Origin: a virus
Lineage: Duplodnaviria; Heunggongvirae; Uroviricota; Caudoviricetes
Strand: one strand, 5' to 3'
Virus record (IMG/VR): IMGVR_UViG_2617270967_000008
Length of the DNA: 23,006 bases
Part shown: positions 1 through 23,006 of the stretch, one piece after another
Position numbering within the stretch: position 1 is the stretch's first letter
Layout: each line of letters starts with the position of its first letter
Notes under the pieces: model-generated
What the model was told of the DNA's origin: nothing
The model's database searches: none
Seen by the model: only the letters and a program-made list of their open reading frames with translations
Position numbers and translations under genes: made by a program

Positions 1-63
1 CCCGCCATATTCGTTGCTGGCTGCATTTCGTACTGCAAGAATCTCTTTTCCCTTATCCACCAT
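1..63 (-). CDS. Partial ORF (N-terminal 21 codons, MVDKGKEILAVRNAASNEYGG, runs off window); position suggests a tail fibre assembly/chaperone gene
   Basis: ATG at 63..61 preceded by AGGAGG (64-71), which overlaps the stf stop at 72-74; own translation of 1-63. No sequence recognition; the call rests on position only. Confidence 0.3.
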   Translation of the reverse strand, partial: MVDKGKEILAVRNAASNEYGG

Positions 64-71
64 GACCTCCT

Positions 72-1376
72 CTATGATATGCGCTGAAATAATCCTGCCT
101 GTCTGATACCCGGAGATGATGTCCATAGCATCGGACCACATGCACGCCACGTGCCCGGTAAACGGGTCTCCCCCACATTACCGGAAGCAACCAGGGGAGT
201 ACCATTCGAAAGGCAACATGCAGACAGTGATGAGCCGGCAATGGCTGAGCCCGGTGCCATATCCCCCGAATAACTCGTCGCATAATATGCCGCAAGGACA
301 AAAGAACCGACACCAAACAGTCCGCTGTCAGGACTTCCTGACGGTCCCTGAGGTCCTGCCGGACCTGTGTCTCCCGTATCTCCCTTCGGTCCCTGTGGTC
401 CTGCCGGGCCTGTGTCTCCCGTATCTCCCTTCGGTCCCTGTGGCCCTGCCGGGCCTGCAGCTCCCGCATCCCCTTTAGGTCCCTGTGGTCCTGCCGGGCC
501 TGTGTCTCCCGTATCTCCCTTCGGTCCCTGCGGACCTGCCGGGCCTGTGTCTCCCGTATCTCCTTTTGGCCCCTGAGGCCCTGCCTGACCTGCGGCTCCC
601 GTATCCCCTTTTGGCCCCTGTGGTCCTGCCGGGCCTGTGTCTCCCGTATCTCCCTTCGGCCCCTGTGGTCCTGCCGGGCCTGTGTCTCCCGTATCTCCCT
701 TCGGCCCCTGTGGTCCTGCCGGGCCTGTGTCTCCCGTATCTCCCTTCGGCCCCTGTGGTCCTGCCGGGCCTGTGTCTCCCGTATCCCCTTTCGGCCCCGG
801 CGGTCCGCCCGGGTCACCTTTATCGCCCTTCGGTCCCTGTGGACCTGTTTCTCCCCGTTCTCCCTTTGGCCCCGGCTCACCTTTTGGTCCGACCGCCCCC
901 GTTGCCCCGGCTGGTCCCTGTGCCCCTGTGGCACCCTGTGGACCTGTGTCCCCCTTCTCGCCCGCCGGTCCCCGGGCATTCTCTGCCCGTTCCTTCGCTT
1001 CCTCTGCACTCGCCGCCGACGCTTCAGCACGCTTCAGGATTTCCGCTGCCACCGCTTCCAGCTCTGCAAGCGCTTTCGGGTAATACTGCACCTCATCCTG
1101 TTCCATCAGAAATTTATTCAGCGTTCCCGGCTCAGAATCCGCCTTCACCAGAATGTCACCCACATACGACGGGGCGTACCCTTCCGTGTTCAGCGTCACC
1201 CGGTACCACCCCGGCTCCACATCAAAACTGTAACTGCCGGTTTCCCCCGGCTGCCCCTGCGCCACCGTGGTGACTATCACCGTCTCACTCGTTCGCGTGG
1301 CTTTCAGCTCTATGGTGCAGTCCGGTACCGGTTTTCCTGTACCATCCTTCAGCACACCTGAAATCTTTACTGCCAT
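72..1376 (-). CDS. stf: Side tail fibre protein with lambda Stf-like N-terminus and a long collagen-like Gly-X-Y domain
   Basis: N-terminus [17 protein letters not shown]...PGTLNKFL resembles the lambda Stf N-terminus as I recall it; about 200 residues of [20 protein letters not shown] repeats; start taken at the ATG 1376..1374 (MAVKIS), the track start is an upstream GTG. Confidence 0.8.
365..790. repeat. About nine near-identical 45-bp tandem repeats (unit tgtgtctcccgtatctcccttcggtccctgtggtcctgccgggcc on +) encoding the 15-aa collagen-like unit
   Basis: Direct reading of lines 361-840: the unit recurs head-to-tail with a few point variants. Confidence 0.9.
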
Positions 1377-1385
1377 ATTCACCCC

Positions 1386-1414
1386 ACAAAAAAGCCCGCC
1401 TGAACCGGCGGGCT
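1386..1414 (-). terminator. Rho-independent terminator between the lom-derived ORF and stf
   Basis: Minus-strand hairpin AGCCCGCC-ggttca-GGCGGGCT followed by TTTTTTG. Confidence 0.7.
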
Positions 1415-1440
1415 GTCATAACACTGTGTTACCTGGCTAA

Positions 1441-2076
1441 TCAGAATTTATAACCGATACCCACGATGAAACCGTCAGTGCGCCAGTCACCACTGCCGGA
1501 GCCTTCATAAGCAATATCAATGGCCACGGATTCGGTCGGGTTAAACTGCACGCCAGCCCCCCACGCCAGAGACGTGTTGCTGTGGCAACCGTCATCACTT
1601 CCGGTCAGCACGTCGTGCGTTTTCCCCTTGTTGTCAGTTACGCGGAGATAATCCCCGGAGAAAGTCGACACACGGCTGTAAGCCACACCCGCCATCGCAT
1701 ACGCGCTGAACCATTCATTCACGCGTACAGACGGCCCCGCCATCACGCTGAACCAGCGGTTACGCACGGAATCTTCATGCCAGCGGGTATCTCTGTAGCG
1801 CGTTTTTTGCTCATCCTCAGCATTGGCATAACTGAAGGACGTAAGACGGGCATACACCGCCTCCGGTGCCGTGTCATCACCGGCAATACGTATCTGGTAC
1901 CAGCCTTCGTTCATCTGACGGCGAAAGCCCGGCATCTGCATCGACAGGGCGCGAATGGCTTCCGCTGCCGTGTTCACATACAGGCTGAGGCGGCGGCCAA
2001 ATCGTTGTAAATCCCCGTGAAGGCAGATGCGTGCCAGTGGCGGTGACGCCAGACAGAATGCGTTCGTCGTTGCCAT
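1441..2076 (-). CDS. lom: In-frame chimera: N-terminal ~70 aa of tail assembly protein I fused to C-terminal ~135 aa of outer-membrane protein Lom; likely deletion remnant
   Basis: Residues 1-66 (MATTNAFCLASPPLARICLHGDLQRFGRR...WYQIRIAG) resemble the lambda gpI N-terminus; from TSFSYANAEDEQKT to GYKF it matches the lambda Lom C-terminal two thirds as I recall it. No signal peptide is present. Confidence 0.75.
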   Translation of the reverse strand: MATTNAFCLASPPLARICLHGDLQRFGRRLSLYVNTAAEAIRALSMQMPGFRRQMNEGWYQIRIAGDDTAPEAVYARLTSFSYANAEDEQKTRYRDTRWHEDSVRNRWFSVMAGPSVRVNEWFSAYAMAGVAYSRVSTFSGDYLRVTDNKGKTHDVLTGSDDGCHSNTSLAWGAGVQFNPTESVAIDIAYEGSGSGDWRTDGFIVGIGYKF

Positions 2077-2717
2077 TTTTCGGAATACCTCTCCCGTTTA
2101 CTCAGTTGTTCAGGCAGATGGTGAAGCAGCTCACCGTTGCCGCAGTAAATGGCGGCATGGTTCGGTACCGAAGCACCAAAGCAGCACAGCAGAATATCGC
2201 CCGCCTGTGCAGAGGACAGGGGCACCCGGTAAAAGCCTGTGACCGCCATATTGTCCAGGTAAAGGTTCTGACCGTTGCGCCACCAGTCATCCTCGCGATG
2301 AAAATCCGGCATTTCAGTCCCCGCCAGATGATAAGCATCCCGAAACAGCGTGTAACAGTCCGTCACCCCGTGCTCAAAGCGCCGTCCTGTCAGATGTGGC
2401 ACACAGCGGAATTTGTGAATGTCACCCCGGCAGACCAGCCACCAGGGCAGTGCGCTTTTTATCTGCAGCCGCCGGTCAGCCTCGCTCAGCCAGGGCAGCC
2501 CACCGGGATGACTGTGGACCAGTGCCACAATCTCCCCCTGCATCTCTGCCCGCAGCCAGTCTTCCGGTGCGATACGAAAATACGCCTCCGGCTCTGCAGA
2601 AATATTCACACAAGGGATATACCACTCCCCCTCCGGCGTGCTTATCACGAAGCCGCACGACTCCGCAGGCGCACACCGCCGGGCATGCGCCAGAATCGCT
2701 GATTCAGTCTGTGTCAT
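1974..2717 (-). CDS. K: Tail tip assembly protein K (JAMM/MPN plus NlpC/P60 domains)
   Basis: HSHPGGLPWLSEAD JAMM motif and Cys/His NlpC/P60 motifs (GVTDCYTLF, NHAAIY); start at ATG 2717 (MTQTESAIL), 11 nt after the L stop. The 3' end overlaps the I'-lom start by 103 nt. Confidence 0.8.
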   Translation of the reverse strand: MTQTESAILAHARRCAPAESCGFVISTPEGEWYIPCVNISAEPEAYFRIAPEDWLRAEMQGEIVALVHSHPGGLPWLSEADRRLQIKSALPWWLVCRGDIHKFRCVPHLTGRRFEHGVTDCYTLFRDAYHLAGTEMPDFHREDDWWRNGQNLYLDNMAVTGFYRVPLSSAQAGDILLCCFGASVPNHAAIYCGNGELLHHLPEQLSKRERYSEKWQRRTHSVWRHRHWHASAFTGIYNDLAAASACM

Positions 2718-2727
2718 AAACCGGGAT

Positions 2728-3426
2728 TTACTGCGAAAGTTTATTAATGGAAAGGAAACCGCCAAAATTGCCGACATTCCTGCGCAGTTCACACCCGCGC
2801 ATGCACTTGCTGCATCTGTCCTTACGGATATCCGTGGTGGGTTTATCGAACTCATCCGCCACAGCCCCGCCCGTGTAACCACACTCATCAGAGCGGTAGG
2901 TCCACATACAGGTGTTCGCCAGCATGATACGACCGGGAAACAGCGCCCCGTCCGTCTCGGTCGGTGTGGCCAGCACAAACGAGGCCGTCATGGCTGTCAG
3001 CTGCGACATCTGCTCCACCACCCAGCGGTCACTCAACTCCTGCTCCGGGTCCGCCGCCGGATTGCCCGCAACGAAATTCACCGCATCCAGAAAACGGGCA
3101 TACACCCGGCGGCGGACCACCGTGGCCCCCACCAGACTCTGCAGGTCTTCCGCCATCCCGGTGACCAGACCGAACAGATTGGACACCGTCAGCGACGGTC
3201 TGGCACTGCTGCCCTTCCCGCTCATCTCAAAGCCGCTGCCATCAATCGGGTACGCCTGGTACTTCCGCCCCTGCCAGGTGACCGGCTCCCCTTTTTCATT
3301 CAGCTCATTACAGAAAAAATACCGCTCACCACCCTGCACCGTCAGGTCAATTTCCCAGAGTACCACCCGCGGTGACTGCTCTGATTTAACCGACTCGCTC
3401 AGACTTTCTTCGTGAATATCCTGCAT
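2728..3426 (-). CDS. L: Minor tail protein L
   Basis: 232 aa, MQDIHEESL...GNFGGFLSINKLSQ, closely resembles lambda gpL along its whole length as recalled. Confidence 0.9.
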   Translation of the reverse strand: MQDIHEESLSESVKSEQSPRVVLWEIDLTVQGGERYFFCNELNEKGEPVTWQGRKYQAYPIDGSGFEMSGKGSSARPSLTVSNLFGLVTGMAEDLQSLVGATVVRRRVYARFLDAVNFVAGNPAADPEQELSDRWVVEQMSQLTAMTASFVLATPTETDGALFPGRIMLANTCMWTYRSDECGYTGGAVADEFDKPTTDIRKDRCSKCMRGCELRRNVGNFGGFLSINKLSQ

Positions 3427-3459
3427 CAGTTCACCACCTGCTTAAACTCCGCGCTGAAC

Positions 3460-6581
<3,122 letters not shown>

Positions 6582-6607
<26 letters not shown>

Positions 6608-7127
6608 TCAGCAACCCCGGTATCAGTTCATCCAGCGCGGCTGCTTTGTTCATGGCTTTGATGATATCCCGTTTCAGGAAATCAACATGTCGGTTTTCCA
6701 GTTCCGGAAAACGCCGCTGTACCGAGAGAGGGATCCCGTCAAGAATACTGGCAATTTCACCTGCGATCCGTGACAGCACGAAAGTACAGAATGCGGTTTC
6801 CACCACCTCTGCGGAGTCTCTGGCATTCTTCAGCTCCTGTGCGTCGGCCTGCGCACGCGTAAGTCGATGGCGTTCGTACTCAATAGTCCCAGGCTGGAGA
6901 TCTGCCTCACTGGCAGCCCTGTAATCCTCAACCTCTTTACGGAGTTTTTCATTTTCGATATCAGCTTCCCTCTGCGCATACCACTGAATTGCCATGGCGG
7001 TATCAAATACAGATTCAACGCCCTTACCACCTCCGGAGACGCAAGGGAGTCCCTGAGACTGCCAGCGTTCAATCGTTCGCGGATCCACGTTGAAAATTTC
7101 GGCAAGTTTCTTTTTATTAACCTTCAT
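6582..7127 (-). CDS. nu1: Terminase small subunit Nu1
   Basis: 181 aa with an N-terminal winged-HTH; the C-terminal two thirds are near-identical to lambda Nu1 as recalled. Confidence 0.95.
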
Positions 7128-7129
7128 GA

Positions 7130-7345
7130 AACAGTCTCACAATAAATACAGGGGCCGACATGAAAGTGCCCGAAAATGACTTTTTTAGGCGTTTTCATGT
7201 CGGACCTTTTACGGATTCGATATTAGAAAAAACAAATAGTTATGTTCGAGAAGTACCGACATGATTTTCCCCGGAAAATTTTCATAAATAGCGAAAACCC
7301 GCGAGGTCGCCGCCCCGTAACGGCCCGGATCGCCGGAAAGGACCC
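7130..7345. other. cos site (cosB between Nu1 and cosN; cosN 12-nt cohesive end at 7304-7315; cosQ side to ~7345)
   Basis: Reverse complement of 7271-7315 reads GGGCGGCGACCTCGCGGGTTTTCGCTATTTATGAAAATTTTCCGG, the lambda left-end sequence beginning with the cohesive end. Confidence 0.85.
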
Positions 7346-7521
7346 ACGAAATGATAATGATTATCATCTATATAAGGTTTATCACAACATGTGTGTACGC
7401 CATCAAACCACGAGAAATAATCAATTATGACGCAGGTATCGTATTGATTGATCTGCATCAAATTAACGTAAAAGCAACTTCAGATAATACAAATCAGCAA
7501 CACTGAATATGGGGAAACATT

Positions 7522-7722
7522 ATGTCATCAAAGAACAGAACCCGCAGAACAACAACCCGCAACATCCGATTTCCAAACCAGATGATTGAACAAATTAACA
7601 TCGCTCTTGATCTGAAAGGTTCAGGAAACTTTTCAGCGTGGGTTATTGAAGCCTGCAGGAGAAGGCTGGCAACAGATGCAACGCATCTGCGCCCGGCCAG
7701 CATGAAAAATAACGAGAAATGA
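7522..7722 (+). CDS. Small ribbon-helix-helix-like protein, homologue of the small ORF at the lambda right end
   Basis: MSSKNRTRRTTTRNIRFPNQMIEQINIALD...SAWVIEACRRRL matches the lambda right-end ORF from memory; strand-helix-helix pattern. A Fur-box-like GATAATGATTATCATC lies upstream near 7350. Confidence 0.65.
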   Translation: MSSKNRTRRTTTRNIRFPNQMIEQINIALDLKGSGNFSAWVIEACRRRLATDATHLRPASMKNNEK

Positions 7723-7853
7723 ACGTTCGGCTACAGGAGCAGGTACCCACTGTCCTCCAACAATATTTCATCTTCATATCCGACGGAACAAGACTTACCC
7801 TGCCGGGATGTACAGAATAACAACAGAGTGATAATTAATTTCTGATGAAATAA

Positions 7854-8180
7854 TCAGGGTGCAGAAGGACTAAAGATAAACGTTTTCTTCACGCCTTTAC
7901 ACGGCCTGTCCTTCTCAAATCGCCATTTTGCCATCGCCTTTACAACCTGCTCATCAAACAAATGGTGCGGCTCTGAACGGATAAACTCAATTCGGGTGAC
8001 AGTACCATCAGCACCAATATCAAACTTCACATCAACCCGTCCCTTTATATAATTTGCCGCTGCATAGGCCGGATATTGTGGTAATGCCTTAACCAACTGT
8101 CGGGGCATATCTGTTTTATGTTGCGTACAGCCCATAACCAGAGAAGACAACAAAATAATTAACGGAAGGTTTCTTTTCAT
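7854..8180 (-). CDS. Lipoprotein with TonB C-terminal-domain-like region (moron at the bor-equivalent position)
   Basis: Signal peptide plus lipobox (LVMGC); YPAYAAANYIKGRVDVKFDIGADGTVTRIEFIRSEPHHLFDEQVVKAMAKWRFE aligns to the TonB C-terminal motif pattern. Start ambiguous (8186 or 8180). Confidence 0.65.
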   Translation of the reverse strand: MKRNLPLIILLSSLVMGCTQHKTDMPRQLVKALPQYPAYAAANYIKGRVDVKFDIGADGTVTRIEFIRSEPHHLFDEQVVKAMAKWRFEKDRPCKGVKKTFIFSPSAP

Positions 8181-8196
8181 TTTCATTCCCGGCACA

Positions 8197-8217
8197 GATA
8201 AGAATAAGTCTTATTCT
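8197..8217. promoter_or_regulatory. Perfect inverted repeat AGAATAAG-T-CTTATTCT (with GATA prefix) at the putative -10/+1 of the lipoprotein gene; operator-like, weakly Fur-box-like
   Basis: Direct reading: 8201-8208 is the reverse complement of 8210-8217; sits 11-30 nt upstream of the lipoprotein start on the minus strand. Confidence 0.5.
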
Positions 8218-8524
8218 AACAATGCCACCCTGTCGGTCATCAATCCTCTGCTTAATGGCAACGACAATTATCCGACTTAAATCACAAATCAGACACATGA
8301 CATAACAGAGCTTGCGAGGTAACACATCGTCCGGTTTCTTCCACCATCGCACCGGACCAGCGACCATGAGGGGACAACGCCGCGCTCCGTTAACACGGTA
8401 AACCCCGGTGTGTATCGTTTTTGATTATCCCCGCACACTCGCGCAGAGGAGTCTCCCGGTCGGGCTGCGGTCTCTGTTAATGCGGGGATACGGCGACAAT
8501 ACCGCGCATGGTTAATAAGGTCGC

Positions 8525-8749
8525 TCAACACACTGGCTGTAATGCAGCGGATACCATGCGGCATTTAGCGGCATTCATCGTACACTCAACGGTTAGCTCT
8601 TCATTCGTGGCATTCACCTGAAAGGTCCGGGAGTGTAATTGCGTACATTTACCACTGAACGAACCTTCAACAAGAACACGACCACGCTGCAAAATACGGA
8701 ACGGAATTGTTCCCTGAAAAGGCTTTACGGTTACCAGTAATTTCTTCAT
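8525..8749 (-). CDS. Hypothetical 74-aa protein downstream of Rz
   Basis: ORF with GGAGA 4 nt upstream of ATG 8749; no signal peptide, no recognisable motif. Confidence 0.4.
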   Translation of the reverse strand: MKKLLVTVKPFQGTIPFRILQRGRVLVEGSFSGKCTQLHSRTFQVNATNEELTVECTMNAAKCRMVSAALQPVC

Positions 8750-8772
8750 GCATTCTCCGGATAACAAAAATA

Positions 8773-9240
8773 CTAGTTAATACACTGAGTGCGGATATAG
8801 TCCTGCGCCCCTTCCAGTTGCTTCTGCATTGTCATCAACCGCTCTCTGAGGGTGAAATAATCCCGTTCAGCGGTGTCTGCCAGTCGGGGGCCGGTTGCAT
8901 TATCCACGCGGGCGGTGCCGGTGGCTTCACGCACGGAACCTGGACAGGTGGCGTTGATACGCAGGCTGCGGCGACCAGCGGCAACGTCAGCGCGCAGAGT
9001 TTCATTTTCAGCTCTCGCATCGGCTAACTCCTTTGTGTATTTTTCATCCAGCGCAGCAACATCACGCTGACGCTGCTGCATGTCAGTAATGGTTGTGTTT
9101 GCCAGCTCCAGCTCTCTGGCTTTTTTATCGCGCTGCGCTTTGTAGGTGATGGCGTTATCGCGGTAATGATTCAGCCCCAGACTAAGCACACCACAGGCTA
9201 CCAGCAGGACAATAATCACCACACACAGAACACGGTTCAT
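8773..9240 (-). CDS. Rz: Rz i-spanin
   Basis: [16 protein letters not shown]...[15 protein letters not shown]...QKQLEG matches lambda Rz; N-terminal TM; start at ATG 9240 (MNRVLCVV) with a GGTGGTGA RBS. Confidence 0.9.
8835..9020 (-). CDS. Rz1: Rz1 o-spanin lipoprotein, embedded in +1 frame within Rz
   Basis: [25 protein letters not shown]...[30 protein letters not shown] matches lambda Rz1 including lipobox and proline-rich region. Confidence 0.85.
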
Positions 9241-9339
9241 ATCACCACCAACGGATTGCCCAGACCAGAACAGCAATGGCCACAATACGAATGGCAAATG
9301 CCATTGCCCGAATAAGTTCAGCACTCATCTTTTTAAAGT

Positions 9340-9522
9340 TCACGATTTCAGCGCAATGACCAGTTTTGCCAGCCCATACAGTATCGGAGACACAGCGATA
9401 CCAACCGCCACCCACTTAATAGCAAAAGCCAGCGCTCTGCTGATGTCATCAGTTACTGGCGCTTTCAGTTCAAGGCCGTTTTTCATAGTCAACCTCAACA
9501 GAATTCGTTTATACTTTTCCAT
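9340..9522 (-). CDS. Small single-TM membrane protein between endolysin and Rz (function unknown)
   Basis: ATG at 9522 (MEKYKRIL...) preceded by AGGGAGA; hydrophobic FAIKWVAVGIAVSPILYGLAKLVIAL segment. Confidence 0.45.
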   Translation of the reverse strand: MEKYKRILLRLTMKNGLELKAPVTDDISRALAFAIKWVAVGIAVSPILYGLAKLVIALKS

Positions 9523-9550
9523 GTTCTCCCTTGCCTTATCCAAGGTCAGA

Positions 9551-9590
9551 AACACAAAACCCCGCTTGCAGCCAACAAACGGGGTTTTTA
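9551..9590. terminator. Hairpin with flanking T/A runs (weak, bidirectional-looking) between endolysin and the small membrane gene
   Basis: CCCCG...CGGGG stem with a 15-nt loop, TTTTT on + and UUUUGUGUU on minus. Confidence 0.35.
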
Positions 9591-9678
9591 CTTTTATTCA
9601 CTTAGTTTTTGTTAGTTCGCAGGATTTCGTGTTATCCGTCCGTGTGAGCAAACCGCATTTTTCAGCAAAATATTCTGC

Positions 9679-10212
9679 TTATCTGTCAATTCCCCAGCAC
9701 GCCAGCGCACTCTCCTGGTCGCGACGGGATACCTGACCGTAACAGTTGTTTGAGCGAATACGGCAGTCTCTGCCACCGTCCTTAATCCACCAGCGAATCG
9801 CTTCGCATGCTCCCCTGCGATCACCTGCATTAATTCGTCTGTAAAACGTCGACGGGAAACACTTACCGGGACCAATGTTGTACGGACAGAATGACGCGAT
9901 CCCCGCTTTCTGGGGTTCGGTCAGCGGCACTCTGATGTTTTTCTCCACCCACGCCAGCGCTTTATCACGCTCAATGGCGTTAACCTGGTCGCATTTTTCC
10001 TTCGACAACTTCATGCCCGGAACGACAGGTTTGCCATCCACCATGATGGCACCACGGCAGATGGTCCAGATACCCGCACCATCACGGTATGCCGTGGTGT
10101 GGTTGCCTTCTTTTTCATCCAGAAACTGGTCGAGAATTTCAGGCGCAGACGCACCAGCGGCAATCAGCGCCAGAACGGCAGCCGACAGGCCGTATCTGAT
10201 TTTTGCGTTCAT
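9679..10212 (-). CDS. SAR-type endolysin (phage lysozyme with N-terminal signal-arrest-release domain)
   Basis: N-terminal weakly hydrophobic Gly/Ala-rich segment (LSAAVLALIAAGASAPEIL) followed by a lysozyme-like catalytic region (EGNHTTAYRDGAGIWTICRG); resembles phage 21 R / K-12 prophage Rrr-type lysozymes. Confidence 0.85.
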   Translation of the reverse strand: MNAKIRYGLSAAVLALIAAGASAPEILDQFLDEKEGNHTTAYRDGAGIWTICRGAIMVDGKPVVPGMKLSKEKCDQVNAIERDKALAWVEKNIRVPLTEPQKAGIASFCPYNIGPGKCFPSTFYRRINAGDRRGACEAIRWWIKDGGRDCRIRSNNCYGQVSRRDQESALACWGIDR

Positions 10213-10337
10213 GGATATTTATCAGGATTTATCGGTTCCGAATCCCTGGATATGTTAAGTCTTCAGCCCGCCAGTGGTGGGCACTGGCGTAAACTCAACA
10301 ATGCGAGATGGCTGCCTCGCAAAGATAAGGAACAGAT

Positions 10338-10613
10338 ATGAGTGAAGAAAATAGCAAAGAGAATACAGCACTTTTTGACAGAATTTTTACTCTTGAGTTA
10401 CAGGTCGGTTTTCTTCTCCCAAAGATAATCAAAGCAATGGATGCACTAAGTAAAAATAACGCTGTGTCAGATTACCTGATCGCCGAAATGGAACATCTAA
10501 TTAAAGAAATACCAAAGACAGTTGCTCGTGATGATAAAAGATTCCTCAAGGCTGCTGAAGATGCTCTTTCAACAGTGAAGCGCAGCTTAGATGCGCCGCG
10601 CGATCAAGAATAG
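10338..10613 (+). CDS. Hypothetical 91-aa helical protein, AT-rich, convergent with and overlapping the 3' end of the 176-aa gene
   Basis: ATG 10338 with AAGGAA 7 nt upstream; about 38% GC; overlaps 10546-10613 with the minus-strand gene. Confidence 0.5.
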   Translation: MSEENSKENTALFDRIFTLELQVGFLLPKIIKAMDALSKNNAVSDYLIAEMEHLIKEIPKTVARDDKRFLKAAEDALSTVKRSLDAPRDQE

Positions 10614-11076
10614 TTTCTTTCATTTCATCTGCTGCAAGCACCTCATTTTTTGTTGGGGTGCTTTTTTTCAATTCAGCGATATAGCACTCCAGTTTTTCAA
10701 TGCGTGATTCAATATCATCGTTTTCTGACCGCAATGCCGTCGGTGGCGTCTTCAGAGAACCAGTAATTATTCCCGGTAGTTTTCCTCTGTAGGTTATCAA
10801 CACATCCTGCGCCTCTAAAATTATGGGGCGCTTTTCCGGCAACGGACCATCCCCTTCACATAACCCGGCAGCAACATCCATGAAAAACTGCTTCGCCTGC
10901 TTTTTCGCCTCAGCTTCGTAAAACTCCAGCGTGGCATCTTCAGTACGGTCAAGACTAATCGCCACATCTGGCAACAACAGTGACGGATACCCACCAATTT
11001 CCAGTGCCACAGTAACAGTAATCTTATTCGGGTAATTATTTATCCCTTTAACAACCAGTTCGTATTTTTTCTTCAT
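10546..11076 (-). CDS. Hypothetical 176-aa soluble protein inserted between holin and endolysin
   Basis: ATG 11076 lies 4 nt after the holin stop with GGGGAGAG upstream (translational coupling); no TM or signal peptide; predicted coiled-coil C-terminus; no family recognised. Confidence 0.6.
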   Translation of the reverse strand: MKKKYELVVKGINNYPNKITVTVALEIGGYPSLLLPDVAISLDRTEDATLEFYEAEAKKQAKQFFMDVAAGLCEGDGPLPEKRPIILEAQDVLITYRGKLPGIITGSLKTPPTALRSENDDIESRIEKLECYIAELKKSTPTKNEVLAADEMKETILDRAAHLSCASLLKEHLQQP

Positions 11077-11080
11077 CGCT

Positions 11081-11296
11081 TTACTCTCCCCGCGCCGCCT
11101 TACGACGGTCCTCTCTGATTTTGAAATACAGGTTAGTCAGATATGTCAGCAGCCCAAACAGCAGACTTCCCAGTACGCCTATTGCCGCCCACTGAGACGG
11201 GGAAACCCTGTCCAGCAGCTGCAGGAACCAGTAGCCCGTCCCCACCGCTGACGTGGTGTATGACACACCTGTTGTGATTTTTTCCATCTGGTACAT
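11081..11296 (-). CDS. Class II holin/pinholin of the phage 21 S type, with dual-start motif (M1...M4)
   Basis: 71 aa, ...[50 protein letters not shown], resembles S21 pinholin and K-12 EssD-type holins; two TM segments. Confidence 0.85.
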
Positions 11297-11371
11297 ACCC
11301 CGTCTCCCGCAATCCGGAAGCTCACAACAACAAGAGGGGCATCAGCTCACACCGACAGCCCCTGCGCATGG

Positions 11372-11641
11372 TTACATCATCATTTCGCCGTCAGGCTGAG
11401 GCTCACTGCTACCATCAGGCTGAGACCCGACGCCATCTGAAACAGCACTGTCATCCGCAATGCCTTCCGGCTCCGGAACAGTCGGTGCGCCCAGCAGTTC
11501 ATCCAGAATGGCATCCACTTCTGCATCAAGACGCGCCTCAAGGTTCTGCCGAAGTTGCTGTTTCAGTGCGCTTCTGACTTCTTCAGAGCGCAGGACTTCC
11601 TTCACTGCTTCAGCAGTGACCAGCGATTTTATTTCTGACAT
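11372..11641 (-). CDS. Hypothetical acidic 89-aa protein upstream of the holin
   Basis: ORF from ATG 11641 (MSEIKSLV...); helical N-terminus, acidic Pro/Glu/Asp-rich tail; weak RBS. Confidence 0.4.
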   Translation of the reverse strand: MSEIKSLVTAEAVKEVLRSEEVRSALKQQLRQNLEARLDAEVDAILDELLGAPTVPEPEGIADDSAVSDGVGSQPDGSSEPQPDGEMMM

Positions 11642-11678
11642 GGTATTTTCTCGTTGAAAGGTGTTGTTAAGAAAGTTG

Positions 11679-11861
11679 CTACGGAATGAGAGGCTCTTCG
11701 GGTTTTGTTCCGGCTGACTGACTGGCACTGATTTTCTCAGCGGCCCTTTTGTCAATCTGCCTGCGCCAGAAATCTCTCACGACTCTGTACCCACCAGAAA
11801 GAAGATACAGCACACAAACTGCTGTACAGAAATACAACATAATCAGCTGTAAAAATGTCAT
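11679..11861 (-). CDS. Hypothetical 60-aa membrane peptide
   Basis: ORF with hydrophobic N-terminus (LIMLYFCTAVCVLYLLSG); overlaps the next ORF in another frame. Confidence 0.3.
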   Translation of the reverse strand: MTFLQLIMLYFCTAVCVLYLLSGGYRVVRDFWRRQIDKRAAEKISASQSAGTKPEEPLIP

Positions 11862-12009
11862 TATTCATCTCCATTATTGACATGGTCAATGCCTGCCAGT
11901 AAAAAACTCCTGCATTTTTTGCTCAGCATATTTTTGCTAAGGATGTAGCGACTTCTGCCGCCGGTTCTGGCTCCTTGTTTTCCCTGCCACGGCGGTCTTT
12001 TTTTCCTGC

Positions 12010-13953
12010 TTACGGGTTATTCACTTCCACTGTTATACTTTCAATCAGCACCGGGTAAGTCGCATTTTTAGTGATATCGGTCACGCGCAACTTGTCTGCC
12101 GTAAACGTGCCGACCGGAGACTGCGACAGCATGAATGGTGTCCCGTCCTTACCATCAATGACCGGCGTCACCTCAATACTGTTGTTACCGGCAAAACGGA
12201 AGCCCAGCGTATGCCATTCGTTATTAAATGCGCCGAATGACCCCAGCTTCGTGTTCTGCGCCGTGTTTCCTTTGTGATACATCACGTTAAGGTCTGTGGC
12301 ATCGCTCTGTACGTAGAACGATGCCAGCAGGTTATGACCGGCATTACCTTCCAGTGTGACCCCCTGAGGCAGGGAAGAAACCGGCCAGTACAGCGCCAGT
12401 GCGTACTGATTAGCCGTAAGCGCGCCATCGAGTTTAAAACGACAACTGACAAGACCACCTTTACCCAGCAGGTCCGCACCATTACCAGCATCATGCTCAA
12501 GGTACCAGGGGGCTCTTCCTGTTTCCTTGGTCAGTTTCATTGCCTTACCCCCGCTGGCTCCGGCATCATCCACGATTTGAGCCTTGCCACCTCCGGCAGC
12601 CCAACCCTGTGGTGTCAACCGTCCTTCAGACTCAGATGCCCGGTAAGCAAATAGCGTACTCATCGTCGTGGTGTCTGCGGGTGGCGTGGACGGTTTTGAT
12701 GGTGTATCAGGTGACGGCTTCTCATCCGGTGGTGTCACGGTCTGCCCGCGCATCAGTTCAGCCGTGCGCCCTGCATGGAGCATAATAGCTGAGGCCAGAC
12801 GGTCTGAAATGACGCCCCTGCGTGCCCATGAGCTGAAATGGCTGTCACGCTGTGTCGAAACAAAACTGCCCTGGGTTCGGGATGCTGCACCGTAATACCC
12901 GACAGCCACAATATCCGGGTCTTCCGCCGGAGCATTCGTTGGCGTGCTCTGTCCATTCTCATCCGTCAGGAACGGTACAAAGAAAATATTCTGTGCTTCC
13001 CTGCCCTTGTAACCGCCATATACCGCCTCATATTTATCGGCGTTAAGATTCTTCCAGTAATACGTGGTGTCACCACAAATCCACGGCACCGAGCCAGCAC
13101 TTCCGCCAACACACTGTGCAGAATATGCAGCCATATCAGCCCTGAACTGCTGCACCATAGTGGTAAACAGGCCGCTGTGCTGCTGACTGCCGTCCGCAAG
13201 ATCATTTTCCCCCTGCATCCATACCACGGCCAGAAGCCTGTTTTTCGGGTTCTTCGACAGCGCCGCTTTTGTACGGAAGAGAAAATCCTGATACAGCGGT
13301 TTACCCACTCCCCAGCGGGCTGAATTTGCCGATGCGCCAGACGTTTCGCTGAACGTGCCGTCATTACCCACGGTTAAACCAGACCCGCCACGGCAACAGG
13401 GCACCAGAAGAATCCCGGCATTCTGCGGGATATAAGGCAGAAGTTTTTTGGCAATATGCAGCCCCTGACCGACAGTCCCGTACTGGCCCTTACTCAGGTC
13501 TGCATGAGGATGGTTAAGTGCGCTCATGTCCTGAACATCATGCAGACAGTGGTCTGCCGGAATAACGTCATTGTATGCACAGGTATCACCACCCGGCGTC
13601 ACAGTGCTGCGACGGGCCAGCTGCTTAATACGGGAGTCAGGGCGATCATAGGTCTCCGGCAGAGGAAGCCCCTCACCATAGGCCATACCGTTCGACTGCC
13701 CGGCCAGGGGAATAACGTAGTAATACTCCGGTTCAGTGGTAGCCACTCCCGGAGAGCCACCAGCCCCTGTGTCGGGCACAACCACAGGCGTGGTCACATC
13801 ACCCTCTGCGGCAATGGCCTGCATCAGTGTATAAGGCGTGATAGCCACAGGACTGCCAAACGGCTGCCAGCCTTCCTTCAGTTTTTGTGTCAGTCGCTCC
13901 GCAAGGTCTGACGGCGACGCCGCCCTGACCACGTCATAGTGTTTAAATGCCAT
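12010..13953 (-). CDS. nanS: Prophage sialate O-acetylesterase (NanS-p-like; the large ORF that follows stx in Stx phages)
   Basis: N-terminus MAFKHYDVVRAASPSDLAERLTQKLKEGWQPFGSP is the characteristic start of these esterases as I recall; about 647 aa; strong RBS AAGGGGAGGA before ATG 13953. Confidence 0.8.
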   Translation of the reverse strand: MAFKHYDVVRAASPSDLAERLTQKLKEGWQPFGSPVAITPYTLMQAIAAEGDVTTPVVVPDTGAGGSPGVATTEPEYYYVIPLAGQSNGMAYGEGLPLPETYDRPDSRIKQLARRSTVTPGGDTCAYNDVIPADHCLHDVQDMSALNHPHADLSKGQYGTVGQGLHIAKKLLPYIPQNAGILLVPCCRGGSGLTVGNDGTFSETSGASANSARWGVGKPLYQDFLFRTKAALSKNPKNRLLAVVWMQGENDLADGSQQHSGLFTTMVQQFRADMAAYSAQCVGGSAGSVPWICGDTTYYWKNLNADKYEAVYGGYKGREAQNIFFVPFLTDENGQSTPTNAPAEDPDIVAVGYYGAASRTQGSFVSTQRDSHFSSWARRGVISDRLASAIMLHAGRTAELMRGQTVTPPDEKPSPDTPSKPSTPPADTTTMSTLFAYRASESEGRLTPQGWAAGGGKAQIVDDAGASGGKAMKLTKETGRAPWYLEHDAGNGADLLGKGGLVSCRFKLDGALTANQYALALYWPVSSLPQGVTLEGNAGHNLLASFYVQSDATDLNVMYHKGNTAQNTKLGSFGAFNNEWHTLGFRFAGNNSIEVTPVIDGKDGTPFMLSQSPVGTFTADKLRVTDITKNATYPVLIESITVEVNNP

Positions 13954-14040
13954 TATTCCTCCCCTTTCCGGGATTTTCCTCAACAGTTGCGGGCCACGGT
14001 CCGGCTACACGGAGAATCAAAAGAGGAGAACCGCAGCCCG

Positions 14041-14072
14041 CAAAACGAAAAAGGCCGCGCAGTTGCGCAGCC
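14041..14072 (-). terminator. Rho-independent terminator upstream of nanS-p
   Basis: Minus-strand GGCUGCGC-aacu-GCGCGGCC 8-bp stem followed by UUUUUCGUUUUG. Confidence 0.65.
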
Positions 14073-14133
14073 TTATCACAGATGGTAAAAATCAGAACAC
14101 GATAATAAAAATACCTGATGTATATTCATGCGA

Positions 14134-14165
14134 CCCGCCCGCCACTCACTGCGGGCTTTTTTTTG
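14134..14165 (+). terminator. Plus-strand hairpin followed by T8
   Basis: CCCGC-cactcact-GCGGG then TTTTTTTT on the + strand; the opposite orientation to the surrounding genes. Confidence 0.5.
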
Positions 14166-14171
14166 CCCATA

Positions 14172-14199
14172 GAAAAGCCCCTCCGGAGAGGGGCTTTTT
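14172..14199. terminator. Bidirectional rho-independent terminator
   Basis: AGCCCCTC-cgga-GAGGGGCT flanked by AAAA and TTTT. Confidence 0.65.
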
Positions 14200-14439
14200 A
14201 CAGTGGTAGTGTAGACAATTTTGCATGGTGCCGGGTGCCTCCCGGTGAGTTCAGTATCAGCACCTGAACCCGCACAGAAAGGATAAGGGTCGGTGACAAA
14301 ACACCAGTTGCTGATTGCCCCTCCGCACAGGGGGATTCACCATGCCAGTTTCTTTTAACAAACTCCCCGCAAACCAGACAACAGTCAACCGCCTGAATTG
14401 TGAGGTATTTAAAAATTTCAACGGGTAACTGATACCCTG

Positions 14440-14613
14440 CTAATCGCCTGATGCTTTCTTTTTCAGCAACGGGAAAGCAACAACCACCACACCCGCCACC
14501 AGCACACCGTCAGCCAGCACTGACATTATCCGGCTGCTGAAGTCCACCATCACCACCATCACTACCAGAAACAGCAGGAGCGCAACCACAGCCAGACGCA
14601 TTTTTACCGTCAC
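14440..14613 (-). CDS. Small two-TM hydrophobic peptide (~57 aa) translationally coupled to the TerB-like gene
   Basis: GTG 14613..14611 overlaps the TerB stop (GTGA) with GGAGA 7 nt upstream; an ATG lies at 14601; own translation MRLAVVALLLFLVVMVVMVDFSSRIMSVLADGVLVAGVVVVAFPLLKKKASGD. Below the ORF-track size cutoff. Confidence 0.45.
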   Translation of the reverse strand: MTVKMRLAVVALLLFLVVMVVMVDFSSRIMSVLADGVLVAGVVVVAFPLLKKKASGD

Positions 14614-15041
14614 AGATGATTCTCCAGACGAAGGCCCAGAACACCGGCAATCTCTTCCAGCACCTTGCGCTCTTCCGGCTCTATTTCGCCGTCTGCTTCG
14701 GCAATGGCCACCGCCACATCCAGCACGTCTTCCGCTTCACGCGTATCGTGTTTCACATCCTCGATCTCACGTAACGCCGCTCGACGACCAATTTTAAAGT
14801 TCGTATCCAGCTGACCGATAATGGTTGCGCTAATCGCATTAATTTCTGACGTAAACGCGGACAACGCAGGCTGGTTACGCAAGACCTGCTCGATCTTCGC
14901 TTTCTCTGAAGCCTCACATTCACCATCTGCATAGGCCACCAGATAGGCAGCATTAATAACCGCCTGTGCCAGATCACGTTTCTCAAACTTTTTAATTTCC
15001 ACTGCCGCTCGGCGGGCTTTTTTACCAAAAATACCAAACAT
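14610..15041 (-). CDS. TerB-domain (tellurite-resistance TerB-like) protein, cargo at the stx-equivalent position
   Basis: Two ADG-containing helix pairs (AAYLVAYADGECEASEKAKI and VAVAIAEADGEIEPEERKVLEEIAGVLG) typical of TerB; start at ATG 15041 (MFGIFGKK) with AAGGAA 8 nt upstream. Confidence 0.7.
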   Translation of the reverse strand: MFGIFGKKARRAAVEIKKFEKRDLAQAVINAAYLVAYADGECEASEKAKIEQVLRNQPALSAFTSEINAISATIIGQLDTNFKIGRRAALREIEDVKHDTREAEDVLDVAVAIAEADGEIEPEERKVLEEIAGVLGLRLENHL

Positions 15042-15181
15042 CGTGACGTTCCTTTGGGTGGGTGAGCCAACGCCCGGGAGCGATCTGCCCACAGAGAAAG
15101 TCACACTGACCACTCCGTAAGCTCACCCCCGAAAGGCTCTGTGGTTGATATGCGCCGGGCGTGGCGCGGATACAAAAAAGG

Positions 15182-15210
15182 CCCGCAAAAGCGAGCCGGG
15201 AAAAATAAGT
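15182..15210 (-). terminator. Terminator after the tRNA cluster
   Basis: Minus-strand GGCUCGC-uuuu-GCGGGCC (one G-U pair) followed by UUUUUUGU. Confidence 0.55.
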
Positions 15211-15211
15211 C

Positions 15212-15288
15212 TGGCGCGTTGTACTGGATTCGAACCAGTGACCGATTGCTTAGAAGGCAATTGCTCTGTCCGGCTGAGCTAACAACGC
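15212..15288 (-). tRNA. tRNA-Arg (anticodon UCU)
   Basis: Hand-folded cloverleaf: acceptor GCGTTGT/ACAACGC, D-arm GCTC/GAGC, anticodon loop CTTCTAA, T-arm ACTGG-TTCGAAT-CCAGT, discriminator G, encoded CCA. Confidence 0.85.
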
Positions 15289-15304
15289 AGGATACAGATA
15301 ATGA

Positions 15305-15378
15305 ACCGCCTTCGGGGATCCGAACTCCGCGCAACCAGCTTCGAAGGCTGGCGCTCTTTCCTGATGAGCTAATGGCGG
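15305..15378 (-). tRNA. tRNA-Arg-like (anticodon UCG) with non-canonical features; possibly degenerate
   Basis: Hand fold: D-arm GCTC/GAGC, anticodon arm CCAGC-CTTCGAA-GCTGG; T-loop TTCGGAT with one A-C mismatch in the T-stem; acceptor 6/7 paired, starts C1-G72, no encoded CCA. Confidence 0.5.
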
Positions 15379-15385
15379 TATGTGA

Positions 15386-15461
15386 TGGTGGCCCTTGCTG
15401 GATTTGAACCAGCGACCTGGCGATTATGAGTCGCTCGCTCTCACCACTGAGCTAAAGGGCC
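15386..15461 (-). tRNA. tRNA with anticodon CAU, resembling E. coli tRNA-Ile2 (ileX-like) rather than tRNA-Met
   Basis: Hand fold: acceptor GGCCCTT/AAGGGCC, anticodon loop CTCATAA, T-arm GCTGG-TTCAAAT-CCAGC, encoded CCA; overall resemblance to ileX as recalled. Confidence 0.8.
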
Positions 15462-15489
15462 GAGCCAAAAAATAATAATCAGATGAAAA

Positions 15490-16203
15490 TCAATAATCAA
15501 GCCCTTGCCTGGATACATATCTGTCTGGCGGGAAGCCATAATAGCGGTGAAATACAGAAATAAAGTAGGACCTGCTTGAATAACCGCATTTTTCTGCTAT
15601 AGCCTGTCCATATCCATGCCGGGAACATAACATATTTACAGCAACACGCATCCGCTCTTCCAGCAACAAGCGACTGAACATGCCCCCTTCATTTTTCAGT
15701 TTTGTCTTTAACAAACTCTCACTCATATGCAACTGTAGAGCAATCGCACAAAGCGTCCAGCTTGCTGATATATCTGTCTGAATTATCGCCCTGACTTTGG
15801 CACTTATGCTGGATAAACATCCACTTAAAAACAATGACATCCGTTCATCTGTTTCAAACAGAGACAGGCAGGCCATCATAAGAAACATATCCGTGGCCTC
15901 TCCGGAAAATCCCTGGCTGGTAATTAAAGCCGCAGCCAACGCAGGATTGTTGGGTTCCAGCAACAGGTAAAGCGGAATGTCAGTCAGACGAGTCCTCGTC
16001 AGCTTATGCTGACTTTCCAGATATTGACTTACGACGGATTCGCTTATATCGACAATTTTAACTTTGCCATAATGCATAAGGAAAAGCTCCCTGATGCATT
16101 TGGTGGCCAGAACAACTGAGCCTGGCTTAAGTGACAACGTATCCTTTTCAAGAAAAATATTAATTGGGGAGCAAACCATGATAACTGAACAGACAACAGC
16201 CAT
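15490..16203 (-). CDS. AraC/XylS-family transcriptional regulator (AppY/EnvY-like; prophage regulatory cargo)
   Basis: C-terminal double-HTH (...LLKTKLKNEGGMFSRLLLEERMRVAVNMLCS...AEKCGYSSRSYFISVFHRYYGFPP) resembles EnvY/AppY; N-terminus MAVVCSV like AppY MDYVCSV; AT-rich. Confidence 0.85.
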   Translation of the reverse strand: MAVVCSVIMVCSPINIFLEKDTLSLKPGSVVLATKCIRELFLMHYGKVKIVDISESVVSQYLESQHKLTRTRLTDIPLYLLLEPNNPALAAALITSQGFSGEATDMFLMMACLSLFETDERMSLFLSGCLSSISAKVRAIIQTDISASWTLCAIALQLHMSESLLKTKLKNEGGMFSRLLLEERMRVAVNMLCSRHGYGQAIAEKCGYSSRSYFISVFHRYYGFPPDRYVSRQGLDY

Positions 16204-16237
16204 TATAATTTTACTTTCATTAGCAATTGGTTAGCTC

Positions 16238-16268
16238 AATTATAGCCCCAAAAGGTAAATTATCATCA
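16238..16268 (-). promoter_or_regulatory. Putative sigma-70 promoter for the AraC-family gene (-10 TATAAT, -35 TTGATG, 19-bp spacer)
   Basis: Minus strand reads TTGATGataatttaccttttggggcTATAAT about 30 nt upstream of the start codon. Confidence 0.5.
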
Positions 16269-16321
16269 ACACATAAGCAAAGGACTGACAGGTGTCGCCC
16301 CCCACCAGCCGCCCATTCACC

Positions 16322-16350
16322 ACAAATAAAAAGCCTTCAGGACTGAAGGC
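16322..16350 (-). terminator. Terminator overlapping the 3' end of the small wHTH gene
   Basis: Minus-strand GCCUUCAG/CUGAAGGC hairpin followed by UUUUUAUUU. Confidence 0.6.
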
Positions 16351-16534
16351 GTCTGTAACAACCGCACTGATAGTCTGCCAGACCCACCATAACAAGCTGG
16401 GTCAGTATTAACTGGCAGCGTTCGCGTGAAAGGTAAGTATTCTGCGCAATCTCCCCGACGGTCGCCGGTTCGGTGACGCTTAATTCATTAAACACCACTC
16501 TGGCGGTTTCTGTCATATCCTGCTGTTTTAGCAT
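16337..16534 (-). CDS. Small (65-aa) putative winged-helix DNA-binding protein, first ORF after pR'/tR'
   Basis: ATG 16534 (MLKQQDMTE...) with GGAAAAGGGA upstream; TVGEIAQNTYLSRERCQLILTQLVMVGLA resembles an HTH recognition helix. Confidence 0.45.
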   Translation of the reverse strand: MLKQQDMTETARVVFNELSVTEPATVGEIAQNTYLSRERCQLILTQLVMVGLADYQCGCYRRLQS

Positions 16535-16656
16535 GTCTTTTTCCCTTTTCCGGTTAACGTGACACACCAATAACTCTTGTCGAAAAAGCCAGCAAGCTGA
16601 AAGACAGGTATTCACCGCCACCAGCGCGTTTACTGTACTGACGCGATTTCAGTCAT

Positions 16657-16680
16657 AAAAACCCCGCCAGGCGGCGGGGT
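16657..16680 (-). terminator. tR'-like terminator immediately downstream of pR'
   Basis: Minus-strand CCCCGCC-gccu-GGCGGGG followed by UUUUU. Confidence 0.7.
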
Positions 16681-16685
16681 GTAAA

Positions 16686-16755
16686 AAATCTTCTAACGTC
16701 AGGCATAAAACGCCCATCGTTAGAGCAAATTTACCACAGATTCGGGAAAAATCAA
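16686..16755 (-). promoter_or_regulatory. Late promoter pR' with qut-like region (-35 TTGATT at 16755-16750, -10 TAAATT at 16733-16728)
   Basis: Minus strand GGTAAATTTGCTCTAACGATGGG closely matches the lambda pR' region GGTAAATTTGACTCAACGATGGG as recalled; starts 6 nt after the Q stop. Confidence 0.75.
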
Positions 16756-16760
16756 CAACA

Positions 16761-17582
16761 CTATCGCGTTACCCTCTTTAACTGCCGCTCCGCCCATGCC
16801 TCTTCAATGTCAAACCGAACCACCAACGTATCGTAAAAGCGTTTCACTGATTTTTTCCACGTATCAAGCGTGATAGCACTCGTCACTTTGCATATGGCAT
16901 TAAATGCCTCCGTTGATGGTAGTCTTTCACAGCCACGACCACCACAACGCTGGCAGTCTCTGATAACAGGCATACCACGTTTTACCGACTCTTCACGATG
17001 AATGGCGACACCACGCCCACGGCAATCCTTACAGGCGGTGGAAACCTCACCCTTTCCGCCACACTCCGGACAGGCAACTTTTACCACCTCCCTGACTTTT
17101 TTCCATTCTTCCCAGTAAGACGGATACACACCTTTCGTACACTTTGCCCATACCGGCGGCTTACCATCCGGATACTGGACCTTGTTTGTAAAAACTACGC
17201 TTTCAATAAATTTTTCCCCATAGCAACAAGGGCACTGCTTTTTACTCGCTGCGCTGCGGGCATAATCCTCAAAAGCGTACGAAGCCATAATGCGCATCAC
17301 TACCGGTTTTATTTCTGCCGGGAGTTTTCTTAACGCCGCCACGCGATCACACCGACTGAGTGCATATTCTGTCAGCAATTCTGTTGCCCGCTCTCTGTCA
17401 TTCATACTAATGCCCATTTTACCAAGGAACGCAGAAAACCCCATCTCAGCCCGATTCTGTGTCATGCCCTGCGCGGCCATCACATCAGTGATACTCAGCG
17501 CATCTTTCGACGTTGAGGCCGATGCATCAGTCAGGCCGGGGGATTTTGGGGAGTAGTATTTCGGTAAATCTTCCAGTTTCAT
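16761..17582 (-). CDS. Q: Late-gene antiterminator Q (lambda Q family)
   Basis: Alignable to lambda Q at the N-terminus (YSPKSPGLTD...DVMAAQGM), zinc-binding cysteines, and C-terminus (TLDTWKKSVKRFYDTLVV...LKRVTR); 273 aa with insertions. Confidence 0.85.
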   Translation of the reverse strand: MKLEDLPKYYSPKSPGLTDASASTSKDALSITDVMAAQGMTQNRAEMGFSAFLGKMGISMNDRERATELLTEYALSRCDRVAALRKLPAEIKPVVMRIMASYAFEDYARSAASKKQCPCCYGEKFIESVVFTNKVQYPDGKPPVWAKCTKGVYPSYWEEWKKVREVVKVACPECGGKGEVSTACKDCRGRGVAIHREESVKRGMPVIRDCQRCGGRGCERLPSTEAFNAICKVTSAITLDTWKKSVKRFYDTLVVRFDIEEAWAERQLKRVTR

Positions 17583-17956
17583 TTTTTGACCTGCCCTTCA
17601 AGCATTATGGGGTAAATCTTCACCCCCAGACGTCCACCAGATACTGGCTGACCACGAACGATATTGATTTCATCAAACTGCTCATCGTCCATTAACACTC
17701 CCGCATGCGTCAGCGCATCCAGCGGTGCTTTCAGGATATTGTCCAGGTCGCGACGACGCTTATCCGGAAGCTCTGCAATCACCTTTATCGCCAGCCTTCC
17801 GGACAGGCTTAATTTCAGCCGCTGCTGGCGAACAATAAGCGCCACAGCCCGGCGATAACGCTTTCCCTCCTCCGAGATAAAATATGTGCTGCCACGGCGT
17901 CGCCAGTAAGTGTTCACCGTCGGCGGGTAAGGTAAAACCAAATCTATGAGCATCAC
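17579..17956 (-). CDS. rusA: Holliday-junction resolvase RusA
   Basis: 125 aa; PDKRRRDLDNILKAPLDALTHAGVLMDDEQ matches the RusA catalytic core; 4-nt overlap with the Q start. Confidence 0.85.
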   Translation of the reverse strand: MMLIDLVLPYPPTVNTYWRRRGSTYFISEEGKRYRRAVALIVRQQRLKLSLSGRLAIKVIAELPDKRRRDLDNILKAPLDALTHAGVLMDDEQFDEINIVRGQPVSGGRLGVKIYPIMLEGQVKK

Positions 17957-17965
17957 TCACCTCTT

Positions 17966-19015
17966 TTACCCAAGCACGCCAGTTGCAAAGGCGTGATCAA
18001 GAAAACGAAAAATTAAATCAACCTGAGAACCATGCTTTTCTTCGAACGCCAGAGGATCCGCATGAAGCTCGTTGTGATGCTCCCGACACAGCGGTAGCGT
18101 GAAAATATCGTGAGATTTTGTCCCCATTCCGCCCTGACCATGACCAATCAGGTGATGGGGATCGTCGGCTGGCTTACCACAACACGCACACGGCTGTGTC
18201 TTCACCCAGCGTGTGTATTTCTCGTTAACCCAGCGGCGACGTTTAGGTCGTTTCATGAAAGATTCCGGAGACTCAGGATCAACGGCAATGCTGACCACCG
18301 TCTTTTCCTGTGGTGGGTTCTGTTGCTGGTGGGCGTGAGGCAGCGGCGCAAGATTTTTTGTGCGCTGTTTCAGTATGCTGGTGGCGGTCTGCTCTCCCGG
18401 TACGATGTCGCTTTCACGGTACATTGAGCGGATTTTTTCCGCACGCAACCCCAGCGAACGACGTAATACCGCTTCCGGTAGCGCGTCCGCCACCTGATTG
18501 CGGACCGCCCACCAGGATAATTCAGCCAGCGATAATTCCCGCTCCTGTGTGCCATTCATTGCGTGACGAATGACGTCAATCATCCATGCTGACAAGTTTT
18601 GGTGAGCAAGTTGCTCAAGTGATTCGGAGGTCTGGTCACGCAACTGGTTGTCGCAGTGCCAGCACAACACCATTGCGCCGGTACCATAACGGTGAATGAC
18701 GGTTTCGCTGTGATGATAATCGCCGTGTGGCCACTGGCAGGATTTAATATGGCGCAACAGCCAGTCAGACAATGCACCAGCACCACCAGCAGCACGAATC
18801 ACCCGTGCGTTACTGAAAAACGGCAGCAATGTTTTGTCTTCCACCAGCGGCTGGCGAACGGCAGGAACGACCCCGGACGGCAGATTACGCATGCTTTTCG
18901 GTTCCGGCTCCACCAGTACCCGGGTATTGTGGAATACCGGCATGGATTCACGGCCCGGCTTAACGATCACCAGCCCGAGTTCCGGTACCAGAACAGGTCG
19001 AAGTAATACTCGCAC
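17966..19015 (-). CDS. DUF968-type protein (YdfU-like) with C-terminal Cys/His-rich HNH-like motif
   Basis: 349 aa, the same length as K-12 Qin YdfU as I recall; C-terminal CACCGKP...HHLIGHGQGGMGTKSHD...CREHHNELH motif. Confidence 0.6.
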   Translation of the reverse strand: MRVLLRPVLVPELGLVIVKPGRESMPVFHNTRVLVEPEPKSMRNLPSGVVPAVRQPLVEDKTLLPFFSNARVIRAAGGAGALSDWLLRHIKSCQWPHGDYHHSETVIHRYGTGAMVLCWHCDNQLRDQTSESLEQLAHQNLSAWMIDVIRHAMNGTQERELSLAELSWWAVRNQVADALPEAVLRRSLGLRAEKIRSMYRESDIVPGEQTATSILKQRTKNLAPLPHAHQQQNPPQEKTVVSIAVDPESPESFMKRPKRRRWVNEKYTRWVKTQPCACCGKPADDPHHLIGHGQGGMGTKSHDIFTLPLCREHHNELHADPLAFEEKHGSQVDLIFRFLDHAFATGVLG

Positions 19016-19016
19016 G

Positions 19017-19295
19017 TTACCTCCAGATGCGTTGCTGGAATGTGCGGGACGGACGCGGTGAGCGTTCGGAGTAAGGAAGCCTGACGGAGATTATCCAGTG
19101 ACGATAATCGAGGCTGAGGGCTTTCTTAATCTCGTATCCGTGTCTGCGGTAGCACTGAATTAGCCACTCGGCCTGTTCTTCAGTGCATGGGGGATGCTGG
19201 AACCAGTCAGATTTGAAAGTGCGGGAACGCCGCCCGTGCCTGCTGGCAAAGACGGCAGAATCATCAGAATTGTGTAATTTGGTATCGTGCGCCAT
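19017..19295 (-). CDS. Hypothetical ~92-aa protein (position equivalent to rem of Qin; identity unverified)
   Basis: ATG 19295 (MAHDTKLH...) downstream of a terminator and a TTGTTT-N18-TACAAT promoter-like sequence; the upstream ORF-track extension contains the terminator. Confidence 0.35.
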   Translation of the reverse strand: MAHDTKLHNSDDSAVFASRHGRRSRTFKSDWFQHPPCTEEQAEWLIQCYRRHGYEIKKALSLDYRHWIISVRLPYSERSPRPSRTFQQRIWR

Positions 19296-19365
19296 CGGTT
19301 GTCTCTGCTGGCGCAGCAGGTGCCAGTTGTTCAGGCTGGCGTGCGAATTGTAAACCAGAATGCCA

Positions 19366-19394
19366 GGAAAAAACAAAACCCGCCGAAGCGGGTT
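19366..19394 (-). terminator. Rho-independent terminator downstream of hok
   Basis: Minus-strand AACCCGC-uucg-GCGGGUU followed by UUGUUUUUU. Confidence 0.65.
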
Positions 19395-19462
19395 ACGTGC
19401 GGGTGCGTTGAGGATGCCTGACACATCAGAGGTGGCGAGGGGTTTCTCCCTCGCCGGGTCTC

Positions 19463-19618
19463 TTACTCCTCAGGTTCGTAAACTGTGAAGACAGCGACCT
19501 CCGTCTGGCCGGTTCGGATTCGTACCTCGCAGAGGTCTTTCCTCGTTACCAGTGCCGTCACTATGACGGTTAAACAGATGACGATCAGGGCGATTAACAT
19601 CGCCTTTTGCTGCTTCAT
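19463..19618 (-). CDS. hokD: Hok/Gef-family type I toxin (HokD-like, 51 aa)
   Basis: MKQQKAMLIALIVICLTVIVTALVTRKDLCEVRIRTGQTEVAVFTVYEPEE is near-identical to HokD as I recall; AAGGAG RBS; an upstream in-frame ATG gives a mok-like extension. Confidence 0.85.
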   Translation of the reverse strand: MKQQKAMLIALIVICLTVIVTALVTRKDLCEVRIRTGQTEVAVFTVYEPEE

Positions 19619-19909
19619 AGCCTGCTTCTCCTTGCCTTTCGGCACGTAAGAGGCTAACCTAGATTTGCCGTTCATAGATTGAGCCTCAGATTAATGTTAA
19701 GCGTCTTGCAGGACGCGTAATGTTAACTGGGGCTTTTCTCTATCTGCCTTTTGGTATTCATGCCTGAGACAGATAGCCTCAAGCACCCGCAGCAATTCTA
19801 CTTAACTATCCTTTCCCCGCAAATCGTTTTTATCCCCAGCGACAAATCGAATACACCACCAGCGCCACCGCCATTGCGATCCCTACCGTTGTGAATGCCT
19901 CAGGCCAGG

Positions 19910-20254
19910 TCATCGTAAAACATCCTCTGCGCTTATCAGTCCGTTTCGCTTCAGGTAGTCCATCGCCTTACCCGGCAATTTACAGTCCGGCTTCGTTTTC
20001 CTCAGTTGCCAGGTTAACTGCTTTACCAGCATGGTTAACTCGTCGACCAGACGCTGATGTCCCACTGGTTTGTATTCATGCAATTTACCGGCTGGCTCTG
20101 CTGCCAGCGATGCCAGTGCGATTTCCAGAACAGCAATATCCATCTTATATGTGCGGATGATGTCATGGTCGATTGTGCCCGGTATGCACAGTCTCTGTGC
20201 TTCAATAGTCTCCTCTGCGTGAGCTATTAACTGCTCTCTGGTAAAAGTGGTCAT
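19910..20254 (-). CDS. Hypothetical 114-aa protein
   Basis: ORF whose start overlaps the stop of the upstream 130-aa gene (ATGA); no recognised motif. Confidence 0.4.
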
Positions 20255-20643
20255 GCCGCGCTTCCTTCTTGCTTATTAACGATTACACCGTCATATATTT
20301 CATTAAGGTGTCCCCTCAACTCCATGCGCCTTAATGCAGACAACATGTAATCGCATTCAACCTGCTTATTTCCAGTAAATGGCTTATCGTCAGGATCACC
20401 CCAACAGCAATTACCCTTGGGCCACCCATGTACTTTCCGTACTCTTCCGTTAACAACGTGAAGTAATCCCCAGCCAGGTGGTAAATCCTCAATTGAAATA
20501 ATTCCCGGCTCACTAATAAAGAATCTCCAGTCGCCCATGCCAAGAGAGGGATTTTTACGGAAACGCTTTTTTCTATCTGCCAACAAGTCAGCACGAGAAC
20601 ACTTCGCCTCTATCAGGCATGATGCTGAATTTCTGAATCCCAT
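20251..20643 (-). CDS. Hypothetical 130-aa protein (Cys/Trp-rich [14 protein letters not shown] segment)
   Basis: ORF coupled to the 114-aa gene; no recognised family. Confidence 0.4.
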
Positions 20644-20669
20644 AGCATCTGGTTGTTCTCCAGTACTGG

Positions 20670-21608
20670 TTACAGCAACAAAGCGGTCATGAAAGCAAAC
20701 CTTGAACCCGTTGCGCTTAAGGAACCTGTAACCAGTTCATCCCATTTTTCGCGAAGCTTTGACGGACTCATGATATTTTTTACCCAGAATGGATCCCGCT
20801 GCGCCCGACCAAACATTTCACAAATTTGTCTGTGAGTTCTGCCATCCAGCATCCGCATTGTGCGCACGTCGTTGGCCCATGCGGTCCAGTTGGGTTCTTT
20901 CGGTCGCGAAATCTCGCCATCATCGCTGGCGGCCTGCTCGTAAAGACTCACGATTCGTCCCCAGATCCACTGCGCACACGCCAAATCTTCCTGGTTGCCC
21001 CACTGGCGTTTTTTTGCACTGAACACAACCGCGTCAGGGTGTCGGGTTAAAAAATCCTGTTCAACCGTCTGCGGGTCCGGTTGCGAAGCTTCCGGACGAG
21101 AAGTGTTTTTATTCTCTGTAGTAATCTCTGTTGTATTCTCTGTAAGATCATCAGGCCATTTTGACCCGATGACATTGAGTCGTTTTGAACCAATGGAACG
21201 TGCCATTTTGGCCCCTTCCATCGTGTCATTCTGACCTGATGGAGCAGCGCATTTTGACCTGATGGATTCGCTCACTTTGCCACCATTTAAAAGCTCGCTC
21301 TCGTAATTAATCGTGTAAAAATTAGTCATATCACGCTTTGATTTATTGAGCTTTTCGCAACGCAAAAGCCCCAGCGTTTTCAGACTTGCAAATGCGCGTT
21401 TTAACGTTGACTCTGACCAGAACGGGAACTGCTCCAGCCATTGTTCTGTTGTGTTATAAATCCAGCGAACACCATCACATTCCATGCCGGAACCGGTATC
21501 TCTCAACCAGTAATGCAACTGCTGCAACACGATGGCTTCGTTCAGACCAATTTTCATCGCCAGCTGCGTGTTTATAACCAGCGGACGTTCAGCAAAAAGG
21601 AGCTTCAT
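20670..21608 (-). CDS. Putative phage replication-initiation / replisome-organizer protein
   Basis: N-terminal HTH-like region (LNEAIVLQQLHYWLRD...STLKRAFASLKTLGLL) and position upstream of the nin-like genes; start at ATG 21608 directly after a G9 tract. Family assignment is tentative. Confidence 0.5.
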   Translation of the reverse strand: MKLLFAERPLVINTQLAMKIGLNEAIVLQQLHYWLRDTGSGMECDGVRWIYNTTEQWLEQFPFWSESTLKRAFASLKTLGLLRCEKLNKSKRDMTNFYTINYESELLNGGKVSESIRSKCAAPSGQNDTMEGAKMARSIGSKRLNVIGSKWPDDLTENTTEITTENKNTSRPEASQPDPQTVEQDFLTRHPDAVVFSAKKRQWGNQEDLACAQWIWGRIVSLYEQAASDDGEISRPKEPNWTAWANDVRTMRMLDGRTHRQICEMFGRAQRDPFWVKNIMSPSKLREKWDELVTGSLSATGSRFAFMTALLL

Positions 21609-21617
21609 CCCCCCCCC
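21609..21617. repeat. Homopolymeric C9 (G9 on coding strand) tract abutting the replication-gene start codon
   Basis: Direct reading: nine consecutive C at 21609-21617; ATG at 21608..21606. Confidence 0.9.
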
Positions 21618-21628
21618 AGAACACGTTA

Positions 21629-21888
21629 TCAATGCGCCACCACGGCATTTCCCGCCGGACCACCACGATTCATCTGATCGAACAACACGATCGCTGCCGC
21701 AACAAACTCATCGATATCTTTCACCAGGCGCTCCCGTCGCTCGACAAGCTCCCGGTGATATTCCGAACTGTGGCTGCGCATTCGGGCCACCAGTGGAGGC
21801 GGCATTGCTTTTTCGATCGCCGGTAACAACGCCTGAATTTTTTTAACCGCATCAGGGGTGTCTTTTTCTACCCAGCGGAAAATTTTCG
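21629..21888 (-). pseudogene. 5'-truncated prophage gene (C-terminal ~66-86 codons) interrupted by the IS66-family insertion
   Basis: Open frame continues upstream of the track start with no stop until it enters the IS end near 21889; the stop overlaps the replication-gene region. Confidence 0.4.
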
Positions 21889-21972
21889 TAAGCGTAAAGC
21901 CAATGCCGTCTGTAACACCTGCTCCTTGCAGACTAAATTAGAGCTCCTTCTAAATTAGACGGAGTTCTATTG

Positions 21973-22407
21973 ATGGATAAACCTACAGACTGGCGCTCCG
22001 GAACCCGCCGGATATTTTCTAATGAATTTAAACTTCATATGGTTGAACTGGCTTCGAAACCAAATGCCAATGTTGCACAACTGGCCCGGGAACATGGCGT
22101 TGATAACAACCTGATTTTTAAATGGCTACGCCTCTGGCAAAGAGAAGGACGTATTTCTCGTAGAATGCCTCCAACTATTGTAGGCCCTACAGTATCACAA
22201 TCTTTTCCGGCCTCTCCGACTCTGGTTCCAGTGGAACTTATCGACACCCCGCGCTGTGCTACAGATGCTCCTGCTCCGGGGGCATTATCAGTTGCTTGTG
22301 CAGCTTCCTGCCATGTGGAATTCCATTACGGTAAAATGATGCTGGAAAATCCTTCACCAGAGCTGCTCACGGTGTTGATCCGTGAGCTGACCGGGAGGGG
22401 ACGATGA
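21973..22407 (+). CDS. tnpA: IS66-family accessory protein TnpA
   Basis: N-terminal ...RRIFSNEFKLHMVELASKPNANVAQLAREHGVDNNLIFKWLRLWQ HTH typical of IS66 orfA; ATG 21973 with GGAG upstream. Confidence 0.85.
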   Translation: MDKPTDWRSGTRRIFSNEFKLHMVELASKPNANVAQLAREHGVDNNLIFKWLRLWQREGRISRRMPPTIVGPTVSQSFPASPTLVPVELIDTPRCATDAPAPGALSVACAASCHVEFHYGKMMLENPSPELLTVLIRELTGRGR

Positions 22408-22754
22408 TTTCACTCCCATCAGGTACCCGTATCTGGCTCGTTGCCGGCGTTACTGATATGCGTAAATCCTTCAACGGTCTGGGGGAGCAGATACAGCATG
22501 TGCTGGATGATAACCCCTTCTCCGGTCACCTGTTTATCTTCCGTGGCCGACGGGGAGACACGATTAAAATCCTGTGGGCTGATGCTGATGGTCTGTGCCT
22601 GTTCACCAAACGCCTTGAGGAAGGTCAGTTTATCTGGCCTGCGGTGCGTGACGGTAAGATATCCATTACCCGCTCGCAACTGGCAATGCTCCTCGATAAG
22701 CTGGACTGGCGTCAGCCAAAAACATCCCGCCTTAACGCACTGACAATGTTGTAA
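22404..22754 (+). CDS. tnpB: IS66-family TnpB
   Basis: 116 aa, MISLPSGTRIWLVAGVTDMRKSFNGL...LFIFRGRRGDTIKILWADADGLCLFTKRLEEGQFIWP, characteristic IS66 orfB; overlaps the tnpA stop. Confidence 0.9.
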   Translation: MISLPSGTRIWLVAGVTDMRKSFNGLGEQIQHVLDDNPFSGHLFIFRGRRGDTIKILWADADGLCLFTKRLEEGQFIWPAVRDGKISITRSQLAMLLDKLDWRQPKTSRLNALTML

Positions 22755-22784
22755 AAAACGCCGGGCCGGATTATAAAAACGGCC

Positions 22785-23006
22785 ATGAGTCAGAAATACC
22801 TCATTCGCATCGCTGAGCTGGAAAGGCTGCTCTCTGAGCAGGCTGAAGCCCTCCGTCAGAAAGACCAGCAACTGAGTCTGGTTGAAGAGACGGAGGCCTT
22901 CCTGCGCTCTGCACTGGCACGTGCCGAAGAAAAGATCGAAGAAGATGAGCGAGAAATAGAGCATCTGCGGGCTCAGATAGAAAAACTGCGCCGGATGCTG
23001 TTCGGA
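22785..23006 (+). CDS. tnpC: IS66-family transposase TnpC, N-terminal 74 codons (3' end beyond window)
   Basis: Own translation MSQKYLIRIAELERLLSEQAEALRQKDQQLSLVEETEAFLRSALARAEEKIEEDEREIEHLRAQIEKLRRMLFG: the coiled-coil N-terminus typical of IS66 transposases. Confidence 0.8.
   Translation, partial: MSQKYLIRIAELERLLSEQAEALRQKDQQLSLVEETEAFLRSALARAEEKIEEDEREIEHLRAQIEKLRRMLFG

Follow-up and report, generated by a model that had tools for sequence, protein, structure and literature searches.

A probably complete hok/mok/sok toxin-antitoxin cassette of the hokD/hokW type in a lambdoid Escherichia coli prophage

The hok/sok system has figured in textbooks since the 1980s. Phage 933W has carried an annotated sokW since 1999, and a characterisation of this member followed in 2021 (Takada et al.). 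The hokW-mokW-sokW locus of Stx2 phage 933W and Sakai prophage Sp5 (AF125520) is the closest relative of the locus described here, with ~92% DNA identity over 19399-19913. In 933W, mokW, hokW and a 71-nt sokW misc_RNA are annotated, and mok and hok are in frame as they are here. Experimental work on this relative (all from PMC8621323) has detected the sokW RNA by northern blot and found that HokW is toxic and that sokW counteracts it, partly via RNase III and Hfq. In the Sp5 sokW 'pro-less' mutant, the same -10 element as in our locus was changed (primers YO-421/422, hok-strand TAGGTTA to CCGGCTC). The antitoxin activity was lost, and it was restored by sokW supplied in trans. Upon mitomycin C (MMC)/RecA-dependent induction, sokW RNA vanishes and HokW builds up in the inner membrane ~1 h before the endolysin, and phage release is about twofold higher with hokW-sokW than in the deletion (PMC8621323).

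Two other systems frame the comparison. The hok mRNA of plasmid R1 has a closed full-length and an open truncated conformation (PMC9841398). In E. coli K-12, the hok copies other than hokB are inactivated by IS elements or genomic rearrangement (PMC12214031). The K-12 Qin copy, hokD (relF), has the same Shine-Dalgarno sequence, 3' UTR, fold-back inhibition element (fbi) and terminator as our locus, as well as the same neighbourhood of hok, the DUF968 gene ydfU and Q. However, relBE is fused ~70 nt upstream of it, and the K-12 copy is without the hok promoter, the tac and ucb elements, the mok start and sok. The Rfam model RF01794 finds no match on the K-12 hokD locus. An alignment to K-12 hokD/sokD, which the initial annotation had proposed as a check, was run and turned out uninformative for sok: the K-12 homology begins ~15 nt before the hok ATG, with relE upstream. 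Because its whole leader and sok were lost in the relBE rearrangement, K-12 hokD is a poor reference.

Here we describe a hok locus within a 23,006-nt stretch of viral DNA (IMG/VR record IMGVR_UViG_2617270967_000008), which we call the window. The locus very likely represents a full hok/mok/sok type I toxin-antitoxin cassette from an E. coli prophage of the lambdoid group, Qin-like or Stx-phage-like. It would be the intact, ancestral-type counterpart of K-12 hokD and a close allele of hokW-sokW.

The toxin gene and its prophage surroundings

The genes around hok are those of a lambdoid prophage and are read on the minus strand, as is hok itself, which corrects the initial annotation. The position that had been claimed for hok, between replication and later phage genes, is borne out. 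An O-like replication initiator gene (20670-21632) is followed by a pair of ORFs without assigned function, then by hok, an ORF of PHROG 1212, a DUF968 gene (17966-19015), RusA and Q; the K-12 Qin prophage has its genes in the same order (hokD, rem, ydfU, ydfT). Directly after the O-like gene, a 130-aa ORF (20251-20643, minus strand) matches PHROG 9263 in its C-terminal part only (101-230 of 230), and no P/DnaC-type loader gene was seen after the O-like gene in the window. A related prophage in NZ_CP042892 has a 99.8%-identical hok locus and ~4 kb more between O and hok, with genes for an ATP-binding loader, DUF1627 and DUF977. The shorter interval in the window, together with the missing loader, suggests a deletion and perhaps a defective prophage.

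Further features were seen outside the O-to-Q interval. Just past the O-like gene, and on the other strand from it, a 145-aa ORF of IS200-like size (21970-22407, plus strand) matches PHROG 1013 'transposase' (3.8e-51). Three tandem tRNA genes (15215-15461, minus strand; Rfam scores of 72.5, 70.1 and 44.7 bits) lie downstream of Q; their counterparts in the NZ_CP042892 prophage are annotated as tRNA-Ile, tRNA-Arg and tRNA-Arg. Downstream of this cluster, the late region holds a full-length match to the gammaproteobacterial sRNA STnc100 (RF02076; 14165-14374, minus strand) at 145.6 bits against a gathering score of 47.

The coding features of the locus are as follows.

19463-19618, minus strand: hok toxin gene, 51 aa, HokD-type (ORF list, Pfam and K-12 alignment)
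19463-19675, minus strand: mok, a 70-aa reading frame in phase with hok that ends at the same stop codon (ORF list)
19628-19631, minus strand: GGAG, the Shine-Dalgarno sequence of hok, 9 nt ahead of its ATG and directly next to the sok -35 (read from the sequence)
19477-19480, minus strand: TACG motif at Tyr47, a TadA A-to-I editing motif with the editable A at 19479 (sequence motif)

The toxin is a small hydrophobic peptide of the Hok/Gef family, matching Pfam HOK_GEF (PF01848; E=6.4e-22, 77.3 bits with a cut-off of 22) and PHROG 251 'MokW-like host killing' (8e-32). Its near-identity to HokD, which had been proposed initially, was confirmed by alignment: 50 of the 51 residues are those of K-12 HokD, and one coding base change (GCT to GTT) gives A46V. 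The NCBIfam Hok HMMs match the peptide under their curated cut-offs (45 bits vs 73), so the HokD naming rests on this near-identity and on Pfam. The exact 51-aa and 70-aa sequences each occur on at least 1000 contigs, where they are called HokD or Hok family toxin, and NCBI records title the exact sequence 'type I toxin-antitoxin system toxin HokD', which places it in the HokD subgroup of the NCBI naming.

A good ribosome-binding site and an upstream in-frame start giving a mok-like leader had also been reported, and both are there, as the GGAG at 19628-19631 and an ATG at 19675. The block CAAGGAGAAG around the hok Shine-Dalgarno is kept in all related loci. The mok ATG is conserved across these loci, and the GAGG Shine-Dalgarno in front of it is common to them. 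The mok protein opens with MNGKSRLASYVPKGKEKQA-MKQQKAML..., and the 51-aa Hok starts inside it at 19618. From family knowledge, we infer that mok translation would be needed for hok translation.

TadA A-to-I editing recodes Tyr to Cys in hokC, hokD and hokE (PMC5630033, PMC12214031). In the window, the TAC codon sits within TACG near the C-terminus, in a predicted loop closed by CAG/CUG, like that of K-12 hokD. At the level of the motif, editing at Tyr47 may add a further control layer. The sole amino acid change from K-12 HokD, A46V (GCU to GUU), falls directly 5' of the UACG motif (19477-19483, minus strand). A46V is predicted to leave the TadA hairpin unchanged: locally, the allele in the window and that of K-12 fold alike.

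Immediately before the hok promoter there is a 27-aa hydrophobic ORF (19830-19913, minus strand); its ATG and the stop codon of the 114-aa ORF in front of it overlap (ATGA). The homology block shared with 933W stops exactly at its start codon, and the 933W ORF is likewise ATGA-coupled, to the unrelated upstream gene L0139. Compared with locus L006 of our set of related loci, the ORF has 7 synonymous and 0 non-synonymous differences; compared with 933W, it has 3 synonymous and 8 non-synonymous nucleotide differences (6 amino acid changes). On record it is named only 'bacteriophage protein' or 'hypothetical'. The ORF probably encodes a real small membrane protein travelling with some hokD/W modules. 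When the regions in front of hok were searched in every related locus, only a subset had the ORF (the window, L002, L006/L011, 933W and L025); the similarity in L007 and L009 was weak and judged unreliable. An assignment to DUF551 was rejected as a clustering artefact of partial sequences, the cluster's representative 121-aa DUF551 proteins being without the peptide. L025 (a Xanthomonas pisi contig of 431 nt) and L020 (an Acinetobacter idrijaensis contig of 275 nt) have an E. coli-type hokD with 93-100% peptide identity, and L025 carries the 27-aa ORF in its 933W form; both are probably contaminating reads and not true hosts.

Elements and predicted folding of the hok mRNA

The elements of the hok mRNA, all on the hok-sense strand, are listed below.

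19795-19822, minus strand: putative hok promoter, with -35 TTGCGG at 19817-19822, a 16-nt spacer and -10 TAGAAT at 19795-19800 (read from the sequence)
19370-19788, minus strand: full-length hok mRNA, ~419 nt (start inferred; 3' end set at the terminator T-run)
19777-19788, minus strand: tac, the translational activator element, GGGUGCUUGAGG, the first 12 nt of the mRNA (predicted folds and covariation)
19729-19735, minus strand: ucb or anti-SD box, AAGCCCC (predicted folds)
19684-19687, minus strand: mok Shine-Dalgarno, GAGG (predicted folds)
19650-19655, minus strand: dcb, the downstream complementary box, AGCCUC, pairing with 19682-19687 in the truncated fold
19401-19413, minus strand: fbi, the fold-back inhibition element, CCUCAACGCACCC, downstream of hok and complementing tac with one bulged C
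19377-19394, minus strand: intrinsic terminator hairpin of the hok mRNA, followed by UUUUGUUUUUU (terminator scan)

Related loci have TAGAAT, TATAAT, TACAAT or TATATT as the -10 of the hok promoter, which lines up with TATGAT of the R1 type. The putative transcription start at ~19788 aligns with the 5' end of R1 hok mRNA, and the RF01794 model starts at 19788. The hok promoter matches the consensus at 8 of 12 positions and the sok promoter at 7 of 12, and a sigma-70 consensus scan of 19250-19950 called no promoters, neither for hok nor for sok. Both promoters were placed by homology and published mutagenesis, not by consensus strength. The terminator reported after hok is present, with a 7 bp stem, 5 GC pairs and a T-run; it is the sole such site in 19250-19950 and is also present at K-12 hokD.

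The initial annotation had expected sok and the fold-back elements within 19619-19900. This is right for sok, tac, ucb, the mok Shine-Dalgarno and dcb, while fbi lies on the other side, downstream of hok. The same stretch had been described as ~230 nt of non-coding DNA; it is 282 nt long and partly coding, with the first 19 codons of mok (19619-19675) and a 3' portion of the 27-aa ORF inside it.

According to our structure predictions, the full-length hok mRNA has a minimum free energy of -167.5 kcal/mol (z=-6.4 vs shuffles), with its 5' and 3' ends paired. In this fold, tac pairs with fbi, and ucb pairs with the mok Shine-Dalgarno. In the predicted fold of a truncated 372-nt RNA, from which the 3' part was removed, tac pairs with ucb instead, and the mok Shine-Dalgarno pairs with dcb. 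The 419-nt and 372-nt RNAs are thus predicted to differ as a closed and an open form, matching the R1 model (PMC9841398). The fold-back elements expected in the initial annotation are present in these predicted folds.

The pairing of tac with fbi was also followed across related loci. RNAduplex on whole 230-nt flanks gave unreadable global duplexes and was replaced by a targeted search with the tac 13-mer, which was run on 47 genome loci encoding Hok relatives; the best 3' UTR partner was tested in 37 of them. In most of these 37 loci, a tac-fbi duplex lies ~45-56 nt after the stop codon, a distance kept across Escherichia, Kluyvera, Citrobacter, Pantoea and Photorhabdus. Compensatory changes accompany it: GGUGC/GCACC becomes GGCGC/GCGCC, GAGG/CCUC becomes GAGA/UCUC, GAAG/CUUC occurs as well, and there is also a G-U intermediate. 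Minimum free energy pairing and compensatory changes together support the long-range interaction. The tac search found no tac in the decayed copy L007, nor in L008 and L028, K-12-type copies with relE upstream.

The antisense gene and the state of the cassette

On the strand opposite to hok, the following elements were placed.

19632-19660, plus strand: sok promoter, with -35 TTGCCT at 19632-19637, a 17-nt spacer and -10 TAACCT at 19655-19660 (homology to sokW)
19667-19737, plus strand: predicted Sok antisense RNA, ~71 nt (coordinates carried over from the sokW misc_RNA of AF125520)

The block from -35 to -10 is base-for-base identical to that of 933W sokW, and the TTG of the -35 and TAnnCT of the -10 are kept in ~30 related loci (Escherichia, Kluyvera, Citrobacter, Pantoea, Photorhabdus). 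The predicted RNA consists of a 14-nt single-stranded 5' tail (19667-19680), a long hairpin (19681-19735) and a run of four U (19734-19737), the first two of which also close the hairpin. It folds at -30 kcal/mol (z=-5.6) into the canonical Sok shape, an unpaired 5' tail followed by a terminator hairpin and the U-run. By homology and fold, it thus has what a cis-encoded antisense RNA is expected to have: its own promoter, a free 14-nt tail, a hairpin and a U-run. At 19690-19725, the Sok hairpin and the complementary leader hairpin have ~16 extra nt with a GC-rich tip (GCGUC-uugcag-GACGC). This extension is seen relative to the Rfam consensus and to the R1, hokC-type and Photorhabdus loci, and it is specific to the hokD/hokW group.

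The Rfam model named 'sok', RF01794, matches at 19613-19788 over its full length, up to the hok ATG, with 112.4 bits (gathering score 59, E=3e-25). This is close to the score of the functional hokW locus (113.5) and above that of an R1-type plasmid copy (87.2). The match lies on the minus, hok-sense strand. As controls, the model falls on the strand opposite to the annotated sokW in 933W, and in an R1-type IncF plasmid its match and hok share a strand. Because it matches the hok-sense strand here and in both controls, RF01794 describes the hok mRNA leader and not the strand or ends of Sok; what the match does show is an intact leader. A naive annotation from it would place sok on the wrong strand with a length of ~170 nt. 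Outside the window, hok-sense matches of the model were noted at L001 (2715-2889) and L004 (332-503).

That the antisense partner is unannotated had been noted initially and is correct: the RefSeq annotation of identical copies shows nothing over sok. The initial annotation had also raised the possibility that sok is decayed, in which case hok would be either kept silent for good by the fold of its mRNA or constitutively toxic. This empty public annotation and the failure of the consensus scan to call a plus-strand sigma-70 promoter in 19250-19950 speak for decay. However, the -35, spacer and -10 are those of a validated sokW promoter, the terminator hairpin and U-tail are intact, and the leader scores as high as hokW on the covariance model. 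In addition, L007, a copy that is truly decayed, and L008 and L028, truncated copies of the K-12 type, stand clearly apart when aligned together with the window or yield nothing in the tac search. Decay of sok is therefore highly improbable, and the antisense gene looks intact at the sequence level.

An intact sequence does not guarantee activity, because earlier studies, as cited in a recent preprint (bioRxiv 10.1101/2025.08.07.668861), saw no post-segregational killing from chromosomal hokA, hokB and hokC although their elements are intact. The cassette may accordingly be sequence-intact and yet a physiologically silent relic like the K-12 chromosomal hok loci, weakly transcribed at most, releasing no Hok and carried passively by prophage recombination. 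In those earlier studies, the three loci mediated neither post-segregational nor rifampicin-induced killing. K-12 hokD mRNA is edited at a level of only ~6% (PMC12214031), and the prophage in the window may be cryptic, as it apparently has no helicase-loader gene and carries the IS200-like transposase. If the prophage itself is defective, a role in phage release would be moot. Against silence, all regulatory elements are kept, including the tac-fbi covariation and the promoter identical to that of a functional sokW. The locus has no IS element or rearrangement, unlike K-12 hokA, hokC, hokE and hokD, its closest relative hokW-sokW has a measurable phenotype, and the high conservation in more than 1500 genomes argues for selection. 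We regard a silent relic as unlikely and favour a complete cassette of the hokW-sokW kind.

Proposed mechanism, prevalence and relation to known systems

The mechanism that such a complete cassette would follow is taken from family knowledge; its support here comes from structure prediction, covariation and homology. The hok mRNA would be made from ~19788 to the terminator at 19377-19394. Pairing of tac with fbi would lock the full-length RNA and leave the mok Shine-Dalgarno covered by ucb, so that the RNA would be neither translated nor bound by Sok. Slow 3' trimming would then take off fbi. As a result, tac would pair with ucb, a target hairpin of the mok Shine-Dalgarno and dcb would form, and mok could be translated, driving hok translation. 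The unstable 71-nt Sok, made constitutively, would pair across the mok start codon via its 14-nt 5' tail, blocking mok/hok translation and triggering RNase III cleavage. Once Sok synthesis stops, Hok would be made and inserted into the inner membrane, and the cell would be killed or lysed. Such a stop could follow prophage induction, as shown for hokW-sokW, or loss of the element. Full Hok activity may also need TadA editing of Tyr47 to Cys. Prophage maintenance and phage exclusion are other possible roles.

The locus is common. At a coverage of at least 80%, its 651 nt are found in 1753 of 5426 complete E. coli genomes, in up to 11 places per genome, and in 83 phage records, mostly of Stx phages. 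A recent survey also found hok to be enriched in prophages (bioRxiv 10.1101/2025.08.07.668861). Across complete E. coli genomes, the identities of the 114-nt segment of the sok promoter and RNA are bimodal: 1562 records match it at 99% or more, 83 lie at 95-99%, and another 2315 at 90-95%.

The Sok tail (19667-19680), which corresponds to mok codons 2-5, is a hot spot of divergence. Compared with 933W, 6 of its 14 nt differ, altering Mok codons 2-5, against 8 of 162 elsewhere in the leader, and Fisher tests on the five closest relatives give p = 6e-6 to 5e-3. The copies co-resident in CP178302 (L006, L007 and L014) have different Sok tails. This pattern fits discrete specificity alleles and would be expected from known Sok recognition. 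Since Sok is encoded in cis, its complementarity to the target is automatic in spite of the 6/14 differences from the validated sokW, and the equivalence in kinetics is putative.

Two readings go beyond the complete cassette, and we put them forward together as a tentative proposal, possible but on balance doubtful. The Sok tail and the mok 5' codons might form a specificity cassette under diversifying selection. If so, the allele in the window would be of an orthogonal hok/sok type, so that as many as 8-11 prophage copies residing together would not cross-protect one another. In the second reading, anti-terminated read-through might drive the loss of Sok. The cassette is located within the early-right operon, which has the strand of hok, and the terminator scan found no terminator-like sites on the minus strand from ~22066 down to the hok terminator, an interval that includes the stretch from the O-like gene to hok. 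Transcripts of this operon could therefore continue across hok/sok, with the sok promoter facing them, as a possible route to Sok loss on induction. Anti-terminated transcription on induction could then occlude the sok promoter or titrate Sok, which would account for the unexplained RecA-dependent loss of sokW.

The practical value of the locus lies in annotation. RefSeq/PGAP calls the toxin HokD but has no annotation for mok or sok, K-12 hokD misleads as a reference because it is truncated, and the strand of RF01794 can mislead the assignment of sok. The window gives clean coordinates for each element of an intact hokD-type locus.

With 933W, the locus shares an identical sok promoter, a 71-nt Sok with the extended GC-tipped hairpin, the tac, ucb, dcb and fbi elements, and the upstream 27-aa ORF. 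Apart from the Sok tail, the two differ in the Hok C-terminus, which is TVYEPEE here and VDYESEK in HokW (46 of 51 residues identical overall), and in the strong terminator hairpin after fbi, which 933W is without. The map position also differs: the cassette lies between O and Q here and near the right prophage end in 933W. The hokC (gef)/mokC/sokC-type loci are like ours in their in-frame 19-codon mok extension, their tac-fbi pairing and their TACG-encoded Tyr near the C-terminus, but have ~80% peptide identity, a shorter Sok hairpin and another -10. R1 hok/sok (parB) has the same order of elements, the same predicted folding switch and a Sok with a free 5' tail and hairpin, and its sok promoter (TTGCGC, 17 nt, TATCCT in R1-type copies) has the same position relative to the hok Shine-Dalgarno. 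In R1, however, mok is out of frame with hok, the Sok hairpin is without the ~16 extra nt, and the carrier is a plasmid and not a prophage. HokW is 44% identical to R1 Hok (PMC8621323), and the Hok described here is only distantly similar to R1 Hok. In general, then, the system is one already known, and the window holds an ordinary complete copy of it.

Follow-up and report, generated by a model that had tools for sequence, protein, structure and literature searches.

Two minus-strand ORFs of 130 and 114 amino acids, sharing an ATGA stop/start overlap, are present in the window (the whole 23,006-nt stretch of viral DNA analyzed here), and the ORF list places both exactly where the original prediction had them (table 1). 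Their upstream neighbor is a 320-aa ORF belonging to PHROG 391 ("replication initiation O-like"), the stop codon of which (20670) lies 27 nt before the ATG of the 130-aa ORF. Downstream, outside the pair, are a hok/mok ORF (PF01848) and a sok antisense region (RF01794), beyond which domain annotation of the window identified a DUF968/HNH protein, RusA and antiterminator Q. The location between a replication gene and hok was therefore described in the correct order, but the adjacency to the replication gene proved to be the product of a deletion (see below).

No significant family was found in Pfam, NCBIfam or PADLOC for the 130-aa ORF, its intact 171-aa counterpart or the 114-aa ORF, which agrees with the earlier remark that neither ORF matches a recognized family. 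A scan of 19400–21000 for promoters and terminators revealed no promoter-like site and a single terminator-like match, at chance level.

Several other features were observed in the same part of the prophage. A 135-aa ORF near hok is only 92 aa long in related genomes, and its last 66 residues alone match PHROG 1212; the longer form is probably an extension made by the ORF finder. The late-regulatory region contains a gene for a 237-aa AraC-family regulator (HTH_AraC/HTH_18) just upstream of three tRNA genes, and a full-length match to the STnc100 sRNA (RF02076, 145.6 bits) is located upstream of a SASA/DUF1737 esterase gene.

Table 1. Positions of the features discussed (window numbering unless a locus, L001 or L004, is named)
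Feature	Position	Strand	Remark
Portal/attachment fusion ORF, 340 aa	3460-4482	minus	Phage_portal_2 and Phage_attach
SASA/DUF1737 esterase gene	12010-13983		
STnc100 sRNA	14165-14374	minus	RF02076
Three tRNA genes	15215-15461		
AraC-family regulator	15490-16203	minus	
RusA	17579-17956		domain match
135-aa ORF	19017-19424	minus	
hok/mok and sok together	19463-19788	minus	
hok/mok ORF	19463-19675	minus	PF01848
sok antisense region	19613-19788		RF01794 match
114-aa ORF	19910-20254	minus	ORF list
130-aa ORF	20251-20643	minus	ORF list
ATGA overlap of the two ORFs	20251-20254	minus	
K55 codon, retained	20602-20604	minus	residue 14 of 130-aa ORF
E53 codon, retained	20608-20610	minus	residue 12 of 130-aa ORF
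Leftover codons 13-41 of the 171-aa gene, in frame	20644-20730	minus	YRFLKRNGFKVCFHDRFVAVTSTGEQPDA, translation upstream of ATG
D40 codon	20647-20649	minus	upstream of surviving start codon
E37 codon	20656-20658	minus	in leftover codons 13-41
O-like replication ORF, 320 aa	20670-21632	minus	PHROG 391
Foreign tail of O-like ORF, ~20 codons	20670-20728	minus	TGSLSATGSRFAFMTALLL, nuclease-gene DNA read out of frame
Deletion junction	20729/20730		2-nt TA microhomology; comparison with SHP24-like and NMBU-W12E19-like prophages
Native body of O-like ORF	20729-21632	minus	
In-frame TGA before leftover codons	20737-20739	minus	
IS66-family ORFs	~21888-23006	plus	
HTH_Tnp_1 ORF	21970-22407	plus	IS66 family
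TnpB-like ORF	22404-22754	plus	IS66 family
"Frameshifted" pseudogene call, NMBU-W12E19	L001 12739-12917		NZ_CP042892.1
"Frameshifted" pseudogene call, second genome	L004 2176-2354		NZ_CP104788.1

Truncation of a 171-aa gene left the 130-aa ORF

Comparative analysis showed that the 130-aa ORF consists of codons 42–171 of a 171-aa gene, the true family of which comprises PHROG 631/9263, gp08 of phage TL-2011c and Upf89.0 of P7. In a megablast search of phage records, positions 20233–20700 of the window shared ~96% identity with a gene present in Stx-converting phages, TL-2011c and P7; in the latter two (gp08, YP_007001431, and Upf89.0, YP_009914570) it is 516 bp long and encodes 171 aa. The profiles of the family were hit with very high significance (E 9e-96 for PHROG 9263 and 3e-67 for PHROG 631) but only in part, over positions 101–230 of 230 and 62–201 of 260, respectively, indicating that the ORF is a fragment of a member of this family.

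Alignment with the intact genes of TL-2011c, P7 and Escherichia coli NMBU-W12E19 was gap-free at the DNA level from the stop codon to codon 13; beyond position 20730 of the window it failed, and homology switched to the O gene. Codons 13–41 are still present in frame upstream of the ATG. This leftover contains no ATG, GTG or TTG and is preceded by an in-frame TGA, so the translated ORF cannot extend into it. What was taken for the start of a gene is the first internal methionine, M42, of a beheaded gene, and residues 1–41 are missing from the translated window copy, codons 1–12 and the ribosome-binding site being absent as DNA as well. An AAGGAG motif lies 7 nt ahead of the native start, whereas the internal ATG is served by no more than a GGAG at a distance of 14 nt. 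All of the best 80 IMG/VR loci carry the intact form spanning residues 1–171. The exact 130-aa product was found elsewhere only in a 100%-identical contig, or where a scaffold gap or contig end removes the 5' end. The upstream ORF cannot be upheld as a gene: it is a 5'-truncated remnant lacking its native start, its ribosome-binding site and the putative catalytic Asp discussed below.

The cause of the truncation became apparent from comparison with SHP24-like and NMBU-W12E19-like prophages, relative to which 3,682 bp are missing at the junction. Positions 17626–20730 of the window align to 9776–12881 of locus L001, the prophage of E. coli NMBU-W12E19 (NZ_CP042892.1), and the alignment resumes from window position 20729 onward at L001 position 16564 onward, within the replication gene there; over 20729–21887, the window and the "phage replication protein O" region of strain SHP24 are 100% identical. 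The parental sequences have only the dinucleotide TA in common at the junction, a signature of illegitimate recombination. Lost from the 171-aa gene are its ribosome-binding site, its start and codons 1–12, and O is missing its last ~28 codons. The deleted stretch also contained a DnaC/IstB-like helicase loader, DUF1627, DUF977 and DUF4406 genes, an Ead/Ea22-like gene and two hypothetical genes. As the deletion fused O to the nuclease-like gene, the O-like ORF is itself chimeric and ends in a foreign tail of about 20 codons. With a chimeric O and the helicase loader and six other genes gone, replication of this prophage should be disabled.

No match across the junction exists in the 5,426 complete E. 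coli genomes searched. A draft contig deposited independently at NCBI (JMGU01000148.1, GCA_000687025.1) matches window positions 17303–22146 with 100% identity, and this identical 4.8-kb arrangement rules out an assembly chimera as the source of the junction, which is therefore real and lineage-specific.

Fold and conservation of the 171-aa family

The 171-aa family is common in prophages of Enterobacterales and has members in Stx-converting phages and P7. Its members are typically 160–176 aa long and are always named "hypothetical". A profile search detected 3,255 representatives of 50%-identity clusters at E <= 0.001, and part of the region examined here was matched at the DNA level in 1,556 of the 5,426 complete E. 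coli genomes. In two genomes (table 1), the intact gene is annotated in RefSeq (PGAP) as a 179-bp "frameshifted" pseudogene, the rest being left unannotated. The ORF is uninterrupted in both copies and collinear with TL-2011c gp08, and the pseudogene call is probably an annotation artefact. A literature search on MmcB, DUF1052, 3dnx and Upf89.0 returned only a 2012 census of the PD-(D/E)XK superfamily and incidental mentions, with no work on this phage family among them.

Multiple alignment of 29 family sequences revealed that E53 and K55 (IE-x-K motif) are invariant and that E37 and D40 (GE-x-PD) are nearly so. Further conserved blocks are SR-x-DF-x-AD-x-KK, GMGDWRF, GWGLL, KPF-x-x-NKQ-x-EC and ALRR. 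Based on this conservation, E37/D40/E53/K55 may constitute the active site of the parent family.

Structure prediction had been proposed as a check on the pair, and it was informative for the parent. The AlphaFold2 model of the 171-aa protein, built on the family alignment (pLDDT 86.5, pTM 0.80), contains a helix (5–18), three strands (23–26, 41–45 and 48–54), a second helix (58–65) and a further strand (80–85), that is, the alpha-beta-beta-beta-alpha-beta core of the PD-(D/E)XK superfamily. D40 opens strand 2, and strand 3 carries E53-x-K55. The model resembles 3dnx, the solved representative (SPO1766) of the MmcB-like/DUF1052 family, which is also the DUF1052/PF06319 structure in the 2012 census (PMC3424549). 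Foldseek matches among viral models (BFVD) included, at E 7e-8 to 5e-4, phage proteins under the name "MmcB family DNA repair protein". Sequence searches of the PDB with the single sequence or the family profile gave nothing significant, the best hit again being 3dnx (E 0.23), for which the part aligned by the HMM coincides exactly with the motif region.

The 171-aa family and the MmcB-like family (PF06319, presently named "MmcB-like DNA repair protein" in Pfam) are in the same size class, single-domain proteins of about 150–170 aa, and share the motif ..D..G(F/L)....(I/V)IE(A/C)K.SRADF.AD.K. However, distant representatives of the phage family score only 12.4–18.4 bits against the MmcB-like profile, below the Pfam gathering cut-off of 22, and neither the window ORF nor the intact 171-aa protein matches it. 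In addition, the 171-aa family is carried by phages and prophages of Enterobacterales, whereas PF06319 has been described as a mostly chromosomal family of alpha-proteobacteria (PMC3424549); the window copy also differs in being truncated. The model allows us to place the parent with confidence in the PD-(D/E)XK fold, closest to MmcB-like/DUF1052, and we conclude that it represents a distinct, unnamed sister family of MmcB-like within this superfamily.

Holliday-junction resolvases provide a second point of comparison. Archaeal Hjc (PF01870) and AHJR-like nucleases have the same PD-(D/E)XK core, and the spacing of D40/E53/K55 resembles that of the corresponding Hjc residues. Hjc was weakly matched by 12 of the 29 family members (best E 0.016), all below threshold. 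In contrast to Hjc, the 171-aa family has an additional C-terminal beta-hairpin and helix (residues 95–150), and the fold match to Hjc is far weaker than that to 3dnx. Nothing in the family points to junction resolution, and the prophage already has RusA. Caulobacter MmcB is an SOS-induced endonuclease conferring mitomycin-C resistance. The parent of the 130-aa ORF is probably a small DNA endonuclease that depends on Mg2+ and would function in the repair or recombination of phage DNA. The original guess of a recombination or anti-defense function is thus reasonable for the parent as regards recombination and repair, its fold being near MmcB-like/DUF1052, but does not extend to a dedicated pair, as described in the next section.

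The fold also bears on what the truncation would mean for the protein. Helix 1, strand 1 and D40 are all encoded upstream of the surviving ATG; hence the single-domain core could not form as modeled and the predicted metal site would be incomplete. Of the motif D...(D/E)-x-K on strands beta2/beta3, only E-x-K is left in the window ORF. The remnant is very probably inactive, judging from the model, and the ORF is most likely, we infer, an untranslated or non-functional pseudogene fragment. An alternative is that it serves as a functional short form, re-initiated at M42 after the O-like ORF, with a non-catalytic role such as DNA binding or dominant-negative action. The reading frame is indeed open and, over its 130 codons, does not differ from the parent; E53 and K55 survive along with the entire conserved C-terminal half; and ribosomes terminating at the nearby stop of the upstream ORF could re-initiate and so make some 130-aa product. 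However, the Shine-Dalgarno sequence is weak, the arrangement is known from one lineage only, other 130-aa calls are assembly artefacts, and the identity to the parent reflects recent origin rather than selection. Since such a product would also lack three elements of a compact single-domain fold, we consider a functional short form quite improbable.

The 114-aa gene and its variable neighbors

Unlike the beheaded gene upstream, the 114-aa gene is complete, with a Shine-Dalgarno sequence of its own (AAGGAAG, 8 nt upstream), and its protein is called in many E. coli genomes. The protein is composed of two shuffled modules. The N-terminal helical-hairpin module (residues 1 to ~55, MTTFTREQL...) is common to DUF551 proteins and P7 Upf89.5; the C-terminal module (the last ~45 residues, ELTMLVKQL...) recurs at the C-terminus of proteins of 101–198 aa. 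The AlphaFold2 model (pTM 0.42) shows a confidently predicted helical hairpin at residues 6–51 (pLDDT about 90), after which come a disordered linker and more helices. It has no significant fold match, a Foldseek search against the PDB yielding only generic helical hairpins (E > 0.5). The sole domain match of the ORF, AphA_like (E 0.027), was dismissed as noise.

The closest counterparts of the 114-aa protein are the DUF551-type ea/nin proteins of lambdoid phages, together with PHROG 660 and PHROG 60; shared features are the module M(T/I)T(F/I)T(K/R)E..L...IALASLEAEP and an ATGA junction with the gene ahead. Over its C-terminal ~48 residues, the protein matches the end of PHROG 660. Unlike the DUF551-type proteins, it has a different helical cassette of ~45 aa as its C-terminal module, and no match to DUF551 itself (PF04448) was detected. 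TL-2011c gp09, which shares the N-terminal module, contains DUF551 (E 1e-21). We infer that the 114-aa protein is a small helical binding or regulatory protein rather than an enzyme, and the gene is one of many interchangeable ea/nin-type accessory genes.

We then analyzed the gene following the nuclease gene in the best 80 IMG/VR loci with a full-length nuclease gene (L010–L089). The ATGA overlap, originally interpreted as translational coupling, is real and conserved in all 80 loci, but it is not special to this pair, as the downstream gene ranges from 34 to 468 aa. These downstream genes begin with M(I/T)T(I/F/L)T... and have the same N-terminal helical module, ending in IALASLEAEP, followed by unrelated C-terminal parts. 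Many of them end in a DUF551-type WMPLPEPPQE tail and a few in a tail like that of P7 Upf89.5. The co-occurrence check suggested with the original prediction therefore supports a constant junction and not a constant partner, the 114-aa form being present in only 7 of the 80 loci. The N-terminal module adjoins the nuclease gene in 60 of its 71 occurrences, heads other nearby genes in the remaining 11 and is sometimes repeated on neighboring genes.

These observations bear directly on the proposal that the two ORFs form a dedicated coupled system, such as a nuclease with its regulator or inhibitor, a toxin-antitoxin pair or an anti-defense pair. Besides the invariant overlap and the frequent association of the module with the nuclease gene, such a system would be favored by the occurrence of the 171+114 pair in 49 complete E. 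coli genomes. It is contradicted by the range of partners and their unrelated C-terminal parts, by the rarity of the 114-aa form beside the nuclease gene and by the presence of the module on genes that do not follow that gene. Moreover, no known defense or toxin-antitoxin model in PADLOC matched either protein or their intact relatives, and the nuclease partner is truncated in this window. A dedicated pair is very improbable on this evidence. A related possibility is a modular system, in which an MmcB-like nuclease would be retargeted or regulated by an ATGA-joined gene whose constant hairpin docks on it and whose variable "cargo" (34–468 aa) differs between phages. If so, the cargo might be directed, for example, against different host defense or repair factors, and the 171+114 combination would be one variant, disabled here by the deletion; we regard this too as very unlikely. 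We read the ATGA junction as a probable site of accessory-gene shuffling in lambdoid phages; it does not speak for a fixed two-component system.

The Cys/Trp-rich segment and decay of the prophage

The 130-aa ORF does contain a Cys/Trp-rich segment, which had been thought to be a metal-binding or catalytic site. The segment is modeled confidently (pLDDT about 86–90), but in the 29-sequence alignment only G114, P116, N119, W122 and K128-P129-F130 are conserved within it. C120, C121 and D124–D127 are kept in the nearest relatives only; most other members have A/T/S/V, Y/L/E or similar residues in their place, or a deletion (e.g., GWP-GNAVW-- and GWP-PNTYW--). Conservation of acidic and basic residues is instead found elsewhere in the sequence, at the canonical PD-(D/E)XK positions (E37/D40/E53/K55). 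This pattern speaks against a Cys/Asp metal-binding site, and a metal-binding or catalytic role of these residues is extremely unlikely.

The prophage is degraded elsewhere too: the helicase loader is lost, and there are IS66-family ORFs and a fusion ORF in the morphogenesis region. Homology to intact prophages stops at position 21887, and the IS66-family ORFs begin about 80 nt past this point, so that the immunity and early-left region is cut off. In the 340-aa fusion ORF, positions 2–172 of 354 of Phage_portal_2 are joined to positions 16–96 of 99 of Phage_attach, which looks like a second internal deletion.

Taken together, the locus very likely represents a decaying lambdoid E. coli prophage with a deletion-beheaded nuclease-like gene and an intact accessory 114-aa gene. 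An illegitimate 3,682-bp deletion joined the O-like replication-initiator gene to codon 13 of the 171-aa accessory gene; the 130-aa ORF is what the ORF finder recovered from M42 of the beheaded gene; and the 114-aa gene survives intact behind the remnant, still joined to it by ATGA. This is ordinary prophage decay and not a new two-gene system.

The locus illustrates how deletions can create plausible-looking "novel small gene pairs", and the 130-aa gene should be neither annotated nor cloned as such. The conserved ATGA junction and N-terminal cassette probably mark a site at which lambdoid phages shuffle accessory genes. Little else is gained from this locus, with one modest exception, the fold assignment for a widespread, unannotated phage family, which together with the candidate catalytic residues E37, D40, E53 and K55 makes the predicted function of this family testable.

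Follow-up and report, generated by a model that had tools for sequence, protein, structure and literature searches.

A run of nine consecutive guanines placed directly against the start codon of a viral replication gene raises the question of what such a homopolymer does there: whether it serves the gene as a ribosome-binding site, and whether changes in its length could switch the gene on and off. The run lies within a 23,006-nt stretch of DNA, hereafter the window, whose + strand reads ...gagcttCATCCCCCCCCCagaacacgttatca... around the tract (...GAGCTTCATCCCCCCCCCAGAACACGTTATCAATG... over a longer stretch), so that the coding strand, which is the - strand, reads TGA TAA CGTGTTCT GGGGGGGGG ATG AAG CTC across the junction. 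The initial annotation described a G9 run on the coding strand that abuts an ATG and follows the stop codon of a truncated upstream ORF by 11 nt, and its coordinates and description prove right (Table 1): the upstream stop is the TGA at 21631..21629, after which come 11 nt, the G9 and the ATG, and the truncated ORF preserves the last 85 codons of a YdaT-family gene that encodes 141 aa. The 11-nt spacer starts on a further in-frame stop (TAA), and it contains the hexamer GTGTTC, which is common to a sister junction described below. The G9 tract is the sole G/C run longer than 6 nt in the window. A G/C run of at least nine is nevertheless expected in ~20% of 23-kb windows simulated under a first-order Markov model; composition alone therefore gives the tract no significance, which resides instead in its position and its behavior in relatives. 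A G-quadruplex was considered and rejected as impossible, since four runs are required and the tract is a single G9 with no other G-run of at least three within the 20 nt between ydaT and O. A scan of 21300-21960 for sigma-70 promoters and intrinsic terminators found none, and searching both strands of 20600-22000 against Rfam returned a single spurious lncRNA match, below threshold; the junction thus yielded no promoter, terminator or Rfam RNA, and no Shine-Dalgarno (SD) sequence besides the G-run itself. An oop-like antisense unit or terminator at the ydaT-O junction is not supported.

Table 1. Features of the ydaT-O junction and its surroundings in the window, with the evidence for each
Feature	Position	Strand	Evidence
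O-like replication-initiator ORF, 312 aa	20670..21608	-	phrog_391, E=1e-95
Origin-like array within O gene	21110..21264	.	repeat analysis
ATG start codon, O-like replication-initiator gene	21606..21608 (21608..21606)	-	PGAP start in relatives
G9 homopolymer (C9 on + strand)	21609..21617	-	sequence; variable in relatives; anti-SD pairing energies
11-nt spacer TAACGTGTTCT, ydaT stop to G9 tract	21618..21628	-	sequence
ydaT-family (cII-like) 3' fragment, codons 57-141 + TGA	21629..21887	-	Pfam YdaT_toxin PF06254; phrog_163 CII-like
IS66-family element, running off window end	21888..23006	+	terminal repeat GTAAGCG, orfA, TnpB_IS66 orfB

The downstream ORF, first taken for a putative replication gene, can be specified as a replication initiator. 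It matches PHROG 391, 'replication initiation O-like', and in all RefSeq relatives PGAP names the gene 'phage replication protein O'; the identity came from PHROGs, searches of the protein against Pfam and NCBIfam having returned no match. The gene holds four iterons of ~20 nt at 21152-21264 (CATCAGGTCAAAATG core), most of them spaced by 23 nt, and beside these a tandem of three AT-rich 12-nt repeats at 21110-21145. O-like homology, iterons inside the gene and a DnaC-like loader gene that follows in intact relatives are the features of an O-type initiator, and in those relatives the operon runs from a cro-like gene (ydaS) through a cII-like gene (ydaT) and a 20-nt gap to O and the loader. PGAP sets the start of O at the ATG touching the tract in every relative retrieved (L001, L002, L003, L199-L206). 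A TTG at 21632, which overlaps the ydaT TGA, was weighed as an alternative start and rejected, being in frame only for tracts of G9 or G12 and unused by PGAP. Because PGAP places the start at the ATG, and the TTG falls out of frame in the G10, G11 and G14 alleles, the ATG directly after the tract is the O start codon. The ORF that the TTG would open (21629-21634 region, - strand) joins the O frame only at tract lengths divisible by three, then adding the residues LITCSGGG, and is probably meaningless.

Within the window the replication module has been damaged on both sides of the junction. The match to intact ydaT begins at window 21887, directly beside the IS66-family element, which carries a GTAAGCG terminal repeat from 21888, orfA at 21970-22407 (HTH_Tnp_1) and orfB at 22404-22754 (TnpB_IS66). 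The element cuts the 5' side of ydaT and parts O from its upstream promoter; the insertion is in ydaT codon 56, and a third ORF of the element begins at ~22786. At the other end of the module, residues 1-293 of O are identical to an intact 321-aa protein and the last 19 codons are foreign. Relative to the SHP24 prophage, 3,682 bp (L001 5160-8841) have been cleanly deleted; the joint, at 20729/20730, has 2 nt of microhomology, and the loss takes in the O C-terminus, the DnaC-like loader, and the DUF1627, DUF977, DUF4406 and ead/Ea22-like genes. The identical layout of insertion and deletion, with G9, occurs in the independent IMG/VR contig IMGVR_UViG_2619619131_000007 (L008; 99.97% over 2.9 kb). 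Since ydaT is cut by the IS66-family element, and the O C-terminus and loader are deleted, the replication module of the window is non-functional, and the tract here a relic in a defective prophage, for which the question of its effect is moot. The whole window maps onto 32-35 kb of related prophages, and hence carries several deletions. Lambdoid late-regulation neighbors are encoded on its - strand at 16761-19015, comprising a DUF968/HNH-like gene (17966-19015), RusA (17579-17956) and antiterminator Q (16761-17582).

The behavior of the tract was followed in ~88 related junctions with near-identical flanks, drawn from 57 complete E. coli genomes, 26 IMG/VR contigs and 5 metagenome contigs. 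A 159-nt probe found partial matches in 107 of 5,426 complete E. coli genomes, 57 of which have a match that spans the junction; a ydaT-O junction of the window's type is uncommon. Match spans in the complete genomes give total tract length only, and eight records were read as sequence, while the search patterns used for IMG/VR and metagenome contigs admitted any tract length. Two scans of GTDB species representatives gave nothing or three unrelated chance matches, and none of the isolated phages in INPHARED has this junction, only the overlap-type O start.

Eleven alleles were recorded. They comprise the pure runs G9 (the modal allele), G10, G11, G12 and G14, and the interrupted alleles G6AGG, G5AG4, G8AG4, G10AGG, G5AAG3 and G5TG3, either sequenced or inferred. 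Five alleles occur among 16 sequences with identical flanks of 150 + 150 nt, and G9, G10 and G11 were each found with 0/1,130 flanking mismatches; the chance that two random mutations in 1,139 nt both strike the 9-nt tract is ~6e-5. G10 comes from three independent sources (AST19, L013 and L020) and G11 from two (ZH48/49 and L018), with one record each for G12, from FDAARGOS_1077, and G14, from the IMG isolate that yielded UViG_2606217110; SHP24 has G9. The interrupted alleles that were sampled repeatedly have one length each: G5AG4 is identical in 8/8 sequences across three flank haplotypes, and the O55:H7 group has a uniform span of +4, for which G8AG4 was inferred from L014 and L016. Interrupted alleles in general resemble point mutants of pure G9, G10 and G13, and the pure parents that may be supposed for them imply true length variation. 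These data suggest the usual microsatellite pattern, in which pure runs slip and interrupted runs do not. The G8 and G10 sub-runs inside G8AG4 and G10AGG are constant within lineages (4-9 independent assemblies), which argues against very high rates of slippage. The initial annotation had proposed that the tract is prone to slippage and that G8/G9/G10 variants be sought in related genomes, with invariant length counting against it. Length does vary, from G9 to G14 with interrupted forms besides, on identical flanks, and no G8 was seen. High-frequency switching fares less well, as G9 is a stable modal allele in diverse, unrelated strains and the interrupted alleles seen repeatedly are each of a single length.

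The variation has a lower limit. No allele shorter than 9 nt was found in the 26 IMG/VR contigs, the 5 metagenome contigs or the 57 complete E. coli genomes; all 57 complete-genome spans are +0 to +4 relative to G9, and the distance between TTCT (or TTAT/TTCC) and the ATG is always at least 9 nt. Moreover, every allele of this junction, read as sequence, holds at least five G's at its 5' end. Like a phase-variable locus, the junction has an uninterrupted tract of a length at which slippage can occur (about 7-9 nt or more) and length polymorphism on near-identical sequences. The ON/OFF phase switch that had been envisaged would also call for OFF alleles, and there are none among the ~88 junctions, in which all tracts are at least 9 nt and predicted to be translationally competent. 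The tract is thus a hypervariable homopolymer in a translation-initiation region that lacks the OFF alleles of a phase-variable locus. A second length-variable G tract was observed in related prophages, reading CCGGCGTTCTGT-G13-TTGGTGAAAATA vs G9 (L120 ~1006-1030, on the same contig as L194; L196). It is non-coding, lies between ydfA-like and repressor genes ~1.5 kb upstream of O, is absent from the window, and returned no meaningful Rfam match (L120).

A sister junction, in which a closely related ydaT precedes a different phrog_391 initiator, bears on how the tract may be read. It has in common with the window's type the ydaT 3' end, the GTGTTC and a G-run equally far from the start, and reads TAAAAGCACGGTGTTC-GGGGG-TTTT-ATG. 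Among 80 ydaT loci that extend through the junction, all ~56 of the sister type place a T spacer after G5 (range G4-G7). Rare variants move the boundary between the two blocks, giving G6T3 and G7T2 (total 9) or G4T6 (total 10), e.g. at L028 1565-1590 (ydaT loci L039-L108), which suggests a constraint on the length of the block rather than on the identity of the spacer. The sister junctions have the same phrog_391 family downstream as the window's type, but differ from it in having a T4 spacer, a G-run of just 4-7 nt and a nearly fixed total of 9-10 nt. We infer that the sister junction is a plain G5 SD with a 4-nt spacer, and that G9 is the same block with a spacer made of G's. In the commonest context of O homologs there is no G-run at all, and a longer ydaT runs past the O start, which is preceded by GGATGGAATT; the tract is therefore a property of one mosaic junction and not of the O family.

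Pairing energies are consistent with such an SD. Against the 16S rRNA tail (ACCUCCUUA), GGGGG scores -7.8 kcal/mol and GGAGG -8.7 kcal/mol (ViennaRNA duplexfold); seven G's reach -10.9 kcal/mol through added G-U pairs, and G9 attains up to -10.9 kcal/mol. For all natural alleles the scores run from -7.4 to -10.9 kcal/mol; of the four sister alleles, G4T6 is at -5.7 kcal/mol and the other three fall between -7.6 and -7.8 kcal/mol. Complementarity to the 16S tail is thus combined with an element kept at a homologous position in relatives, as expected of an SD. Spacing in G9 is tight in relation to a functional range of ~4-9 nt, since the 5'-most register alone leaves 4 nt (an aligned spacing of 3, with a small penalty), the stronger registers leaving 0-2 nt; longer alleles reach a spacing of 5-6 nt. 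To relate tract length to initiation, pairing energies were combined with a spacing penalty following the Salis 2009 RBS model, in our own implementation, which was checked on canonical SDs and is a simplified form rather than the full RBS Calculator. With G9 set to 1 and hybridization and spacing terms only, G8 or shorter is predicted to be ~11-fold lower, G10 ~2-fold higher and G12-G14 ~5-fold higher, and when an mRNA-unfolding term is added the gains of the long alleles shrink to about 1.2-2.4-fold. Predicted initiation differs by no more than ~5-fold among the natural alleles, all of which stay clear of the low class formed by G8 and shorter tracts. The model thereby reproduces the observed lower bound of 9, and predicts a modest rheostat among natural alleles rather than a switch. 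The registers with 0-2 nt of spacing, in which pairing is strongest, could trap 30S subunits unproductively. The tract may moreover be weak as an SD, because an 18-nt poly-G leader is a poor RBS according to the legend of Fig. S5 in a published study (PMC3310771).

The reading that we favor, with a probability of roughly 60%, is that the G-run constitutes the translation-initiation region of O, acting as SD and spacer at once, with a hypervariable but bounded length and no ON/OFF switch. A G-rich SD surrogate, as the initial annotation had it, is the most economical account of a junction that offers no other SD, whose GGGGG pairs at the energy given above, and whose sister has a G5 and a T4 spacer in its place. 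Forming G-C and G-U pairs, the 5' five to seven G's would bind CCUCC(UU) in the 3' tail of 16S rRNA, and the leftover 3' G's (four in G9) would form the SD-to-AUG spacer; ribosomes ending ydaT 20 nt upstream may in addition re-initiate at the O start. Because SD and spacer would be one homopolymer, replication slippage would change how many pairing registers there are and also how wide the spacing can become. Expansions to G10-G14 would be tolerated; after a contraction below 9, a class of allele that went unseen, a 5-bp SD would be followed by a spacer of less than 4 nt. G-to-A/T substitutions would go together with a fixed length, as in the repeatedly sampled alleles. The outcome would be a length polymorphism bounded from below, with O translation tuned modestly at most among natural alleles.

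The same variability could reflect a true contingency locus, in which slippage yields sub-populations with different O levels, including a reversible G9-to-G8 'low' state, and the prophage hedges between being replication-competent and silent after induction. Pure tracts do vary on identical backgrounds, G9 stands one deletion away from the predicted ~11-fold drop, and related prophages have their second variable G tract (G9 vs G13) in the immunity region. The missing G8-or-shorter alleles among ~88 sequences and the stability of G9 as the modal allele across unrelated strains nonetheless make this reading unlikely, and selection for mutability would predict the reverse of the fixed interruptions in many lineages. 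In mismatch-repair-proficient E. coli, moreover, a G9 slips far less often than classic phase-variable loci do. We hold it just as doubtful that, in a subset of E. coli lambdoid prophages, a slippage-prone poly-G serving as SD and spacer is a heritable and reversible dial on initiator translation, with G9 one deletion from a ~10-fold 'low' state. Were that so, the junction would be a translational contingency locus that controls the prophage's competence to replicate, in a species commonly supposed to lack simple-sequence-repeat phase variation.

It is less probable still that the variation is mostly artefact, the biological tract being fixed at G9 (or at a few alleles) and G10-G14 being homopolymer sequencing or assembly errors. 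Homopolymers are error hot spots, as the initial annotation warned of this one, and for single records the warning may hold: G12 and G14 have one apiece, and the G11 records ZH48 and ZH49 stem from a single study and are, the tract apart, identical to a G9 record. It cannot account for the G-to-A/T alleles, as G6AGG, G5AG4, G8AG4, G10AGG and G5TG3 cannot be length-calling errors; G10 and G11 do not depend on one source each, and the identical calling of the G8 and G10 sub-runs across 4-9 independent assemblies indicates that errors are not rampant. We regard as similarly improbable that the tract acts without SD pairing, be it through a hairpin with codons 3-5 (CUCCUUUUU) that hides the start until translation of ydaT opens it, as a recombination linker of lambdoid modules, or by transcriptional slippage. 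The centroid fold does pair eight G's with CUCCUUUU, leaving AUGAAG in the loop, but it is no stabler than shuffled sequence (z = +0.82; 162/200 shuffles fold as well), and the pyrimidine run is coding-constrained, its Leu-Leu-Phe also occurring in O genes without the tract. For the linker speak the homology breakpoints of mosaic relatives, which coincide exactly with the ydaT stop and the O ATG, and the sister junction, which shares GTGTTC and the G-run and diverges immediately after; 5-9 nt is, however, too short for efficient homologous exchange. As for transcriptional slippage, there is no evidence here of RNA polymerase slipping on G runs.

Tracts of poly-G are known from loci such as Moraxella uspA1 and Treponema pallidum tpr. 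The poly-T tract of Helicobacter pylori sabA acts as a rheostat (PMC4081817), and for the 7G tract in the 5'UTR of Mycobacterium tuberculosis espR a translational effect via RBS accessibility has been proposed (PMC11898584). The junction described here resembles homopolymeric-tract rheostats in having a mononucleotide run just upstream of the gene, length polymorphism between near-identical strains, no change of frame and a predicted graded effect. It differs from them in that the tract is a putative SD and spacer touching the start codon, whereas the known tracts are located within promoters or well upstream in the UTR, and in that the gene is an E. coli prophage replication initiator rather than a surface or virulence factor, with no OFF alleles among ~88. 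The junction can also be set beside the cII-O junction of lambda, ydaT being considered the counterpart of cII in Rac-type prophages (PMC5917428). Both have the gene order cro-like, cII-like, O-like and loader, with a short untranslated gap before O, and in both the initiator gene holds its own iterons and AT-rich origin. Unlike in lambda, the initiator here belongs to phrog_391 and is not lambda O itself, the loader is DnaC-like and not lambda P, and the scan of 21300-21960 found no oop-like antisense promoter or terminator. Lambda is not known to have a homopolymer at its cII-O junction.

For the window itself, the value of the tract is mainly diagnostic of a decayed replication module. More generally, it is a handy marker of one ydaT-O mosaic junction and a hazard for annotation and assembly, and length differences between records are no strain markers without read support. 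If tract length does tune O synthesis, the junction would be a rare instance of simple-repeat control at the RBS itself, and rare as well for its host, E. coli, and for its target, a replication gene of a phage; slippage mutation would be linked to prophage replication and to the outcome of induction.

Follow-up and report, generated by a model that had tools for sequence, protein, structure and literature searches.

A lambdoid prophage whose immunity region is of the CP-933P type almost certainly acquired, by simple insertion into its ydaT gene, an insertion sequence (IS) of the IS66 family that is 2541 bp long in complete copies. The DNA that we analyzed, referred to as the window, is a stretch of 23,006 nucleotides that constitutes the whole of draft contig JNRW01000069.1 (GCA_000704885.1), from a short-read assembly, and it ends inside the IS. 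The left junction of the insertion is in the window itself. The right junction, with the duplicated target, is known from three near-identical sister assemblies and not from the window's own assembly (GCA_000704885.1). The original prediction had placed an IS66-family element in the early region of the prophage, and this was borne out: the element matches IS66 copies in sequence, and the gene that it cuts lies directly upstream of an O-type gene.

The interrupted gene at the left end of the IS

The features around the left junction are as follows.

20670-21608, minus strand: O-type replication initiator gene, directly downstream of ydaT, with its 3' end replaced at a deletion junction
21629-21887, minus strand: 3' fragment of a ydaT-family (cII-analogue) gene, with 100% nucleotide identity to the gene of strain SHP24
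21880-21887, no strand assigned: left copy of the target-site duplication, AAATTTTC, repeated after the right inverted repeat (IRR) in sister contigs L011, L012 and L013
21888-23006, plus strand: left 1119 bp of the 2541-bp IS66-family IS; the contig stops inside the IS
21888-21911, plus strand: left inverted repeat (IRL), imperfect, GTAAGCG first, defined by alignment with the reverse complement of the IRR
21973-22407, plus strand: tnpA, IS66-type accessory protein of 144 aa (PF01527 HTH_Tnp_1, 1.9e-10)
22404-22754, plus strand: tnpB, IS66-family accessory protein of 116 aa (PF05717, NF033819)
22785-23006, plus strand: 5' part of tnpC, the first 74 codons (DDE transposase, 537 aa when complete), identical to the reference

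Positions 21300-21887 were 100% identical (588/588) to an intact E. coli locus in several complete genomes, where the sequence covers the start of a gene annotated as 'phage replication protein O' and the 3' part of one annotated as 'toxin YdaT family protein'. The full 588-bp flank was found in 60 complete genomes, and the 141-aa gene is intact there. Compared to the intact locus of strain SHP24, positions 21560-21887 were the same and divergence began exactly at 21888. In a three-way alignment, identity with SHP24 ran to ...GGAAAATTTTC, and from the next base onward the sequence was that of the IS left end. The IS terminus GTAAGCG begins at 21888, one base to the left of the position (21889) given in the original prediction. 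Chance is excluded as an explanation for this arrangement, because 1117 of 1119 IS bases and all 588 flanking bases match, and the position of the break coincides to the base with the IS terminus.

No stop interrupts the minus-strand frame that terminates at 21629-21631 as far as 21887, and it continues for another 17 codons to a stop within the IS. In-frame translation of the remnant could begin only at internal codons, a TTG (66 aa) or an ATG (50 aa); there is no natural start before the IS. The intact ydaT gene of SHP24 is 426 bp and encodes 141 aa. The remnant in the window is the 3' 259 nt of that gene, identical at every nucleotide, and begins with the final base of codon 56, followed by codons 57-141 and the stop. 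The gene had been described as truncated by the IS. It is interrupted, but split rather than simply truncated, since its 5' half lies across the IS in the sister assemblies.

Gene callers annotate the 50-aa and 66-aa products here, as they would if this were a genuine small gene with a natural start (21629-21829 from the TTG, 66 aa, or 21629-21781 from the ATG, 50 aa) to which the IS is merely adjacent. We reject this reading altogether: every one of the 259 nt matches the 3' end of the 141-aa gene, which 60 complete genomes carry intact, and the missing 5' part sits at the other end of the IS in the sister assemblies.

Assignment of the interrupted gene to the ydaT family is based on both sequence and position. 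The fragment in the window matched PF06254 (YdaT_toxin) with 29.3 bits (cut-off 21), and the intact protein matched CP-933P YdaT (PDB 8bt1) with 1.9e-81 and approximately 85% identity. O is directly downstream in the window, and ydaS is directly upstream of the 5' fragment in the sister contig L011. In the cryptic prophage CP-933P (Sp12) of E. coli O157:H7, in which PaaR2, YdaS and YdaT form a switch, the intact allele is likewise between ydaS and O. As a CII analogue, the YdaT of CP-933P activates a PRE-like promoter located between ydaS and its own gene (PMC8630535). Its recognition helix, alpha3, extends from Ala50 to Asp63 and includes Arg60, a conserved base contact; helix alpha6 forms the tetramer, and a truncated protein containing residues 1-96 loses DNA binding (PMC9986795).

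The break in ydaT is at residues 56-58, within alpha3 (Ala50-Asp63) of the POU-type DNA-binding domain. The fragment in the window retains alpha6, and alpha1, alpha2 and half of alpha3 are gone. Binding to DNA requires both an intact POU-type helix-turn-helix (HTH) and alpha6, a combination that the split gene lacks. The ydaT of CP-933P is intact and functional (PMC8630535, PMC9986795), whereas here the IS splits the gene inside recognition helix alpha3. Judged by its sequence, the piece of ydaT in the window is a pseudogene fragment of the family and not a functional member.

A homopolymer of nine C's (G9 on the coding strand) is located between ydaT and O, at 21609-21617, and abuts the 5' side of the O start codon. 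Complete genomes that are otherwise 99.7-100% identical have 9, 10 or 11 residues in this run. The variation may be due to strand slippage or to sequencing error.

Identity of the IS and its right junction

We compared positions 21500-23006 to 5426 complete E. coli genomes using megablast. There were thousands of matches, confined to the right-hand 75% of the query, and the annotations of the best matches were transposase, IS66-family TnpB, and IS66-like element ISEc47 (or ISEc43) family. The IS part of the window was 99.1-99.8% identical in nucleotide sequence to copies labelled by PGAP as ISEc47 or ISEc43 family. The copies with 99.6-99.8% identity are named 'ISEc47 family' and those with 99.1-99.6% identity 'ISEc43 family', so that nearly identical copies of this IS carry two different PGAP names. 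By sequence comparison, the element is a known IS66-family IS, of the ISEc47/ISEc43 type according to these labels.

We used a complete copy of 2541 bp (L001:3010-5550) as the reference. It has GTAAGCG at its start and CGCTTAC at its end, and is flanked by an 8-bp duplication, AAATCCTC. Over the 1119 bases of the IS in the window there were two mismatches with this copy. Both are in tnpA and cause two substitutions in TnpA, P92T and E103G; TnpB is the same as the reference protein, as are the first 74 residues of TnpC. The IRL at 21888 begins GTAAGCGTAAAG. Aligned with the reverse complement of the IRR, GTAAG(C/T)GTCAACGGAGCACCGTAT, the IRL (GTAAGCGTAAAGCCAATGCCGTCT) matches at approximately 15 of 24 positions. 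The IRR ends ...GACACTTAC in the sister contigs compared to ...GACGCTTAC in the reference copy. This is a single nucleotide polymorphism, giving CACTTAC in place of the CGCTTAC of the reference; read inward from the IS end, the repeat begins GTAAGTG here and GTAAGCG in the ISEc47/ISEc43-type reference. Imperfect terminal inverted repeats starting with GTAAGCG are reportedly a feature of the IS66 family.

The three open reading frames tnpA, tnpB and tnpC are on one strand, in the IS66 layout. As had been predicted, the IS bears tnpA, tnpB and the start of tnpC and continues beyond the window, with tnpC leaving the window after 74 codons. TnpA scored 66.8 bits with the curated IS66 TnpA model NF047595 (cut-off 74) and 61.9 bits with NF038385 (cut-off 150). 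TnpB scored 123.7 bits with PF05717 (cut-off 26.6) and 119.1 bits with NF033819 (cut-off 50), and the start of tnpB and the stop of tnpA share the sequence ATGA at 22404-22407. The 74-residue stretch of TnpC alone matches no family model. The leucine zipper, zinc finger and IS66-type DDE domain expected of TnpC in this family are represented in the complete reference protein, which matched NF033517 with 451 bits and contains PF03050, PF13007, PF13005 and PF13817 domains, and the 3' 331 codons of tnpC in the sister contig L011 gave matches to PF03050 and PF13817. The element in the window shares the tnpA-tnpB-tnpC layout and the GTAAGCG termini with ISEc47/ISEc43 (IS66 family; relatives ISEc8 and IS679). 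The length of 2541 bp and the 8-bp duplications are also common to both, and there is no difference of substance.

The sequence CTAAATTAG occurs twice as a direct repeat, at 21933-21941 and 21950-21958, in the non-coding stretch that separates the IRL from tnpA at the left of the IS. These paired repeats could be a subterminal protein-binding motif.

The left junction was present in seven draft assemblies: the window's own and six others, one of which is duplicated by an IMG/VR entry. We compared the six sister contigs (L004-L009; L003 is the duplicate of L008) to the window base by base and found that they differ from it at zero to two IS bases. They stop 259, 439, 508, 817, 829 and 1158 bp into the IS, and the window stops at 1119 bp. 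This pattern suggests that these genomes have several related IS66-family copies with common internal segments that break short-read assemblies inside the element. No contig crosses the whole IS; the closest approach leaves a central gap of 121 bp. We infer that this copy of the IS is intact.

At the intact locus, AAATTTTC is present in a single copy and belongs to a palindrome, GAAAATTTTC, in ydaT. In the window it directly precedes the IS, and in sister contigs L011, L012 and L013, whose assemblies also hold the left junction, it directly follows the IRR. The right junction in these three assemblies reads ...TTGACACTTAC, then AAATTTTC, then TGGGTATTACG; in a longer reading across it, ...CCGTTGACACTTAC is followed by AAATTTTC and then by TGGGTATTACGAG.... 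The target-site duplication of IS66 is 8 bp (PMC6778807). Removing the IS and one copy of AAATTTTC restored the SHP24 sequence exactly. The IRR and the 8-bp duplication, which the original prediction had proposed looking for, were both found in this way, and joining the flanks recovered the intact 141-aa ydaT gene.

A predicted protein provided a further view of the right junction. An exact look-up of the 66-aa remnant gave its 90% cluster, and one of the members, P0126, is a 72-aa protein encoded in the same strains. In P0126, the first 58 residues of YdaT are followed by 14 IS-encoded residues, CKCQRSTVLTLIYW, and this tail matches the reading from ydaT into the right end of the IS with the single base change in the IRR. 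The fusion peptide of 72 aa predicted from the reference IRR is not on record, because the local IRR carries the polymorphism. The right-junction pattern with the reference IRR (CGCTTAC) had no match in IMG/VR. A match to a shorter pattern, containing the IRR and the target duplication, was discarded as chance; it was an unrelated IS66-like element on a low-GC metagenomic contig. No IS-split fragment was among the best 120 matches listed for the intact YdaT, all of which were full-length or nearly so (130-144 aa).

The longest of the three right-junction contigs (L011; the two shorter ones end earlier) shows the gene order beyond the IS. It contains the 5' part of ydaT, ydaS (PF15943, cro-like), a gene for a 133-aa HTH repressor (paaR2-like), paaA2-parE2, a gene for a DUF1391 protein, dicB, ydfD, an exonuclease gene, xis, int and ompW. 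The region beyond the IS corresponds to the CP-933P-type immunity region as described (PMC8630535), with the paaR2-like repressor and paaA2-parE2 of the CP-933P neighborhood matched across the IS from the ydaT in the window. The prophage adjoins ompW in near-identical sister genomes. The prediction that the IS separates the replication side from the immunity and integration side agrees with the sister assemblies, in which ydaS, the repressor gene, xis and int are all across the IS.

The window stops inside the IS, and it is conceivable that in this genome an IS-associated rearrangement, through recombination of one IS copy with another or a deletion next to the IS, joined the far IS end to unrelated DNA; the immunity and integration side would then not be its direct neighbor. 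Such events do occur, as indicated by the plasmid copy L023/L024, which does not have matching flanking duplications, and the right-junction open reading frame P0126 was recovered from only three of the seven assemblies with the left junction. However, an uncalled 72-aa open reading frame is to be expected in fragmented assemblies, and the three sister assemblies with the perfect right junction and matching 8-bp duplication are near-identical to the window, with zero to two differences in the IS and, in the adjoining flank, approximately one every 4.5-5 kb. We consider this explanation very unlikely. Even less credible, to the point of being negligible, is an assembly artefact in which a chimeric contig joins the prophage to a repeated IS. 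The assembly is a short-read draft, and the contig does end within a repeat, but the same junction is present in seven separately assembled genomes with contig ends from 259 to 1158 bp into the IS, the junction is exactly at the IS terminus, and the complementary right junction with its target duplication exists. Simple insertion into ydaT is the reading that we adopt below.

Distribution of the insertion and other lesions in the prophage

The insertion junction was found in none of the 5426 complete E. coli genomes (megablast). Scans for the exact junction in species-representative genomes and JGI metagenomes gave no match, nor did a scan for the IRL in species-representative genomes. Elsewhere, five independent insertions of this IS bear flanking 8-bp duplications. 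An apparent preference for A/T-rich targets with CCG upstream in the first seven sites (the window, L001 and L022-L027) was rejected, as ten further IMG/VR sites show no consensus. The apparent preference was an artefact of BLAST ranking, which places hits reaching into the flank at the top of the list. The same type of IS is in the traP region of ETEC plasmids (L023/L024), inserted in traP with 8-bp ends that differ, GAAATTAC and TGACAACT. The unequal ends indicate an IS-associated deletion or recombination at that site.

The IS is not the only lesion in this prophage. The O gene is identical to 'phage replication protein O' of SHP24 up to ...REKWDELV and divergent thereafter. The divergence is at a deletion junction, 20729/20730, with 2 bp of microhomology (TA), where 3683 bp are missing compared to SHP24 and NMBU-W12E19. 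The final 29 codons of O are lost, and 20 codons from beyond the junction are present instead. The deletion took the gene for a DnaC-like ATP-binding protein (helicase loader) together with six genes that follow it (DUF1627, DUF977, DUF4406, ead/Ea22-like and two hypothetical); its low-coordinate end is inside a frameshifted hypothetical pseudogene (L002 1605-1783). The 20729/20730 junction was found in none of the 5426 complete E. coli genomes. We found no genome with only one of the two lesions, the IS insertion and the 3.7-kb deletion.

Deletions in the head and tail genes were called by comparison to an intact-looking relative (L018, the prophage of strain 23CRST047). Together, the three that lie within the morphogenesis region amount to approximately 14 kb:

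1840-1844: J lost, and the I gene fused to lom (compared to L018)
3586/3587: tape measure through Z lost (tape measure, T, G, V, U and Z; compared to L018)
3851-3856: FI through the 3' part of the portal gene lost (compared to L018)

The fusion open reading frame at 1441-2076 contains the N-terminus of tail assembly protein I and Lom. The 3851-3856 deletion also took the capsid, decoration and protease genes, and the fusion open reading frame at 3460-4482 contains the N-terminus of the portal protein and the head-tail joining protein.

On this sequence, deletion of the loader gene and the 3' end of O, and gutting of the head and tail genes, make the prophage non-functional independently of the IS. 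The original prediction that the insertion contributes to crypticity overstated the role of the IS, given that no fewer than four deletions inactivate the prophage as well. The IS is a neutral-looking lesion, one of at least five, in a decaying prophage.

Rac, DLP12 and Qin of K-12 are decayed lambdoid E. coli prophages with IS insertions and internal deletions. The prophage in the window is like these remnants in its lambdoid gene order, multiple internal deletions and one IS, and likewise retains moron and toxin-antitoxin genes (hok/sok, parE2-paaA2). It differs from them in its set of lesions and in its integration site, next to ompW in the sister assemblies.

Two other blocks were observed in the window. 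A cargo block at 14165-16203, between the Q antiterminator gene and a SASA-family esterase gene, contains the small RNA STnc100 (14165-14374, 145.6 bits), a gene for a TerB-domain protein (14610-15113), three tRNA genes (Arg-tct, Arg-tcg and one with a CAT anticodon; 15212-15461) and a gene for an AraC-family regulator (15490-16203). The hok/sok type I toxin-antitoxin system is retained at 19463-19788, with sok (Rfam, 112.4 bits) at 19613-19788 and a Hok-family open reading frame at 19463-19675.

Consequences of the insertion

An IS encoding TnpA, TnpB and the DDE transposase TnpC almost certainly inserted in ydaT and duplicated the 8-bp target AAATTTTC. The gene was thereby split between codons 56/57 and 58/59, inside alpha3, leaving codons 57-141 beside O, in the window, and codons 1-58 beside ydaS, across the IS. 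Neither fragment should bind DNA, because the recognition helix is cut in two and YdaT 1-96 already fails to bind (PMC9986795). Both halves would have lost DNA binding, and CII-like activation of PRE would be lost as a consequence.

The IS genes point away from O. Rightward transcription from the promoter on the cro side would no longer reach O, because 2.5 kb of oppositely oriented IS intervenes and there is no promoter-like site at the junction. We also looked for a promoter pointing out of the left IS end, which could drive the remnants of ydaT and O, and found no sigma-70-like site in 21400-22100. From the sequence, the remaining part of O is probably untranscribed.

It is highly improbable that the remnant with residues 57-141, which keeps alpha6 but has no DNA-binding domain, is made from an internal start (the 66-aa or 50-aa open reading frame) and acts as a dominant-negative partner of the YdaT of other prophages in the same cell. 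If it did, then regulation of lysis-lysogeny or of toxin-antitoxin functions of other lambdoid prophages would be altered. No promoter-like site was found between 21400 and 22100, and expression of such a remnant is thus without support.

The significance of the insertion is small outside annotation. The 'hypothetical proteins' of 50 and 66 aa that are called here in several draft genomes represent one half of a ydaT pseudogene split by an IS, and that of 72 aa on the partner contig represents the other; two contigs of these assemblies are shown to be neighbors across the IS. The insertion is absent from 5426 complete genomes and can therefore be used to trace a small clonal group of E. coli isolates. 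The IS is known, the target family is characterized, and IS insertions in decaying lambdoid prophages are commonplace, making this an ordinary event of a kind already known. With O truncated, the loader gene missing and the head and tail genes gutted, the prophage is a non-inducible remnant.
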